Below, one piece after another: positions 1 to 64,000 of a stretch of 64,000 nt of DNA (positions within the stretch are counted from its first letter, which is position 1; the number at the start of each line of letters is the position of its first letter). Below the pieces are notes generated by a model that was not told where the DNA came from, made no database searches, and saw only the letters and a program-made list of their open reading frames with translations. The position numbers were made by a program, and so were the translations under genes. The DNA is taken from the IMG/VR virus record IMGVR_UViG_3300010403_000705, positions 368,845 to 432,844 of that record; one strand, written 5' to 3'.

Positions 1-326
1 TTATTAGATTAAGATATGTAGACGATAAAGGGATACCACAATCGCTAGGAGAAAATTTTTCTCAACCACCTAATACTAAATATTGGGCAGAAGTCTGGCA
101 AGGTCCCGAATCTATTGTTTATGGTCACTGTGTTCATGATCTAAAAAATCCTAGAATAGATGATCATGGCAGATATAAATGTATAGGCATTGACACAGGA
201 TGCGTTTTCGGTGGAATGTTAACTGCCGCTATATTCAATGTATCAAATAACAATAACTTTGACATTGAATTTGTACAGATTGCCGCTAAGACTAAATATT
301 ATAATTTGTCTAATAAAAAAGAATAA
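1..326 (+). CDS. Metallophosphoesterase (PrpE/ApaH/PNKP-phosphatase-like), 5' truncated by window edge
   Basis: Frame 3 translates to ...IVYGHCVHD...GIDTGCVFGGMLTA..., the calcineurin-like C-terminal motifs; stop TAA at 324-326. Confidence 0.8.
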   Translation, partial: IRLRYVDDKGIPQSLGENFSQPPNTKYWAEVWQGPESIVYGHCVHDLKNPRIDDHGRYKCIGIDTGCVFGGMLTAAIFNVSNNNNFDIEFVQIAAKTKYYNLSNKKE

Positions 327-370
327 ATTTATACCGATTGCATTTACCAAACTAAGGATCGTTAGAATAA

Positions 371-1216
371 ATGTGTATTTCAATTTCACCATCTACAATG
401 TCTGATACACTAATTTATGTAGGAGAATCGCATAGATTAGGACGAGACATTCATGTTTTGGCATATCAAAATATTGCTATAAATGAATCCTCGACACCTA
501 ATGCTATGATCATTCCTTTTCCAACTAGTCAAACTATGACTGAAGAAAATATTATAAATACTACTACCTTTAAAAATTTTTTAAAAGATATTAGTAATGC
601 GACAAAATCTACTAGGAGATTGACGCTAGGTGGACCTGTCTGCGCCACATTACCAACCTGTCAAGCAAAAGTATTTGATATAGGTTCTTATACAGTGGTA
701 TTAGCGTCACATGTCAAATATGTGCCAGAAGCTTTATTAAAAGTACCAAAACATAAAAGACCAGATATTCCAATTAGATTTCTGTTCCAATATGGTAAAT
801 TATATGGGCATAAACCAATAGCTGTTTGCTGTTGGGATGGTCAAATTGAAGCAGAACCTCTTCTATGGTGGTATGAGCCAATCAACAATAAATCTTTGTT
901 TATTCCCACTATGGACGCTCACGATGGTAACCCTCCTAATATAGATGCAATTGTGAAAATGGATCATATTATTTCAGCAGGCTCATCTAATGTACCAAAT
1001 GGTATTTCAGTTAAATATACAGATAGTATTCCAGAAAAGATAGCGGAAATTTTGCCAACTAAAGTTCATGGGACTAAGATGGATTATCAAATCAAAAATG
1101 GAGATAGTTTTATTGATTTAGATTTGGTAAGAAATAAGAGGTATGGTGCTCATATAACACGTGGCATTAATTTAGAAAACTCTTATAAAGTTGATAGCAT
1201 GTATGGTTGGTCATAA
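371..1216 (+). CDS. Hypothetical protein
   Basis: 281 aa ORF in the gene run. Confidence 0.75.
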   Translation: MCISISPSTMSDTLIYVGESHRLGRDIHVLAYQNIAINESSTPNAMIIPFPTSQTMTEENIINTTTFKNFLKDISNATKSTRRLTLGGPVCATLPTCQAKVFDIGSYTVVLASHVKYVPEALLKVPKHKRPDIPIRFLFQYGKLYGHKPIAVCCWDGQIEAEPLLWWYEPINNKSLFIPTMDAHDGNPPNIDAIVKMDHIISAGSSNVPNGISVKYTDSIPEKIAEILPTKVHGTKMDYQIKNGDSFIDLDLVRNKRYGAHITRGINLENSYKVDSMYGWS

Positions 1217-1722
1217 TGAATAAGATAATTTTTTTAGATATTGATGGAGTGTTAAATAGTGATATCTATTTTAATAGCCCTGCTTTTAAAGAAGAATCCA
1301 AAGGTATGTCCTGGGAAGAAATCATGTTAATTGCTCATCATACCCATCTTGATCCAGTAGCAATACACATATTTAATCAATTAGTAAATAGATCTAAAGC
1401 TGAGGTAGTATTATCATCTACATGGAGATTGAAATACTCTATAGAAGCATTAAATAATATGCTTAAAGATCGTGGAGCTACTTTTCAAATTAATGCCGTC
1501 ACACCTAAACATCCTGAATATATAGGTTGGAGTTCTTTTCCAATTCCTCGCGGAATAGAAATTCAAGCATATTTAAATTCACTTGATCAAAAACCGGAAT
1601 CATTTGTTATTTTGGATGATGTAGATAACATGGTTCATTTAATTAATTATCTAATTTTAGTAGATGACTATTATGGACTGACAACTGAAAACGTAGAAAT
1701 GGCTTTAAATATTTTAGGATAA
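1216..1722 (+). CDS. HAD-superfamily phosphatase (Swiss-army-knife RNA-repair HAD type)
   Basis: IIFLDIDGVLN, VLSSTWR, RGIEI and FVILDD motifs. Confidence 0.8.
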   Translation: MNKIIFLDIDGVLNSDIYFNSPAFKEESKGMSWEEIMLIAHHTHLDPVAIHIFNQLVNRSKAEVVLSSTWRLKYSIEALNNMLKDRGATFQINAVTPKHPEYIGWSSFPIPRGIEIQAYLNSLDQKPESFVILDDVDNMVHLINYLILVDDYYGLTTENVEMALNILG

Positions 1723-1726
1723 AATT

Positions 1727-1933
1727 ATGACTGTCCCACCGGAAATTATTGTAGACTGGATAAGAAAGAAAAAATACATTCAAGATCGATTAAATAGAAT
1801 TCGCAAACGCATTAAAAAACTTGAAAAACAAATAAATCATTTTGAATTTAGATTACAAATTATTAAAAAACATTGTATTAAAAATGAAAAAAATATTAAG
1901 AAAGCTTCTTCTTGTAAAAGAGATAATATCTAA
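1727..1933 (+). CDS. Small basic coiled-coil hypothetical protein
   Basis: 68 aa ORF directly after the previous stop. Confidence 0.5.
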   Translation: MTVPPEIIVDWIRKKKYIQDRLNRIRKRIKKLEKQINHFEFRLQIIKKHCIKNEKNIKKASSCKRDNI

Positions 1934-2318
1934 GCAAGGTATTATTCATTTCAGAAGATATCGATTATTACAAACTCCTTTATTTTCAATATATATTCAT
2001 CAAATTTGCCAGTCAGATACAGATGACATGCATGATCATCCCTGGCATTTCTTATCAATTATCTTAAAAGGCGGATATAGAGAAATATCAAGAAGTTTCC
2101 CATATTTTAAAGATCTTAAGGTAGTAGATTACTATCCAGGTGACGTAATCGTACATCATTTGAATGATGTACATAAGATATCTCTTTTAAATAAATCTGT
2201 CTGGACATTAGTATTTGTTTTTGGTAGAAAAAAATATTGGGGGTACCGATTAAAAGATGGTATATCGATCGGTCACGAAGAATATCGTAGTCTTAAAAAT
2301 AAAGGTAAATTAAAATGA
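1884..2318 (+). CDS. Cupin-like phage protein
   Basis: HDHPWHFLSIILKGGYRE motif and a downstream H; start moved to ATG 1884. Confidence 0.65.
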   Translation: MKKILRKLLLVKEIISKQGIIHFRRYRLLQTPLFSIYIHQICQSDTDDMHDHPWHFLSIILKGGYREISRSFPYFKDLKVVDYYPGDVIVHHLNDVHKISLLNKSVWTLVFVFGRKKYWGYRLKDGISIGHEEYRSLKNKGKLK

Positions 2319-3454
2319 TTGAATTATTTATTGCTGATGACAATGTAACTAGTGGAACTATTGCTATTAGTTGGTGTGTTAGTCATGAAACACTAGATTT
2401 TTTAGCCAATGAAAAGGTAGCGAACCCACAACTTGTTATATGCGTATCGCCAGAGGGCGAAGAATATAGTCCTGAAAAAGAATATCGTAAGGTAGTGCCT
2501 CTCAAGGATATGATGACTTATATTGAATTTCATGTTCCAGGCAAAAATAAAATTTCAGCATTTTTATCTCATAAAAATCATAAAGAAGCTAAGGACAAAT
2601 ATTTATCCAAGAATAATGGATCTTATGATTCTGACATTTTAAATAGTAATGGCAGTGATTATTCTATTTGGTTGCGTAGATACTGTGTAGAAAATGAAAG
2701 CCAATATATGCTAGCTGCACCAATTATAGTTAACGTACCGTTAGAATGTTTTGCGCCAGAACCTCCAAAATGGGAAAAGTTATGGGTTAATTATTTCTTT
2801 CGTGATAAACCTATTGATCAATGCCATTATCGCAAGCGTCGACTATTTGCGTATTTGATACAACCATTCATTTTTGTAGCATTTTCTTTAATTAAATTAC
2901 TTCCATTATTAGTAGCAACATTGGTGGGTTCTCGTAATTGGTCTTTAAAATATTTATTGCATCCTTTAACATATGATGTTGAATCTAGCACTGAAGTAGT
3001 ATTTGGTGGTTCTATTTTCATTCGTAAATTACCAGAAGATGATCTTCCGTTACATGAGCAGGGTAATTATGTATGGTACTTGTGTAAAAAACTATGTCTG
3101 CTGCCGTTAATGCCTATGATTTTTATACCATTAGCATTGCTTATCTATTTTCATATTTTTGGTTTATTTGTCTTAGCTGTATGCATGATTTCAACAGTAA
3201 TGCTATGTGTAGTGATTATATCTAATGGTATGGCTAAAAATGTTATTTCATGGTGCTATGACAAGTTAACAGATGTGCTAGATAACAATAAAAGTGATCA
3301 ATTTTGGTATTTGGATAGAGATGAAATAGATATGATAGTTTGTAATAATCGTAGGAAAATTTCCAAATTAGCAGATCTACCATCTAAAAAACGTACTATA
3401 AGTTTAAGATTTCATGATCTAAAATCTAGGGTTTGCAGACCTTTTTCTGCTTAG
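2315..3454 (+). CDS. Membrane protein, hypothetical
   Basis: 379 aa with several hydrophobic segments. Confidence 0.7.
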   Translation: MIELFIADDNVTSGTIAISWCVSHETLDFLANEKVANPQLVICVSPEGEEYSPEKEYRKVVPLKDMMTYIEFHVPGKNKISAFLSHKNHKEAKDKYLSKNNGSYDSDILNSNGSDYSIWLRRYCVENESQYMLAAPIIVNVPLECFAPEPPKWEKLWVNYFFRDKPIDQCHYRKRRLFAYLIQPFIFVAFSLIKLLPLLVATLVGSRNWSLKYLLHPLTYDVESSTEVVFGGSIFIRKLPEDDLPLHEQGNYVWYLCKKLCLLPLMPMIFIPLALLIYFHIFGLFVLAVCMISTVMLCVVIISNGMAKNVISWCYDKLTDVLDNNKSDQFWYLDRDEIDMIVCNNRRKISKLADLPSKKRTISLRFHDLKSRVCRPFSA

Positions 3455-3471
3455 GGAAAGTTAATCTTAAA

Positions 3472-3828
3472 ATGAAACCATATCAACATGCAAAAAATTC
3501 TGCTCGTAAACATGGCGGTGTTCCTGAGGATTATCAAAAAATTCATGATTTTATTGATAGTTCTAAAGCCGCCATGCCTGATATGAGGCACCGCGCACAG
3601 TTACATTCAGCATTTGGAATTTTTCTAGTAGAACAAGTATTTGGAACTACACTTACTAACTCTGATGGAAAAAAAGTCTGTATTAGGGATCTTGCTGAAG
3701 ATCATGTAATTGAAGATCTTGGATTCATTCCAACTATGGAACAGTGGTTTGGTAATATGAAGATGCAAAATTGGATGTTTGGTGGACGCCGCAATGTCAA
3801 TAAAATAAAAGTTATTAAAATAGATTAG
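3472..3828 (+). CDS. DUF6915-like His-rich protein
   Basis: HAKNSARKHGG..EDYQKIHDFIDSSK...RHRAQLH...HVIEDLGFIPT pattern. Confidence 0.65.
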   Translation: MKPYQHAKNSARKHGGVPEDYQKIHDFIDSSKAAMPDMRHRAQLHSAFGIFLVEQVFGTTLTNSDGKKVCIRDLAEDHVIEDLGFIPTMEQWFGNMKMQNWMFGGRRNVNKIKVIKID

Positions 3829-3846
3829 GAGCATCAGGATTAAAAT

Positions 3847-4335
3847 ATGAGTAATAATGGATTCGATAAAATTACTGAAATGAAAAAACGTTTGCAAGAG
3901 ACTATAAAGAATGATGGAATAAAAATTCTAAAAGAAGAAGTAGACCGTATTTTAGAAATTTTACCAGAGGTGGAATGTATCTTATGGGGACAAAATAATA
4001 ATGTATATAATGATGAATCTTATGAGTTTAGAATGTTTGGGATAGATTTTTTACCTTCTACGACATGTTCATGGTATACTAATTTTATTAAAAGTCTAGA
4101 AAACGATCATGGATCCATAAAAAATGCTGTACATTTTCATGGGGAAACTTTAGAACATCTACATTCTCTTTCAAAAAATATTTCGCAACATCGTGATAGA
4201 ATGTTATTTATTTACGACACACTTTCCTCTTTTGGTAAAAGTATTCCAGAAGAAGTTCTTCAAGTTCTCGGAAATGTAACGGTCCGAATAGATAGAAAAA
4301 ACTTCTCAACCCAAGAATATGATTGTGGATATTAG
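3847..4335 (+). CDS. Hypothetical phage protein
   Basis: 162 aa ORF; WGQ...YND motif. Confidence 0.65.
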   Translation: MSNNGFDKITEMKKRLQETIKNDGIKILKEEVDRILEILPEVECILWGQNNNVYNDESYEFRMFGIDFLPSTTCSWYTNFIKSLENDHGSIKNAVHFHGETLEHLHSLSKNISQHRDRMLFIYDTLSSFGKSIPEEVLQVLGNVTVRIDRKNFSTQEYDCGY

Positions 4336-4576
4336 CCCATGTGTATTTGAAGTAAATGATTTTTATGTAACATTTAAAAACTCTGATAGTGAAGATGAGG
4401 ATGACTTATATTCTTTAGCTAGGTCTAAAGATCCGGTGAAGAAAAAAATTGGCCAGGCTGTTGAAGCTTTAAGTAAAGAATTGCCGGATGATGTATTAGA
4501 AGCTGTTTTTGGTGATCATTGTGATGTAGTTGCTACACCAGATAAATTTTCTGTAACAGAATGTGAGCACGATTAA
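4319..4576 (+). CDS. Hypothetical protein, probably a truncated paralog of 3847..4335
   Basis: C-terminus LPDDVLEAVFGDHCDV...FSVTECEH parallels IPEEVLQVLGNVTV...FSTQEYDC. Confidence 0.5.
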   Translation: MIVDISPCVFEVNDFYVTFKNSDSEDEDDLYSLARSKDPVKKKIGQAVEALSKELPDDVLEAVFGDHCDVVATPDKFSVTECEHD

Positions 4577-4598
4577 GAAATCTTGATATATAAAAGCT

Positions 4599-4675
4599 TG
4601 GGATAGGTTATTAGTAAATGTAAATATTTCCCCTCCTTTTCTATTTACATTTATAGATGCCAGTAATTTATCCCA
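4599..4675 (+). ncRNA. Hairpin RNA with pyrimidine-only (anti-SD-like) loop
   Basis: TGGGATA/TATCCCA outer stem, 12-bp inner stem TAAATGTAAATA/TATTTACATTTA, loop TTTCCCCTCCTTTTC; lies just before tRNA-Leu. Confidence 0.55.
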
Positions 4676-4678
4676 TCT

Positions 4679-4762
4679 GGGCAGGTGGCGAAACTGGTAG
4701 ACGCAGCGTGCTTAAAACTCGCCGGATTAATCTCCGTAAGGGTTCGAATCCCTTCTTGCCCA
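4679..4762 (+). tRNA. tRNA-Leu(TAA)
   Basis: Cloverleaf, anticodon loop CTTAAAA, long variable arm, GGTTCGAATCC; CCA not encoded. Confidence 0.9.
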
Positions 4763-4802
4763 CTTATTCTTAATTTATTATTTTAAAGTAATCGAGTTTA
4801 TA

Positions 4803-4967
4803 ATGAAAAAAGTTATTGATTTTACTGATTGTAATATCAAGGATTGTAGACATCCCGAACACAACCCTCCTAATATGATTGTTTTATCCCCAGGCGTTTA
4901 TGAGCATAAATGCCCTCATTGTGGGCAACTACAACGAGTTATTATTCCATTAAAGCCAAGATTGTAA
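4803..4967 (+). CDS. Small Cys/His zinc-binding protein (54 aa)
   Basis: MKKVIDFTDCNIKDCRHPEHNPP...YEHKCPHCG; below the ORF-track cutoff. Confidence 0.6.
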   Translation: MKKVIDFTDCNIKDCRHPEHNPPNMIVLSPGVYEHKCPHCGQLQRVIIPLKPRL

Positions 4968-4974
4968 ATATACT

Positions 4975-6534
4975 ATGTATGAAACTAATTTAGCTGCCGT
5001 GCGACAATCCAAGCACCAAGAATTAAATAGTGGTGCTTATCCACTTGCTTCAGAAAGTGGAATGAAGATTAATCTGATCCTTGATCAGATCAATACCACT
5101 GCCCCAGCAATTTCTTTAGATCCTAGTGAATTAGGTGATATTATTACTGCACATGGTAGAATTACAGCTATTCGTAAGTCAGGTGGTATTACTTTTATAA
5201 AGATTTTTGATTCTACCGGCTCATTACAATTAATTGCCAGTCGATCAGTTTTACTTAATTATGAACAACTTAAGCTCTTAGATTTGGGAGATATAGTTGA
5301 AATTCAAGGTAAGATGTGTCGTTCAAAGACTAGTGAACCATCTCTTTTAATTATTCAATGGTCAGTACTCACTAAGTCACATCGCCCGCCACCCGAAAAA
5401 TATTTGGGTATTTCAAATGTTGAAACTAAGTATCGAAAGAGATATTTAGATCTCATGAGTTCTGATGAGAGCCGTGCTGTATTTACTATTAGGAGTTACA
5501 TTATACGTTCTCTACGTGAGTTCATGGAACGTAATAACTTCATGGAAATGGAAACTTCTACTCTAAACACTATAAATAGTGGAGCTAATGCTTTACCATT
5601 TATTACACGACATAATTATCTAGAAATAGATCTATTTTTACGTATTGCGCCAGAACTCTATCTCAAGAGATTGTTAGTCGGTGGATACGATAAGGTTTTT
5701 GAAATAGGTAGAAATTATAGAAATGAAGGCGTATCTACACGTCATAATCCAGAGTTTACTATGATGGAATTCTATGAAACCTACGGTAGGTTTCCAGATT
5801 TGATTTCCTACACCAAGGAAATGCTACTTTATGTTGATAATTATTTAGAAAATTTAAAGGGCAATTTTGCTTATTCATACTTCCAAGAATGGAAAAATAA
5901 GAGATCCTTTACTTTATCTGCATTCAAAGTAATTACCATGTCAGAAGCTGTTAACAATGCATGCGCTAAGTTTGGCGTGACTATTGACAACCTTGGTGTG
6001 CATATTAATGACATTGATAGTCTTCAGTCAAAGAAAATTGATATTAATAGTCTATTAAATGATTTAGAATCTTGCCCTTCACAAGGCAGATTGACATCAA
6101 TATTATTCGAGTATTTTGCTGAACCATTCTTAACAGAAGATTATCGAGAAACTATTAATGGCGTCTCATATTCTGTTCCAGTATTTATTACAGAATATCC
6201 AACAGAAATTTGTCCACTTGCTAGAAAGAATGATCAAAACCCTAATGTTTGTGATAGATTTGAGTTGTTTGTAGATGGCAGGGAGTTATGCAATGCATTC
6301 CAAGAATTGAATGATCCTAATGAACAGGCTAGTAGATTTCAAGAACAACTTGAATTAAATCAAAAAGATCCTATGGGTTATGATGAAGATTACATTGAAG
6401 CATTACAATATGGTATGCCACCATCAATTGGTTTTGGTATGGGAATAGATCGTTTAGTTATGTTATTAACTAATTCTACATCTATTAAGGATGTTATTTT
6501 GTTTCCTACATTAAAAAAGGTTAATAATGTCTAA
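4975..6534 (+). CDS. lysS: Lysine--tRNA ligase, class II
   Basis: OB-fold N-terminus, YRKRYLDL, LRIAPELYLKRL, YRNEGVSTRHNPEF, GMGIDRL, VILFP. Confidence 0.95.
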   Translation: MYETNLAAVRQSKHQELNSGAYPLASESGMKINLILDQINTTAPAISLDPSELGDIITAHGRITAIRKSGGITFIKIFDSTGSLQLIASRSVLLNYEQLKLLDLGDIVEIQGKMCRSKTSEPSLLIIQWSVLTKSHRPPPEKYLGISNVETKYRKRYLDLMSSDESRAVFTIRSYIIRSLREFMERNNFMEMETSTLNTINSGANALPFITRHNYLEIDLFLRIAPELYLKRLLVGGYDKVFEIGRNYRNEGVSTRHNPEFTMMEFYETYGRFPDLISYTKEMLLYVDNYLENLKGNFAYSYFQEWKNKRSFTLSAFKVITMSEAVNNACAKFGVTIDNLGVHINDIDSLQSKKIDINSLLNDLESCPSQGRLTSILFEYFAEPFLTEDYRETINGVSYSVPVFITEYPTEICPLARKNDQNPNVCDRFELFVDGRELCNAFQELNDPNEQASRFQEQLELNQKDPMGYDEDYIEALQYGMPPSIGFGMGIDRLVMLLTNSTSIKDVILFPTLKKVNNV

Positions 6535-6802
6535 ACTTGATAAAGACATATTTCAGTTTGTAAGTGAATCTTTTATTCATATTAATGTCTATGATAAGTT
6601 AGTAGAAGATGGAAGATTTGTAGGTGCCATCAAAACAGATTTAATTGATGGCAAAGTTGTTCTTACTTTATCTTCTATAGAAGAAATTGATCTCGAACGA
6701 TTAATGGTATTGTGCGAGAAAATGAATAAGATTAAATTATTCTATGAATCAGAGAAGCCACGATTGGTTAAAGTTTTATCATCTATAAATCAGCAAATGT
6801 AA
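6527..6802 (+). CDS. Hypothetical protein
   Basis: 91 aa ORF overlapping the lysS stop. Confidence 0.6.
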   Translation: MSKLDKDIFQFVSESFIHINVYDKLVEDGRFVGAIKTDLIDGKVVLTLSSIEEIDLERLMVLCEKMNKIKLFYESEKPRLVKVLSSINQQM

Positions 6803-6833
6803 TTAGTTATACATTAATACATATTAGGTAAAT

Positions 6834-7433
6834 ATGACGACAGTAAAATGCAGTGAATTTGTTAAAAGACAAACAGCAAATTCTGGGTATTCTCATTTTG
6901 AAGGTTCATGGGAGGAATTAGAAAAAATAACAGAACAATATTTAAATGATAGTTCCAATATTTACATCAGACCTGGGTATAGAGATGGTGTAATTATAAT
7001 AGATTTACCAGGGGAAAAATTTAGATCAGCCATTGTAAAATTGGATGAAAAATCTAAAATCTATGCTAATTATAACCCACGTAGATTAGGGGAAGATCCT
7101 TACATAAAAATTTCTGTAAAATCTAATAAACAAATTGCTGCCTACGCTTCCGTGGTTCTATATAGATCTGATGTTTTATTAGAAGATAATGATCGATCTT
7201 CTAGTGCAGATTGGGAAATTATAGCTATCAAAGCTAGAATGACTGAAGAAGAGCCGATGAATCCTTATACAATGGCAAGAAATTTTTTGCACCTAACTGG
7301 AGGAACAAAAGGCGATTTTACTGCCGAACAATTTGCAAAGTCTATTATATATTGGAATAATCATTGTATAACTATGAGCAAACAAAAATGGTGGAAACGT
7401 ATCTTAAAATTTTTTAAGGTGATTAATGGGTGA
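6834..7433 (+). CDS. DUF3228-like protein
   Basis: VVLYRSDVL...DWEIIAIKA...EEPMNPYTMARNFL...GG pattern. Confidence 0.55.
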   Translation: MTTVKCSEFVKRQTANSGYSHFEGSWEELEKITEQYLNDSSNIYIRPGYRDGVIIIDLPGEKFRSAIVKLDEKSKIYANYNPRRLGEDPYIKISVKSNKQIAAYASVVLYRSDVLLEDNDRSSSADWEIIAIKARMTEEEPMNPYTMARNFLHLTGGTKGDFTAEQFAKSIIYWNNHCITMSKQKWWKRILKFFKVING

Positions 7434-7995
7434 AGGAATTAAAATTTCAGAAGAACATCGACCATCCATTTTGTCTATTTCCAAAAAATTAGATAGTAAA
7501 ATTAGCAAACAACTACAAAGTTTTTTTATTATTGATTTACAAAACGATTGCAATTGTAGTATTGAAAATTACGATGCAGAGATAGATTGTACAATAGCCT
7601 ATTTATCTACTAGCGGTGTTAAATACTACAATAGTTCTCATTGTCTTGCTTTACCCATGCTGAGCGAAATTTGTGATCAAGATATTTTGAATTTATTGCA
7701 AGAAGCAGGTACAACGTCTTCTGGTGTGTCTAATATAGATTGTTTGCCAACCAACATGCTTTTTAATATAGAAAATGATAGCGATCAGGTGTGGTCAATA
7801 TATAAAAAATATACAAAACAATATGTTCCTTCTATTAATAGAGCATTTATTAATGGGGTATTTGGTGCTGATTTTGTTCCAAAAAATCAGATTTGGTTTA
7901 TGCCACAGCCAGAATTTTTTGGCTGTATTTCAGTGAACATAGATAAATTTGGAGTTTTTTGTTTACCTCAACAAATCTTCAAGATTGGAATTTAA
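7426..7995 (+). CDS. Hypothetical protein, possibly a degenerate capsid-protein paralog
   Basis: 189 aa; VPKNQIWFMPQPEFFGCI recalls a capsid-protein C-terminal strand motif (from memory). Confidence 0.5.
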   Translation: MGEGIKISEEHRPSILSISKKLDSKISKQLQSFFIIDLQNDCNCSIENYDAEIDCTIAYLSTSGVKYYNSSHCLALPMLSEICDQDILNLLQEAGTTSSGVSNIDCLPTNMLFNIENDSDQVWSIYKKYTKQYVPSINRAFINGVFGADFVPKNQIWFMPQPEFFGCISVNIDKFGVFCLPQQIFKIGI

Positions 7996-8238
7996 ATGTT
8001 TAAAATGAAATTATTTTTATTGTTATTATTATCCTTATGTGCTTGTTCACGTTTTTATGCTAGCCAACAAGCAACGACATGGGCTAAATCAAATGGAATC
8101 AATACGTTTTCTATTTTTTGTGATACGAAAGAAAACATAAATTATCATAGTTGTACATTAACATATCCCTTGCCCGGTAATGTGATTGTGTCACAGGCAT
8201 TAATTTGTAATTCTGAATCTTGTGTTGAGGTAAAATAA
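7996..8238 (+). CDS. Small lipoprotein
   Basis: Hydrophobic N-terminus with LCAC lipobox-like site. Confidence 0.6.
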   Translation: MFKMKLFLLLLLSLCACSRFYASQQATTWAKSNGINTFSIFCDTKENINYHSCTLTYPLPGNVIVSQALICNSESCVEVK

Positions 8239-8244
8239 CATAAT

Positions 8245-9057
8245 ATGATTATTGATTGTCACGCACATATTGGAAAGAACGAGCATATTAATTTTTCTGT
8301 TCATCAGTTACTTAAATCAATGGATAAAGCAAAAATAGATAAAACTTTAGTATTTGCTGGAAAGATAAATGACTGCTCTAACGAATGGATGTTAGAACAA
8401 ATTGCTCCATATAAAGATAGACTATATGGAGTCGCAGCGGCTGATATGGCTGGTGGACCAATCACTTGGAGACAAGGAGTTCCATCAATGACTGAGCTTC
8501 AAGATGAAGCAAGTAAAATTACTGATTGGTATGCAGAAGGCAAAATTATTGCCTGTAAATTTTATACTGGTTATCATCACTATTACCCATTTGATAGATT
8601 AATAGAAGATTATTTATCTTCTTTAGAAGAGGTTGGTTGCCCAGCTATTTTTCATTGTGGTGATTGTTTGTGTTCAATTAAAAATGCTAAACTTAAATAC
8701 GCGCACCCATTACATATAGATGATATAGCGGTAGATTATCCAAATATGAATTTTGTTATTGCTCATGTTGGATTCCCTTGGGTAGATGATACTGCTGAAG
8801 TTTGTTATAAAAATAAAAATGTTTATACTGATATTTCTGGATTTGTATATAATGAATTTGATGTTGAATCTAAAGTAAAATTTTCTAATATGATATCTAA
8901 ATTTCTGGATATTGCTAGTAATAATAAATTGCTATTTGGAACGGATTGTCCAATTTCCAATCAACAATCATATAGAGAAACAGTGGAAGATTTATTAGGA
9001 TCTATTATTTTCGAAAATATGCAAAAAAATATAAGAACAGTATTTAATTTGAAATAA
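8245..9057 (+). CDS. Amidohydrolase family protein (Amidohydro_2)
   Basis: IDCHAH, FHCG, IAHVGFPW, VYTDIS, LLFGTDCP. Confidence 0.85.
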   Translation: MIIDCHAHIGKNEHINFSVHQLLKSMDKAKIDKTLVFAGKINDCSNEWMLEQIAPYKDRLYGVAAADMAGGPITWRQGVPSMTELQDEASKITDWYAEGKIIACKFYTGYHHYYPFDRLIEDYLSSLEEVGCPAIFHCGDCLCSIKNAKLKYAHPLHIDDIAVDYPNMNFVIAHVGFPWVDDTAEVCYKNKNVYTDISGFVYNEFDVESKVKFSNMISKFLDIASNNKLLFGTDCPISNQQSYRETVEDLLGSIIFENMQKNIRTVFNLK

Positions 9058-9129
9058 TATGTTTATTATAATTGAGTATTTTATTACTACGTTCACTATG
9101 ACAATTAGCACATACTAATTCACATTTAT

Positions 9130-9318
9130 CTATTTCAGAAAATATAATACTCAATTTTCATAAATTTAAATATAACAAAATTCTTGTAAAGTGATGTTAG
9201 AAAATATTATATGACTCTGATACCCATCTCCAATCAGGATGACTACGTTTCAGTGGTATCAAAAATTCTTCCGGAAGAAATCTTTTTCGAAAATCTAAAA
9301 AAAGTTTTTAAGTTATAA
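9130..9318 (+). pseudogene. Frameshifted remnant of a second amidohydrolase C-terminus
   Basis: KILYDSDT/PISNQDDY...IFFENLKKVFKL matches KLLFGTDCPISNQQSY...IIFEN...TVFNLK of the upstream gene; 5' limit approximate. Confidence 0.55.
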
Positions 9319-9336
9319 TTTAATAGAAGAATTAAT

Positions 9337-10677
9337 ATGAATAGAGTTAGATTTGCTCCCAGCCCTACTGGATCTCTTCATGTAGGAGGAGTTCGTACAG
9401 CCTTATATAATTGGTTATGGTCTAAGAAAATTGGTGGTCAATTTATATTACGTATTGAAGATACTGATTTTATTAGAAATGATCCATCAAGTTATGATAA
9501 TATTTTACGAACTTTAGATTGGTTAGGTTTACATTGGGATGAGGGTCCAGATATTAATGGTAAATTTGGTCCTTATACTCAATCAGATAGGCGAGATTTT
9601 TATAAGGCATTTGCAAATTCTTTAATTGCTGATGGCAAAGCATACCGTTGCAATTGTAGTATGCAACAATTGATGCAATGGAAATCGCAATCTCCTAATT
9701 GGAAATATCCTGGCATTTGTAGGGACAAGAATATTGACTCTAGTAACTCACATGTTGTAAGACTAAAAGTAGATACTGATGCTATAATTTCATATAATGA
9801 TTTAGTTTTTGGAAAAATAACAACTCCTACATCCTCATTATATGATTTTGTTTTGCTTAGGGAAAATGGTATTCCACTTTATAATTTTGCAGCTGTTGTG
9901 GATGATCATTTAATGCATATTGATTTAGTAGCTAGAGGTCGTGATCATATGATTAATACTCCCAATCAAATTTTATTATATAATGCTTTTGGCTGGGACC
10001 TCCCATCGTTTGCGCATCTTCCTATGCTATTAAACATGCAAGGAGACAAACTTTCTAAAAGAGATGGATCAGTCTCAGTAAATGAGTTTAGAAAACTTGG
10101 ATTTTCTGCCAACGGGTTATTAAATTATTTATTAAGATTTGGTTGGTCTCACGGTGACCAAGAACTTTTCTCTATGGGGGAAATGATTGAATTGTTTTCT
10201 TGGGAATCATGTAAAAAATCGGATGGTCGATTTGACATGGCAAAAGCACTTGCTATTAATGGTAAAAACTTGATGAGGTCCAATTTAGTATCTAATGAAA
10301 CATATATTAAAGATTTAGCGTCATTTGGAATTTGTGCAGATGATAAAATTATTGAAATGGTACGAGCCAAGGCTAAGTCCTACCTAGAAGCAAAAGAATT
10401 ATTATCCTTTTTGGTAGATGGTGCATTAACTAATTATCCTATGGATATTCCAGAAGATGGAAAAATTCATATCAGCAATTTGTTAAAAATTTACTCGCAA
10501 CTATCTTTAATAGATAAAGATGCATTAGTATTAGCGACTAAATCTTATTGCCAAGAAAATAATTTAAATTTTCCAAATATTTCTCAATTGTTAAGACATT
10601 ATTTTACTGGTAAAACGATTGGTCCAGATATTTATAAAATTATAGAATATTTATGTCATTACAAAAATATCCATTGA
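9337..10677 (+). CDS. gltX: Glutamate--tRNA ligase
   Basis: RFAPSPTG, HVGG (HIGH), LRIEDTD, YNFAAVVDD, KLSKR. Confidence 0.93.
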   Translation: MNRVRFAPSPTGSLHVGGVRTALYNWLWSKKIGGQFILRIEDTDFIRNDPSSYDNILRTLDWLGLHWDEGPDINGKFGPYTQSDRRDFYKAFANSLIADGKAYRCNCSMQQLMQWKSQSPNWKYPGICRDKNIDSSNSHVVRLKVDTDAIISYNDLVFGKITTPTSSLYDFVLLRENGIPLYNFAAVVDDHLMHIDLVARGRDHMINTPNQILLYNAFGWDLPSFAHLPMLLNMQGDKLSKRDGSVSVNEFRKLGFSANGLLNYLLRFGWSHGDQELFSMGEMIELFSWESCKKSDGRFDMAKALAINGKNLMRSNLVSNETYIKDLASFGICADDKIIEMVRAKAKSYLEAKELLSFLVDGALTNYPMDIPEDGKIHISNLLKIYSQLSLIDKDALVLATKSYCQENNLNFPNISQLLRHYFTGKTIGPDIYKIIEYLCHYKNIH

Positions 10678-10703
10678 TAAATAAAAATTTTAAGGTAAAA
10701 TGA

Positions 10704-11324
10704 ATGAGTAAAGATCGAATAACAACATCGCCTAATCTATTAGAATCCTCACCTTTACATCATGAAGCTAGAACACTAGGAGATATTCATTTCCGAGCTT
10801 GGTCACATAATGTACAAGATAAGTATAAAGGGATGGCGGTAGAAGATATTAAAGATGCGTTACAAAAAACATCTTTGCCATATGCTGTATGTTTTGAGCA
10901 TTGGATTGGTGATTTTAATATGGGTACTGGCATACGTAACGCAAATGCTTTTAATGCTAGGGAAGTTTTTTATATTGGTGATAAAAAATGGGATCGCCGA
11001 TCAGCAGTAGGGGTGCATAATTATATTGATGTTAAATGGGTTCCCACAATAGAAGAATTTCTATCTTTAAAAGATAGATATGTTTTCATCGGAGTTGATA
11101 ATATCCCTGGCTCTGTACCGTTAGTGAACTTTAAATGGCCAAAAAATACTTTAATGATTTTTGGTGAAGAAGGTGTGGGTCTTACTCCAGAAATACAATC
11201 ACATTGTGAAGCTATTGTAGCTATTGAAATGTTTGGCAGTGTTCGATCTCTTAATTGTGGAACAGCATCGGGTATTGTAATGTATGATTTTGTATCTAAA
11301 TTAGGAAATATTTATGAAAAGTAA
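10704..11324 (+). CDS. TrmH/SpoU family RNA 2'-O-methyltransferase
   Basis: NMGTGIRNANAF, FGEEGVGL, VRSLNCGTASGI. Confidence 0.88.
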   Translation: MSKDRITTSPNLLESSPLHHEARTLGDIHFRAWSHNVQDKYKGMAVEDIKDALQKTSLPYAVCFEHWIGDFNMGTGIRNANAFNAREVFYIGDKKWDRRSAVGVHNYIDVKWVPTIEEFLSLKDRYVFIGVDNIPGSVPLVNFKWPKNTLMIFGEEGVGLTPEIQSHCEAIVAIEMFGSVRSLNCGTASGIVMYDFVSKLGNIYEK

Positions 11325-11571
11325 AAATAGTTTACCTTTTATGAATAAAAAAGAGATAAAATTTAATGCGCATGATTTAGTAGATTATATAGATGAAGTT
11401 GTGGATCCAGATCATAAGTTATCTATATCTGAAATAGATATGTTGGTATCATTTTCTATGAAAATTCATAATCTTATCCCAGATAAAAGAATGATTTTTG
11501 TTGGTCAAGGATTATATAATGAGTTATGTGTAACTATAACAAAATTGTTTAAAAATTGGATTTTTTCTTAG
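11314..11571 (+). CDS. Hypothetical protein with C-terminal F-x motif
   Basis: Ends KLFKNWIFS*. Confidence 0.6.
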   Translation: MKSKNSLPFMNKKEIKFNAHDLVDYIDEVVDPDHKLSISEIDMLVSFSMKIHNLIPDKRMIFVGQGLYNELCVTITKLFKNWIFS

Positions 11572-11666
11572 AGGTTTTTATGAGTTGCGATAATGATTGT
11601 TGGTTAATGTGACAAACAGGAGTCACAAGTAGTTAAATGGTTGAAACTAACCGAGAAATTATTTAA

Positions 11667-11870
11667 ATGATTAAAAAATTACTTTCTAGAGAAGAAATGG
11701 AAAAGTTAAATACAAGAAGGCTTTTGTCCTATAGAGATAAACTATTATCTTATCATGATTATCCAGACCATGATGATCCTACTTCAATAGGCAAATCTAG
11801 CCCAGAGTGGCAAGAAGCATATCTAAACATTAGAGAAATTCTTTCTACTAGAGAACATGTAGATAGGTAA
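11667..11870 (+). CDS. Hypothetical phage protein
   Basis: 67 aa, ends ILSTREHV. Confidence 0.6.
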   Translation: MIKKLLSREEMEKLNTRRLLSYRDKLLSYHDYPDHDDPTSIGKSSPEWQEAYLNIREILSTREHVDR

Positions 11871-11874
11871 GTTT

Positions 11875-12276
11875 ATGAGACAAGCAGCAGTAATGTTAAT
11901 TATTAAAGAAGGACTAATTTTAGGCGTGAGCCGTCGCCTTGATCCAAATAAATTTGGACTCCCTGGTGGTAAATTAGAGGACAATGAATTTCCAATTGAT
12001 GCAGCAATTAGGGAAACTTTTGAAGAGACTGGGGTAAAAGTAAGTTCTGCTTCTTTTCTTTATGAAAGAATAGAGCCGCCGGGATCACCAGATGGTTATG
12101 CTTTTCAAACATATTGTTATTACGCTGATAGTTGGTCTGGTGAAGCTTCAAAACTTGAAGAGAGTGAAGTTAAATGGGTGACAGAAAATGAATTAGCTTC
12201 TGGTGCTTTTCCAGAGCATAATATTAACACAATTGCAGTATTCAAAACATTATATCCTAATGTTTATATTAAGTAA
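11875..12276 (+). CDS. NUDIX hydrolase
   Basis: GGKLEDNEFPIDAAIRETFEETG Nudix box. Confidence 0.9.
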   Translation: MRQAAVMLIIKEGLILGVSRRLDPNKFGLPGGKLEDNEFPIDAAIRETFEETGVKVSSASFLYERIEPPGSPDGYAFQTYCYYADSWSGEASKLEESEVKWVTENELASGAFPEHNINTIAVFKTLYPNVYIK

Positions 12277-12292
12277 AAAGAAGGAGTTAATA

Positions 12293-12949
12293 ATGAATCG
12301 TCTCTTATATACAATTTTATTTGGTTTGACGTTATATGGATGTGATGCCAGCAAACATATGGAAGATTTGGGTTTTAAAAAAGGTAATGGCGTAGTGGAA
12401 AAAGGAGTAGTAAAATATGATTCTTTAGTTGAAAAAGACGAAATTTGTAATCAGAAGTGGTCAGATTATGAAGCGCAACTGCAAAGACGTGCTGATTTAA
12501 TTCCTATGTTAGTTGAGACTGCTAAAGGTTTTGCGACCCATGAACAAGATACTCTTCGTCAAGTGATTGAAGCACGTGCTTCTGCTACGCAAATTAAATT
12601 GACCGGCGAAGATTTTACTGATCCAGTCAAGATGGAAGAATTTCAAAAAGCTCAAAGTCAAATGAAAGGATCCTTATCTCGTTTAATGATGGTAGAAGAA
12701 AAATATCCAGATTTAAAAAGTGATAAACATTTCCATGATTTAATGATTCAAATGGAAGGCACCGAAAATAGGATTCTGCGCTCCCGACAAGAGTATAATA
12801 AAGCTGTAATGGAATTTAATTTAGAATTGCGTCGTATTAGCGGTAAAGCAATTAACCCAATCACAGGGTTTGAATTCAAACCACGTGTATTCTTTACTGC
12901 TGATGAAAGTTCTAAAACTGCTCCTAAAATTGATTTTTCTAAAAAATAA
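12293..12949 (+). CDS. lemA: LemA family lipoprotein
   Basis: QLQRRADLIP, YPDLKS, EGTENRI; lipobox LYGC; SD AAGGAG before ATG 12293. Confidence 0.88.
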   Translation: MNRLLYTILFGLTLYGCDASKHMEDLGFKKGNGVVEKGVVKYDSLVEKDEICNQKWSDYEAQLQRRADLIPMLVETAKGFATHEQDTLRQVIEARASATQIKLTGEDFTDPVKMEEFQKAQSQMKGSLSRLMMVEEKYPDLKSDKHFHDLMIQMEGTENRILRSRQEYNKAVMEFNLELRRISGKAINPITGFEFKPRVFFTADESSKTAPKIDFSKK

Positions 12950-12975
12950 TATAGATAAATCTGTGATATACAAGA

Positions 12976-14010
12976 ATGCATTTTAAATTTAAAAATTTAC
13001 TTATATTAATTGTTTTATTAATAACATTAATTAATAAATTCTCATACGCTTTTACTCCTCCCCCAGCACCTAAGCCTCCTAGAAATTACATAGTAGATAT
13101 GGCTAATAAGTTATCTCCGGTTAATTTGAATAACCTAAATGCTAGAATTAATCAAGTAAACAGAATTTCTAAAAATGAAATTGCAGTTTTGATTATTCCA
13201 TCTTTAGAAAGTGAGAATATCAGTGATGTTGCACATACAACTTTTAATGATTGGAAAATTGGAAAAAAAGGTCTTGACAATGGTGTATTAATAGTTATTG
13301 CTGTCCTTGATCGTTGTTCTAGAATCGAAACGGGTAAAGGTGTTGAAGGTGATTTAACTGATCTTAAAACTAATGATATATTAAAAAATAACCTAAACCC
13401 TTTCCTTAAGAAAGGAGATTTTTATGGAGGGTTGATAGAAACAATAAATCTCTTATCTAATACTATAGATAGTCGTAAGGATCAACAAACATCTCCTTTA
13501 CCTAGTTCTTTTTCTCCTAAAAATAATCAGCCAGCTAACTGCTCTTCGTCAACAATTGGATCTGATACAGATCATGGTGGTACAATTATGTTATTTTTAA
13601 TTTTTATAAGTAGTATGATAGTTTTTATATGTTGGCGCAAGTTTCGCACATCACGTAAACCACTGTATGATGCAGATTATAGTAGTACGCAGTCGACATA
13701 TACTAATACAGAAAACACTTATTATTCATCTTCTTCAACAGTACGTCCTGTAACATATACTCCATACACTAGGGAAAAAAATGAAGATTCATTGGTAAAT
13801 ACCATAAGTGTGGTTGCTGCTGTTACTCCATTTGTGCCGTACCTCACAGAAGACAATGATCCTCCAACTAGTAAAAGGATAGAAAATTATCATAATGATA
13901 ATTCTGATAATAACTTTACTTCAGATGATCATGAATTTTGTTCAGATGATCATGAATTTGGAGGCGGTGAATCTGGCGGCGGCGGATCTGACGATAGTTG
14001 GGACGAATGA
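12976..14010 (+). CDS. TPM-domain membrane protein (LemA partner)
   Basis: WKIGKKGLDNGVLI, RIETGKGVEG, TM helix, FGGGESGGGG tail. Confidence 0.85.
   Translation: MHFKFKNLLILIVLLITLINKFSYAFTPPPAPKPPRNYIVDMANKLSPVNLNNLNARINQVNRISKNEIAVLIIPSLESENISDVAHTTFNDWKIGKKGLDNGVLIVIAVLDRCSRIETGKGVEGDLTDLKTNDILKNNLNPFLKKGDFYGGLIETINLLSNTIDSRKDQQTSPLPSSFSPKNNQPANCSSSTIGSDTDHGGTIMLFLIFISSMIVFICWRKFRTSRKPLYDADYSSTQSTYTNTENTYYSSSSTVRPVTYTPYTREKNEDSLVNTISVVAAVTPFVPYLTEDNDPPTSKRIENYHNDNSDNNFTSDDHEFCSDDHEFGGGESGGGGSDDSWDE
13920..13959 (+). repeat. 21-nt-period tandem duplication in the TPM gene
   Basis: TTCAGATGATCATGAATTT twice (SDDHEF x2). Confidence 0.8.
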
Positions 14011-14093
14011 TCAAATATAAAATTTGTAAAACTTACGACTCCCATCACACATTATATGTATGATGTACATTGTGCTCAAATTTTTGGATTAAT

Positions 14094-14624
14094 ATGATTA
14101 TAGCTCATGCGAGTAAAAACTCCCACTGTTCTTATTGTGGTTCATATTTTTCAGAACAGGAAAAGTGGCCAAGACGATGCATCATATGCGACAATATAAC
14201 ATATTGTAATCCTACACCAGTTAGCGTTTCCTTAATAAGGGTCTTAGTAGATTGTAATAAATTAGGCATTCTAGTTGTTAGAAGAGCTGCTGATCCTAAA
14301 TTTGGAGAGTGGGCATTACCAGGTGGGTATTTAGTAGTACAAGAAAGCTGGGAAGAAGGTGCAGTTCGCGAGCTTCATGAGGAAGTTGGAATTAAATTAG
14401 ATCCATCAAAAATTGAAACATATCATGTTTCAAATGCCACCGAAAACAGTAACTTACTAATTTTCCACACATACCAAGACATTATAATGTGGAATGAAAT
14501 ATTAGAACATTTCATTCCAAACAATGAAGTGTTAGATATAGATGTTTGTTTTCTACCTACGGAATTATGTTTTTCTACACATACAAAATGTCTAGAAAAA
14601 TATCTTAAAGAGATTTCTAAATAA
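14094..14624 (+). CDS. Zinc-ribbon NUDIX hydrolase (ADP-ribose pyrophosphatase-like)
   Basis: CSYCG...CIICD, NPTPV, WALPGG...AVRELHEEVG. Confidence 0.85.
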   Translation: MIIAHASKNSHCSYCGSYFSEQEKWPRRCIICDNITYCNPTPVSVSLIRVLVDCNKLGILVVRRAADPKFGEWALPGGYLVVQESWEEGAVRELHEEVGIKLDPSKIETYHVSNATENSNLLIFHTYQDIIMWNEILEHFIPNNEVLDIDVCFLPTELCFSTHTKCLEKYLKEISK

Positions 14625-14660
14625 AATATTTTTTCATTCATTGGCAAGATAATATCTAAT

Positions 14661-14778
14661 GGAGCGATGGCGGAATTGATATACGCAAGCGGTAAAAAAC
14701 AGTGTATGATTTTTTTACCGCTTAATTAGTATAATACACTATACTAATTTATAGGTTTGACTCCTATTCGCTCCACCA
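14661..14778 (+). ncRNA. tRNA-shell RNA with two long complementary-loop hairpins
   Basis: GGAGCGA/TCGCTCC-ACCA, Leu-like D arm, T arm ATAGG-TTTGACT-CCTAT; 13-bp and 10-bp hairpins replace the anticodon and variable arms. Confidence 0.75.
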
Positions 14779-14798
14779 TAAATAAACATAAGGGCATA

Positions 14799-15026
14799 AT
14801 GAAAAAAATCACACTATTAGCAGTTATACTAGTAATAGGATGTCAGCAAGAACCAATACCTATAACCAAAGAAATTATACCTAGGAATACACATGTCGCA
14901 CCGTTTACATTGGAACAATGTGATGAAATACTTCAAAAAGCTGAAAATGAAACTTTTTTTCAAGGTATGCAAGCCCGCGCAACTTTAGCTACGGCTTGTT
15001 ACAATAGTTTAACAGTAAAAAGATAA
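14799..15026 (+). CDS. Small lipoprotein
   Basis: MKKITLLAVILVIGC lipobox. Confidence 0.65.
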   Translation: MKKITLLAVILVIGCQQEPIPITKEIIPRNTHVAPFTLEQCDEILQKAENETFFQGMQARATLATACYNSLTVKR

Positions 15027-15034
15027 TTATTTAG

Positions 15035-15418
15035 ATGTATAGCGTATCTCAATATCATAATGATAAATATGGTAATGTAATAGAAATTTCTATCGATAAG
15101 AATGGAATCTATGAAACACCTTTTAAAGCCATTGCGCAAGTAAAACTTATTAGAAGATTATGGTCAGAAAATCATAATGATAAAATTAGAATATTAATCA
15201 ATAAACAAGTTTTAACCATTAAAGAGATGGAAAAATGGTGCCTGGAGGAATACAAGCTTTTACCAAAGTGTAAAAATTGCGCTATTTGTTTAAAAGAAAG
15301 AATCTATACTCATCCTTTGTCTAAGACGAGCATTTTTTGCTCACAAAAATGCGCAGATGTAGATTATAATTACGAAATAGAAAAAATGAAAGATGAAGAA
15401 GAAATAGATTATTTATAG
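15035..15418 (+). CDS. Hypothetical zinc-finger protein
   Basis: CKNC...FCSQKC (TRASH-like). Confidence 0.6.
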   Translation: MYSVSQYHNDKYGNVIEISIDKNGIYETPFKAIAQVKLIRRLWSENHNDKIRILINKQVLTIKEMEKWCLEEYKLLPKCKNCAICLKERIYTHPLSKTSIFCSQKCADVDYNYEIEKMKDEEEIDYL

Positions 15419-15549
15419 CAATAATATGAATATATAGACATTGATATAGGTCTCTCAACGGACAGTCGATAATCTATTTAGGATAAAATATCCGCGGCAT
15501 ATTTCATCTGTAAAAAGATTGATAAAATACCTACAATAAGGAGAATATT

Positions 15550-15783
15550 ATGGTAGCAAAAAAATTAGTTGAAAAAAAGCCAGTAAAGAAATCTCCAAAA
15601 TCTGGAGCTACTGATACTGTAGTCAAGACTGTTAAAAAAGCCGTCAAAAAGGTGGCAGAAGCAGTAAAAAAAGTGTCTCCAGTAGTTGAAGCGGTTGACA
15701 CCATGTTAGACTCTGGTAGTTCTACCGATTCTGACAAAAATGACTCTGATAAAAAAGTTTCTTCGAAAAAAGAAACAGAATAA
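15550..15783 (+). CDS. Lysine-rich histone-H1-like small protein
   Basis: VKKAVKKV repeats; SD AAGGAG. Confidence 0.55.
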   Translation: MVAKKLVEKKPVKKSPKSGATDTVVKTVKKAVKKVAEAVKKVSPVVEAVDTMLDSGSSTDSDKNDSDKKVSSKKETE

Positions 15784-15811
15784 CGCAGATACAAAATAGT
15801 GTCTTTATTTT

Positions 15812-15842
15812 AAAAGAGAGGGTTATGTCCTCTCTTTTTTTT
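15812..15842 (+). terminator. Rho-independent terminator
   Basis: AAAAGAGAGG/CCTCTCTTTT stem followed by a T-tract. Confidence 0.65.
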
Positions 15843-15847
15843 ATTTA

Positions 15848-16459
15848 GTGGATTCCTTGATTATGCAAGTTTTAAAATTAATTGATAGTCATCCGCTCAA
15901 ATCAAGATTAAGTTATGAAGTGGGTTTTGGTGGCGCAGATGGACAAGTATTTCAACACTTAACTGATAAAGAAAAAGTAATTAAAATATCTGTAGTTTAT
16001 GAACATGCGATTCCAGTTGAAAAGCAAATTTCAAACACATTTCAGGTATTAGAATACTTAAAGTTATATAAACCAGACGCGTACGCGCATGTGTATGAAT
16101 TTGATATAATCAAAAATTATTATCGTGATACTATTTCAGGTGTGCAAAAATATATTGTATACTATTACATAATGGATAAATGCAATCCTTTAACAGAAGA
16201 TGAAAAAAAAGTATTTCACACAATTGTATCACATGAAGATAAATTAAAAAATAAAAGTCCCGTACCAGCATTACATGTTCTAGATGATTTAAGTATGGGT
16301 TTGGATTTTGATTTGTCAAAAATTATAAAATTCTGTCAAACAATTAATTGTTTGCCGATCCAGCATTTAGATATTCATCCGAGAAATATTATGAAAAATA
16401 AATTAGGAGATTTTTGTCTTATTGATTTTGATCGTTGTGAACTAAGAAAGGAAATATAA
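15848..16459 (+). CDS. Protein kinase/APH-like phosphotransferase
   Basis: GFGGADG loop, VIKI, HLDIHPRNIM, IDFD. Confidence 0.75.
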   Translation: MDSLIMQVLKLIDSHPLKSRLSYEVGFGGADGQVFQHLTDKEKVIKISVVYEHAIPVEKQISNTFQVLEYLKLYKPDAYAHVYEFDIIKNYYRDTISGVQKYIVYYYIMDKCNPLTEDEKKVFHTIVSHEDKLKNKSPVPALHVLDDLSMGLDFDLSKIIKFCQTINCLPIQHLDIHPRNIMKNKLGDFCLIDFDRCELRKEI

Positions 16460-16462
16460 ATA

Positions 16463-16771
16463 GTGTCAAAAATAGATAAATTACCAAAAGTAGATTTAGT
16501 GTTACTAAAACAATTAGTTACAGAACTAGAAAATAGTCTAGAGATTTGTGAGAAAATTAAAAATGACGACAATTTCGATCATACAAAATTCATAATTGAA
16601 ATGTCAAAATCCACCGGACTTATAGCTGGTATTATACAAGAAAGTTCAATGTTAATAGGTGACACCCAAACTATTGTAAAAGCAAGTCAGCAACCAAGTT
16701 CTAAGAACACCGACTTTATTGATAAGATATTATCGGGTGGATTAAAAGGTTCTGGCGGTTCAACAAATTAA
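16463..16771 (+). CDS. Hypothetical protein
   Basis: 102 aa ORF in the run. Confidence 0.65.
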   Translation: MSKIDKLPKVDLVLLKQLVTELENSLEICEKIKNDDNFDHTKFIIEMSKSTGLIAGIIQESSMLIGDTQTIVKASQQPSSKNTDFIDKILSGGLKGSGGSTN

Positions 16772-16788
16772 ATAAGGATTATAAAATA

Positions 16789-17076
16789 ATGAAAACATCT
16801 ACACGTAATGACGTAAAACAATTAGCTATTTCAATTGAATCATTAGCTCGTGAAATTCAAAATAAAATTGATTCAGGATCTGATGTGCTTGCTACAGCTA
16901 ATGAGCTGGTAAGAAATAATTTAACATTAGTTTTTGCTTTAGGAGAAGTATCGGCTGTTGAATATATGGAGTCTTCTAAGAAGAAAACGCCTTTAGTAAA
17001 AAAAGGATTAACTCGCAATTATAGCAATTATTATCGCGTAAGAGATAGTCTAACAGGTCGCTTTACTGCCAAATAA
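16789..17076 (+). CDS. Hypothetical protein
   Basis: 95 aa, C-terminal RDSLTGRF. Confidence 0.65.
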   Translation: MKTSTRNDVKQLAISIESLAREIQNKIDSGSDVLATANELVRNNLTLVFALGEVSAVEYMESSKKKTPLVKKGLTRNYSNYYRVRDSLTGRFTAK

Positions 17077-17094
17077 TGAGGGATTATTCAGAAG

Positions 17095-17505
17095 ATGAAT
17101 GATATTATTGATAGTATAATAAAACAAATTTATAGTATTTTTGCTGTTACAGAAGAATCATTACAGAGTTGGAATGGTGAAGGAAATTTGCAATTTCCGG
17201 CATTACTTGCAAAATTAGCGGCTCAAATGAATTGGGATGAAAAACAATTACGCGAAGCCGATCCTATTATTAGGTTTTATATTCGTCGCAATCCTAACTA
17301 CCATGTAACTCGTGGAGCACATGGTGGGATTATGAGAGCTTCTGATAAATATAAAAAAGAAGTTCTCAAAGCTGCAAAGGATTCAGCAAAAAAACAAATG
17401 TTGGCAGCTCTAGAAGCTAAGGCTGCAAGTATGCTAGCAAATAGCAAAAACGATTCAAATAAAAGTGAAGATGAAGATTTAGATAATCTTTTTACAGATA
17501 AGTAA
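17095..17505 (+). CDS. Putative winged-helix DNA-binding protein
   Basis: HVTRGAHGGIMR wing motif shared with 49143..49484. Confidence 0.55.
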   Translation: MNDIIDSIIKQIYSIFAVTEESLQSWNGEGNLQFPALLAKLAAQMNWDEKQLREADPIIRFYIRRNPNYHVTRGAHGGIMRASDKYKKEVLKAAKDSAKKQMLAALEAKAASMLANSKNDSNKSEDEDLDNLFTDK

Positions 17506-17507
17506 TT

Positions 17508-17548
17508 TTTATAGGTGAGTAGTTTTTTTAAATTTACTCACCTATAAA
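17508..17548 (+). terminator. Inverted repeat / terminator
   Basis: TTTATAGGTGAGTA/TACTCACCTATAAA directly after a stop codon. Confidence 0.6.
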
Positions 17549-17772
17549 TAACTACTTCCCCTATTATATAGTCCCCAACTTTTTGTCGAGAGTTACTTTT
17601 TAATTAGTAAATTACCAAGCAGGTCATCACGCGAAGTGCTATGTAACAGAAATTTAATAGATTCCTGTAATTTTATAGAAAGTCTTTGTTGTAAGGTTAG
17701 TCTCTAGGATCCCTTATTGGTTAATGATTGATATAAATTATAATTGTAAGTTTGTCATTTTAAAGGTGAATA

Positions 17773-18300
17773 ATGAAAAAATTTTTAGTATTGTTAGGTT
17801 TATCATTTCTTAATCAAAGCTGTATAAAAAATGATGCAAATATTGCTACACCACCTGCTACTACAAAATCTGTGACAGAAATTGCAGATTCAAAAATCGT
17901 AAATGATAGAAACATAGTTTTTGGTGATATGGAGATTTTAATTCCATTAGCTTGGAGTAGTAAAAAAAATGATGATGGTTTAGTTTTCCTTAATAAACCT
18001 AGAGAGGCTTTGATATTCTTAGGTAAGGAAAGTTGCGATTTAAGTTACGACCAGTGCGTACTGTCATCAGTAAAAGGATTAGAAGAATCAAATGCGGAGC
18101 TTCTTGCAGTAGATCATGTTTTTTTTAATAATAACAAATTCATGTCATTGACGACTCGAAAAAACGGTATTAAAGTATGGTCTTGGGTAACTCATTACCA
18201 TGGCACTCTTTACCTTTTTTCATGTGGAGGTCAAAAACCTGATGCAGATCTTCAACAAGATTGTAAGGCAATTTCTAGTACTATAAAACTGCTACAATAA
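17773..18300 (+). CDS. Putative lipoprotein (PsbP/DcrB-like)
   Basis: Signal peptide ending in QSC; IPLAW motif. Confidence 0.55.
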   Translation: MKKFLVLLGLSFLNQSCIKNDANIATPPATTKSVTEIADSKIVNDRNIVFGDMEILIPLAWSSKKNDDGLVFLNKPREALIFLGKESCDLSYDQCVLSSVKGLEESNAELLAVDHVFFNNNKFMSLTTRKNGIKVWSWVTHYHGTLYLFSCGGQKPDADLQQDCKAISSTIKLLQ

Positions 18301-18304
18301 TTAT

Positions 18305-19228
18305 ATGGACAAAATATTATTGATAGATGGTATGAATTTTATTTGGAGAGCGAATGTTTATTTTCCCTTCAAAGACAAGAAACACTTTTTATGCACACGT
18401 TGTGATGAGAGTTTAAATCATTCACACGCAGAACATTGTCAATGTGGTGGAAGTTGGATAAATGAAAAATGTGAGCATGAACCAAATAAAGAATTTATTC
18501 TTATTTATAATTTTTTTCGAAATCTTCGTTCCATAATAGAAACGTTTTCTCCTGACAAATGTTTTTTTGTTTTAGAAGGTCATCCACAATTTAGATATGA
18601 TTTATTCGCCGAATACAAAGCAAATAGGATTATTAAACAAGCGCATAAAAAAGAAGATTTGGATAAGTTTTATCATTCCAAAAAAGAAATAATAAAATTA
18701 TTACAATTATTACCATTCACAATTTGTCGTGCTGCTAACTATGAATGTGATGATGTAATAAATACTCTGTGCGAAAATATGAAAGAAGAATTATTAATTG
18801 TATTAAGTAATGATTCTGATTATATTCAGCTTCTTCAGAGGGGTTATAAAAATTGTAGGATTTACAATCCTATTAAAAAAGAATTTATGATAGCCCCGCC
18901 TTATCCTTATGTAGCATGGAAATGTTTAAATGGTGACAAATCAGATAATATTCCACCCTTATTAAAACCAAAAAAAGCATTAGAGACCATAACTAATCCA
19001 GAAAAATTTAAAACATTTTTATCTACTGAAGAGAATAGAGCTAATTTTAATATTAGTCGACAGTTAATAGAATTTAGATCTGTTCCAGAAGAAGAGATTA
19101 TTATAAGTGAAGGAGAAAAAAAATTCTCCTTCTTAAAAGAAGAATTTGTTCGTATGAAGTTTGACTCATTAACTAATGAAAAATCATGGATGAAATTTGT
19201 TAAAACTTTTAATTGTCTTAAATTTTGA
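18305..19228 (+). CDS. 5'-3' exonuclease / T4 RNase H-like flap nuclease with Cys/His insertion
   Basis: LLIDGMN, EYKANR, ECDDVI, SNDSDYIQL, GDKSDNIP. Confidence 0.88.
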   Translation: MDKILLIDGMNFIWRANVYFPFKDKKHFLCTRCDESLNHSHAEHCQCGGSWINEKCEHEPNKEFILIYNFFRNLRSIIETFSPDKCFFVLEGHPQFRYDLFAEYKANRIIKQAHKKEDLDKFYHSKKEIIKLLQLLPFTICRAANYECDDVINTLCENMKEELLIVLSNDSDYIQLLQRGYKNCRIYNPIKKEFMIAPPYPYVAWKCLNGDKSDNIPPLLKPKKALETITNPEKFKTFLSTEENRANFNISRQLIEFRSVPEEEIIISEGEKKFSFLKEEFVRMKFDSLTNEKSWMKFVKTFNCLKF

Positions 19229-19498
19229 ATGACACATACATAATACTGATTTGTAGTTTATAAGATGGCGAAAAATTAAGAAATAAGATTAGAAGAAGGT
19301 CTAAGTTCGTTCTTCTTAGTCTAGAAAACGGCTCAATGAAATTTTTTACTTTACTTTATTTTATGATAAATTTAAGAAAGAGTTTACTTCAGGAAGTGAT
19401 TATTTTACTTTTACAGAATTAAGTAAAGAAGTAGCGCGCTCCTCAAAATTGTATAGAAAATTTTGTTCTTTTAAAAAAAACAAAGCATTTATTTAAAA

Positions 19499-19807
19499 AT
19501 GAAATACCATATTAATGATGTTGTAAAAGTTAATGTTGAATCTATCAAAGATAAACAAAAAAGAATATCTATTAAACCACAAAAAAATTCTGTTTTAGAA
19601 GAAATGAATTTTACCATCATTGACGTAAATGAACGTTTACAATCATATAGAATATTAATTCATCAAGATATGGTGGGTTGGATTATTAGCAAATTTCATA
19701 CTAAACATTATAATGTTAGTCCTGAATTAATCGGTAGAAAATTTTATGATATTCCTGAATCATTAATTTTAGGTCTTGTATCTCCTAAGAAAATAAATGA
19801 AAAATGA
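19499..19807 (+). CDS. Hypothetical protein
   Basis: 102 aa ORF. Confidence 0.6.
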   Translation: MKYHINDVVKVNVESIKDKQKRISIKPQKNSVLEEMNFTIIDVNERLQSYRILIHQDMVGWIISKFHTKHYNVSPELIGRKFYDIPESLILGLVSPKKINEK

Positions 19808-20190
19808 AAAAATTTATCATCCAATCTAAACAAAAAATCTCTATTCTAGAGGTTGAATGTGAAAAATTATCAATAATCGATGATATGTCTATTATGCAAC
19901 TTAAGCCTGGAGAATGGAAGGCAAAAATTAATAAACCAATTTCCTTATTTGAGAAAGATAATTGTGGAAAGTTAGTACCTCCAGTGTGGTGTTGGCATTC
20001 TTTTTATGAAACTATAGATGAATGTACTGACCAGATAAAAGATATGGTTAGAACAGAATTATTTAGAGATAGGAAAAAATATTTTTTGAAAAATCTAAAT
20101 ATCACATCTATTGAAATAGATGAAGAAGAAATCAATAAAGAGATAGCAGATGTTATCTCTAAAGTAGAAGTTGTATATCTTAAGTGTTAA
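19804..20190 (+). CDS. Hypothetical protein
   Basis: 128 aa ORF, ATGA overlap. Confidence 0.65.
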   Translation: MKKFIIQSKQKISILEVECEKLSIIDDMSIMQLKPGEWKAKINKPISLFEKDNCGKLVPPVWCWHSFYETIDECTDQIKDMVRTELFRDRKKYFLKNLNITSIEIDEEEINKEIADVISKVEVVYLKC

Positions 20191-20213
20191 ATTAGATTTT
20201 AGTTGAAAGTTAT

Positions 20214-20801
20214 ATGAAGATTTTTATTGTTGGACTACCCTCAACTGGACGAACTACAATTTCAAAAGCATTGAGTCAGGATTGTAATTTTATTTATATT
20301 GATCCTGTATCCTGGCTAAAATCTACTTTTAGGGGTCAATATCCTACAGAACATGAACAACAATATCAAGATTCATATAATGATTATCTAATAAATAGAT
20401 TAAAATTAGATCCAGATTTGTACTACAGAAATATTAATGATTTAATAAAATCTAATCCTGATAACAGTATTTTCGTTATTGATGGTCTTGCTAATCCAAA
20501 AGATTTTATTCAATTGTTTGATTATAATAATGATCACATAATTTTTCTAAATAGAATAGATAATGAAGCTGAATATAAAAGTAATCAAAATATTGCTATT
20601 TCTGTAATAAAAGATTATTGTTTTTGGCTAGCATCTTTAAAATTATTAGATAAAAACAGATGGTTAGAATTTAACTTTTCGATACCTGGTGATTCTAATA
20701 ATGATGTTATAAAAAAATTAGGTATTCACAACACAGTTATTTTGGCAAAATCTATTAGAAAAGTTATTCTCTGTGTAAAAGATAACTTTTTAAATTCTTA
20801 A
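20214..20801 (+). CDS. P-loop nucleotide-kinase-like protein
   Basis: IFIVGLPSTGRTT (variant Walker A), VIDG. Confidence 0.6.
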   Translation: MKIFIVGLPSTGRTTISKALSQDCNFIYIDPVSWLKSTFRGQYPTEHEQQYQDSYNDYLINRLKLDPDLYYRNINDLIKSNPDNSIFVIDGLANPKDFIQLFDYNNDHIIFLNRIDNEAEYKSNQNIAISVIKDYCFWLASLKLLDKNRWLEFNFSIPGDSNNDVIKKLGIHNTVILAKSIRKVILCVKDNFLNS

Positions 20802-20846
20802 CATAAAAGTTGTAGATATAGAAGATAATATCTACAACTTTTATGT
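20801..20846. repeat. 19-bp perfect inverted repeat upstream of DNA methylase
   Basis: ACATAAAAGTTGTAGATAT / ATATCTACAACTTTTATGT. Confidence 0.8.
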
Positions 20847-20855
20847 GAGTACATT

Positions 20856-21755
20856 ATGACTGTAATAAAATCACCATACCCTTATTTTGGAAGTAAGAAA
20901 AGAGTTATTAAGGATGTATGGGATAGATTTGGTGAGATTGAGAATTTTATTGAACCGTTTGCTGGATCACTAGCTGTTATGCTTGGAAATCCTAATATTC
21001 CTAAGATTGAAACGTTAAATGATTTTGATGCTTTCATTCCAAATTTTTGGCGCGCAGTTCAAGCAGAGCCGGATAAAGTAGCTAAACACGCTGATTATCC
21101 AGTTTTGGAAGCTGATTTACATGCTAGGCACAGGTGGTTAATCTCTCCTGCTGCAGATGATTTTAAAAAGAAAATGAGTTTGGATCCGCACTATTATGAT
21201 GCTAAAATAGCAGGATGGTGGGTATGGGGCATGAATGCATCTTTGGGTATCACGTTTTGTAAGCAGCGTGGGTTAAATTGTAAACCATTTTTATCTATGG
21301 TAGGACAAGGAATAACTACACCTACTGTAAATGTTTTAGAATGGTTCAACATCCTACAAAACAGATTAAAAAAAGTTAGAGTATGTTGTGGAGATTGGTC
21401 AAGAGTAGTTACACCTTCAGTAACTTATAAGAATAAAAGCCTAACTAAGAAGGGTATGGTAGGTGTCTTCTTGGATCCTCCATATCTAGTAGAGAATAGA
21501 GAAGATAAACTTTATAGAGTAGAAACTAATGTATTTTATGATGTGTGTAAATGGGCGCTGGAAAATTCTTCAAACCCACGTATGAGAATTGCAGTATGTG
21601 GCTATGAAGGTGATTTTGTTTTTCCCAACGATTGGGATGCATTCAACTGGAACACCGGAGGAGGTTTTTCATCTTTTGCTAAAGATGAAAAAAGAGGCAA
21701 GGAAAACTCTAAAAAAGAAATTATATATTTTTCTCCCTCTTGTCTTAAAGTTTAA
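20856..21755 (+). CDS. DNA adenine methyltransferase (D12 class), copy 1
   Basis: YFGSK, FIEPFAGS, FLDPPY. Confidence 0.88.
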   Translation: MTVIKSPYPYFGSKKRVIKDVWDRFGEIENFIEPFAGSLAVMLGNPNIPKIETLNDFDAFIPNFWRAVQAEPDKVAKHADYPVLEADLHARHRWLISPAADDFKKKMSLDPHYYDAKIAGWWVWGMNASLGITFCKQRGLNCKPFLSMVGQGITTPTVNVLEWFNILQNRLKKVRVCCGDWSRVVTPSVTYKNKSLTKKGMVGVFLDPPYLVENREDKLYRVETNVFYDVCKWALENSSNPRMRIAVCGYEGDFVFPNDWDAFNWNTGGGFSSFAKDEKRGKENSKKEIIYFSPSCLKV

Positions 21756-21919
21756 GATTGTAATTTAGTAATCTCAGCATCAACTGTTTGATCCCATATT
21801 CTTTCAAAAATAGAATCTGCCATTCTATCTGAATCCATGTCATTGATAGGTGTTGTGGATTCTATTTCTGCTTCTTGAGATATTTTTTTTAAGATGTTAA
21901 TTCTTTGATTTTTATTCAT
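21752..21919 (-). CDS. Small hypothetical protein (55 aa)
   Basis: MNKNQRINILKKISQEAE...; coupled to the stop of the 662-aa gene. Confidence 0.5.
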   Translation of the reverse strand: MNKNQRINILKKISQEAEIESTTPINDMDSDRMADSIFERIWDQTVDAEITKLQS

Positions 21920-23900
21920 ATGTTATGGCTCCTGTTTCGGGATTTACTTTTCTTTTTAATATTTCTCCAGTTACTGGATCAATTTTCTCTTCTTCATTAG
22001 AGATACTTCCTGCTCTTTCTAAGATATTCTGTAAATACATACAGGCATTATTAATAATGTTGATTTGTGTGGCATATGGATTATTATATGCAGGACCGCT
22101 TGGACCGGCAAAATTAGTGCCTTGAGGACCTATACTTTTTATCTCTAGTTTAGAAAAGTAATTTACTAATCCTTCACCCATATTTATAACTTGATTAATT
22201 GCTTCAACTTCTTTGTCGTTAAGAGATTCTTTTTCTTCAATCCCCATTTTATCTAGTGTAGATAAAGTGTCTTTGAATTTGTGAAATGATTTGCTAAGTC
22301 TAACACTAAGAACAAATTGACTAAATTCTGGAAGCAATTCTACTTCTTGTTGTACTGCTTTCCTTAAAGCACTTACAGCATTTAACATTGATTTCCTATC
22401 TTTTGCTTTTGTTGCATCTGCAATGCTATCCAAATATGGTTTGAATTTTGATTTTTTCTCTTCTTTAACTTTTCTATTTTTTGAGCCTACCAATCTATCC
22501 TTAGCAGTTTTCCTTTCAGCTAACATTGCTTTAGATAAATTTTCTACATAGCCCGAAAGTTTAATACTCGTCCATTCGCGTACTCCAGGTAAGTGCTTGT
22601 TTTGATACCTACCGAGACCAGATTCTTCACGAGCTTTTTGTAGTTCTTCAGTTATTTCAACCTTTTGCATTTTTTTAGCAATCTCAGTCGCTTGTTGCTT
22701 ATTCCATTCCGCAATTGGTATTTTTTTATTTTCTGCCGCTTTAATCTTATCAAGTAAGTTTTTTAGAGTTGCTTGACCCATCGGAGTTTTACTCATATGA
22801 GGTAAGAAATCTAGTAATTGTTTTCTTAACTTAGTTTCTTCGCCTTTGTTTTTGTCTGCGCTACGCATGGTCTTGCGTAAAAGTAATTCATGTTCAAGCC
22901 TTAATTTTTCTAGTGGATCTCTAACATTTTCATATTCTTTCATTAACTGATCGGTTTGACGTGTTAGAGTGTTTTGACGAATAGCAGCTTTTGCAGCTAT
23001 TCTTTCTTGTTTTGCTTTTTTAAGCTGCCCTCTAATGTTAGCTAGTTCTTGTTGTGTAGCAGGATCTGGTGCCACTTGATTTTCTGCATTGAGTTTGGCT
23101 TCTTTAGCAGTCAATAATTTTAATTGATCTAAAAGGGTTATTAATTTTCTTTTCCTTTCAGCAGTTTTAGGGTCTCTATCAGTAGGTAATTCTTCTAAAT
23201 ATCTTTGTCTTTCGTTTTCGTAACTTTGAATCCAATCTTTTGGCTCTTTGACATTACGAACAAAATATCCTCTTCCTTTGCTTTGCGCCTCTTCCATTCC
23301 TACCCCACCTGACAAATCAAATTTTGCCACGGCTTCTGGATCAATATCTGATAAATCACTAGTGCTTTTATTGCGACCAGCTAATTCATCTTTTAATGAC
23401 TGTTCATTAAATTGATTCTTAACAGCTCTTATTTCTTTTTCGGCTGATGGATTATCACCTTTATTAAATCCTCCTCCCGCTTCTTTAGCGCGTCTACTTA
23501 AATCATTATGCATATCATTAAGTACGCTTTCTAAATCATTTAGTGGACTCTCTTCATCATCTGGATCCACGTCTTCTAGTTGGGTATTAATAAAATTACC
23601 AATAGCTTTTTTTACAGTATTAAAACCTCCATTGATATCCAAAGCTTTACGATACATATCAGCGATTAATAAAGCTTCAGAAACTATGTCTGGATCTGAT
23701 ACAACGCGTGCTAATTCTAATAATTTATTATATAATTCAGTTTCCCCAGGATTTCTTTCGGTAGAAGGACCTTCCTCATCATCAGGCATTGTATATGTTT
23801 GTGGTGATTTATCTTGTGCCAAAGCAATGATTTTATAATCATTTACAGCGTTGTAATAAAAATGGTCAATTTTTTGTATTATAGTTGATAGTTTTAACAT
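21912..23900 (-). CDS. Large coiled-coil protein, possible virion internal protein
   Basis: 662 aa, charged and helical; N-terminal KIDHF motif. Confidence 0.75.
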   Translation of the reverse strand: MLKLSTIIQKIDHFYYNAVNDYKIIALAQDKSPQTYTMPDDEEGPSTERNPGETELYNKLLELARVVSDPDIVSEALLIADMYRKALDINGGFNTVKKAIGNFINTQLEDVDPDDEESPLNDLESVLNDMHNDLSRRAKEAGGGFNKGDNPSAEKEIRAVKNQFNEQSLKDELAGRNKSTSDLSDIDPEAVAKFDLSGGVGMEEAQSKGRGYFVRNVKEPKDWIQSYENERQRYLEELPTDRDPKTAERKRKLITLLDQLKLLTAKEAKLNAENQVAPDPATQQELANIRGQLKKAKQERIAAKAAIRQNTLTRQTDQLMKEYENVRDPLEKLRLEHELLLRKTMRSADKNKGEETKLRKQLLDFLPHMSKTPMGQATLKNLLDKIKAAENKKIPIAEWNKQQATEIAKKMQKVEITEELQKAREESGLGRYQNKHLPGVREWTSIKLSGYVENLSKAMLAERKTAKDRLVGSKNRKVKEEKKSKFKPYLDSIADATKAKDRKSMLNAVSALRKAVQQEVELLPEFSQFVLSVRLSKSFHKFKDTLSTLDKMGIEEKESLNDKEVEAINQVINMGEGLVNYFSKLEIKSIGPQGTNFAGPSGPAYNNPYATQINIINNACMYLQNILERAGSISNEEEKIDPVTGEILKRKVNPETGAITYE

Positions 23901-23944
23901 ATTTTTTATTTATTAAGTTTGGGTTATAATTATATATAACATTA

Positions 23945-24625
23945 TTAGGCATTTAACGATAGTAATATTGTTCGCAATTCTTTAACTATTAGATATACTA
24001 CAGCAATTAGTGTTTGCCCACGAGTAGACCTTCCATCAATGACCATATTGGTGTCATTTGGTGTAATTAGTAATGATTCGCCTTCTTCAATTAATTTTTT
24101 AATACTATCCACTTGTTTTGAGGGATCAGTTAATTGAGGAAGTAATTTGCTTACATTAGCCTTGAATTGACTAAATGGTTCTGTAGATTTTAGTGCATTG
24201 GAGATATAATTTAATTCTTCTTGAGTTGGGCTACTTCTATTTTGTTTTTTTAATTTATCCATAACTGTCTGTTTAGCAGTGCTTCTAACAGTAGCTATTC
24301 TTTGTCTTAAATGAATTAACAATCCTTCAATTTTTTGCCTTAAAGGAATGAAAGGTCCTTCAATATTTGAATTATTTTTCATTTCTCTAAGTTTATCTCT
24401 ATTTCTTATATTATATTGTTTTTTCTTTTCTTTCCATGCAATATAATCCGGATCGTTAGGATTGTTTAATCCCTTTTCCTTCATATTTTGAGCGATTTCT
24501 CTGCTATATTCTCGAGTCCAGTCTCTATTATATTCTCGTCTTTGTTGAAGTTTTTCTTCTGGAGTTTCTGCTAGCGCCAAAAAATGGTCTATCTTTTCAT
24601 ATAAAGAGCTATATATATTTTTCAT
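23945..24625 (-). CDS. Hypothetical protein related to its neighbour
   Basis: 226 aa; N-terminal KIDHF and FSQF motifs shared with the 662-aa protein. Confidence 0.7.
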   Translation of the reverse strand: MKNIYSSLYEKIDHFLALAETPEEKLQQRREYNRDWTREYSREIAQNMKEKGLNNPNDPDYIAWKEKKKQYNIRNRDKLREMKNNSNIEGPFIPLRQKIEGLLIHLRQRIATVRSTAKQTVMDKLKKQNRSSPTQEELNYISNALKSTEPFSQFKANVSKLLPQLTDPSKQVDSIKKLIEEGESLLITPNDTNMVIDGRSTRGQTLIAVVYLIVKELRTILLSLNA

Positions 24626-24645
24626 ATCTGATATAATTCAATATT

Positions 24646-25548
24646 ATGAGTATGAAGAATAAATTAAAAACTGCTTTTAGCTGGTTTGGTGGAAAATCTA
24701 AAGTGGCAAAAGTTGTTTGGTTAGGTTTAGGTGAAGTTTCTAATTATGTAGAACCCTTTGCTGGTTCTTTAGCAGTATTATTATCGAACCCTAATATTCC
24801 TAAAATTGAAACAGTTAATGATTTAGATTGTGGATTATCTAATTTTTGGAGAGCTATTTCTTATGATGCAGAGGCAGTAGCAAAATATGCGGATTATCCA
24901 GTAAATGAATCTGATTTACATGCTCGTCATAAATGGTTAACTTCTGTTATAACAGACGACTTTAGAAATAAGATGGATTCAGATCCAGACTTTTTTGATG
25001 CCAAAGTTGCTGGATATTGGGTTTGGGGACAGTGTGCTAGTGTAGGTAATAATTGGTTGCAAAATAAAGGTCTAAAAGCTTTGCCTATGTTATCTTCGGC
25101 AGGAGGAGGCATTCACGGTTTAACTTATGATATAAAAGAAGATTTCAAAAAATTACAAAATAGACTAAGAAGAGTTAGAGTAGCATGTGGTGATTGGTCC
25201 AGAATAATTACTCCAGGAATTACTTATGCCAGCAAAGGCTTAGGTAATAATGATATTACTGGGGTATTTCTGGATCCACCATACGATGTCAATGTAAGAG
25301 ATAAAGTGTACAAAGAAGATAATGATGTTTTTACACAAGTTTGTAAGTGGGCAATAGAGAATGGAGATAATCATCGTATGAGAATCGCTTTGTGTGGATA
25401 TGAAGGAAATCATAACATCCCAGATACCTGGCAAACATATGCTTGGAAGACCGGTGGCGGTCTATCTAGTCTTGGAAATGATAGAGGTAAAGACAATGCA
25501 CTTAAAGAACGCATCTATTTTTCTCCTCATTGCTTAAAAATAATATGA
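24646..25548 (+). CDS. DNA adenine methyltransferase (D12 class), copy 2
   Basis: WFGGKS, YVEPFAGS, FLDPPY; paralog of 20856..21755. Confidence 0.88.
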   Translation: MSMKNKLKTAFSWFGGKSKVAKVVWLGLGEVSNYVEPFAGSLAVLLSNPNIPKIETVNDLDCGLSNFWRAISYDAEAVAKYADYPVNESDLHARHKWLTSVITDDFRNKMDSDPDFFDAKVAGYWVWGQCASVGNNWLQNKGLKALPMLSSAGGGIHGLTYDIKEDFKKLQNRLRRVRVACGDWSRIITPGITYASKGLGNNDITGVFLDPPYDVNVRDKVYKEDNDVFTQVCKWAIENGDNHRMRIALCGYEGNHNIPDTWQTYAWKTGGGLSSLGNDRGKDNALKERIYFSPHCLKII

Positions 25549-25670
25549 TATTTATTTTTACTAGTGATTTTTGTTTAACAACTTTATAAAAAAATTAATT
25601 ACAATCAATAATTGTATTAGTCGAAGTAGTATTATTTACTTCACTTTTACTTAATATTAAAGATATTAAA

Positions 25671-25895
25671 ATGAATTTAAGACAAATATTATGTTACTTA
25701 GATACTTGGGGCAAACATATAGAATCATCAAGATGGTTTGATCAAACTGATTCTAGATATAGATGTATTTTCTTAAAGAAAGGTGGGGATCATTATTGCA
25801 CCAACTGTGGTTATTATTTGTATACTGAATATAATTTTCCAGAATCATTAAAAAAGATGCGTGAGATGTATAAAATGTGGTGGGAAATTAAATAA
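25671..25895 (+). CDS. Hypothetical protein
   Basis: 74 aa, CTNCG. Confidence 0.55.
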   Translation: MNLRQILCYLDTWGKHIESSRWFDQTDSRYRCIFLKKGGDHYCTNCGYYLYTEYNFPESLKKMREMYKMWWEIK

Positions 25896-26155
25896 TGATA
25901 ATTAAAAGTGTACCATCAAGTGTTTATCCAGAAGGAGTTACTAAAAAATATTTAATATTTGAAAAAGAAAAAGATGAACATGTTTGTTCAGTAGAGTTTG
26001 TTGATAAATTAGTTTGGATAAAATTTATAGGTTATGGAATAGAGTTTGCACGTATAAAAAATAATAAATTAGTTTGGACAACTAAGCATGATTTTATCAA
26101 AGAAAAGTATAAAAAAATGATAGATAAGTTAATTAGTTTGCACATTTTTTCTTAA
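25895..26155 (+). CDS. Hypothetical protein with C-terminal F-x motif
   Basis: Ends DKLISLHIFS*. Confidence 0.6.
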   Translation: MIIKSVPSSVYPEGVTKKYLIFEKEKDEHVCSVEFVDKLVWIKFIGYGIEFARIKNNKLVWTTKHDFIKEKYKKMIDKLISLHIFS

Positions 26156-26291
26156 TAAAATGGCAAAATTATGGTTTTTAAAGTTTAAAAAAGATAATCG
26201 ATGTTAAAAAAATAACTAGGACTAAGTTATATCATTATCATTAATTATCTGTTTATCGTTGAAATTTTTGTTCAAATATAAGGAATGTATT

Positions 26292-27851
26292 ATGTCTTCA
26301 AAAAAGTTATTTTCTAATAAGTCTGTGGATGTTAAGTTAGTTAAACCAACTGATACAGTAAATAATGCTGGTGGTCAAGCCTATTCTTTAGATGATAAGG
26401 CAGCCTTGGCTCAATTAGCCATGACGGGATGTTTCAATGGTACTTATTATGTTTCTGATGAAGATCAATTAAAAAAAGTATTAGATTTAGCAAATAAATT
26501 GCCAGCAAAATATGTTGCACAACTAGCTGTTTATTCTCGTCAATATGGTTTAATGAAAGATATGCCAGCAGTTTTGGCAGCGGTAGTGGCAGGTAAGGAT
26601 TCAGATCTTTTATCAAAAATTTTTGATAAGGTAGTAGATTCCCCCAAAATGTTAAGAAATTTTGTACAAATTCTTCGTTCAGGAGTAGTAGGTCGCAAAT
26701 CTTTAGGCACTAGACCTAAGAAATTGGTTCAAAAATACCTTGAATCTTTAACTGACGAACAATTATTTATGGCTGATGTTGGAAACGACCCATCTTTACA
26801 AGATGTAATTAAATTGGTTCATCCTAAACCAACTACCAAACAACGTTCTGCTATGTTTGCATATCTCTTAAATAAAGAATATTCCCAGGATGATTTATCT
26901 TTATTAGTAAGACAATTTGAGGACTTTAAAAAGGACATGTCCAAGGACATTCCTAATGTACCTTTTCAAAAATTAACTGCTTTACCACTTACTTCTGATC
27001 ATTGGAAAAAAATTGCTTCAAATGCCACTTGGAATCAAATCAGACAAAATCTTAATACATTCGCTCGTCATAATGTCTTAAGTGATCAGGCATTATTGAA
27101 TCTTATATGTTCTAGAATAGAGGATAAGGAATTAGTTAAAAGAGCTAGAGTATTTCCTTATCAGCTTTTTACCACGTTTCAAAATTTGGAATCAAGTATA
27201 CCAACTAAGATCTCAGTTGCTTTACAAAAAGCTGCTGAACATGCATTGGAAAATATTCCAGAATTTAAAGGTAAAGTCTATGTTATGGTAGATACTTCTG
27301 GTTCTATGAGTTCGCCAGTGACTGGTAAACGTGGTACAGCTACTACAAAAATGTCTTGCATTGATGTTGCTGCTTTAGTGGCGGCAGCTATAATGAGAAA
27401 AAATTCTGATGTAGAAGTATTACCTTTTGATACTAAAGTTCATACACATAAACTGAATCCACTTGATTCGATTATGACTAATGCAAAGATTTTATCTGCT
27501 TTTGGTGGAGGAGGTACGAATTGTTCTCTTCCATTACAAGAATTGAATCGTAGAAAAGCCATGGGAGATTTAGTTATTTATGTAAGTGATAATGAATCTT
27601 GGGTTGATTCTAGCAGAGGAAAGGGGACTGCAACTATGAATGCTTGGGAAGTTTTTAAAGCTCGTAATAGAAATGCAAAATTAGTTTGTATTGATTTGAC
27701 ACCCAATACTTCTACACAAGTTTATTCTAAAAAAGACGTTCTTAACATCGGAGGTTTCTCAGATTCTGTATTTGAAGTGATAAATAAGTTCATGGAGTAC
27801 GGAAATGACGCAAATCTATGGATTAGAACAATTGAGCAGATTAAACTTTAA
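26292..27851 (+). CDS. Ro60/Rsr TROVE-vWA RNA-binding protein
   Basis: NNAGGQAY, LAQLAMTGCFNGTYY, ARVFPYQL, VDTSGSM MIDAS, GGGGTNCS, SDNESW, IGGFSD. Confidence 0.92.
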   Translation: MSSKKLFSNKSVDVKLVKPTDTVNNAGGQAYSLDDKAALAQLAMTGCFNGTYYVSDEDQLKKVLDLANKLPAKYVAQLAVYSRQYGLMKDMPAVLAAVVAGKDSDLLSKIFDKVVDSPKMLRNFVQILRSGVVGRKSLGTRPKKLVQKYLESLTDEQLFMADVGNDPSLQDVIKLVHPKPTTKQRSAMFAYLLNKEYSQDDLSLLVRQFEDFKKDMSKDIPNVPFQKLTALPLTSDHWKKIASNATWNQIRQNLNTFARHNVLSDQALLNLICSRIEDKELVKRARVFPYQLFTTFQNLESSIPTKISVALQKAAEHALENIPEFKGKVYVMVDTSGSMSSPVTGKRGTATTKMSCIDVAALVAAAIMRKNSDVEVLPFDTKVHTHKLNPLDSIMTNAKILSAFGGGGTNCSLPLQELNRRKAMGDLVIYVSDNESWVDSSRGKGTATMNAWEVFKARNRNAKLVCIDLTPNTSTQVYSKKDVLNIGGFSDSVFEVINKFMEYGNDANLWIRTIEQIKL

Positions 27852-27899
27852 TCTGCCATCAAGATTTAAGCATAACTATGCTAAGAAAGATCTTTTATT

Positions 27900-28127
27900 A
27901 TGAAAATAGAAATTGACACAGAAACTTTTGATTTTTCTTATCAAAATGAAGAATTTATTAAAGCCAGTACTCATTATTGGAAGTTACTTAAAGGTGAGGA
28001 TGATGGTTTGAATGGTGAAGAATTATTAAAAGCTTCAGAAAAAGAGCAGGCGTTAAACGAATTTCGTATGAGAGCTTTTAAGTTTTATTGTTTAAATATT
28101 AAAAGTAAATTATGTTTGCAAAAGTAA
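27900..28127 (+). CDS. Hypothetical protein
   Basis: 75 aa ORF. Confidence 0.55.
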   Translation: MKIEIDTETFDFSYQNEEFIKASTHYWKLLKGEDDGLNGEELLKASEKEQALNEFRMRAFKFYCLNIKSKLCLQK

Positions 28128-28417
28128 AAGAATTTTTTATAAATAATAATATAGATATTAATAATAAAGTTAAAGAATTTACTAATGAATATAGGTTTGC
28201 TGTTTTTGGACCCAGAGATTCTGTAGTATATTATCGTATTTGGGGCACAGAAGATACGCCTATTGTGGATGCCTGGTTTGGTAAACATAATAGTGAGAGT
28301 GGTGGATTGAGCTTACAATCAAGTGCTAATAATGAAAATCAATTATATTATATGTTTAAATTGCATAAACGTTTTATGCAATCGGGTCGTAAAAAAATTT
28401 TACGTAATTGGAAATAA
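28112..28417 (+). CDS. Hypothetical protein
   Basis: 101 aa ORF. Confidence 0.6.
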   Translation: MFAKVKEFFINNNIDINNKVKEFTNEYRFAVFGPRDSVVYYRIWGTEDTPIVDAWFGKHNSESGGLSLQSSANNENQLYYMFKLHKRFMQSGRKKILRNWK

Positions 28418-28419
28418 AA

Positions 28420-28821
28420 ATGGGTCATTATTGTTCTATTAAATTTACTAGTAATTTGTCTGAGCTAGGTGCAGAAATTATTGAATATTTACAGAATCAT
28501 TCTTTACTAGAAGCTAGTCAAACATTTACCTATTATCCTTTTATAGAAGCCTGTTATAATAGATATCAATGGGCGGTAATTCCCATTACAATTTTCGATA
28601 AGAACAACAAAATATGGAAAGTTGATTGGGAACATAAAATTAAATTTTATGAGAGACCTTTAAAGTTTCTTATTCCTTATTTAACTACAAAAGAAACAAA
28701 TTTTATATATTCTTCTGAACATAGTGATTGGGTGGAGTTTTCTATTACTTTATGCCCAAAAACTCCTATAATACAATGGGATCGTAAATTTGGAGATCCA
28801 ACTGGAATAGAAATTTATTAA
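28420..28821 (+). CDS. Hypothetical protein
   Basis: ORF starting MGHYCS. Confidence 0.6.
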   Translation: MGHYCSIKFTSNLSELGAEIIEYLQNHSLLEASQTFTYYPFIEACYNRYQWAVIPITIFDKNNKIWKVDWEHKIKFYERPLKFLIPYLTTKETNFIYSSEHSDWVEFSITLCPKTPIIQWDRKFGDPTGIEIY

Positions 28822-28835
28822 AAGGATTTTTAAAA

Positions 28836-29318
28836 ATGGCAAATCATGGATTTTTGATATTTAAAAGTAATATAAAATTAAATGAAATATCTAAAATTTT
28901 ACAAGAAATAAATGAAAATAGATTTAAAAATAAGTTAATTATTACTTTTCATGAAGGTGACCAATCATGGTTTATTGAATATCAGTCACCCACAAGACTT
29001 GGATGTCCAGGATTTAGAATTTGGAAGAGATCACCTCGTAAATTAGAATTTCGTCATCCTTATGGAAAGTGGATGCCATATGTGATGACAGTTTTTATTG
29101 AGACACTTTCATTTAAAATGAATTCTATCATTTCTGATGAGGGAACAAATAATAAATGGATAGGAGACCCAAATAATTATTGTTCTTTTAAGCAATGGTC
29201 TGGAGACTTTTATCCAAAAAATTGTGATTATATATCTATTGTAGATAAAATTTTTTCTATAAATTCATTTATAGAATCTGATTTAGAAGATGCACCAGAA
29301 GAATTGAGAGACTGTTAA
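28836..29318 (+). CDS. Hypothetical protein
   Basis: 160 aa ORF. Confidence 0.65.
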   Translation: MANHGFLIFKSNIKLNEISKILQEINENRFKNKLIITFHEGDQSWFIEYQSPTRLGCPGFRIWKRSPRKLEFRHPYGKWMPYVMTVFIETLSFKMNSIISDEGTNNKWIGDPNNYCSFKQWSGDFYPKNCDYISIVDKIFSINSFIESDLEDAPEELRDC

Positions 29319-29319
29319 A

Positions 29320-30150
29320 ATGATAAAAAGAGATGGTGTTAAGTTAATGAATGCAAGAACTAATAACGTTTCTATTGCCAAAGAAACGCTGGCTATTTTG
29401 AAACAAAAATATTATAATTCTCCCAATGGTAACAAAATAAATATTTCTGAAGCATTGGATGCCGCTGTTAAAGGATCTGTTCTTTATCAAAATGAAATAA
29501 GTTTTGTTGAAAATGAGTCGGTAAAATTACCATTAATAGAAGTTACTCCTGAAACAACTGCTCAAGCAGCACAACGATTATTATGTATACATAAAGATGT
29601 AGTAGTTTTAAATTTTGCTTCTGCTAGAAATCCAGGCGGTGGATTTTTATCTGGTGCTATAGCACAAGAAGAAGATTTATGTCGCTGTTCTGGATTATAT
29701 TCTTGTCTTAAATCTAAGCCAATTTTTTATAATGAAAATATATTATGTGATAATACATATTATACAGATAATATTATTTACTCACCAAATGTTCCATTTT
29801 TTAGAAGCGAACATTTTTTATTTTTAGAAAATCCATTTTGTGTTTCTGTTATAACTGCTCCAGCACCTAATATTAGAGGTATGAATAATATCGATGAAAA
29901 ACAATTATTTGATGTATTGAGTAATAGAATATCTAAAATATTAAAAATTGCTGCATATCATAATCATAAAAATATTATTTTGGGCGCATTTGGATGTGGA
30001 GCATTTGGTAATGATCCATTAATGGTTGCACATATTTTTTTAAATTCTTTGAAAATGTTTAATTATTTTGGAAATGTATGTTTTGCTATTTATTCTAATA
30101 AAGGAGATTTAACTAATTTAAATGCATTTAAAAAAATATTTGATAAATGA
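29320..30150 (+). CDS. TIGR02452 family microbial-type PARG / macrodomain
   Basis: LNFASARNPGGGFLSGAIAQEEDLCRCS, LGAFGCGAFGNDP. Confidence 0.88.
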   Translation: MIKRDGVKLMNARTNNVSIAKETLAILKQKYYNSPNGNKINISEALDAAVKGSVLYQNEISFVENESVKLPLIEVTPETTAQAAQRLLCIHKDVVVLNFASARNPGGGFLSGAIAQEEDLCRCSGLYSCLKSKPIFYNENILCDNTYYTDNIIYSPNVPFFRSEHFLFLENPFCVSVITAPAPNIRGMNNIDEKQLFDVLSNRISKILKIAAYHNHKNIILGAFGCGAFGNDPLMVAHIFLNSLKMFNYFGNVCFAIYSNKGDLTNLNAFKKIFDK

Positions 30151-30551
30151 AGAATTTTTTGATAAATTAGATACTGAAGATAAAGCTTATACATTAGGTT
30201 TTATTTATGCGGATGGTTGTGTTAGAAATTCCTAAACATTTTATTAGAGGATATTTTGATGGTGACGGATCATTAAGATTACCTGATAAAAAGAGTGCAT
30301 CGATAGATATCATTGGTACATATGATTTTTGTTTAGGGATACAGACTGTGGTTAATGAACAGATCAAAGATATTTATTCTAATATAAGAAAAGATAAAAG
30401 TTCCGAAATGTTTCGTTTTGAGGTTAGTGGAAATAAAAATTCTAAAAAATTTCTTGATTGGTTATATTTGGGTTCTTCTATTTATCTTTATAGAAAATAT
30501 GATAAATATTTAAAATTATGTAACAAAATAGATGTGAAAGAAAAATCATGA
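30146..30551 (+). pseudogene. Internally deleted LAGLIDADG homing endonuclease
   Basis: KAYTLGFIYADGCV, then a frameshift directly into HFIRGYFDGDG...YLYRKY; the inter-motif region is missing. Confidence 0.75.
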
Positions 30552-30787
30552 ATTGTTTAATTACAAGTAGTCTTGGTAACACTCAACAAATTTTAGAAAA
30601 AGTAGGATATTTTGTTATGCCTACTGATAAAGATGAAGTATTTGAAATGATTTTTGAATCGGTGGATGAATTATTTCATTTAGCAGATATCATAGATTAT
30701 GATTTGCTAATTCATAAGAGAACTTCGAAAGAAGGAAGTTTTGTAGTTGAGATTTTTGATAAGAAAAAGTTTGTACCAAAAGCCTAA
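30548..30787 (+). CDS. Hypothetical protein
   Basis: 79 aa ORF. Confidence 0.6.
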   Translation: MNCLITSSLGNTQQILEKVGYFVMPTDKDEVFEMIFESVDELFHLADIIDYDLLIHKRTSKEGSFVVEIFDKKKFVPKA

Positions 30788-30894
30788 AATATGCAGGGAA
30801 TTTTTGAACATATTTGTATTCATTAATATAAAAAATTCATAAAAATAGAATAAAATTCGATAACATAATCGCACAGATATTCATACTAATATAT

Positions 30895-31173
30895 ATGTAT
30901 ATCTTTATGTGGTACGTATATATTATTCGTTGCTTAAAAGATAATTCTTTATATACTGGTATTACAAATAATCTTAACAAACGAATTGCCATACATAATG
31001 ATGGTAAAGGGGCAAAATATACTAGAGGGCGTCGTCCAGTAATATTAATGAAATATTTTCAAGTTGATAACAAAAGTCATGCTCTTAGAATAGAAATGAA
31101 AATAAAGTCTCTTCCAAAAAATAAAAAACTTATGTTCTCTTTATCGCAATATGATTATAAAAAGGAAAATTAA
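30895..31173 (+). CDS. GIY-YIG nuclease (UPF0213-like)
   Basis: YVYIIRC..NSLYTGITNN...HN.GKGAKYTRGRRPV. Confidence 0.88.
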   Translation: MYIFMWYVYIIRCLKDNSLYTGITNNLNKRIAIHNDGKGAKYTRGRRPVILMKYFQVDNKSHALRIEMKIKSLPKNKKLMFSLSQYDYKKEN

Positions 31174-31177
31174 TTTT

Positions 31178-31339
31178 ATGAATAAATTACTATTAATGTT
31201 TTTTCTTACCGTCATCAGTTGTGGACCAAGTTCAAGATGCCAATCACGATGTAAAGAAACTCAAAATGAATTTGGCTGCCAGTGTCAATGTGACCCTTTT
31301 TGGGAATGTGGAAATTTTAGTTCGGAAGAAGAAGAATAA
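31178..31339 (+). CDS. Small Cys-rich lipoprotein
   Basis: MNKLLLMFFLTVISC plus 6 Cys. Confidence 0.55.
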   Translation: MNKLLLMFFLTVISCGPSSRCQSRCKETQNEFGCQCQCDPFWECGNFSSEEEE

Positions 31340-31348
31340 GAAAAGCTT

Positions 31349-32047
31349 ATGAAAAAAGATTTTACTTCAATTAATGTAGTTTTAGATGCTAGTGGCTCAA
31401 TGGGACGTTTGGTTGATGATACAATTGGTGGTTTTAATAATTTTCTAAAAGACCAACAAGCTCTGGCGGGTGAGGCAACTCTATCTTTATGTTTGTTTAA
31501 TGACGATTATAAATTAATATACGATTATGTACCAATTACTCTAGCACAACCGTTAGATAAAAAAGTTTATAGAGCTTCTGGCGGTACAGCTTTATTAGAT
31601 GCTTTAGGAATTACTATTGATAATGTTGGCAAAAAACTTTCAGAAATGAAAGAAAAAGACAGACCTTCAAAAGTTATTTTTCTGGTTATCACGGATGGTC
31701 AGGAAAATTCTAGTCATTTATTAGGAGAATCAGAAGCTAGCTTGCCTAAATTTGTGCAAGGACAACATAATATTTATAAATGGATTGAAAAAGATAATGA
31801 AATTTTTTATAAAAGAAAGCTACGTTATCCTTTGTCACGCATCAAAGATATGATTACTCATCAGCAACAAAAATATAATTGGGAATTTTTGTATTACGGT
31901 GCTAATGTTAATTCAATAGCTGAAGCAAAAACTTTAGGAATTGTTGCGGCTCGCAGCCAAAGTTATAGTGCTACTTCTGTAGGGACTAAGGATTTATATA
32001 ATAGTATTTCTAATACAGTATTAGACTATAGAACAGGTAAAAAATGA
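31349..32047 (+). CDS. vWA domain protein
   Basis: LDASGSM, GGTALLDA, ITDGQENSS, WEFLYYGAN. Confidence 0.85.
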   Translation: MKKDFTSINVVLDASGSMGRLVDDTIGGFNNFLKDQQALAGEATLSLCLFNDDYKLIYDYVPITLAQPLDKKVYRASGGTALLDALGITIDNVGKKLSEMKEKDRPSKVIFLVITDGQENSSHLLGESEASLPKFVQGQHNIYKWIEKDNEIFYKRKLRYPLSRIKDMITHQQQKYNWEFLYYGANVNSIAEAKTLGIVAARSQSYSATSVGTKDLYNSISNTVLDYRTGKK

Positions 32048-32216
32048 AAAATAACAGAAGATAGTGTATTTAGATTAGAAGTTGTTGGGAATTTTCATGA
32101 TATATTTGATAAAAATTTTCCAACAAGATTTTAGGGCGTCCGCTCCCATCGACCACGGCATACGGTGCGGTACTCACCAAGCACGGTTATGAAAAAATAA
32201 AAAAAATAAAAAGCAG

Positions 32217-32244
32217 TCGACAATTACTAAATTGGTGTTATAGT
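32217..32244 (+). promoter_or_regulatory. Sigma70-like promoter upstream of the tRNA array
   Basis: TCGACA-N16-TATAGT with upstream A-tract; same GGTG pre -10 segment as at 49067. Confidence 0.5.
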
Positions 32245-32316
32245 ATGGGTACGTAGATGATGAAATGAAAAATCTATGCATAGTTTAGTATACTAAATAC
32301 CATTTTTAAGTTAAAT

Positions 32317-32392
32317 GTCTCTGTAGTCTAACGGATAGGGCAACTGCCTTCTAAGCAGTGCGGTGCAAGTTCGAATCTTGCCAGAGGCACCA
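32317..32392 (+). tRNA. tRNA-Arg(TCT)
   Basis: Cloverleaf, loop CTTCTAA, CCA. Confidence 0.93.
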
Positions 32393-32481
32393 ATCTTCAA
32401 TTATCCTGAAGAGATTAATAGAAGGATTAATTAGCAAACCATATTAACTTATGTTTAGGCTAGTAATTGCGGACAGTACAT

Positions 32482-32558
32482 GGAGGAGTAGCTCAGTGAA
32501 AGAGCACGATGCTATAAACATAACGAGGTCCTTGGTTCAAGTCCAAGCTCTTCCACCA
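32482..32558 (+). ncRNA. tRNA-like RNA, bulged anticodon stem (nominal anticodon ATA)
   Basis: Intact acceptor, D and T arms and CCA; anticodon arm CGATG-CTATAAA-CAT-AA-CG. Confidence 0.65.
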
Positions 32559-32573
32559 ATGATCTACAACAAA

Positions 32574-32680
32574 GGCATCCAGGGACACTGAACCCGCTTC
32601 GCAGGTGGGCAGTGCCACCCTCTCTGACAGAGGGGAACGTCACCAGTAACTAGACGTGACACGTTGGAGAGAAAATGTGA
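32574..32680 (+). ncRNA. GC-rich four-hairpin structured RNA
   Basis: CACTG..CCCGC/GTGGG..CAGTG; CCCTCT/AGAGGG; ACGTC/GACGT; CACGTT/AATGTG. Confidence 0.55.
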
Positions 32681-32738
32681 ATGTTAGACCCAAATCACTA
32701 CACATAATAAAATATGCATAAATTGATATATAAATATT

Positions 32739-32812
32739 GGGCTTGTAATTAAATGGGATAATAATTCGTTTGCACCGAATTTTTGAGAGTTCGATTCTCT
32801 CCGGGTCCACCA
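32739..32812 (+). tRNA. tRNA-Ala(TGC)
   Basis: G3:U70, loop TTTGCAC, CCA. Confidence 0.88.
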
Positions 32813-32833
32813 GAATTTAAGGTAAATTTCATT

Positions 32834-33034
32834 ATGAATGTGAAAGATTTGAAGAAAAAGTTAGATGGATTACCCGATAATCTTGAAGTAAAAATTGCTT
32901 ATGGTTGCCAGCTTTTTGAAACGGCAGGTAGTAAAGGTCATACTTTAGACGAGATTCAAGATGTAGTGATAGTGCACCATAACGATTGTATTGATGAAGT
33001 TTGGTTATATAATGAATATGCGTCTGAGGTTTAA
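32834..33034 (+). CDS. Hypothetical phage protein
   Basis: MNVKDLKKKLDGLPDNLEV, a common small phage family. Confidence 0.65.
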   Translation: MNVKDLKKKLDGLPDNLEVKIAYGCQLFETAGSKGHTLDEIQDVVIVHHNDCIDEVWLYNEYASEV

Positions 33035-33221
33035 GTTTTTAAAAATATGAATAAAACAGAACAGTCAGAATTATTAAAAATAAAAGAGTTTTTGGAATCT
33101 CTGTTAGAATCATTATCTAGAAAAGAATTGTTGTACTTTAAAGATAGATTTGAAAAATTAATGATTGAGAATAGTTATTCTGGTTTGTTAGATTCATTTA
33201 ACAAAGATACAAAAAAGTAAT

Positions 33222-33300
33222 GGTGATCGTAGTGTACTGGTTTTGTGCATGACTGACTGTGACTCAGTAGGTGCGGGTTCAAATCCCGTCGATCACCCCA
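33222..33300 (+). tRNA. tRNA-His(GTG)
   Basis: G-1:C73, loop CTGTGAC, CCA. Confidence 0.92.
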
Positions 33301-33324
33301 ATTAGCAATAGTACAGGTAAATTT

Positions 33325-33398
33325 GCCTCGTTCGTCTAATGGTAGGACAAAGCCCTTTCAAGGCTTGAACAGGAGATCGATACTCCTACGAGGTACCA
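33325..33398 (+). tRNA. tRNA-Glu(TTC)
   Basis: Loop CTTTCAA, T-loop ATCGATA, CCA. Confidence 0.9.
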
Positions 33399-33405
33399 AG
33401 TATAT

Positions 33406-33480
33406 TGTGGAGTAGAGCATCGGTAGCTTGCTTGGCTCATAACCAAGAGGTAGGAAGTTCAATTCTTCCCTCCGCAACCA
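33406..33480 (+). tRNA. tRNA-Met(CAT), initiator-like D arm
   Basis: Loop CTCATAA, CCA. Confidence 0.88.
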
Positions 33481-33500
33481 ATAGAAAGACAAACCGTAAA

Positions 33501-33725
33501 ATGAGAAAAACTGGTGTTATAGTATATTCAAATTCTTCAAAAGAAACCGTGGATTACTATTGTGAGGCTCTGAAAAAACATTTTGCAATGCCTCTGTATT
33601 TCGAAATTGAAATGATTAATAATCAATATTCAATTTTGTTTGATCCTTGGGACGGATATCTTGTAAATACTAGTGGATATGTTGATGAAATTAAAAAGTA
33701 TGTGACTAAAATACAAAAAGAATAA
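33501..33725 (+). CDS. Hypothetical protein
   Basis: Start moved to the ATG after the tRNA. Confidence 0.55.
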   Translation: MRKTGVIVYSNSSKETVDYYCEALKKHFAMPLYFEIEMINNQYSILFDPWDGYLVNTSGYVDEIKKYVTKIQKE

Positions 33726-33787
33726 TATGATGACTGTGGACAAAGTTATTATGAGGAACCATTATATGGTTGTGGTGGTTATTAAAA

Positions 33788-33952
33788 ATGTGTGATATTT
33801 GTAATGATGATTCTTTAAATGAAAGCTTCGTTGAAGAACAGAATTTTAAATTCTGGCAACGTTTGAAAAATAAATTAAGCGAAGAAGATTTAGAAAAGAT
33901 GTATCCTAATAAGAATAATGTTGTCATTAAACGTAATGATGATTATCAATAA
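33788..33952 (+). CDS. Small hypothetical protein
   Basis: MCDICN... Confidence 0.4.
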   Translation: MCDICNDDSLNESFVEEQNFKFWQRLKNKLSEEDLEKMYPNKNNVVIKRNDDYQ

Positions 33953-33953
33953 T

Positions 33954-34027
33954 TGGAATATCGTCCAACGGCAGGACAACGGGCTTTGAACCCGTGAATC
34001 TAGGTTCGAATCCTAGTATTCCAGCCA
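33954..34027 (+). tRNA. tRNA-Gln(TTG)
   Basis: U1-A72, loop CTTTGAA, G73, CCA. Confidence 0.93.
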
Positions 34028-34030
34028 ACT

Positions 34031-34246
34031 ATGAGTAGGCTTAAAAGGATAAATATGTCAATAAAAAATGCTGATGAATTGATTGATTTATTTAAAAATA
34101 AATTAAATAAACCATCATTGAAGAAAGACGTACAAATTCTTAAAGAAAGCATAAAGATTATATATGAAGATAAAAATTCAAACAATGAAATTAAAGAGAA
34201 AGCATTGTTAAGTCTACAATATTTACAAGAAAAAACAGAGAACTAA
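34031..34246 (+). CDS. Hypothetical protein
   Basis: 71 aa between RNA genes. Confidence 0.5.
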   Translation: MSRLKRINMSIKNADELIDLFKNKLNKPSLKKDVQILKESIKIIYEDKNSNNEIKEKALLSLQYLQEKTEN

Positions 34247-34255
34247 TTGTTCTTA

Positions 34256-34364
34256 AGCAAGAATAGTTTAATGGTAGAACGCTGGAGTCCATCCAGAAGC
34301 GGTACAAAAAGAATCCACGTGCACTGGGTAAAAAAATTCTTAGGTTCAAATCCTCCTTCTTGCT
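34256..34364 (+). ncRNA. tRNA-shell RNA with enlarged variable region
   Basis: AGCAAGAA/TTCTTGCT, D arm TAGTTTAATGGTAGAAC, CTGGA-GTCCA-TCCAG, ~45-nt insert, AGGTTCAAATCCT. Confidence 0.6.
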
Positions 34365-34365
34365 C

Positions 34366-34435
34366 TATGACGAATGCTAAAATGGGATTACATTTAATTT
34401 ACAAAAACATATCTCATTTAATTTTTGTCGTCATA
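34366..34435 (+). ncRNA. Hairpin RNA, Y-RNA candidate
   Basis: TATGACGA/TCGTCATA and AAATGGGAT/ATCTCATTT stems; 5' strand contains GACGAATG. Confidence 0.35.
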
Positions 34436-34441
34436 ATATTT

Positions 34442-34548
34442 GGGTACGTACCTCAAATATGGATGAGGATCGGAGCGGGGGCGAATTGGTAAAATATTAG
34501 CTAGTCCCGAGCACTCTAAAGTTGTTGGTTCAAATTCAATCGTATCCA
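34442..34548 (+). ncRNA. tRNA-shell RNA with extended bulged anticodon-position stem and G3:U70
   Basis: GGGTACG/CGTATCC-A, CCTC/GAGG D stem, GTTGG-TTCAAAT-TCAAT T arm; ~55-nt central domain. Confidence 0.65.
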
Positions 34549-34669
34549 CTTAGATTTTATGTTCCCTGAAAAAGTATACCCGTTAGTTTGGGCGGAGAAC
34601 ACTATAGCTGAATGCAGATAGGTTTACATCGGAAAAAAATAGACTTATCAAATTTTGTCAGCTTAATAT

Positions 34670-34744
34670 AGAGTAATAGTTTAATGTAAAGAATAGCCTC
34701 ATTAACAGAGGAAGATTTTGGTTTAAATCCAAATTACTCTACCA
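34670..34744 (+). ncRNA. Atypical tRNA (nominal anticodon TAA, short variable loop)
   Basis: AGAGTAA/TTACTCT-ACCA, loop ATTAACA, T-loop TTTAAAT. Confidence 0.6.
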
Positions 34745-34752
34745 CCTATAAT

Positions 34753-34838
34753 GCCGACGTTGAGCAGGTGGTGGGCTCAGTGCGCTGTAAACGCATATCC
34801 TTAAGGACTTGGAGGTTCGATTCCTCTCGGCGGCACCA
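34753..34838 (+). tRNA. tRNA-Tyr(GTA)
   Basis: Loop CTGTAAA, variable arm, CCA. Confidence 0.88.
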
Positions 34839-34964
34839 AGATAAAATTATTTTTATTTGGGGTATAATTAGGTATAACTATAACAAGTTGTAAGAACAAT
34901 ATTTAACTCACTACCGCAATTAAATATTGTACAGACTAAATCTAGCGGTGTTATTAGAGGTTTT

Positions 34965-35393
34965 ATGATAAAGATCAAGAAACTTGAAAAAATAGAAACC
35001 AATCAAATGGGTGATAATTATCTTGACCATTTAGTAACTGTTGATATAGATAGTATTACACATAGAGTTTGGGTAAGTTGTAGTGGTTCTCTAATGCGTA
35101 CCGAGAAGAAATCTTTAAAAGATGTAAGTAAGTTTATCAATGATAAATTAGAAAAGTCATTATATAATGATATCAGTTTTGAACATTGGTTAGGAAATCA
35201 AGGAGATTATGCTGCTCCGTATGTTGTGTTAAAAGCAGGCAATGTTGATAAGGTAGTAGATGATGAGTGTTTTTATCATGAATACCCACGTTTGATATTC
35301 ACTACTCCACCACCTCCTCCAGCAGAACCAAAACAGAAACCAACGAATACTATTAATGACGAAATTAAAAAATCAATTATTAATGTAACTTAA
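34965..35393 (+). CDS. Hypothetical protein with polyproline tract
   Basis: 142 aa; SD GAGG; TPPPPPAEP. Confidence 0.65.
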   Translation: MIKIKKLEKIETNQMGDNYLDHLVTVDIDSITHRVWVSCSGSLMRTEKKSLKDVSKFINDKLEKSLYNDISFEHWLGNQGDYAAPYVVLKAGNVDKVVDDECFYHEYPRLIFTTPPPPPAEPKQKPTNTINDEIKKSIINVT

Positions 35394-35399
35394 TGAAAA

Positions 35400-35428
35400 A
35401 AGTATGGTAGATTTTATCTACCATACTT
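35400..35428. terminator. Inverted repeat / terminator or processing stem
   Basis: AAGTATGGTAGA/TCTACCATACTT. Confidence 0.55.
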
Positions 35429-35435
35429 AATAAAA

Positions 35436-35508
35436 CGGGAATAAAGTGTAGCCTGGTTGCACACGTCGTTTGGGGCGATGTAGGGTGGTTCAAATCCAAT
35501 ATTCCCGA
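35436..35508 (+). tRNA. tRNA-Pro(TGG), 8/4-like
   Basis: CGGGAATA/TATTCCCG, loop TTTGGGG. Confidence 0.8.
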
Positions 35509-35509
35509 C

Positions 35510-35591
35510 TAGATAAAATATGGTGCGGTGACGCCTGTAAATAATTTCTAAAGAAAATTATTTATCCGTTGCAACTACGGTATTTTATCTA
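35510..35591 (+). ncRNA. Cloverleaf-like RNA
   Basis: 11-bp closing stem TAGATAAAATA/TATTTTATCTA enclosing three hairpins, the last CCGT-TGCAACT-ACGG (T-like). Confidence 0.5.
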
Positions 35592-35602
35592 AAAATTATT
35601 AT

Positions 35603-35705
35603 GCACATCTAAAAAGTCTCCAGCAGAACCCCAGGAGGCACGAATCTAAGGAGTAGTGGCAGTCGAATTAACGATAGATACGTTTGAACTTAGAATGTGT
35701 TGTGC
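35603..35705 (+). ncRNA. Multi-branch structured RNA
   Basis: GCACATCTAA/TTAGAATGTGT closing stem, GTCTCC/GGAGGC, ATCTA/TAGAT. Confidence 0.4.
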
Positions 35706-35717
35706 TTAATGATATTT

Positions 35718-35793
35718 CGGGAATGAGGTGTAACTTGGTTGCATGGGAGCTCTGGAAGCTTTTGGAGGCGTTCGAATCGCACATTCCCGACCA
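35718..35793 (+). tRNA. tRNA-Pro(TGG), C33/A37, 8/4-like
   Basis: CGGGAATG/CATTCCCG-ACCA, loop TCTGGAA. Confidence 0.75.
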
Positions 35794-35900
35794 GTAGAGA
35801 GATCGTATTAGCAGATAAAACTTTAGTACGAGTTAAAGGAATTAGTAATATATCTTAAATGATAAATGTTTGGCGGTGCAAGACCCGCCTCTCTACTCCA
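35794..35900 (+). ncRNA. tRNA-shell RNA ending in CCA
   Basis: GTAGAGA/TCTCTAC-TCCA, T-like GGCGG-TGCAAGAC-CCGCC, internal TCGTATTA/TAGTACGA hairpin. Confidence 0.6.
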
Positions 35901-35946
35901 AAACCTAAATTAAAAATCAACACAAACTCATAACAAGGAGCTTATA

Positions 35947-36204
35947 ATGTCAATTGTACTATGGATTCTATTTGGACTTGTAGTTGGTGTTATCGCTAAA
36001 TTATTGACTCCTGGTCGTGAACCTAGTGGATTTGTTTTAACTACTCTATTAGGTATTGGTGGTTCGTTATTGGGAGGATTTCTAGGAAAATTGATTGGTA
36101 TATATCCAACGTACCAATCAACGGGTGGATTTTTTATGGCTATTTTAGGAGCTGTCGTTATACTAGCGATATATAACTCTTTTCTATTTCGTAGAACTTT
36201 TTAA
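35947..36204 (+). CDS. GlsB/YeaQ/YmgE (transglycosylase-associated) membrane protein
   Basis: WILFGLVVGVIAKLLTPG...LGIGGSLLGG...AILGAVVIL. Confidence 0.88.
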   Translation: MSIVLWILFGLVVGVIAKLLTPGREPSGFVLTTLLGIGGSLLGGFLGKLIGIYPTYQSTGGFFMAILGAVVILAIYNSFLFRRTF

Positions 36205-36227
36205 TAAAAAAAGTATTTAAAAATCTT

Positions 36228-36300
36228 CAGAATATGTGGTCTAAGGGCAGGGCAGGTGGAAGTGTTCATCACGTTCAGGTTCGATTCCTGACATATTCTG
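36228..36300 (+). ncRNA. tRNA-like RNA with shrunken anticodon loop
   Basis: CAGAATATG/CATATTCTG, TCAGG-TTCGATT-CCTGA; loop of 4-6 nt; no CCA. Confidence 0.6.
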
Positions 36301-36306
36301 TTTTAT

Positions 36307-36382
36307 CGGGAAATGTTGTAATCTGGTAGCATCCGTGCTCAGGAAGCATGTAGTATGAGTTCAAATCTCGTTTTCCCGACCA
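36307..36382 (+). tRNA. tRNA-Pro(AGG), C33/A37
   Basis: CGGGAAA/TTTCCCG-ACCA, loop TCAGGAA. Confidence 0.8.
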
Positions 36383-36385
36383 TAT

Positions 36386-36494
36386 TGTAATTAAGTGTAA
36401 TGGTGCATCATCTCGATAATGATACGTACGTTCAATTCGTACACTTCCAGTCGGATATAGTAGAGAGAAAAAGGTTCGATTCCTTTAATTACAA
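36386..36494 (+). ncRNA. tRNA-shell RNA with a nested second T-arm
   Basis: TGTAATT/AATTACA, D arm, TCTC/GAGA enclosing GTACG-TTCAATT-CGTAC, outer AAAGG-TTCGATT-CCTTT. Confidence 0.65.
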
Positions 36495-36502
36495 TATACT
36501 AT

Positions 36503-36587
36503 GGATCTGTTCTCTAGCGGCAATGAGAAGAGCCTTTTAAGCTCTCGGCGAAAGCCTACGTGGGTTCGAGTCCCTCCAGATCCACCA
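36503..36587 (+). tRNA. tRNA-Lys(TTT) with long variable arm
   Basis: Loop CTTTTAA, variable stem GGC-GAAA-GCC, CCA. Confidence 0.85.
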
Positions 36588-36674
36588 CATCAAAACGATG
36601 TAGTAAGAAAATGAATATAGATTACGATTTTCTAGATATTATGATGTTACAATATTTGAATAGAGAGATAACAA

Positions 36675-36914
36675 ATGAAGTCAAGGTATATAAATAATTC
36701 TGCAATGAATAGTGCTGAATTTGGAAAATTCATGCAAAGTGAAGAAACTAAAGCCGCCATAGAAGAAGGATATAATATTATTAATATTAAAGGTTATACA
36801 AAAGGCAGTGGATCGGAAGTTTGTTATTGTGTTTCTATGAAAAAACCTTTTTTTAAATTTATTTGTGACGAGATAAATTCTACTATAAGACTATGGTTTA
36901 TGTTAGATAAATAA
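36675..36914 (+). CDS. Hypothetical protein
   Basis: 79 aa ORF. Confidence 0.55.
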   Translation: MKSRYINNSAMNSAEFGKFMQSEETKAAIEEGYNIINIKGYTKGSGSEVCYCVSMKKPFFKFICDEINSTIRLWFMLDK

Positions 36915-36920
36915 TTTTAT

Positions 36921-36995
36921 TCCTACCTAGCTCAATGGTAGAGCGTTCGGCTGTTAACCGAATGGTTCCAGGTTCGAGTCCTGGGGTAGGAGCCA
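36921..36995 (+). tRNA. tRNA-Asn(GTT)
   Basis: Canonical cloverleaf, G73, CCA. Confidence 0.95.
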
Positions 36996-37003
36996 ATAAA
37001 TAG

Positions 37004-37096
37004 CATGGAGGATACCAGCAGCGAGAGCAGCTTACCTTAAGTGGCAACTGGATAAAATCTTCCCAAAGTAGTTTGCTCAAACTACATAGATCCATG
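37004..37096 (+). ncRNA. Structured RNA between tRNAs
   Basis: CATGGA/TCCATG, CCAG/CTGG, GTAGTTT-GCTC-AAACTAC. Confidence 0.4.
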
Positions 37097-37125
37097 ATAT
37101 AACATGGTTATACTATTTATTCTAT

Positions 37126-37201
37126 GGTACGTTAGCTGGCTTGGTGCAGCGCCCGCCTGTTAAGCGGATGACGGAGGGTTCAATTCCCTCACGTATCGCC
37201 A
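37126..37201 (+). tRNA. tRNA-Asn(GTT), second type
   Basis: Loop CTGTTAA, G73, CCA. Confidence 0.88.
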
Positions 37202-37251
37202 TCATGATTTGTGAATAAAATATATTCATATAATGATATATAATTAGAAAT

Positions 37252-37326
37252 AGCTTCATCGTTCAATGGTTAGGACACTGGCTTGTCACGTCAGTAATGA
37301 GGGTTCGATTCCCTTTGGAGCTGCCA
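37252..37326 (+). tRNA. tRNA-Asp(GTC)
   Basis: Loop TTGTCAC, CCA. Confidence 0.92.
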
Positions 37327-37421
37327 ATAAACATAATTAGGTATGTAGTAATTTTATAATGTTTATTCCCAGAACTTATCACTAGTCAAGGCAAAGTATA
37401 GTAATAATAATTCATTACAAT

Positions 37422-37739
37422 ATGAATATTTCTCAATTATGCAAATTAGCAGACAAGTTTGAAGAAAAAATTAAATTAGCTACTGCTAGTAATAGTTGCT
37501 CACGTTGTAATGATATTCATTGTTGTATGAATTTTGGTAATTCTCATAGTCTAGATCAAGATAATAATGAGGCAAAATGTGAGGGTTACAAAAAATCTCC
37601 TGTAGGATCTCCGAGACAAAGATCTTTTTGTGCAAGACATTGTGCTATGAAAAAACAAAGAACTTCTATAGAAGTTGCAAATGATCCAGAATCTTGTATT
37701 AATAAAGGTTTAAGGCGTTGGAAATGCCGTTGTGGTTGA
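37422..37739 (+). CDS. DUF6321-like Cys-rich phage protein
   Basis: RQRSFCAR...DPESCINKGLRRWKC. Confidence 0.6.
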   Translation: MNISQLCKLADKFEEKIKLATASNSCSRCNDIHCCMNFGNSHSLDQDNNEAKCEGYKKSPVGSPRQRSFCARHCAMKKQRTSIEVANDPESCINKGLRRWKCRCG

Positions 37740-37769
37740 TATAAAACAACTACATAAATAGTGATATAT

Positions 37770-37845
37770 AGGTGTGTAGCAATTCGGCAATTGCACTTGC
37801 TTGTCAAGCAAGACCAAGCGGGATCGACACCCGTCATGCCTGCCA
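37770..37845 (+). tRNA. tRNA-Asp(GTC), second type
   Basis: Loop TTGTCAA, T-loop ATCGACA, CCA. Confidence 0.85.
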
Positions 37846-37848
37846 TAT

Positions 37849-37924
37849 AGTCCATTAGCTCAGGGGTTAGAGCGCCTGTCTTATAAACAGGAAGTCGTTG
37901 GTTCAATTCCAACATGGACTACCA
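37849..37924 (+). tRNA. tRNA-Ile(TAT)
   Basis: Loop CTTATAA, CCA. Confidence 0.9.
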
Positions 37925-38100
37925 TATTATACTAAAAACGCAAGATTGCGATACTATAAAATTGGAGTGTCAATCATGAAAAAAGTCATCAATAACTTGA
38001 TGTGTTCGCTATGCTATCTGCTACCATTACACAATACAAAATATTGTGTTTGTCCATGTCATTGGGATTAAATATTAGTACATAATAATATTTCATACAT

Positions 38101-38322
38101 ATGAAAAAAATGCAAGATTGTGATTTTGTCGTAGGTTTTAATAATAAAGGAATCTATGTTTTAAAAGATAGAAATTCATTTTCAGATGAAATTGCTATAA
38201 CATTTCAAGAATTTTTTCATAGATTATCTGATTATTCTTTATATTTAGAGCCAATAAAGATATTCGAGCCTCTAATACAATTTATGTATAAAAAAATTAT
38301 CTCGTTGAAATGTTTTTTATAA
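38101..38322 (+). CDS. Hypothetical protein with C-terminal F-x motif
   Basis: Ends KKIISLKCFL*. Confidence 0.6.
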   Translation: MKKMQDCDFVVGFNNKGIYVLKDRNSFSDEIAITFQEFFHRLSDYSLYLEPIKIFEPLIQFMYKKIISLKCFL

Positions 38323-38330
38323 AATAAAAT

Positions 38331-38579
38331 GCGATTGTGGTGAAAGAGGAAAACACACCATCAAAAATGTTAAAAGAAGATGGCATATTAAAAATGGCAT
38401 CATAGTATTTTTTAATATAAGCTTTATAAGGTGATGCCTAGGAAAGATATATTTATAAAATATGTAACGGGTTTGCGGAAGCACCGGACAGGGTTTTGAC
38501 AAGTTCTGTAGGGAAGCGCGTTTGCCTAATAGTTATAGTGTGATGTTATATACGGGTTCAAATCCCGTCAATCGCACCA
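38331..38579 (+). ncRNA. 249-nt tRNA-shell RNA with pseudoknotted insert
   Basis: GCGATTG/CAATCGC-ACCA, D arm, ACGGG-TTCAAAT-CCCGT; ~190-nt structured insert. Confidence 0.75.
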
Positions 38580-38715
38580 TTTTGCAAATTTAGGATATAT
38601 GATGCATTATAATATAATAAATGCTCATAATGAAATTGTGCATATTAAGAGATATAAAGTAAGAAGAAGTATGATAGAGAAATTGGTATAAGTAGAATAC
38701 AATAATTTAAGTTAT

Positions 38716-38792
38716 CGTCCTTTAGCTCATTTGGTTAGAGCGCCGTTCTGATAAGGCGGAGGTGCTGGGATCGTAGCCCAGGAGGACGACCA
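38716..38792 (+). tRNA. tRNA-Ile(GAT)
   Basis: Loop CTGATAA, T-loop ATCGTAG, CCA. Confidence 0.9.
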
Positions 38793-38805
38793 ATTAGAAA
38801 ATAAC

Positions 38806-38881
38806 GGCACTGTCGTATTTGTGGTCAAGACTCGGGTCTGAAAAGCCCAGAAAAGCGGATCGTTACCGCTCGGTGCCGCCA
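38806..38881 (+). tRNA. tRNA-Phe(GAA), divergent
   Basis: Loop CTGAAAA, T-loop ATCGTTA, G73, CCA. Confidence 0.8.
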
Positions 38882-38884
38882 TTA

Positions 38885-38961
38885 GGGTTTGTAACTCAAT
38901 TGGAAGCAGTAGCTGGCTCTTAACCAGTGTTGTGAGAGTTCGAGTCTCTCCAGACCCACCA
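38885..38961 (+). tRNA. tRNA-Lys(CTT)
   Basis: Loop CTCTTAA, CCA. Confidence 0.9.
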
Positions 38962-39026
38962 CAAAATAAATATATGTGAAAGATTACATTTTATTTGTAA
39001 TTTACAAATTCTTATAATCTATAAAT

Positions 39027-39134
39027 ATGAGTACATAACAATGTGCTCAATGTAAATTAGATAATGAATTATTAGAATTCAATTCCAAAGGTAATAGAAA
39101 GTTTGCTAGCAAATGTAAAATTTGTTTGGTATAA
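39027..39134 (+). pseudogene. Remnant of the zinc-finger N-terminus typical of phage HNH endonucleases
   Basis: MST*QCAQCK...EFNSKG...SKCKICLV*. Confidence 0.5.
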
Positions 39135-39200
39135 AATGGTCTTTCTAGTTTTTGTTGTTTCATATTTTTTATTTTAAATTAGTAAAAGATATAAAAAATT

Positions 39201-40112
39201 ATGTCAATAGATCAATCGTTTAATTATTTGACTTGGAAATATTCAGATAAACCTGATACATCATTAATTTGTTATTTAAAAATTGATTTATCTTTGAGAA
39301 AAGATAATTTATATGTAGGTTCGGGACTGGGTGGAGATCCTTCCCAATTTTTCTTCTTATTAACCAAAAAGATAAAAACAAAGTGGTCAAACGATTCTAA
39401 TATTCATGTATATTTAGATGAAAAAAATTCAGATGAATTAATTTTTGAATTACCAAAGTCTTCCGATGAAAGTATTAATACAGATCTTCTTTCCCCTAGA
39501 AAAGCTTTGAATAGTTTTTGGGATAATTATACAACAAAAATAGAAGTTACTTTTAAGCAACTTATTGATTCGTCTTTTCTTAAGAACCAAAATTCTGATT
39601 CTATAGATTTGTATTTTTTGATAAAAGCAGTGGAAATAGCAAAGGATATAGTTTTCTGTTTAAATCACGCTGAAAAATTTATGAGTGACATATCTAATTT
39701 TTTTGTCGTAGAATATAAAGATATAGAGAAACAGTACTTAATAGAAGTTGGCTTGCCACTTAATTATTTTGAAAAATTTGATGCATTAGAGCTACAAGAA
39801 AATAAAATAGGATATTCTTATGAACCAAATTATGTGCGAAGTGCATTGCAGAAACATCCGATTTGGGGTACTAAATTAAAAAATATAGGTAAAAGAGAAT
39901 CTAGCATTTTAGATCAATTACTAAGTGAACAAGTTATGCAAAAATTTGATCTTATTGGTTCTTTTCCTCCTTATGTTGTTGGGTATGTAATACGCTATGT
40001 TATTTCTTTAGAAAGAATTGTTAAATTTGATTTAGATAAAAAAATTACTTTGTTTTCTGAAATGACAAAAATGTTTCAAACTCTTGAATTAAATGATGAT
40101 GAAAAGACATAA
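39201..40112 (+). CDS. Hypothetical protein
   Basis: 303 aa ORF. Confidence 0.7.
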   Translation: MSIDQSFNYLTWKYSDKPDTSLICYLKIDLSLRKDNLYVGSGLGGDPSQFFFLLTKKIKTKWSNDSNIHVYLDEKNSDELIFELPKSSDESINTDLLSPRKALNSFWDNYTTKIEVTFKQLIDSSFLKNQNSDSIDLYFLIKAVEIAKDIVFCLNHAEKFMSDISNFFVVEYKDIEKQYLIEVGLPLNYFEKFDALELQENKIGYSYEPNYVRSALQKHPIWGTKLKNIGKRESSILDQLLSEQVMQKFDLIGSFPPYVVGYVIRYVISLERIVKFDLDKKITLFSEMTKMFQTLELNDDEKT

Positions 40113-40362
40113 ATTAAAAGATAATTTAGGGAAGAATAAAATTTTCTATATTCATATCTCTAATATTCGTACTCCACTACAAACTATTGAAAATTCATAC
40201 TTAATAGAAGGTCCAAAATCAAAAGAAGATTTTGAAGATTTTAGGTATGAAAATTGGGAGGAACAGATTACTAATTTAGATGAAAAAGATGCATTATTAG
40301 CTTTGACTAAACATGAAGCCGAAAAGCTACAAGCTAGATTAGCCAGGATGCTCTCAGAATGA
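40093..40362 (+). CDS. Hypothetical protein
   Basis: 89 aa ORF. Confidence 0.6.
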   Translation: MMMKRHKLKDNLGKNKIFYIHISNIRTPLQTIENSYLIEGPKSKEDFEDFRYENWEEQITNLDEKDALLALTKHEAEKLQARLARMLSE

Positions 40363-40598
40363 GAGTAGGATTAGAGATAGATATCTCAGGTAGACGTAAG
40401 TGTCGCTACCATAACTGTGATAAAAATCCTGAATATATTGCACAGAATGGAAGAATAAAAAAAGGAACTACCTGTGCCTGGATTTCTGTAGAAGATGCTA
40501 GCGGTTCTTCTTGTGGATATTATTGTAGAGGTTGCATAGATAAAGTTTATGCAGACTTAAAGAAAATACTAAATCCTAATTTATGGGTTTTTCATTAA
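40359..40598 (+). CDS. Zinc-binding (PARP-type finger-like) protein with C-terminal F-x motif
   Basis: SGRRKCRYHNC...IKKG...YCRGC; ends NPNLWVFH*. Confidence 0.6.
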   Translation: MRVGLEIDISGRRKCRYHNCDKNPEYIAQNGRIKKGTTCAWISVEDASGSSCGYYCRGCIDKVYADLKKILNPNLWVFH

Positions 40599-40672
40599 AT
40601 TCTTCTAAAAATAACATATGATTTGTATGTATTATATGTAATATTACATAGGAACAATCATATAGGTGGTCT

Positions 40673-41824
40673 ATGGCTTCTTTAGAAGATATACAAAGTG
40701 TAAAAGGTTTGTTAGGGAATATAGAAAATATTCTAAAACATTTATCAGGATTAGAATATGCCTCAGTGGATAACTTAAATTTGTATTTAACTAAAATAAA
40801 ATCTTTAGTAATTGATTATAATAATTTAAATAAATATACCTATCAAGGAAAATTTTCACCTGCTTTAAGGTTAAAATTAAAAAAATTAATAGCATGGAAA
40901 AATAATGTAGATTCATTACTTGAAAAAGAAGTCAGAATGAAGAAGAACAAAGATTTCATGCTTGATCGAGAAAATGTTGATAAATATGTTGATTACATAG
41001 AAAAATCTGAATATTTTATGGAAAGTTTTCCATCGATATTAAAAGATATAAAGAAGAATATTGATTCTTTATATAAAGGTTCATCTTATTTAAAGAATAA
41101 TTTAGATAAGTTTAAAATGCAAGAATCTGATATTGCAACTTCTGATTTATTGAAAGCTGAAGATGAAGAAGTAACTGCTATTGAACCAATAAAAACATTA
41201 AGTGCTGCAAAATCCTCTATTAACGAATTTGCGAGAGTTATAAAAAAAGTTAAAGGCATACTAAGTGAAATAAATTTAGCCATAAATGAATGTAATAATT
41301 ATTCTGTTGAAGACGTTTTATCAGCATTAAATAAGAAAAATTTGTTAGTAAAAAATCTGTTTCTTATTTTAAACAAGACAAATAGAATTCTTTCAACTAC
41401 AAATATTAGCGGTGATTTATCTTTACGTCAAAAATATAATCAACTTTTAGCTGAGTCTATTAAATATTTACCGCCCGGCTTAATAAATAAATTTACATTA
41501 GACACTTCTACAAAATCTAAGTCTAGAATTGAAAATATTACAGATAGTTCTATTGGAGTATTAAAAGATCAAATAGAAAAAGATAAAATAAAAACTGATA
41601 AAATTTCTCCTTGGGGAAAAGTTGATGTACCAAGTGGAAAAACTCCTTTTCCAGCTAATACTAATTATACAAATATACAAAAAACTCCTTTTCCAGCTAA
41701 TACAAATATACAAGTAAAAGCGCCAACTAGTCCTATACCTACTGGCAAATATCAAGAGTATATAAAATCTACTAAAATAGACCCAGAAGAAAAAAGTAGA
41801 TATGAACAGTTATGGCAACAATAA
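40673..41824 (+). CDS. Coiled-coil hypothetical protein
   Basis: 383 aa; internal repeat KTPFPANTN x2. Confidence 0.7.
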   Translation: MASLEDIQSVKGLLGNIENILKHLSGLEYASVDNLNLYLTKIKSLVIDYNNLNKYTYQGKFSPALRLKLKKLIAWKNNVDSLLEKEVRMKKNKDFMLDRENVDKYVDYIEKSEYFMESFPSILKDIKKNIDSLYKGSSYLKNNLDKFKMQESDIATSDLLKAEDEEVTAIEPIKTLSAAKSSINEFARVIKKVKGILSEINLAINECNNYSVEDVLSALNKKNLLVKNLFLILNKTNRILSTTNISGDLSLRQKYNQLLAESIKYLPPGLINKFTLDTSTKSKSRIENITDSSIGVLKDQIEKDKIKTDKISPWGKVDVPSGKTPFPANTNYTNIQKTPFPANTNIQVKAPTSPIPTGKYQEYIKSTKIDPEEKSRYEQLWQQ

Positions 41825-41858
41825 TAAAATAGTTTAATTGTAATAATTGAAGTAATAG

Positions 41859-41924
41859 ATATGTTTTTTTGTTATTTAAATTTATAGGAGCATCTTCTAT
41901 AGTTAAATAACAAAAAAAACATAT
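41859..41924. repeat. Long AT-rich inverted repeat (bidirectional terminator-like)
   Basis: ATATGTTTTTTTGTTATTTAA ... TTAAATAACAAAAAAAACATAT with inner TATAGGAG/CTTCTATA. Confidence 0.65.
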
Positions 41925-41951
41925 TATTTAATAATTTGGAGTAAAAACAAA

Positions 41952-42368
41952 GTGAGTGATGAAAAAATTTTGGATGATTTAGGTTTTATAGAAGGTGCAG
42001 GACCAGACAAGTGGGAAGAGGTCCTTCAAGAAAAATTAGGTTTAAAAATTGTTGATCTTCAAAAGTCAATATGCGATTGGGTTACAGATAACATAGAAAC
42101 TTTATCTCAAGATTTTATTAACATTTGTCCTTCAGGTGATTATGGAAAGTTAATAGAAGATTATAATTCTATATCTAAATTTCTCAAAGAAGAGACTACA
42201 AAACCAGAAGCGTGGAAAATAATGGGAGTAAGACAAAATAGCAATCCAAATATGATCCAATTTATATTTGATTGTGATGTGGTAGATGAAGGTGATACTT
42301 TTAAGGGTTTTGTTTTTGTAAGTAAAACTGGTAAAATTCGCCATGCTTTTGCTCAAAATCAATCATAA
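41952..42368 (+). CDS. Hypothetical protein
   Basis: 138 aa, GTG start with GGAG SD. Confidence 0.7.
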   Translation: MSDEKILDDLGFIEGAGPDKWEEVLQEKLGLKIVDLQKSICDWVTDNIETLSQDFINICPSGDYGKLIEDYNSISKFLKEETTKPEAWKIMGVRQNSNPNMIQFIFDCDVVDEGDTFKGFVFVSKTGKIRHAFAQNQS

Positions 42369-42376
42369 AAGATTTT

Positions 42377-42601
42377 ATGAAGAATATTTTATATTTAGTT
42401 ATTATTTGTGCTGTGGTATTAGGCTGTCATTCTACTAAAGAAAGTCAGAAAAGACCATTACTACATACACTTACATATTACAAAGATCCACGTACAAATT
42501 TGTGTTTTGCAGGAGCTCTTGTTTGGCATCCTGCGGGACTATTAACTAATGTACCGTGCACACCACAAGTAGAAGAATTAGTTAAATATTATGATGAATA
42601 A
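42377..42601 (+). CDS. Small lipoprotein
   Basis: VLGC lipobox; YYKDPRTNLCFA...NVPC. Confidence 0.7.
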   Translation: MKNILYLVIICAVVLGCHSTKESQKRPLLHTLTYYKDPRTNLCFAGALVWHPAGLLTNVPCTPQVEELVKYYDE

Positions 42602-42890
42602 ACATAAAACTAAAAAAAAGAAATTGGAATTCAACTCGGAAAAAGAATACATTAGTTATTACAATACTTTAAGTGTAACTTATAAATCAATTTATTTAAA
42701 TAAATGGAATATATTGTTTTCCGAAATTTTAAAAAATGATCCAGAAAATTCTTTATCTAAAAATATGTATGAATTTTGCCAAAAAGAGCAAGAAGTGTTG
42801 AGTAACGAAAAGCAAAAACAGATTCAAAAAATGGATGAGCAAATAAATATTATTCACCATTTACATCTAGATAAAAAGAAGAGAAAGTAA
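42591..42890 (+). CDS. Hypothetical protein
   Basis: 99 aa ORF. Confidence 0.5.
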   Translation: MMNKHKTKKKKLEFNSEKEYISYYNTLSVTYKSIYLNKWNILFSEILKNDPENSLSKNMYEFCQKEQEVLSNEKQKQIQKMDEQINIIHHLHLDKKKRK

Positions 42891-43030
42891 TAAATTAATT
42901 AATCATATAATAAGATCTGATAAAGGATGACGACCCATCAGAGATAGCATACTATGAATCGATCTGATAATATCATTGACTACACTATTAATTAAATTTT
43001 CACTATATTACGAAAATAAGTATTTAGGAA

Positions 43031-43297
43031 ATGAATCTAGATAAATTAGATATAGCTTTGTGTTTAGCTTTTCAATGTGGAGAAGGACCTTTTAATGTTG
43101 TAATATGTAAAATAAATGGTGATGTAGAAGAATCTTTTTTACTGAGAGAAGAAATTAAAGCATTGTCAATGTCTGAAGATATACAAACTATTAGCCTATG
43201 TAAGCGTATCTATCGGAGAAGATGGCGCCCTCGTTCTAATTCAGGTAGGAGAAAAACAGATAAAGAAACAGATTGGACGAAATGGCCAACAAAGTAA
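43031..43297 (+). CDS. Hypothetical protein
   Basis: 88 aa, Arg-rich C-terminus. Confidence 0.55.
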   Translation: MNLDKLDIALCLAFQCGEGPFNVVICKINGDVEESFLLREEIKALSMSEDIQTISLCKRIYRRRWRPRSNSGRRKTDKETDWTKWPTK

Positions 43298-43509
43298 TGT
43301 AAAAAATTCCAATTTGGATGTGTTATATAATATTGATGCGACATCCAATATTTATTGATCCTCATAATAGAGGGTATAAACTACATTGTCCCGCTGTAAT
43401 GGATAATGTATGGAATAATTTTAAAAAAATTTTTAATGTAAGTTCAATACAACTGTATAGATTATTATAAATCATTGTGGGTTAATAACATACTGATATA
43501 TGTTTCATT

Positions 43510-43875
43510 ATGAAACACCCAGTAATTATTGATCCTCATAATAATATACAGGATACATATAAAAAAGTTATTACGGCACCAGGTCTCCAAAAGCTAGCGT
43601 CACTTATGACGCAACCATTACGTCTTAAGTTTGATTATCGGAGCATTGGAAGTAAAACTTTTTTAGCAGATCAATTGCCTACACCATCACCGCAAATTTA
43701 TGTTGATAAATATCTACATAATGAAATAAGTATAGATCAACATAATAAAATACAACAACGTAGACATGGTTTTCAAATTAAAAAAGTTATGTTTCCAGTC
43801 TTTTCATTGAGTAATAATCCTACGATTAGCTTAAAGCAAATTAAACATCGTCGTTTCACTCTGATTGATAGATAA
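43510..43875 (+). CDS. Truncated major-capsid-protein-like paralog
   Basis: GLQKLASLMTQPLR..DY.SIGSKTFLADQLP...VMFPVF.LSNNP.I.LKQIK.RRF.LIDR resembles the N-terminal half of a jumbo-phage MCP (from memory). Confidence 0.55.
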   Translation: MKHPVIIDPHNNIQDTYKKVITAPGLQKLASLMTQPLRLKFDYRSIGSKTFLADQLPTPSPQIYVDKYLHNEISIDQHNKIQQRRHGFQIKKVMFPVFSLSNNPTISLKQIKHRRFTLIDR

Positions 43876-43945
43876 GCAATTGATGTTGCAGATAACATAT
43901 TTTTCTTTCTGTAAAAGAATGGCGATTGTGAAATGGTTTTAGTTG

Positions 43946-44101
43946 ATGAAAATTAAAAGATATCATTTGAAAAAATCTAAATCAGATAATTTGATTAGAT
44001 TAGCAAAATTCCTTAAACTACATATAGATGGAATGTCACATCGACAAATAGCCAAATTAATTTATTGGCGTATAACTAGAACAGAATATAATCGTCATTA
44101 A
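43946..44101 (+). CDS. Small basic protein (51 aa)
   Basis: MKIKRYHLKK...GMSHRQIAKLI. Confidence 0.5.
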   Translation: MKIKRYHLKKSKSDNLIRLAKFLKLHIDGMSHRQIAKLIYWRITRTEYNRH

Positions 44102-44131
44102 ACTGATTGTATTTCATTCCTTTTTAGAAAA

Positions 44132-44500
44132 ATGAATTATATATTATTGCCTGCCCCAAATAGATTAACAATTTTTGTAAAGGTATCAAACGATATTGAT
44201 AATGGGTGTTATCCATCACGTGTACACTTAGAATCAATAAGTAGAATAGTTAACAATAATAATTGGGACGTAAAGAATATTATAGATAATTATCCGAATT
44301 GTCATGTTACTACTTACCAACCCTACGAAGAAGGCAAAATGTATTATTACATAATTTATGGGGCTGAGGAACAACATATTTCTAATTGGAAGGCTGTTTT
44401 GGAAGAAGCTAGCAATTGTATTGATTTTGATTTCAAAATTTTTCATGCGGCATGTTATACAGTTCAAAGAATATCGGAAAACTTGAGAGTGTTTATTTAA
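44132..44500 (+). CDS. Hypothetical protein with C-terminal F-x motif
   Basis: Ends RISENLRVFI*. Confidence 0.6.
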   Translation: MNYILLPAPNRLTIFVKVSNDIDNGCYPSRVHLESISRIVNNNNWDVKNIIDNYPNCHVTTYQPYEEGKMYYYIIYGAEEQHISNWKAVLEEASNCIDFDFKIFHAACYTVQRISENLRVFI

Positions 44501-44569
44501 ACTTAATAATATCGATGTACTCAATAATCATTTTTAAAATAAACTTGTCTCCTAATGGAGAATTAATTT

Positions 44570-45466
44570 ATGTCCAAAAAGCGTCTTAGTCGTACAATTA
44601 TTGAAGGTGGAAGAGACAATTATAACAAATGGGAACGAAGAAATTCTCATAACCCAGTCCGTGCCTCTGAAAGGGATTTTTGTAAGCGCATCATTACAGA
44701 TGAAGAAAGAGCAGATGATGATATTTTTATCTTACAAAAATATACGGTTATAAAAGAATTTAATGACAAATTAGGACCTATGTATCGATGGTTACATAGT
44801 CAAATTGGAAGATCATGGAATGATGTACGTTCGGAGATATCAAAGAAATTTGATTCACGCACAACTGCTAGTCGACATATTTTAAATGATCATCTTCTTT
44901 CTTCTGTGGAAGAAGTTCCAGATTTAACCTATAATAGATTTTATCGCAATACTGGAGAATATACTACATCCAGATATAAGAATGATTTTTATGTGGATAT
45001 TAATGGTCTATTACAAGCTAAAACGTATTTACCATATAAAAATGATAAGATTCCCCAGTTTAATAGAAAAACAATCGTAGATTGGTTAAGTGGGAGAACA
45101 GTTGGAAAAGTAGGTGAGAAACTATTTTGGTTTGTTCCTACTACTAAAAATAAAAAAAGAGGGGGTGCAAATAAAGAATGGAAAATTGAATGGAACAGCA
45201 ATGGTTACCGTGGATATTATAATCATAATACTTTAAGTTTTCTTTATTTATATCAAAAGCCTATTTATAGTAAAAATAAAGAAAACTTAACAGAAATTAT
45301 AGGATATGACTCAGCATGGCAGGTTGCTTCTCCAAATCTACGTCAAGATCGTAAACTTAATAATAAAGAGATGATTTTTTGGCAATCTCTACCAGAATGG
45401 TATAGAAATAAGATTCTGGAAACATCGCCTATTTACAATGATAAATTAAGTCATAGAAATTATTAA
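44570..45466 (+). CDS. Conserved hypothetical protein
   Basis: 298 aa; DKLGPMYRWLHSQIGRSWNDVRSEI. Confidence 0.7.
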   Translation: MSKKRLSRTIIEGGRDNYNKWERRNSHNPVRASERDFCKRIITDEERADDDIFILQKYTVIKEFNDKLGPMYRWLHSQIGRSWNDVRSEISKKFDSRTTASRHILNDHLLSSVEEVPDLTYNRFYRNTGEYTTSRYKNDFYVDINGLLQAKTYLPYKNDKIPQFNRKTIVDWLSGRTVGKVGEKLFWFVPTTKNKKRGGANKEWKIEWNSNGYRGYYNHNTLSFLYLYQKPIYSKNKENLTEIIGYDSAWQVASPNLRQDRKLNNKEMIFWQSLPEWYRNKILETSPIYNDKLSHRNY

Positions 45467-45744
45467 AATAATTATTGGTTCTAAAGTTAGGATATCTACT
45501 CATGGTAATAATTGTGGTACAGTAATAGATATAATTGGAGATGAAATGGTTGCCCAAATGGAGGGTAAACCTGGACCCGTTTATGTCTTGCAATCAATGT
45601 ATTTTTAATTAATGAATAATATTTTCTTTTTCGCTGAATCCTATACTAAATGGCTAGATACTAATAATTAATCATAATTTCATGAGCGTAAGAAAATTTG
45701 AGACCATTAAGTTCAAAAAAAAATTGATTGGATGGAGATAGAAA

Positions 45745-46323
45745 ATGAATAAATTTTCTTCTCTGTTAGAAAAAATTTCAGTTTATGAATTAATAACTAA
45801 CGCAAGAAAAATTCATGGTCCATACAAAAGACGAGATGGTCGTCAAATAGTAATTGTTGTGAATGATGATGGAACTAGAAGAACAGTTAGTTATCCAAAA
45901 TTTTTGGTTGAGGAACACCTTGGAAGAATATTAGACCCAGATTTGGAAACAATTGATCATATTGATAGCAATTTTGATAATAACAATTTAGATAATCTTA
46001 GGATAGTAGAGCGATCTCAGCATTCTGGGGACGATACTCGTAGGGTTAAATTAGTAAAATTTGACTGTGCATGGTGTGGTAAAGAGTTTGAGCGTAGTCC
46101 GCGTTTAGTTAGAGATAAAGCTAAAAAGAATAAAGCTGGTCCCTTTTGTTCTAGAGGATGTGCTGGTAAATATAGTCGTATGTTACAACTAAAATTAATA
46201 GATAAAATGGATAGCCAAAAAGCAGTAGACAGTGAGTATTATAAAAGAAAATATGTTACTGCTTCTTCTATACTTGTCTTAGGAGATTTATTTATTGATT
46301 ATTTATGTGACATTTGGGAATAA
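45745..46323 (+). CDS. HNH endonuclease with C-terminal zinc finger
   Basis: EEHLGR..IDHIDSNFDNNNLDNL; CAWCGKEF...FCSRGC. Confidence 0.8.
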   Translation: MNKFSSLLEKISVYELITNARKIHGPYKRRDGRQIVIVVNDDGTRRTVSYPKFLVEEHLGRILDPDLETIDHIDSNFDNNNLDNLRIVERSQHSGDDTRRVKLVKFDCAWCGKEFERSPRLVRDKAKKNKAGPFCSRGCAGKYSRMLQLKLIDKMDSQKAVDSEYYKRKYVTASSILVLGDLFIDYLCDIWE

Positions 46324-46341
46324 ATTTTAGGATAAAATATT

Positions 46342-47040
46342 ATGGAAAATAAGATAGTCACTACTGTTGCTGCGATTGGAGAAGCGGAAGCTAATTATGA
46401 TGTCGCAACTTTTACCTTGTCTATTTTGGTAGAAGATGTGTTGTTGTCTTCGGTGAAAGATAGGTTACAAAATCAGATTACTACTTTAGATCAGATTGTT
46501 AAAGAAATGTTGGAGTTGCATCAAATTAAAATTAAAGATTCAATAAATACTGATACAAGTATCATTAGTAAATTACGTTGGGATAATATCAGAGTAGAAA
46601 ATGTACCTGATGGTTTTCAAGGCGTGTATTGTATAAAATTTCAAACCGAATCAATGGATAAAGTTAGTTCATTATATAATGAATTATCATTGTTGCATAA
46701 TGTAACTGTTCAAAAGCCTGCTTTTAGCATAAAAAACTCAGATCGTTTAGCTAGAAAAGCACTTAAAAACGCTTGGAAAAAAGTAAATGAAAGATTTACT
46801 GATGAATGTGAAATTTTGGGTTTGAATGTAGATGACTATGAAATAATGAATTGGGATGTGTTATATCCAGATTCACAAAAAAATAGCTTATTGCTCGGAC
46901 ATAAGAAGCCTTATGTTGAAGTAGGTCTTATAGGTCAAGAAATTCAGAATCCAGCATTGATAGTTAATGTCAATGCTGAAGTAGCAAAAGTGGCAAAAAT
47001 GTCAGTAAATTTAAATGTTTCCTTTAAGAAAAAGGAATAA
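46342..47040 (+). CDS. SIMPL (DUF541) domain-like protein
   Basis: GEAEANYDVATFTL, helix, ALKNA, final strand VNLNVSF. Confidence 0.6.
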   Translation: MENKIVTTVAAIGEAEANYDVATFTLSILVEDVLLSSVKDRLQNQITTLDQIVKEMLELHQIKIKDSINTDTSIISKLRWDNIRVENVPDGFQGVYCIKFQTESMDKVSSLYNELSLLHNVTVQKPAFSIKNSDRLARKALKNAWKKVNERFTDECEILGLNVDDYEIMNWDVLYPDSQKNSLLLGHKKPYVEVGLIGQEIQNPALIVNVNAEVAKVAKMSVNLNVSFKKKE

Positions 47041-47070
47041 TATAGTCATTTGAAAGATTTTATAAAACAT

Positions 47071-47438
47071 ATATAGTTGGTTAAGATAATCGCTGCCAAT
47101 TTTAATTGGGAGAGGAAGTTCCGAACACCAATAAAGCAGAGTGCCAGTTAACGGCTGGGTGCAGTGATGCAACTGAAAGTGTAACAGAAAATAAACCGCC
47201 TGTAAAGGTAAGGGTGAAATGGTGAAAAATGGCGAACTAAGAGTGCGCCATGTGTAAGAGACCACCGCATATTTGGTAACAAATATGGCAATACAAACCA
47301 CACTCGGTGCAAGACAAATAGAAAACGTTTGAGAATCGCTTATTCGATGTTTTCGGGTTGTTGCTTGATCCAAATAGTGATATTTGGACTAGATTAATGA
47401 TTATCCTAGACAGAATTCGGGCTACTTATTAACTATAT
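47071..47438 (+). ncRNA. rnpB: RNase P RNA (bacterial type A-like)
   Basis: GAGGAAGTTCCG(AAC), GAAAGTGTAACAGAAA, AGGGTGAAA, GTGCAAGAC, ACAGAATTCGGGCTA; P1 ATATAGTTGGT/ATTAACTATAT. Confidence 0.92.
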
Positions 47439-47472
47439 TTCTTTTATAAAAGTTATCTAAAACATCAATACC

Positions 47473-48141
47473 ATGAAAATACCTCTTATTTATCCCAAAA
47501 TTCCTAATGGTAATAATTGCACTCTTAAAGAATGTACCGCTTTTGAGAAATTAGATGGCACCAATATTCATTTTGTATGGGAAAAATTGGCGTACCAAAT
47601 ATTAGGAAACGGGTGGGTTTCTTTTGGTACAAGGCGTGATAGTTTTTCTTTGGAAACAAAAGAAATAGATAATTTTGTATTTAAACATCCAAATTTGAAA
47701 TTGGTTATACCAGATTTTGAGGATAGATTAAGTGAAGATTTAAATAAAAAATTTGGTTCTTCTAATTATGAGAGAGTCCGTTTGTTTACAGAGTTCTTAG
47801 GAGCCAATTCTTTTGCGGGCACACATGATAAAAATGAAAAACAATATCATACAATAATAGATTTGCAAATAGATCAGCAATTAGGCGATAATTCTTTTCT
47901 TGATCCAAAATCATTTATTAATGGGTATAAAATGTTTGGTATACCAAAAGTAGTATACCAGGGTAAATATACTGGGCAATTTGTACAAGATGTGAGGACT
48001 GGAAAATATTTAGTTAATGAGGGTGTAGTTTGTAAAGGTATTGTAGATAATAAAATCTATAGAGTAAAAATTAAAACTGATGCTTATTTAAGAAAATTGA
48101 AAAACGTATTTCATAATTCTTGGCAAGATTATTGGGAATAA
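47473..48141 (+). CDS. RNA ligase-like nucleotidyltransferase
   Basis: YPKI, FEKLDGTN (motif I), EGVVCK, KIK. Confidence 0.75.
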   Translation: MKIPLIYPKIPNGNNCTLKECTAFEKLDGTNIHFVWEKLAYQILGNGWVSFGTRRDSFSLETKEIDNFVFKHPNLKLVIPDFEDRLSEDLNKKFGSSNYERVRLFTEFLGANSFAGTHDKNEKQYHTIIDLQIDQQLGDNSFLDPKSFINGYKMFGIPKVVYQGKYTGQFVQDVRTGKYLVNEGVVCKGIVDNKIYRVKIKTDAYLRKLKNVFHNSWQDYWE

Positions 48142-48158
48142 ATTAGATTGGAAAGAAA

Positions 48159-48497
48159 ATGAAGGTTCTATCTCTAAAAGATTTCACTAGAGGATGGATT
48201 GTGGGAAAATTCGAACCTAATCTTTATACTAAAGATTACGAGCTTGGCTTTAAGTATTATCAAAAAGGAGAATGTGAAAAATTTCACACCCATCTTCTTA
48301 GTGATGAGGTAACCATCGTTCTTTTAGGAGAAATACAAATGAATTATCAGGTTTATAGGGAAGGAGATATAATAATTCAAGAAAAGGGTGAATTTACAGA
48401 TTTCATATGTCTCTCAGACAAAGCTATTACCGCAGTATATAGACCAGACGGTTCTTTTCCAAATGATAAAATTATTATAAAAAGTGATTATGAGTGA
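48159..48497 (+). CDS. Cupin domain protein
   Basis: RGWIVGKFEP, HTH...E. Confidence 0.7.
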   Translation: MKVLSLKDFTRGWIVGKFEPNLYTKDYELGFKYYQKGECEKFHTHLLSDEVTIVLLGEIQMNYQVYREGDIIIQEKGEFTDFICLSDKAITAVYRPDGSFPNDKIIIKSDYE

Positions 48498-48690
48498 ACA
48501 ATTAAGAGATGTTTTGATCTTTATTTTCGAAGAAGGTTTAGATGAAGATGCGTTTTATAGATCAAACCAATATAGTGATATGTCCCTTGATAAGTTAATA
48601 AAAGAAAGATTATCTTTTAGCAGCGAGTGTTTAGAGGCAACATTACTGGATTTGTTGATTGTGAATGTACAAAATAAGATTGGAAAGTAA
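48484..48690 (+). CDS. Hypothetical protein
   Basis: 68 aa ORF. Confidence 0.5.
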   Translation: MIMSEQLRDVLIFIFEEGLDEDAFYRSNQYSDMSLDKLIKERLSFSSECLEATLLDLLIVNVQNKIGK

Positions 48691-48692
48691 AA

Positions 48693-49046
48693 GTGAAATT
48701 TAATATTAAAATTTGTATTCATTGCAATGAAGAATTTGATTTTACTTCTCCTGCTAAAAAGTCGGCAGGCGGTCTAATAAATGAGTGCCCAGAGTGCTCC
48801 TGTGAGAATGTTATAAAATACGCTGGTGTCCAAGCCGCCGACGGTAAGCAAGCGCAGGCTACAATTTTAAAATTTGATACTGCCGCCGACCGTAGCCGAT
48901 ACTTAGATTTCTGGAAAAATAATTCTGGTTTACATAAAGGTAAATCTTGTCAATTAGGTAACCATCTTTCTACAACTCCTGGAATAAAATTCCAAACAAT
49001 TATGGCATTTAAACCGACAAATCATAAAGGTAAAAATAATACGTAA
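48693..49046 (+). CDS. Zinc-ribbon hypothetical protein
   Basis: CIHC...CPEC. Confidence 0.65.
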   Translation: MKFNIKICIHCNEEFDFTSPAKKSAGGLINECPECSCENVIKYAGVQAADGKQAQATILKFDTAADRSRYLDFWKNNSGLHKGKSCQLGNHLSTTPGIKFQTIMAFKPTNHKGKNNT

Positions 49047-49066
49047 TTATTTTTAATTACATAAGA

Positions 49067-49094
49067 TTGACGAATTAAGCGCGGTGATTATAAT
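49067..49094 (+). promoter_or_regulatory. Sigma70-type promoter
   Basis: TTGACG-N16-TATAAT. Confidence 0.65.
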
Positions 49095-49142
49095 TTGTAT
49101 TATCAAAAAATGGCAATTAAGCCATAAAACTGGAGATTAAAA

Positions 49143-49484
49143 ATGAATAAAAATAAAAACATTTTAAATATGTTAGAAACGGTCGAGCGTATATTTGAAG
49201 CAACAAATTCTGCTGTGGAAGGAATGAATGAAGGTGATCGCATTCAACTAAAAGAGTTAGCTCAGACTGTAGGTCTTGCGGTAGCAATGGAGCCAAAAAA
49301 TGTGTTAAGTTTTGTCAATCATTTTGTTCATAATAGTGATATAGCATATGTGACTAGAGGAAAAAATGGCGGTGTAATTAGAGGTAGTAAAAATTCTAAG
49401 GTCATTAAAAGTATCAAAAATACAAAATCAACTCGTGATCCATCAGTGGAGTTAGTGGATCCTGCTGACGATTTAGAGGAATGA
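49143..49484 (+). CDS. Putative winged-helix DNA-binding protein
   Basis: LKELAQTV...YVTRGKNGGVIR. Confidence 0.55.
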   Translation: MNKNKNILNMLETVERIFEATNSAVEGMNEGDRIQLKELAQTVGLAVAMEPKNVLSFVNHFVHNSDIAYVTRGKNGGVIRGSKNSKVIKSIKNTKSTRDPSVELVDPADDLEE

Positions 49485-49556
49485 TTTTGTCGAGTCAAAA
49501 GTTTTTTTTGACTCGTTTTATAGGGTTGTTGACCCTAAATAAAACGGAAAGTAATT

Positions 49557-50093
49557 ATGGGTATTAATCTTGAGATTGAAAGAAGATTTTTAGTTAATTT
49601 TCCATCCTCTTGGGCTGAATTAGCAGAGATGTTTGATGGTTTAATAGATGTAAAAAGAATTAGTCAGACCTATCTAGAACCAGAGGAAGGCAAGCCATCA
49701 AGTAGAGTTCGAAAGACTGTAGAAGGTTTGACTGGAGAAACAAATACAGTTTTTCATTTCAATCAAAAGAAGTTTATTAAACCAGGTGTTAATGAAGAGA
49801 AAGAACATGAAATTTCTAGAAATCAGTACGAAAAGTATCTACAGAAATTTCATCCTGATAAAGTTACGTTAGAAAAAACACGATTCGTTTTTAAATATAA
49901 TGATCAGGTTTTTGAACTAGATGTTTTTAAAGGACCCTTAAAAGGTCTGGCTATCTTAGAGATAGAATTAGATAGTATGGATGAGAAAATAGAACTTCCA
50001 CCTTTTTTAAAAATAATAGAAGAGGTTACAACAGATAGAAAATTCAATAATTTCACTTTATCTAATAAAAATCTTGTCAAGAAATTGAAATAA
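49557..50093 (+). CDS. CYTH domain (triphosphate tunnel) protein
   Basis: LEIERRFLV, QTYL, EKTR, FELDVF, LEIEL, EVT.DRKFNN. Confidence 0.88.
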   Translation: MGINLEIERRFLVNFPSSWAELAEMFDGLIDVKRISQTYLEPEEGKPSSRVRKTVEGLTGETNTVFHFNQKKFIKPGVNEEKEHEISRNQYEKYLQKFHPDKVTLEKTRFVFKYNDQVFELDVFKGPLKGLAILEIELDSMDEKIELPPFLKIIEEVTTDRKFNNFTLSNKNLVKKLK

Positions 50094-50101
50094 GGTATTA
50101 T

Positions 50102-50563
50102 ATGGGAATAGATTACTACTCAAAATCTGGTTTAGGAATTATAGTTACTCTAGATAATCTTACAATTTTTAAGAAAGAAAAAACTTTTCCTCATGATAAT
50201 TTTCCAGAAGATTGGGAAGTACATCCAAAAACAGGTAAAAGATTATGGCGGACAGTAATTTTTTATAATCCTATTGTTTTCCCGGAACGGAAAAATGTTG
50301 AATATGAAGGATTATATAATGCATCTGTTGGAGGTTATGACATTATCCCACTTGATCATGGGATGCGCGAAGGTAATGAATTTCTAATCTGCTTGGACTC
50401 TGCCGTTACTGATTCTCATAGAAACGGTGAGAGTATCGCTTATTGTAAAATTGATCCAAATTCTTTTTTAAATAGATTTGAAAAATTTAAATCTTGTATG
50501 GATCAAAAGGGTCTTTGGAATGATAGTTTTGGTTTGTATTCTTATTTAAAAATAAGTGTATAA
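50102..50563 (+). CDS. Hypothetical protein
   Basis: 153 aa ORF. Confidence 0.65.
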   Translation: MGIDYYSKSGLGIIVTLDNLTIFKKEKTFPHDNFPEDWEVHPKTGKRLWRTVIFYNPIVFPERKNVEYEGLYNASVGGYDIIPLDHGMREGNEFLICLDSAVTDSHRNGESIAYCKIDPNSFLNRFEKFKSCMDQKGLWNDSFGLYSYLKISV

Positions 50564-50570
50564 GTAGATT

Positions 50571-50837
50571 ATGCATCCAGAAGTTAAAGAATTTTGGGAA
50601 CATCATTATAAAAAAGATATTATTGAAAATATAAGTCCAAGATATTATTATATCTCACCCTTAGGCAATAAAAATGGTATAATAATATTAGCTATGTCAT
50701 TTAAAGTAGCGGAAGTAATTAATAATGATAATACGGATTTGTCAAAATTTGATACAAATAAATTAGTATATTTATGGGAAGGGCTTCATACTGAGAATGA
50801 AATGCTGAAGCGTATTAAATTAATAAATTTTTTATGA
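50571..50837 (+). CDS. MHPE-family paralog 1 (F-x tail)
   Basis: MHPEVKEFW...EMLKRIKLINFL*. Confidence 0.7.
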   Translation: MHPEVKEFWEHHYKKDIIENISPRYYYISPLGNKNGIIILAMSFKVAEVINNDNTDLSKFDTNKLVYLWEGLHTENEMLKRIKLINFL

Positions 50838-51067
50838 ACGTCGAGATAAAACAGTATTGGATTAAAAAATTGCAAAAAGATCAGATTTTGATTCCTATAG
50901 AAAATGGATGCTGGAGAGTGCAAGTTAAAAATCAAGATAATACTTGGTTTGCGATTGCCATATTACCTCCTAATAATGTATGGGAGTATCTTTTAGATAA
51001 AGAAGAATGGAAGTTTTATTCTGAATCGGAAGCTTTAAGAAGAATAAGATTAAAATCATTTTGGTAG
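50834..51067 (+). CDS. MHPE-family paralog 2 (F-x tail)
   Basis: EIKQYW...YSESEALRRIRLKSFW*. Confidence 0.7.
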   Translation: MNVEIKQYWIKKLQKDQILIPIENGCWRVQVKNQDNTWFAIAILPPNNVWEYLLDKEEWKFYSESEALRRIRLKSFW

Positions 51068-51078
51068 AGTAATAAAAT

Positions 51079-51324
51079 ATGCATCCAGAAATCATTAAAT
51101 TTTGGAGACAAAATTTTCCTATAGGCAGTATTAAAGGTATTGGTATAGAAATTTATTTTATAATTTCTGATATTGATTATTATAACCAAGGTGGTCTGCC
51201 TCTACCGTTGACTAACGATATTATATACATGAGTTCAAAAACAAATGAACCTTATCAATTGAATAATAAATGGTATTCTGAGGAAATAATGTTGAAAATG
51301 ATTTATTTGAAACCCTTTTTGTGA
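51079..51324 (+). CDS. MHPE-family paralog 3 (F-x tail)
   Basis: MHPEIIKFW...YSEEIMLKMIYLKPFL*. Confidence 0.7.
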   Translation: MHPEIIKFWRQNFPIGSIKGIGIEIYFIISDIDYYNQGGLPLPLTNDIIYMSSKTNEPYQLNNKWYSEEIMLKMIYLKPFL

Positions 51325-51356
51325 TTTATAAAATATAATACGATAATTATTTTGAT

Positions 51357-51620
51357 ATGAGTATACATTCTGATATTAAGAAATTTTGGGAAGATGCTGG
51401 GTACTACATTTCTTCTATAAGAATTTGGGATAAAAATAGAGATGATATAAAAGGTTGGCATAGATATGCCCCACCAGATTTTATAAAAAACAAGATTATT
51501 GCGCGCCATTTTGACATTGACGGTAAACTTGAAATACAATATTTTTTAGATCCATCTGATGGTAATAAATATACCGAGGAAGAAATGTTAAGGTTAATTA
51601 AATTAAAAGGATTTTTATAA
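51357..51620 (+). CDS. MHPE-family paralog 4 (F-x tail)
   Basis: HSDIKKFW...YTEEEMLRLIKLKGFL*. Confidence 0.7.
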   Translation: MSIHSDIKKFWEDAGYYISSIRIWDKNRDDIKGWHRYAPPDFIKNKIIARHFDIDGKLEIQYFLDPSDGNKYTEEEMLRLIKLKGFL

Positions 51621-51627
51621 TATAATT

Positions 51628-51882
51628 ATGCATCCAGAAATTAGAAAGTTTTGGGAAAAAAAATTTCCCATAGGTAGTGTTAAACTTGGTAATACACAGA
51701 TTTATTTTGTGTCTTCTGGTAATACCAAAATTTTTATGGGTGATTTGCTATCAACACATGACGACATCATATATATGGAGTCAAAGACAAAAACTTTACC
51801 CTTTAAGCCATATAAGGTTAATGATAAGTGGTATTCTGAACAAGAAATGTTAAAATTAATTAAGTTAAAGTCCTTTTGGTGA
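51628..51882 (+). CDS. MHPE-family paralog 5 (F-x tail)
   Basis: MHPEIRKFW...YSEQEMLKLIKLKSFW*. Confidence 0.7.
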   Translation: MHPEIRKFWEKKFPIGSVKLGNTQIYFVSSGNTKIFMGDLLSTHDDIIYMESKTKTLPFKPYKVNDKWYSEQEMLKLIKLKSFW

Positions 51883-51911
51883 ATATCGAGATATATAGAT
51901 AGTCTTAATGT

Positions 51912-51988
51912 GTCGTCGTACTCAAATGGATTAAGAGGCGAATCTGCAAAATTCGTATTTGTCCGTTCGAATCGGACCGACGACTCCA
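51912..51988 (+). tRNA. tRNA-Cys(GCA)
   Basis: Loop CTGCAAA, U73, CCA. Confidence 0.92.
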
Positions 51989-51990
51989 AT

Positions 51991-52078
51991 GGAAGATGAA
52001 TTAGCTAGGGGCTAAGCATGCCTGGAAAGCATGTCGTACTCGCAAGGGTATTTGGGTCGGAACCAACTTCTTCCTCCA
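51991..52078 (+). tRNA. tRNA-Ser(GGA), non-canonical 8/4-like
   Basis: Loop CTGGAAA, long variable arm, T arm TTGG-GTCGGAA-CCAA, U73, CCA. Confidence 0.75.
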
Positions 52079-52156
52079 AATATGAGCAGTAATTGTCAGC
52101 GTTAAGAATATTACTGATATATTCAATAAGTAATAGTTAACTTTTTGGAGGCATTT

Positions 52157-52585
52157 ATGAAACTAATATTATTAGCAATAGTGAGTACGTTTCTATTATC
52201 TTGTGTGCCAAATGGCAGCGCCTCAGGAGTAGGTGGGCATAGTTCTTCATCTGGCGACGTTTCTTCCTGTGTTTCATCAAGCTTTGTTTCATCAGGTGAA
52301 AATACATCTTGTATAAAATGTAATACAAGATTATTTACAACTATCGGTTATCCATTATGTGCAGAACCTCAGGATGGTGGCTTATCTAGTCAGCAAAAAT
52401 GGGATGCTCTGCAAAAATGTTCCTGTAGTGAAGGTGGAGTGTGTGCCAATATTTGTGCAAATAATTACTGTGTTAATTTAAATGGTTCAGCAGCTACTTC
52501 AGATTGTAATAATTGTATTCGTGCTAGTGAAGGATGTAGTAAATATTTTGATGAGTGTGCGCATGATACCAAAGATAACTACTGA
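52157..52585 (+). CDS. Cys-rich lipoprotein
   Basis: LLSC lipobox, Gly/Ser linker, many Cys. Confidence 0.7.
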   Translation: MKLILLAIVSTFLLSCVPNGSASGVGGHSSSSGDVSSCVSSSFVSSGENTSCIKCNTRLFTTIGYPLCAEPQDGGLSSQQKWDALQKCSCSEGGVCANICANNYCVNLNGSAATSDCNNCIRASEGCSKYFDECAHDTKDNY

Positions 52586-52613
52586 ACGTTTAAAGGATAT
52601 TTATTTAAATGTA

Positions 52614-52641
52614 TGCTCGTGATTATCGATAATCACGAGCA
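52614..52641. repeat. 28-bp perfect palindrome
   Basis: TGCTCGTGATTATCGATAATCACGAGCA. Confidence 0.85.
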
Positions 52642-52649
52642 GTTTATAT

Positions 52650-52736
52650 GGAAGGTCCACCCGATTGGGGACGGGATTTGCCTTGAAAACAAACGAGTGT
52701 AACAACCTTGGAGTTCGACTCTCTCACCTTCCGCCA
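52650..52736 (+). tRNA. tRNA-Ser(TGA)
   Basis: GGAAGGT/ACCTTCC-GCCA, loop CTTGAAA, variable arm. Confidence 0.8.
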
Positions 52737-52775
52737 ATTTTCCAACTAACAATATTTAAATATTTTTGTTGATTT

Positions 52776-53162
52776 ATGAAAACTGTTAAAGAATTAGTTA
52801 TTGAACATACAGATATGATTAAAAATATGGTTAAAGCTTCTGAAATTAAGTTTTTAGAACCTCACGAGTCGTTTAGTCCAACCACAATTGTTCAACCTGT
52901 GTATGTTTCAGATCAATTGATAGAGATTGGTGTGGATGTTGCAGACTGTGTTGATGTGGAAAAAGAATTTCAGAAAATAGATAAAGAACGTGCCAAGAAA
53001 CAAAAAGAGTTGATTGTTCTGAAAAATAAAATAAATAATGATGATTTTGTGAAAAGAGCTCCATCAGAAATAGTAGAAAAAGTGAGAAATTCAATTAGGA
53101 ATATTGAAGATTTTCTAGACTCTTTAACTTGTTCAGAAGAGAAATTAAAATTAAGTTTGTAA
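52776..53162 (+). CDS. Stand-alone ValRS C-terminal coiled-coil (tRNA-binding arm)
   Basis: VDVEKEFQKIDKE...KINNDDFVKRAPSEIVEKVR. Confidence 0.75.
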   Translation: MKTVKELVIEHTDMIKNMVKASEIKFLEPHESFSPTTIVQPVYVSDQLIEIGVDVADCVDVEKEFQKIDKERAKKQKELIVLKNKINNDDFVKRAPSEIVEKVRNSIRNIEDFLDSLTCSEEKLKLSL

Positions 53163-53189
53163 TATTTTCAATTTAATGAAAGTAAAATT

Positions 53190-54104
53190 ATGTCATTTAA
53201 GTTTGCTACGTTAGTCGGCTGTGCCATTGGTGATGCTTTAGGTAATCCATTCGAAACAAAATTATCATCATATCAACCTTTACAAGATTGGGATGGAACC
53301 TTCAAAGAAGGTGGAACATTTTGGTGGGGTCAACCAGGACAATATACTGATGATACATTGATGAGTTTAGGATTAGCTAATAGTTTAGTTCGCTGTAAGG
53401 GTTTTGATCCAGTAGATGCTGCCCAAGAATATTTAGCTTGGTATAATTCAAAAAATACGCGAGGTATTGGCGGCACAACTGCTCGAGCTATGCATAACTT
53501 AAAACAAGGTATTCCTTGGACACATAGTGGGATTACTGGCGACACAATTGGTGGTAATGGTACAGCTATGAGGGTATCTCCATTAGGAATCGTTTACAAA
53601 AACGATATCTATAAGCTACTGCAATATGCCATACAAGACGCTCAAATTACTCATAATGCAATAGAGCCAAAGCTAGGATCAATGGCAGTTGCAATTGGCA
53701 CAGCTATGTTAGCGTCTGGTAAATTTTCTTCGATAGATGTGTTAGAAAAATTAATAGAGATGTTGGTAGATTCTATAGTCAAATCTAAATTACTTTTAGT
53801 ACAAGAACATTTGAAAAAAGGTAGCGAACATAAAGATGCATTATTAGAAATTGGATCTTCTGGTTATGTTCCAGAAACTGTTGGAGCTGCTTATTACTGT
53901 TTACTAGCAAATAATAATTTCAAAGACACAGTGATTATGGCAGTTAAAGCAGGTGGTGATACAGATACCACTGCTGCAATTGCTGGAGCTATGGCTGGCA
54001 CCTTATATGGTATAGATGTCATTCCAGATGAATATAAAAATGGAGTTGAAAATTTTGAAATGCTTTCTTCATTAGATGAAGAACTTACTAATATCTTGAT
54101 ATAA
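53190..54104 (+). CDS. ADP-ribosylglycohydrolase (DraG/ARH family)
   Basis: GCAIGDALG, YTDDT, GNGTAMR, ITH, GGDTDTTAAIAGA. Confidence 0.92.
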   Translation: MSFKFATLVGCAIGDALGNPFETKLSSYQPLQDWDGTFKEGGTFWWGQPGQYTDDTLMSLGLANSLVRCKGFDPVDAAQEYLAWYNSKNTRGIGGTTARAMHNLKQGIPWTHSGITGDTIGGNGTAMRVSPLGIVYKNDIYKLLQYAIQDAQITHNAIEPKLGSMAVAIGTAMLASGKFSSIDVLEKLIEMLVDSIVKSKLLLVQEHLKKGSEHKDALLEIGSSGYVPETVGAAYYCLLANNNFKDTVIMAVKAGGDTDTTAAIAGAMAGTLYGIDVIPDEYKNGVENFEMLSSLDEELTNILI

Positions 54105-54119
54105 ACACATATCAGATAC

Positions 54120-54209
54120 GGAAAGTTGTCCGAGTGGTCTATGGAGATTGTTTGCTAAACAATTGGAGCGTAACAGCTCCCACAGGTTCGAATCCTGTAC
54201 TTTCCACCA
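54120..54209 (+). tRNA. tRNA-Ser(GCT)
   Basis: Loop TTGCTAA, long variable arm, CCA (A73). Confidence 0.9.
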
Positions 54210-54212
54210 TAT

Positions 54213-54286
54213 AGGTGTCTGGTGTAACGGCAACATAACTGTTTCCAACTCAGTAGATACGGGTTCAATTCCTGTGACATCTGCCA
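54213..54286 (+). tRNA. tRNA-Trp(CCA)
   Basis: Loop TTCCAAC, G73, CCA. Confidence 0.88.
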
Positions 54287-54334
54287 ATTTTTATTGTGTA
54301 TTACATTATTTTATATCAAAGGAAGAAATTGTTA

Positions 54335-54703
54335 ATGAAAAAGTTACTGGCTACTGCATTTATGTGTTTTATGGTTGTAGGTTGTTCTGGCGGCATGAAT
54401 GATGGTTGTGCTGGTTGGTCTGCCAAGGAAGTAACTGGATCTGGACAAGTTAAAAGGGTATGGAAAGAAACCCCAATTATTTGCCCTGATTACCATATGA
54501 TAGATATTTCTTTAGGTATTATGCGCAATGGGATTGGATCAATGAGTGGTCATGACATGTTTTTGTACCTTCCAGATAAAGATGTAGCAGGACTAAAAAA
54601 AGCCGCAGAAGATAGTAGTATCATAGATTTTACATATGATCGACGTCGTTTTAGTTGGTGTGCTAATAGTGATCGTATGACTTCTTTTAAAATTCAGAAA
54701 TAA
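54335..54703 (+). CDS. Lipoprotein
   Basis: MKKLL...VVGC lipobox. Confidence 0.7.
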   Translation: MKKLLATAFMCFMVVGCSGGMNDGCAGWSAKEVTGSGQVKRVWKETPIICPDYHMIDISLGIMRNGIGSMSGHDMFLYLPDKDVAGLKKAAEDSSIIDFTYDRRRFSWCANSDRMTSFKIQK

Positions 54704-54727
54704 TTTAATTAAGGATTATAAAATAGC

Positions 54728-55195
54728 ATGAGTACATATAATCAGGATTTAAGTTTATTTATTAATACACTTGAGCAATACGACTGGTTTTGTGATGTCG
54801 AATTAGATGATTTAGGTAGATTTGTTGTGTATGTAGATAGAATGGATCTTAATTTTATAAGGTCAACACCTGACAAAATTGGTGGTCATCATGTTTTGTT
54901 CCATTATATTTCTAGTCAACCTATGTTGAAAGAAAAACAGCCCAACCATATTGTAAATGTAGAAAATTATCCGACAGAGGAATTGGAAACTAATTTAGAT
55001 TCCTTGATTTTTGAACTAGATAGATTAGAAAAAATTTGTGGATCAAATATTTTACAGGATATTTTTTACGAGGTTCACGATGGCAAAAACGCAGTTACTA
55101 ACCTATCAAATAAATTTCCAGAGGTAAGACAAGTATTAGATTCATTATATAATGAGTATGGATTCGACCTGATCTATGAGGAATTAGATGGATGA
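54728..55195 (+). CDS. Hypothetical protein
   Basis: 155 aa ORF. Confidence 0.7.
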   Translation: MSTYNQDLSLFINTLEQYDWFCDVELDDLGRFVVYVDRMDLNFIRSTPDKIGGHHVLFHYISSQPMLKEKQPNHIVNVENYPTEELETNLDSLIFELDRLEKICGSNILQDIFYEVHDGKNAVTNLSNKFPEVRQVLDSLYNEYGFDLIYEELDG

Positions 55196-55484
55196 TTGTA
55201 TCACTTCAATATTTGAATTAGTATATGATTTATTAAAATCATATAATGTGGTTGATTTAAATAAAAAAGTTTTTGTAGCGCAAGCTAATAAAATATTTAA
55301 TGGTCAACAAAAAATTAAATATGTAGATTTAGGTTACTTATACTTTTATATTAATCGCCCTCTTTATTTATATGTGGGACAAAGTAATAAAAGGTGTATG
55401 AGAAAATTGCCAATTGCTGAGACTAATAATCAAATAGATGAGGTAATAATGAAACGTTTTAGAAGATTAAAAGCATTTTGGTGA
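55188..55484 (+). CDS. Hypothetical protein with C-terminal F-x motif
   Basis: IFELVYDLLKSYN...RFRRLKAFW*; paralog of the next gene. Confidence 0.65.
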   Translation: MDDCITSIFELVYDLLKSYNVVDLNKKVFVAQANKIFNGQQKIKYVDLGYLYFYINRPLYLYVGQSNKRCMRKLPIAETNNQIDEVIMKRFRRLKAFW

Positions 55485-55566
55485 ATTATGGGATTATGAA
55501 TGTCCTACTAAAATATAAACATAATTTAGCGGGTGAGACATGCCAAAATAATGAGGTTTGTAACTC

Positions 55567-55872
55567 ATGACCATACCCAGTATAATACTTTCAGAAATTT
55601 ATGATTTGTTATGTAGCTATAATGAATGTCCAAAGATATCCAAAGAAACATTTGTGGGTTGGTATGCCAAAGGTCATATTTACACTATCAGTATTCAATT
55701 AAGAACTTTAGTATTTACATGTGTAAAACCATTTTCTTGTTCTGTAATTCAGGATGATTTGGAGTTATCAAATAATAATACCGAATTAATGCCTCAAAGT
55801 CAGTTAGATGAATTAAACGAAAAACTTTCTTTGTTTTCTTCAAGATTCTATAGAGTAAAAGTTTTTTGGTAA
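55567..55872 (+). CDS. Hypothetical protein with C-terminal F-x motif
   Basis: EIYDLLCSYN...RFYRVKVFW*. Confidence 0.65.
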   Translation: MTIPSIILSEIYDLLCSYNECPKISKETFVGWYAKGHIYTISIQLRTLVFTCVKPFSCSVIQDDLELSNNNTELMPQSQLDELNEKLSLFSSRFYRVKVFW

Positions 55873-55877
55873 ATTAT

Positions 55878-56201
55878 ATGAATAATAAAAAACAAATTCG
55901 TAAAATTTTTCGTGATGCTTGTCTTAGAAGAGATGATTATAAATGTGTCATTTGTGGTATGAAATCATCACAAGAATTGGCAGAAAAAGAGTTAGATGTA
56001 CATCATATTACTAATAGAAAAGATATTGTAAATGGTGGTTATGTTAAAGAAAATGGTATTTCTTTATGCGGCGCCTGTCACATGAAAGCAGAGAGTTTTC
56101 ATTCTACTGGAATTGCTCTTCCTGGATATTCTATAAATGAACTATATGAAGCTATCAAATCTTCTTTAGGAGCAGCTCAATTAGCTAGTTCGAGATTATG
56201 A
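55878..56201 (+). CDS. HNH endonuclease
   Basis: RDDYKCVICG, DVHHI, NGISLCGACH. Confidence 0.85.
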   Translation: MNNKKQIRKIFRDACLRRDDYKCVICGMKSSQELAEKELDVHHITNRKDIVNGGYVKENGISLCGACHMKAESFHSTGIALPGYSINELYEAIKSSLGAAQLASSRL

Positions 56202-56611
56202 AAAATCTTTCGCTTGATGAATTAAAAGAATTATCTATTTTAGATGTTTTAGATTTTTTAAATAAAAAATGTGAATCATATCTAGTAGAGCAACAAGTAA
56301 TAGTACCGTTTAATGTGGCTATGTCATTCTCTTTTAACATCTGTCTTCCATCCGATCTTCCTCTTAGAGAAGATCAAAATGTGAAAGTTTATATTTTCGA
56401 ATTTGTACGACATTATAATAGATCGTATTCTCTAAAAAACATTGATCCAAAGACTGATAAGAGATTTGTTAATGAGATATGGTCAAAATTATTTATATCT
56501 GAAAATTCTGTTAATGATTTAGGATATGTTGCCGAAAATGTATCTATCGATAATTTGTTAGAAATGATAAAATTTACAGCCCGTCTATCTAGAATTAAAA
56601 TATTTGAATAG
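56198..56611 (+). CDS. Hypothetical protein with C-terminal F-x motif
   Basis: D.RF...W; ends ARLSRIKIFE*; related to 57120..57506. Confidence 0.65.
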   Translation: MKNLSLDELKELSILDVLDFLNKKCESYLVEQQVIVPFNVAMSFSFNICLPSDLPLREDQNVKVYIFEFVRHYNRSYSLKNIDPKTDKRFVNEIWSKLFISENSVNDLGYVAENVSIDNLLEMIKFTARLSRIKIFE

Positions 56612-56719
56612 CATTGTTATGATTAATTTAGCATAAGGTATATAGTGTTTTTAAAATTGGAGGTCTACATTATTGTTATTTGTACCTTATAATTATTAAT
56701 TTTTTCATAAGGAGTTCTT

Positions 56720-57058
56720 ATGACTACTCAAGAGTTAAGTTTAGCTAATATCGCTATTACAGATGAAGAATATAATATTCCTTTAGACATTTCAGATATT
56801 ATTTATATCTGTCGCGAATATAATAAATTAGGTTGCCAAGTTCAGAATCAAATTGAAAATATATTAGATATTGGAGTGGCTCAATCTATTGAAAATATGT
56901 GCGTAAAAAGAGAATCACTACCTCATATTAAAAGTTTCCTTCGCAGCATTGTTAAAAATCCATATTTTGGTGATGCAGTATTACAAGCTGAGGAATGTTT
57001 ATATTTAATAGATGAATATGAAACTAAGCATAAAATAATTAATATACAGGTTAATTAA
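56720..57058 (+). CDS. Hypothetical protein
   Basis: 112 aa; SD AAGGAG. Confidence 0.7.
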   Translation: MTTQELSLANIAITDEEYNIPLDISDIIYICREYNKLGCQVQNQIENILDIGVAQSIENMCVKRESLPHIKSFLRSIVKNPYFGDAVLQAEECLYLIDEYETKHKIINIQVN

Positions 57059-57081
57059 ACAACTTATGTAAACAATCTATT

Positions 57082-57114
57082 GAGGAGAGTATTATACTCT
57101 CCTCGTATTTTTTT
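57082..57114 (+). terminator. Rho-independent terminator
   Basis: GAGGAGAGTA/TACTCTCCTC followed by a T-tract. Confidence 0.65.
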
Positions 57115-57119
57115 ATATT

Positions 57120-57506
57120 ATGAATAATACAGATATTATGGAAATTTTAACTAAATTAAAGAAAGTCCCACATAAATCATATTATATTTATTGTGTGGGT
57201 GGATTTATAGTTAAGATATATACGCAACGTATACAAGAGCATCCATCAACAGAATGTGTGGATGAATGCCTTACCAAATACAATATAGTGGATGTGGATC
57301 TATATGAATTAACAAGACGGGATGATCCTCGTTTTATAGAGCATACTATGGTGTATTTAGATAAAGATTTTAGATTTAAGAACTATACTCCCATTAAGTA
57401 TGGTAAGTGGGCGGGATATTCTACTGGATTAGAAATGCCATTAATTTATTTATGTGAATTAATAAAATATCTTCACAGATTATCTAGTTTATCAATCTTT
57501 GGTTAA
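57120..57506 (+). CDS. Hypothetical protein with C-terminal F-x motif
   Basis: Ends IKYLHRLSSLSIFG*. Confidence 0.65.
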   Translation: MNNTDIMEILTKLKKVPHKSYYIYCVGGFIVKIYTQRIQEHPSTECVDECLTKYNIVDVDLYELTRRDDPRFIEHTMVYLDKDFRFKNYTPIKYGKWAGYSTGLEMPLIYLCELIKYLHRLSSLSIFG

Positions 57507-57712
57507 TAAGTGCTTAACAGATAAATATATTTTATCAAATATGATGAATTCATATTTATTGGCACAAATTTCATCATTCTCAGCATTGAAACTGTCAGAT
57601 TTACAGTTATATAATAGCACTAAAAGCTAGAGTAAAAATGCTTTTGTGTTACAGTCAATCATAAAATCTTTAAAAAATTAAAGATTATAACGTTTTTATA
57701 AGTTAAATTAAT

Positions 57713-59794
57713 ATGAAACCTACAAACTTGTCTATAGAAAAATTTAGAAATATTGGTATTATGGCACATATTGATGCTGGTAAAACAACAGTATCAGAGC
57801 GCATATTATTTTATAGTGGACGTATTCATTCTATGGGTGAAGTTCATAACGGTGATACTGTTATGGATGATGATCCTCTTGAAATGAAGCACGGCATCAC
57901 CATTAATTCGGCTGCCACCACTGTGTTTTGGGGCAAAGGTGGAGATATCTATCGTATTAATTTGATTGATACACCTGGTCACATTGATTTTACAGTTGAA
58001 GTTGAAAGATCATTAAGAGTGCTTGATGGTGCTGTATGTGTTCTTGACGGATCCCAAGGTGTTGAACCGCAAACAGAACAAGTATGGAGACAAGCTGATA
58101 AATATAATGTTACTCGTATAATTTTTGTTAATAAGATGGATAAAGTTGGTGCCAGTTTTCAAATGTCTTTGGATTCTTTAAAAGAAAAATTGGGCATTAA
58201 ACCTGTAGCCATTCAATTGCCGGCAGGTGAAGAAGATAAATTCAAAGGTATTTATGATCTGGTTAACATGAAATTAATTTCTTTTGATGAGAAATCTTTA
58301 GGAAGACAATATGATATTTCGGAAATTCCTCTTTCTGCTTTGGAAGAAGTCAAGGCTGCCAGGAATCAAATGATTGAGTCGTTAGCCGATGTTAGTGATT
58401 CTATTATGGAAAAATTTTTGGAGGGTAACCTGAGCGCTATTTCGATTGATGAGATTAAAATTGCTCTTCGTAAAGGTACTATCAACAGAGATTTATATCC
58501 AGTCATGTGTGGATCCGCTCTTCGTAACAAGGGAGTTCAAATGTTATTGGATGCAATAATAGATTATTTACCTTCTCCCATTGATCTGCCAGCTATAGCT
58601 GCGTTATCTAGTACAACAGGTGAAATGTTAAATTTCAAACCAGAAGCTAATGAAAAATTAGCTGCCCTATCTTTTAAGGTCGTTAATGATAAAAATGGTG
58701 ATCTTACATTCATTAGAATTTATTCTGGAACTTTAAGTGCTGGAAGTGTGGTATTTAACTCTACTCGACAACATACAGAACGTATTTCAAAATTGGTTTT
58801 GGTTCATGCTTCAAATAAGAATGAAGAAATAAAATCAGCCGGACCAGGAACTATTGTTGCGGCAGTTGGATTAAAAAATACTTTTACTGGAGACACGTTG
58901 TGTGAAAAGAAAAATCCAATTACCTTGGAGAAGATGGAATTTCCAGAACCAGTAGTAGAATTATCTGTGGAACCAAAAACTAATGCTGACCAAGATAAAT
59001 TATCAGCCGGCTTACAGAAAATGCTTTTATCAGATCCCTCATTGAAAGCGGGTACCAATATTGAAACCGGGCAAACTGTCCTAAAAGGTATGGGCGAGCT
59101 TCATTTGGAGATTGTAGTTGAACGTTTGAAAAGCGTGCATGGTGTTGATGTTAATACTGGTAAACCACAAGTTTCCTATAAAGAAACTATCACTAAGTCA
59201 AGCCAAGCAGATTATAAGTATGTTCGACAATCAGGTGGTAGAGGTCAATATGGTCATGTAGTAATTACTATTACTCCTGCTCCTAGAGGATCTGGATTGA
59301 TTTTTGTTAATGATATTGTAGGAGGAACTATTCCAAAAGAATATGTTCCTGCTGTTGAGAAAGGTATTAAAGGAGCCATGGAAAAAGGTGTATTAGCTGA
59401 TTATCCAGTCGTAGATGTAGAAGTACATCTTGTAGATGGAAGCTATCATAATGTAGACTCAAGTACCAATGCATTCGAAATTGCTGGCTCATTGGCTTTT
59501 CAACAAGCTGCAAAGGGTGCTGGAATGGTTATTTTAGAACCAATTATGGCATTAGAAATTGTAACTCCAGAACAATTTATGGGAGATGTAATTGGTACTG
59601 TTTCATCTAGAGGTGGACATATTAAAGATTCTACTATTAGAGGTAATGCTAGAGTGCTTTCAGCTCAAATGCCATTGAGAAATTTATTTGGTTATACTAC
59701 CGAGCTTCGTGGTAGAACTCAAGGCAGAGCCACACCCTCAGCAATTTTTTCTCACTATGAAGTATGTAATCTAAAATTATCTGAACTGAAATGA
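57713..59794 (+). CDS. fusA: Elongation factor G
   Basis: RNIGIMAHIDAGKTT, DTPGHIDF, NKMD, GMGELHL, QSGGRGQYGHV, SYHNVDSS. Confidence 0.95.
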   Translation: MKPTNLSIEKFRNIGIMAHIDAGKTTVSERILFYSGRIHSMGEVHNGDTVMDDDPLEMKHGITINSAATTVFWGKGGDIYRINLIDTPGHIDFTVEVERSLRVLDGAVCVLDGSQGVEPQTEQVWRQADKYNVTRIIFVNKMDKVGASFQMSLDSLKEKLGIKPVAIQLPAGEEDKFKGIYDLVNMKLISFDEKSLGRQYDISEIPLSALEEVKAARNQMIESLADVSDSIMEKFLEGNLSAISIDEIKIALRKGTINRDLYPVMCGSALRNKGVQMLLDAIIDYLPSPIDLPAIAALSSTTGEMLNFKPEANEKLAALSFKVVNDKNGDLTFIRIYSGTLSAGSVVFNSTRQHTERISKLVLVHASNKNEEIKSAGPGTIVAAVGLKNTFTGDTLCEKKNPITLEKMEFPEPVVELSVEPKTNADQDKLSAGLQKMLLSDPSLKAGTNIETGQTVLKGMGELHLEIVVERLKSVHGVDVNTGKPQVSYKETITKSSQADYKYVRQSGGRGQYGHVVITITPAPRGSGLIFVNDIVGGTIPKEYVPAVEKGIKGAMEKGVLADYPVVDVEVHLVDGSYHNVDSSTNAFEIAGSLAFQQAAKGAGMVILEPIMALEIVTPEQFMGDVIGTVSSRGGHIKDSTIRGNARVLSAQMPLRNLFGYTTELRGRTQGRATPSAIFSHYEVCNLKLSELK

Positions 59795-60018
59795 TATCCT
59801 ATTATTCGATAGATGATAACTACTATCAGATTATTTTTACAAAGAATAGATTAACTATCTGGAAACATAGTGATGTTACCAATAACCATGGTTTTTGGAT
59901 TTATACTGCTAGTGCTAAGATTAAACATGGTAACCTAGACCATAATTGGTCTAGGTCTGTCCCAATAGAACTTAAAAAGTTTTGTGAAAAAATTTTAACA
60001 AATAAGGTATTTTGGTAA
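59791..60018 (+). CDS. Hypothetical protein with C-terminal F-x motif
   Basis: Ends FCEKILTNKVFW*. Confidence 0.65.
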   Translation: MISYYSIDDNYYQIIFTKNRLTIWKHSDVTNNHGFWIYTASAKIKHGNLDHNWSRSVPIELKKFCEKILTNKVFW

Positions 60019-60338
60019 TGTGCACAAGTTGTTTATCTTATACGGTATTAATTTCAAAAGAGACAAAAATTAATTCAGATTCAAGAGTAATTGATTCTCT
60101 AAGAGGTAATGTTAAAGGTGTTATTTTTAATAGAATATATTATAACATTATGCATCCAAAACAATCCTCTTATTGGTGCAATACTTCAGATATAGAATTG
60201 ATGTCAGTCTGTTTGATAAGAAACATCATAGATAACCAAATACAGTGGAATAAATTTGATTATGATCATGAATATCATATGATTTTAAATGGAAAATTTC
60301 TACTGGAAAAATTTAATAAGTTAGTGTTATTTGTATAA
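60018..60338 (+). CDS. Hypothetical protein with C-terminal F-x motif
   Basis: Ends EKFNKLVLFV*. Confidence 0.6.
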   Translation: MCTSCLSYTVLISKETKINSDSRVIDSLRGNVKGVIFNRIYYNIMHPKQSSYWCNTSDIELMSVCLIRNIIDNQIQWNKFDYDHEYHMILNGKFLLEKFNKLVLFV

Positions 60339-60340
60339 TT

Positions 60341-61093
60341 ATGTTATTTATTACTCAACCACGTGTAGGAATTTCTCATAATGAGATTCTAGCTTTACAA
60401 ATCTCAGCCAGAGAATATGGGTGGGATGTAATTCCGGCAGATAGTAGTTGGAGACTTGATGAAGAATTAATAGCCAAAAAACAATTAGGCGTTCCATATG
60501 GTTCACAGATGTTTTGTGAAATTATTGCTCAACAAATGAATTGGAAACTTCATCAAAATGCTTTTGATTGGTTAGCACGATTACCAAAACATTACTTGAA
60601 ACGTCAAGTAGATTTTATGTCATTAAAAGAAGCAAAAAATCTACATGTTAAAAAATTTATTAAACCTGCTGATGATAAATGTTTTGACGCCAAAGTGTAT
60701 GAAGTGGGTACATTTAAACCTTCTGATTTAATATCAGAAGATTATCCAGTCTTAGTTTCTGAAATAGTAAAATGGGATTTAGAATATAGATGTTTTGTTA
60801 AAAATGGCATTGTTTATACTTGGTCTAATTATTTATTTTTTGGTGAAGTAAATGAAAGGAAATATAAGTATATGATTCCTGGAGATGATATCAGACCAGA
60901 TCAATTCGTATTAAATTTATTAAATGAGATTGGTGAAACTCCTAATTGTGTAATTGATATTGGAATTATTCACAATAAAGGTTGGGCGGTAATTGAAACA
61001 AATCCTATTTGGGCATCTGGTATTTATGGATGTGATCCGTATAAAATTATTGAAGCTATGGATGGATCTACTTCATTTTTGGAGAGTAAATGA
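60341..61093 (+). CDS. ATP-grasp protein, R2K-like
   Basis: FIKP, EYRCFV, VIDIG, WAVIETN, SGIYG. Confidence 0.8.
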   Translation: MLFITQPRVGISHNEILALQISAREYGWDVIPADSSWRLDEELIAKKQLGVPYGSQMFCEIIAQQMNWKLHQNAFDWLARLPKHYLKRQVDFMSLKEAKNLHVKKFIKPADDKCFDAKVYEVGTFKPSDLISEDYPVLVSEIVKWDLEYRCFVKNGIVYTWSNYLFFGEVNERKYKYMIPGDDIRPDQFVLNLLNEIGETPNCVIDIGIIHNKGWAVIETNPIWASGIYGCDPYKIIEAMDGSTSFLESK

Positions 61094-61308
61094 CTTACTG
61101 GTTTGAAGAAAAATATGGTATAAGTATTTGTGATCGAGATACGGCAGAAATAATTTTAAAATGGGGACCAGAACTACAATATAAGATGTCCACCTATGTG
61201 GACATTCAAGGGGGTCTAATCATATGGAATCAAGGTAATAGTAAGGGTTTTCCAGCAGAAGCTATTATCTTTTTTAATAAAATAGTGAAAAATAAGGTAT
61301 TTTTGTAA
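61090..61308 (+). CDS. Hypothetical protein with C-terminal F-x motif
   Basis: Ends FNKIVKNKVFL*. Confidence 0.65.
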   Translation: MTYWFEEKYGISICDRDTAEIILKWGPELQYKMSTYVDIQGGLIIWNQGNSKGFPAEAIIFFNKIVKNKVFL

Positions 61309-61581
61309 ATGGAATTTACATTAAATCTTGATAAAAATGAAGTTTATGATATTTATATACATTTAGATCATCTTATAATTCATAAGATAAATAAAGACCA
61401 TACTCTGGGCATTGAGATTTATTTTCAAGTGCCGATTAATAATATAATTCAATGGGAAAATATTTATTCATCACGCCCTTTAGTTGATCTAGCTATTAAT
61501 CCTTATGAAAAAGGAAATTTGCCTCATTATAAAGTAGTGAATTTTTGTAATAAGATAATGAACAATAAAATTTTTTGGTAA
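61309..61581 (+). CDS. Hypothetical protein with C-terminal F-x motif
   Basis: Ends FCNKIMNNKIFW*. Confidence 0.65.
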   Translation: MEFTLNLDKNEVYDIYIHLDHLIIHKINKDHTLGIEIYFQVPINNIIQWENIYSSRPLVDLAINPYEKGNLPHYKVVNFCNKIMNNKIFW

Positions 61582-61588
61582 ATAATCT

Positions 61589-62218
61589 ATGGCGCAAATA
61601 CAATTTGATCAGTTAAGTTACTTTTTGGAAAGTAAAATTTTTATTATTGGAATAGATGAATGTGGATATGGAAGTATTTCTGGTCCACTTTGCGTGGGTG
61701 CAGTTAAAGCTCCTAAAAATTGGTCTATTCCTGGTCTTAAAGATTCCAAACAATTAACTCCCAAGAATCGCGAAATAATGCGTGTACAATTATTAAAATT
61801 GATTGAAAAAAACGTTATTCAATTTCATTTGGCTGAACGCACTAATAAACAAATTGATCAATTTGGTTTAGGAGTAATGTTGAAGGATTGTTATGTCGAA
61901 AATTTTAAAAAATTATATACGGATGACTCATTATTAGTTTGTGATGGAAATTTAAAATTTAATAATCTTGGAGTGGACGATTTAGATAAAGTTTGTATTA
62001 TTAAAGCCGACACTTTGGTCCCATCCGTTATGGCTGCTTCCATCTTAGCGAAAACCTATAGAGATGAAAAAATGAGAGAATTGCATAAGCAATATCCAAT
62101 GTATAATTGGATTGAAAATATGGGGTACTACGGCGCACAAGAAATTCACATTGGTGCCATCCGAAAATATGGATTTTCTCCATTACATCGTTTATCATAT
62201 AAATTAAAAAAGTTATAA
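61589..62218 (+). CDS. rnhB: Ribonuclease HII
   Basis: GIDECGYG.ISGP, DSKQL, DG, KAD...AASILAK..RD, HR.SY. Confidence 0.88.
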   Translation: MAQIQFDQLSYFLESKIFIIGIDECGYGSISGPLCVGAVKAPKNWSIPGLKDSKQLTPKNREIMRVQLLKLIEKNVIQFHLAERTNKQIDQFGLGVMLKDCYVENFKKLYTDDSLLVCDGNLKFNNLGVDDLDKVCIIKADTLVPSVMAASILAKTYRDEKMRELHKQYPMYNWIENMGYYGAQEIHIGAIRKYGFSPLHRLSYKLKKL

Positions 62219-62253
62219 ATACTATCAATAATGAAGGTGTTTTGGTAATAGTT

Positions 62254-63135
62254 ATGAATATTTTATTTCCAGCCAATTTTAATAGTAAAAATCAGATTGA
62301 TGATTCTTGGCAAAAAGAAGCTGAGGCTGCTAAATCTGTTGGATTTGATGTCTCTATTTTGATTGATGGCTATTTTGGATCGCCTATAAAGATCTATAAC
62401 AAAAAGTCTCCTTCTCTATATCGTGGATGGATAGTAACTCCGCAAGTCTATCAAGAGGTAGATTCGTTAGGTGCCGAACTTATTAACTCATATAATAGTT
62501 ATATGTGGTCATATGAATTTCCTAAATGGTACTTATGTCTTGAGGAATATACTCCACATTCATTAATTATTAAAGCTGATGAAATAGTTAAATGTGGACT
62601 TGAAGGAATAACTCCATTAGTGATTGACAATTTTAATTCTCAATCTATTATGATCAAAGATTTTTTGAAGAGTCGCAAACATGAATGGTACGATGCTTGT
62701 TTTATTAGAGATGCCTCCGACAGAACTGAACTTATTAGAGTGATGTCTAATTTTTTCAAACTTCAAGGCAGAGAATTTTATGGTGGTCTAGTGTTTAGAG
62801 AATTCCTTAATCTAAAGAAAATTGGATTTCATCCTAAGAGTAAGATGCCTTTGCCTCTAGAGTTTAGAACGTTTTTTGTGAATGGTAAACCTGTTTTCAC
62901 TACCCCTTATTGGAGTAATGATGTTAGTTATCCAGATAATGTCAACTATCCACCAAATAGTTGGTTAGAAGAAGTTGGAAAGAATGTTAATAGTCCTTTT
63001 GTAGCACTTGATATTGCGCAAGATGAAAATGATAAGTGGTGGGTTATTGAAGTAAATGATGGTGGGATTTCTGGATTGCCATCGCATGTCAATTTAGAAT
63101 CTTTCTATAAAATATTGTATGATCAGTTTCAATAA
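62254..63135 (+). CDS. ATP-grasp protein, R2K-like
   Basis: YRGW, KDFLKSRKHEW, EFRTF, LDIA, WWVIEVNDG. Confidence 0.8.
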   Translation: MNILFPANFNSKNQIDDSWQKEAEAAKSVGFDVSILIDGYFGSPIKIYNKKSPSLYRGWIVTPQVYQEVDSLGAELINSYNSYMWSYEFPKWYLCLEEYTPHSLIIKADEIVKCGLEGITPLVIDNFNSQSIMIKDFLKSRKHEWYDACFIRDASDRTELIRVMSNFFKLQGREFYGGLVFREFLNLKKIGFHPKSKMPLPLEFRTFFVNGKPVFTTPYWSNDVSYPDNVNYPPNSWLEEVGKNVNSPFVALDIAQDENDKWWVIEVNDGGISGLPSHVNLESFYKILYDQFQ

Positions 63136-63194
63136 TTATAATGAATTGGAGAATAAATTAATGCGAAAAGTCTTTAAAAAATAAATGAGTAATT

Positions 63195-63440
63195 ATGGGA
63201 TATCATATTCGTGAAATAAAAAAAGGTAAATTCGGAGATTTTTCTAAAGTCCAAGAAGAATGGGAAGAATTATTGGATGCCTGTGAGCAGAATGCAAAAA
63301 TATTGGAATTAATTGAACTATCGGATTTATATGGAGCCATAGAAGGTTATCTTAATATTAAATATGGAATGACCATGGATGATATTAAGAAAATGTCAGA
63401 TATGACGTCATCTGCGTTTAAAGAAGGAAAAAGAAAATGA
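63195..63440 (+). CDS. MazG-like nucleotide pyrophosphohydrolase
   Basis: KVQEEWEEL...ELSDLY acidic motif. Confidence 0.6.
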   Translation: MGYHIREIKKGKFGDFSKVQEEWEELLDACEQNAKILELIELSDLYGAIEGYLNIKYGMTMDDIKKMSDMTSSAFKEGKRK

Positions 63441-64000
63441 AACCAATTAATTGGACTTGGATTGGACAAGCCGTTCAATATTATGTTGATAATGAATTTA
63501 ATTATATAGAAGCTCCTTGGATTGTACAACAATCAGCTACAGAAGTTACTTTACCACTTTTTAGGCGTGCTTTTAAAGTTAGTCATCCAGTACCAAACCT
63601 AAACCTAGGTTTTTTGGTTGGTTCAGCAGAACAAAGTTTTATTCAAATGATGATGGACGGAGATTTGTCTAAAGGTAAGTATTGCGCAGCCGGACCTTGT
63701 TTTAGAGACGAGCAAATTGCAAATGAATGGCAATTGCATTATTTTTTCAAAGTAGAATTAATAGAAGTGTCTCCGAATTCCAAAAATGTGTTTGAGGTAA
63801 TGGATTGTGCACGCCATTTTATGGAGCAGATTGGTAATTGTAATATTAGAGTAGAAAAAACAGAAGAAGGTTTTGATTTAATTTGCAAAGATATTGAATT
63901 AGGGTCTTATGGTTTTCGTACTTATGATAATTTTTCCTGGACTTATGGGACTGGTTTAGCTTTGCCAAGATTTAGTCAAATGCTAGAAGTAGTAGAATAG
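63437..64000 (+). CDS. Class II aminoacyl-tRNA synthetase catalytic-core-like protein
   Basis: GSAEQ, PCFRDE (motif 2), FFKVEL, ELGSYG, GTGLALPR (motif 3); TAG at 63998-64000. Confidence 0.7.
   Translation: MKPINWTWIGQAVQYYVDNEFNYIEAPWIVQQSATEVTLPLFRRAFKVSHPVPNLNLGFLVGSAEQSFIQMMMDGDLSKGKYCAAGPCFRDEQIANEWQLHYFFKVELIEVSPNSKNVFEVMDCARHFMEQIGNCNIRVEKTEEGFDLICKDIELGSYGFRTYDNFSWTYGTGLALPRFSQMLEVVE

What the first reader, a model, noticed from the sequence alone, without database searches (positions are those of the whole stretch)
38331..38579. 249-nt tRNA-framed RNA with an H-type pseudoknot and multi-branch domain
Seen: perfect acceptor GCGATTG/CAATCGC-ACCA and T arm. The insert has stem 38385-38394/38409-38418, whose loop GGCATCAT pairs with GTGATGCC (38431-38438), followed by a TAGG/CCTA-closed domain of three hairpins. 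It resembles tmRNA in architecture but lacks G3:U70 and an evident tag ORF, and I see no group I intron core. Inference: a novel large tRNA-like ncRNA or an unknown intron type.
Basis: partly seen in the sequence, partly recalled or inferred. Interest (0 to 1): 0.82.

Follow-up and report, generated by a model that had tools for sequence, protein, structure and literature searches.

The report
tRNA-shaped partner RNA of phage Ro60
The 249-base element is a real, conserved, unannotated RNA built on a complete tRNA frame, whose relatives sit directly in front of Ro60 genes in other phages, so it is most likely a new architectural type of Y RNA and not an intron or a tmRNA.

Summary

The element is not an orphan. 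A near-invariant core (GCACCG ... UGUAGGGAAGCGCGUU, window 38481-38522) led to at least 43 distinct relatives of 152-267 nt. They occur in Streptomyces phages, soil viral contigs and Myxococcota genomes, and all are tRNA-framed and unannotated. None matches Rfam 15.

Compensatory changes support the acceptor stem, the anticodon-like stem, the helix closing the large arm and the T stem. The large domain sits in the variable-arm position. The anticodon-like loop is 8-17 nt and lacks U33, so this is neither a decoding tRNA nor an anticodon-loop intron. tmRNA and group I tests are negative.

The same loop has an 11-bp partner (38539-38549) where relatives have a covarying long-range helix.

The functional lead is Ro60. 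In ten loci from four sequence groups a Ro60/TROVE gene lies 0.06-3.3 kb downstream on the same strand, often with YrlA-like RNAs upstream. The window's own Ro60 gene lies 10.5 kb upstream.

Best reading (about 0.6): a tRNA-framed Y RNA. Binding is untested.

The parts
38331..38337 (+). Acceptor stem, 5' strand (GCGATTG)
   Evidence: It pairs perfectly with 38569-38575. The homologous stem has compensatory changes in 6 of 7 pairs across 24 relatives.
38340..38356 (+). D arm: 3-bp stem GTG/CAC with a loop carrying A14, R15 and G18G19, preceded by U8
   Evidence: Read from the sequence and drawn by ARAGORN -i. The D stem is invariant in relatives.
38358..38383 (+). Anticodon-like hairpin: stem CCATC/GATGG with a 16-nt A-rich loop (AAAAATG...) and no U33
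   Evidence: The homologous stem shows compensatory changes in 4 of 4 pairs. Loops are 8-17 nt and carry an A-rich AAAAC/AAAACGG-type motif at or near the 5' end in nearly all relatives (L037 is an exception).
38385..38418 (+).
   Evidence: The complementarity is read from the sequence. The positional analogues are CAATC-GGAA-GGTTG in L010 and CCTC-GAAA-GAGG in Myxococcota copies. There is no covariation evidence for the window's own stem.
38394..38404 (+).
   Evidence: It forms 11 bp with 38539-38549. This occurs in 27 of 2000 shuffles. RNAfold finds it when only the tRNA frame is imposed.
38430..38438 (+). GGTGATGCC segment, shared with L010 (GGTGATGCT) and positionally with GGGTGTGGGG of Myxococcota copies; partner unresolved
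Evidence: Alignment A3.
38468..38487 (+). Core hairpin GGGTTTGC-GGAA-GCACCGG, containing the invariant GCACCG (38481-38486)
   Evidence: GCACCG was part of the search pattern, so its presence in the collected members is by construction. The hairpin loop varies among members (GGAT, AGAA, GGAA, AGAG) while the flanks are constant.
38488..38509 (+). Core helix ACAGGGTTT / AAGTTCTGT with loop TGAC
   Evidence: It forms 9 bp in the window. Long forms keep ACAG/CTGT and short forms have ATGG/CTGT, which are one-sided, wobble-compatible changes.
38510..38526 (+). Near-invariant string AGGGAAGCGCGTT followed by TGCC
   Evidence: It is identical in all members retrieved, and part of it was the search pattern. 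The core 38468-38526 is about 58% G+C by my count, in a genome of about 30%.
38539..38549 (+). 3' strand of the proposed long-range helix (TGTGATGTTAT), ending 2 nt before the T arm
   Evidence: At least 10 long-form relatives have a helix of different sequence ending 2-3 nt before the T arm (and manual reading for L010, L022, L026, L027 and L050).
38552..38568 (+). T arm (ACGGG TTCAAAT CCCGT)
   Evidence: There are compensatory changes in 4 of 5 pairs in relatives.
38569..38579 (+). Acceptor 3' strand CAATCGC, discriminator A and encoded CCA
   Evidence: CCA is also encoded in L015, L027, L052, L054 and L056.
26259..27851 (+). Ro60-type protein gene (TROVE plus Ro60 vWA domain): the proposed protein partner, 10.5 kb upstream on the same strand
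   Evidence: Pfam PF25045 at 6e-18 and PF05731 at 6e-6. It is 48.5% identical to the Ro60 that follows the family member in L050 after 64 nt.

Best explanation
The element is a stable non-coding RNA of a huge soil phage, built on a complete tRNA frame. The frame comprises an acceptor stem, a D arm, a closed anticodon-like hairpin, a T arm, discriminator A and an encoded CCA. A roughly 165-nt domain is inserted at the variable-arm position.

Proposed mechanism:
- It is transcribed with the phage tRNA array and trimmed like a tRNA, with RNase P at the 5' end. This is inferred from the frame.
- Its near-invariant core, a bulged helix carrying GCACCG-(G/A)A and AGGGAAGCGCG, is the docking site for the phage's Ro60 ring protein. 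This is inferred from gene neighbourhood in relatives and from a resemblance to the CGAA / GGUCCGA Ro60-binding motif.
- The resulting particle would act as Y RNA-Ro60 particles do elsewhere. It would gate Ro60's RNA-binding cavity or tether Ro60 to another enzyme such as a 3'-5' exoribonuclease, for RNA quality control or repair during infection. This is by analogy only.
- The tRNA shape would give nuclease resistance and possibly a second interaction surface.

Shown here: the frame, the family, the covarying helices and the genomic association with Ro60.

Not shown: expression, end processing, Ro60 binding or any downstream activity.
For: Family:
- The core matched unannotated gaps in Streptomyces phages.
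- Pattern scans then gave at least 43 distinct tRNA-framed members.

Structure:
- 98% of cells are paired and 20 pairs change on both sides, against 0 of 500 shuffles. Slid controls fall to 22-46% paired.
- A long-range helix with a different sequence in each member ends 2-3 nt before the T arm.

Ro60 link:
- Profile search of all fetched loci finds a TROVE gene downstream on the same strand. It follows immediately or within 0.3 kb in L050, L008, L018, L034, L070 and L007/L060. It lies about 0.9 kb away in L038 and 3.0-3.3 kb away in L013, L045 and L049.
- GiJojo has an annotated Ro-like gene 2.7 kb downstream.
- Comrade has one 9.6 kb upstream of the element, same strand.
- Satis and Francob also have one.
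- TROVE hits occur in only 336 of 50,697 phage records.
- Sub-threshold YrlA matches (E 3.5e-6 to 3.5e-2) lie just upstream of the element on the same strand in L008, L007, L018, L070 and L049. The element therefore sits inside Y-RNA clusters, in the position nearest the Ro60 gene.
- The window has a Ro60 gene but no YrlA match anywhere, so this element is its only Y RNA candidate.

Motif:
- Short forms carry CACCGAAUGG.
- Known Y RNAs are recognised through GNCGAAN0-1G, GGUCCGA or 'CGAA' on the 5' strand of a bulged helix (PMC4201824; PMC12135203).
Against: - No binding or expression data exist. No RNA-seq run holding the sequence was listed.
- In the window, Comrade and Satis the Ro60 gene is 10-40 kb away, beyond the 4 kb typical of known Y RNAs.
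- Ro60 genes and this RNA both live in tRNA arrays, which inflates co-location.
- Four Myxococcota genome copies have no TROVE gene within the 8-kb loci held.
- So do several viral loci with long flanks (L010, L015, L019, L046, L048, L056, L057).
- The window's motif is CCGGACAG, not CGAA.
- The first G of GNCGAA is A throughout the family.
- The RNA ends form an acceptor stem, not the Ro60-binding stem as in all described Y RNAs.
- The Rfam Y_RNA and YrlA models do not match.
- Myxococcus phage Mx1, which has the closest GenBank Ro60, has no member within 12 kb of its TROVE gene.
Confidence: 0.6

Rival explanations
1. It is a tRNA-scaffolded RNA whose conserved core acts independently of Ro60. 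Possible roles are a decoy or sponge for a tRNA-binding host factor (a defence nuclease, a modification enzyme, a synthetase or EF-Tu), a small-molecule aptamer, or a ribozyme. On this reading, its proximity to Ro60 reflects only that both genes reside in phage tRNA and RNA-metabolism regions.
For: - The core is nearly invariant from a 30% G+C huge phage to phages of Streptomyces and Myxococcota chromosomes. This fits a universally conserved target.
- Many loci have no TROVE gene in the flanks held, including four bacterial genome copies.
- The distance to Ro60 is 10-40 kb in the window, Comrade and Satis.
- The encoded CCA and full tRNA frame would allow interactions with the translation apparatus.
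Against: Immediate same-strand adjacency (64-300 nt) to Ro60 recurs in several sequence-divergent groups, and the element is embedded among YrlA-like RNAs. This is hard to explain by array co-residence alone. Every complete phage genome checked that carries the RNA also carries Ro60.
Confidence: 0.22
2. It is a tRNA gene interrupted by an intron in or beside the anticodon loop. Splicing would give tRNA-Thr(AGU), using CCATC (38358-38362) paired with GATGT (38542-38546), or ARAGORN's tRNA-Gly(GCC).
For: - ARAGORN -i calls a tRNA with a 160-nt intron.
- In-silico joining of 38362/38363 to 38535/38536 gives a 77-nt cloverleaf with anticodon AGT.
- G1-C72, C2-G71 and A73 match E. coli threonine identity elements (my knowledge).
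- No tRNA-Thr is called in the window.
Against: - ARAGORN accepts dozens of different junctions with different anticodons, so the call is uninformative.
- There is no group I core in Rfam.
- There is no U at -1 or G at omega for either model.
- In 24 of 24 short relatives the would-be 5' anticodon strand pairs with its immediate neighbour, with compensatory changes. The big arm is closed by its own covarying helix at the variable position.
- Relatives cannot be spliced into a tRNA with a 7-nt loop and U33.
- Acceptor identity is not conserved across the family.
- The only assembly that could be checked carries the full-length form.
Confidence: 0.05
3. It is a divergent phage tmRNA or a tag-less tmRNA-like ribosome-rescue RNA.
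For: It has a tRNA-like frame with CCA, a large internal domain, and possible pseudoknot-type pairings. Tag-less tmRNA-like RNAs are known from a mycobacteriophage (PMC11915505).
Against: - ARAGORN tmRNA mode is negative even at a relaxed threshold.
- The Rfam tmRNA models match only the T arm.
- G3:U70 is absent in the window and inconsistent in the family.
- It has a proper D stem, unlike the tmRNA tRNA-like domain (my knowledge of tmRNA).
- I found no reading frame with a plausible tag.
- The conserved core has no tmRNA counterpart.
Confidence: 0.03

Closest known systems
YrlA (Rfam RF02553), the tRNA-mimicking bacterial and phage Y RNA bound by Ro60/Rsr
   Same: It is encoded upstream of Ro60 on the same strand, often several RNAs in a row. 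It contains tRNA-like D and T arms able to form the elbow. It is found in actinobacteriophages. A CGAA-type motif is proposed for Ro60 contact (PMC4201824).
   Different: - In YrlA the RNA ends lie in the stem that takes the anticodon-arm position, and the acceptor-like stem is closed by a loop. Here the ends form a 7-bp acceptor stem with discriminator and CCA, the anticodon-like arm is closed, and the presumed Ro60 module is a separate arm in the variable position.
- The YrlA model does not match any member.
- YrlA-like RNAs co-exist with the element in the same loci.
[quoted passage not shown]
   Same: The processed YrlA species also exposes an acceptor end with CCA. YrlB lies between YrlA and rsr and has a possible T arm (PMC4201824). 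This is the same relative position as the element in L008, L007 and L070.
   Different: The M. smegmatis RNA becomes two pieces. Here a single chain has native acceptor ends. I could not obtain the YrlB sequence, so homology was not tested.
Deinococcus radiodurans Yrn1
   Same: It is a Y RNA with some tRNA-like features, and its closed stem-loop between the D and T elements occupies the anticodon-arm position, as here (PMC4201824). It is co-transcribed with a tRNA.
   Different: Yrn1's terminal stem is the Ro60-binding bulged helix, not a 7-bp acceptor with CCA. It has no large variable-arm domain and no sequence similarity was detected.
tmRNA
   Same: It is a large RNA whose 5' and 3' ends form a tRNA-like acceptor/T-arm domain with CCA, enclosing a structured insert.
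   Different: The element has no G3:U70, no tag frame, a true D stem and a closed anticodon-like arm. It is negative in ARAGORN and Rfam.
Phage T4 species 1 and 2 stable RNAs (rnaC, rnaD) in the tRNA cluster; recalled from memory, not tested
   Same: They are stable RNAs of unknown function encoded within a phage tRNA cluster and matured by the tRNA-processing enzymes.
   Different: No sequence or structural comparison was made here, and no Ro60 link is known for them.

Membership tests
Canonical decoding tRNA | 7-bp acceptor stem, discriminator, CCA, D arm with G18G19, and T arm with a TTC-type loop | tested here: met
   Read from the sequence and drawn by ARAGORN -i.
Canonical decoding tRNA | 5-bp anticodon stem with a 7-nt loop, U33 and an anticodon; detection by the tRNA covariance model | tested here: not met
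   The loop is 16 nt (8-17 nt in relatives) and starts with AAAA, without U33. Default ARAGORN and Rfam tRNA do not call 38331-38579.
tmRNA | G3:U70 alanine identity pair | tested here: not met
   The window has G3:C70. Only a few relatives, such as L008 and L038, have G3:U70.
tmRNA | Tag reading frame after pseudoknot 1; recognition by ARAGORN or the Rfam tmRNA models | tested here: not met
   ARAGORN -m at -ps80 finds nothing. Rfam RF00023 matches only 17 nt of the T arm, at 10.5 bits.
Group I intron in a tRNA gene | Conserved catalytic core (P3-P8, P4-P6, P7) detectable by Intron_gpI | tested here: not met
   There is no hit at E up to 10 on 38250-38660.
Group I intron in a tRNA gene | U (or C) at -1 in P1 and G at omega, with exons that join into a canonical tRNA | tested here: not met
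   The junctions needed for a 7-nt loop are preceded by U or A, not G. Relatives cannot yield canonical tRNAs.
Y RNA (Ro60 partner, in the broad sense) | Encoded close to a Ro60/TROVE gene on the same strand | tested here: met
   For the family, 10 loci lie within 0.06-3.3 kb and GiJojo at 2.7 kb. For the window itself the distance is 10.5 kb on the same strand, which is weaker.
Y RNA (Ro60 partner, in the broad sense) | Conserved Ro60-contact motif (GGUCCGA, GNCGAAN0-1G or CGAA) on the 5' strand of a bulged helix | tested here: inconclusive
   Short forms have CACCGAAUGG next to a helix. The window has CACCGGACAGG. The first G of the published motif is A in all members (motif from PMC4201824 and PMC12135203).
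Y RNA (Ro60 partner, in the broad sense) | Stem formed by the 5' and 3' ends carries the Ro60 site | tested here: not met
   The ends form a tRNA acceptor stem.
Y RNA (Ro60 partner, in the broad sense) | Physical binding to Ro60 and Ro60-dependent accumulation | not testable with these tools
   This requires biochemistry. No RNA run was listed.
YrlA (RF02553) | Match to the YrlA covariance model, with its permuted tRNA-like topology | tested here: not met
   No YrlA hit overlaps any member. The YrlA hits in L008, L007, L018, L070 and L049 are separate neighbouring elements.

The most novel reading that the evidence does not exclude
The family is a previously unrecognised class of tRNA-like RNA that is matured and possibly aminoacylated like a tRNA. 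It would use its invariant 50-nt arm to bring Ro60, or another conserved factor, to the translation or tRNA-repair machinery. That would be a direct mechanistic bridge between Ro60 RNPs and tRNA or ribosome surveillance, exploited by phages and present in Myxococcota. Alternatively, the core is itself a new ribozyme or aptamer.
Probability: 0.15. Interest if true: 0.85.

Novelty: new variant of a known kind. Interest (0 to 1): 0.62.

Why it matters
Ro60 is conserved from bacteria to humans, where it is a lupus and Sjogren autoantigen. What its Y RNA partners do, and why bacterial ones mimic tRNA, is still open.

If this is a Y RNA, it would be a third way of combining a tRNA shape with a putative Ro60 module. 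It is the only one that keeps native acceptor ends and CCA.

- This makes testable whether the tRNA mimicry serves processing and stability, or engagement of tRNA-binding machinery.
- The family occurs in cultivable Streptomyces phages (Comrade, GiJojo, JustBecause and Satis), so experiments are feasible.
- It fills unannotated gaps in at least 16 GenBank phage genomes.
- Default tRNA finders and Rfam both miss this class of 150-270-nt genes in phage tRNA arrays.

Tried and rejected
- Rfam at gathering and at E-value thresholds on the element, the whole window and relatives gave nothing for the element.
- ARAGORN in tmRNA mode was negative. In intron mode it is over-permissive: many junctions and anticodons are accepted.
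- Megablast of the region against phages found no match.
- Exact 21- and 22-mers from the core and from the T arm/acceptor in IMG/VR found only the source contig, IMGVR_UViG_3300010403_000705.
- The downstream 303-aa ORF has no relatives in IMG/VR or in the 5.8-billion-protein set, so it gave no synteny route.
- No paralogue exists inside the window.
- Sequencing-run search found only the source DNA sample and no RNA run.
- Promoter and terminator scans were at chance level.
- Literature searches found no description of the family or of its core string. The newly described tRNA mimics (skipping-rope, DUF2693-FD, salivarius-1) are different RNAs.
- Resemblances of the core to SRP RNA domain IV, 23S rRNA, the 11-nt tetraloop receptor and a loop E motif were considered from memory. 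I dropped them for lack of any model hit.
- Model R1 mis-aligns the 5' half of long members, so long forms were parsed with an anchor-based script instead.
- Mx1 and mycobacteriophage ET08 Ro60 loci contain no family member.
- Two Ro60/Y RNA review articles could not be read because they are not held.

Full report
**Context.** The window comes from a soil viral contig of about 433-448 kb, IMGVR_UViG_3300010403_000705. It is about 30% G+C. The window holds:
- 24 ARAGORN tRNA calls, mostly in an array at 32.3-39.0 kb;
- a bacterial type A RNase P RNA;
- two aminoacyl-tRNA synthetases, EF-G, a Ro60/TROVE protein, a PARG-like protein, an ADP-ribosylglycohydrolase and an RNA ligase.

The element at 38331-38579 lies inside the tRNA array. 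It starts 9 nt after a 73-codon ORF and ends 136 nt before tRNA-Ile. An independently assembled 84.5-kb Logan contig from the same sample covers 36500-40500 without a difference.

**The observation.**
- The acceptor stem, ACCA and T arm are exactly as described.
- Default ARAGORN and Rfam do not call the element. tmRNA, group I and the large ornate RNA families give no hit at E up to 10.
- ARAGORN with intron search calls 'tRNA-Gly(GCC) with a 160-nt intron'. When I joined exons in silico at 280 junction combinations, it accepted about a hundred of them, with many different anticodons. That call therefore carries no weight.
- One junction gives a tidy 77-nt tRNA-Thr(AGU). I treated this as a serious rival until comparative data came in.

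**Finding relatives.** Close-match searches found only the source contig. A sensitive blastn against GenBank phages matched the G+C-rich centre of the element (window 38466-38522). The match was 77-80% identical and fell in unannotated gaps of Streptomyces phage genomes. Reading those gaps showed that each is also tRNA-framed, and none matches Rfam.

A string shared by all of them then served as a search pattern:
- IMG/VR;
- one genome per species;
- JGI metagenomes.

After removing chance hits in coding DNA, a script extracted 41 distinct full-length tRNA-framed elements. A covariance model added two more full-length elements and several fragments.

Members fall into two groups:
- short forms of 152-171 nt, from Streptomyces phages and soil viral contigs;
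- long forms of 173-267 nt, including four Myxococcota or Deltaproteobacteria genome copies (two on Polyangiaceae contigs, one of 5.4 Mb), a 148.9-kb viral contig (L010, the closest relative) and the window.

**Structure of the family.** On 24 short forms the proposed structure is 98% paired. Twenty pairs change on both sides (0 of 500 shuffles reach this), and slid controls fall to 22-46% paired.

| Helix | Pairs with compensatory change |
|---|---|
| Acceptor stem | 6 of 7 |
| Anticodon-like stem | 4 of 4 |
| Helix closing the big arm | 6 of 6 |
| T stem | 4 of 5 |

- The D stem and the core never vary, so they give no evidence either way.
- The big arm lies between the anticodon-like arm and the T arm, which is the variable-arm position.
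- The anticodon-like loop is 8-17 nt in nearly all members. It carries an A-rich AAAAC/AAAACGG-type motif at or near its 5' end and lacks U33.
- Long forms add a small GNRA-capped hairpin after the anticodon-like arm.
- They also add a long-range helix whose 3' strand ends 2-3 nt before the T arm. Its sequence differs in each of at least ten members, for example CACATGAA/TTCATGTG, GGCGGACT/AGTCCGTC and GCACGTC/GATGTGC.
- The AAAACG of the loop could pair with the CGUU that follows the invariant GCGCG. All 24 short forms allow it, one through A-U changing to G-U. The window allows it through a C-to-U change that gives U-G. Without double changes this remains a hypothesis.

**What this means for the window.** The family-conserved parts are the frame, the CCATC/GATGG hairpin, the GGAA-capped hairpin (38468-38487), the 9-bp helix 38488-38496/38501-38509 and the invariant AGGGAAGCGCGTT (38510-38522).

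- A match of that length arises in 43% of shuffles.
- L010 has a tetraloop at that position.
- The same loop nucleotides (38394-38404) form 11 bp with 38539-38549, ending 2 nt before the T arm, which is the geometry of the family's long-range helix.
- That pairing arises in 1.4% of shuffles.
- RNAfold chooses it as soon as the tRNA frame alone is imposed.
- Energies of the competing models differ by only a few kcal/mol, so thermodynamics does not decide the matter.

The partner of GGTGATGCC (38430-38438) remains unresolved. This segment is conserved in L010.

**Intron and tmRNA.** The intron model needs CCATC to pair with GATGT (38542-38546). In every relative the homologous strand pairs with its immediate neighbour and covaries. 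The big arm has its own closing helix. No relative can be reduced to a tRNA with a 7-nt loop, and acceptor identities differ widely. There is no group I core and no U(-1)/G(omega). The tmRNA tests fail as listed in the membership table. I rate these two readings at 0.05 and 0.03.

**Function.** The window's Ro60-type protein (26259-27851) prompted a test. A tblastn search and then a profile search of all fetched loci found TROVE genes beside the element, downstream and on the same strand:
- L050 (64-nt gap; this protein is 48.5% identical to the window's);
- L008, L018, L034, L070 and L007/L060;
- L038 (about 0.9 kb);
- L013, L045 and L049 (3.0-3.3 kb).

These loci belong to four groups with different acceptor stems. 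Among complete phage genomes:
- GiJojo has an annotated Ro-like gene 2.7 kb downstream;
- Comrade has one 9.6 kb upstream of the element, same strand;
- Satis and Francob are among the TROVE hits.

Only 336 of 50,697 phage records have any TROVE hit.

In L008, L007, L018, L070 and L049, Rfam gives sub-threshold but significant YrlA matches just upstream of the element on the same strand. The order is therefore YrlA-like RNAs, then the element, then Ro60. That is the arrangement described for Y RNAs (PMC4201824). The window has no YrlA match at all.

Short forms carry CACCGAAUGG beside a helix. This recalls the GNCGAAN0-1G, GGUCCGA or CGAA Ro60-contact motif (PMC4201824; PMC12135203). The match is imperfect, and the window has CCGGACAG.

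**Cautions.**
- The Ro60 link is genomic only.
- Both genes favour tRNA arrays.
- Several loci with long flanks, and the four bacterial copies, show no TROVE gene in the DNA held.
- Distances in the window, Comrade and Satis exceed those of known Y RNAs.
- Mx1, whose Ro60 is the closest in GenBank phages (46.7% identity), has no member within 12 kb.
- My scans required an exact core, so the apparent invariance of the core is partly an ascertainment effect. More divergent members will have been missed.

**Verdict.** The element is a genuine member of a conserved, apparently undescribed family of tRNA-framed RNAs (confidence about 0.95). Its most likely role is as a Y RNA-type partner of phage Ro60 with a new topology (about 0.6). 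It is not an intron, a tmRNA or a decoding tRNA.

Noticed in passing
window 47073-47440 (+): A full-length bacterial type A RNase P RNA (247.5 bits, E 2e-79, 39% G+C) is encoded by what appears to be a huge phage. It lies next to an RNA ligase gene (47473-48141) and an HNH endonuclease.
   Followed up: no
window 34257-34364 (+): A 108-nt tRNA-like gene (Rfam tRNA, 38.7 bits) that default ARAGORN misses. It has about 40 extra nt in the variable region, a non-canonical anticodon loop and a weak T stem. It may be another tRNA-framed RNA of a different kind.
   Followed up: partly
window 32482-32558, 36307-36382, 36229-36300, 34670-34741: Unusual tRNA calls: Tyr(ATA) and Pro(AGG) with A34, one tRNA with an undetermined anticodon, and one tRNA found only by Rfam. 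No tRNA for Thr, Gly or Val is called in the window.
   Followed up: no
L008 2562-2671 and 2829-2895; L007 2203-2322 and 1759-1824 (-); L018 424-493; L070 3515-3581 and 3979-4048; L049 2695-2804 and 2374-2436 (-): Sub-threshold YrlA-like matches (28-42 bits, E 3.5e-6 to 3.5e-2) are clustered upstream of the tRNA-framed element and Ro60 in soil viral contigs. They suggest multi-RNA Ro60 loci.
   Followed up: partly
L073 (Myxococcus phage Mx1) about 9005-9089 and about 9250-9338: Two unannotated tRNA-like elements of about 85 nt have an acceptor stem, a T arm and a hairpin CCUGCUU-GAAA-AGCAG followed by UGUGUGU. They lie 2.7-3 kb upstream of the TROVE gene. They recall the CCUGCUACC ... GGGUGUGGGG module of the long forms, and one gives a weak Rfam tRNA-Sec hit.
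   Followed up: partly
L034 and L070 (both from contig Ga0310811_10000041, 216 kb): Two identical copies of the element, each followed by a Ro60 gene, occur on one contig. This could be a duplication or a terminal repeat of the assembly.
   Followed up: no
L013 1836-1962, L019 4292-4410, L048 3414-3536, L033 3651-3764, L063 1291-1455, L071 1313-1418: Model R1 gives tRNA-level scores to elements of 105-165 nt in the same arrays. These are further over-long tRNA-framed genes with other inserts.
   Followed up: no
L062 2084-2237 (-): A copy that keeps the core, T arm and acceptor 3' strand but has unrelated, apparently coding sequence in place of the 5' half. It looks like a truncated or recombined member.
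   Followed up: no
L006, L014, L016, L017: Four viral contigs share the 17-mer CTGTAGGGAAGCGCGTT within a different, mutually conserved context that has no tRNA frame. Its significance is unknown.
   Followed up: no
window 31349-32047 and L073 7925-8578: A small vWA-domain protein gene lies in the Ro60/tRNA-array region (about 4 kb from the Ro60 gene) in both the window and Mx1. It may be part of the same module.
   Followed up: no
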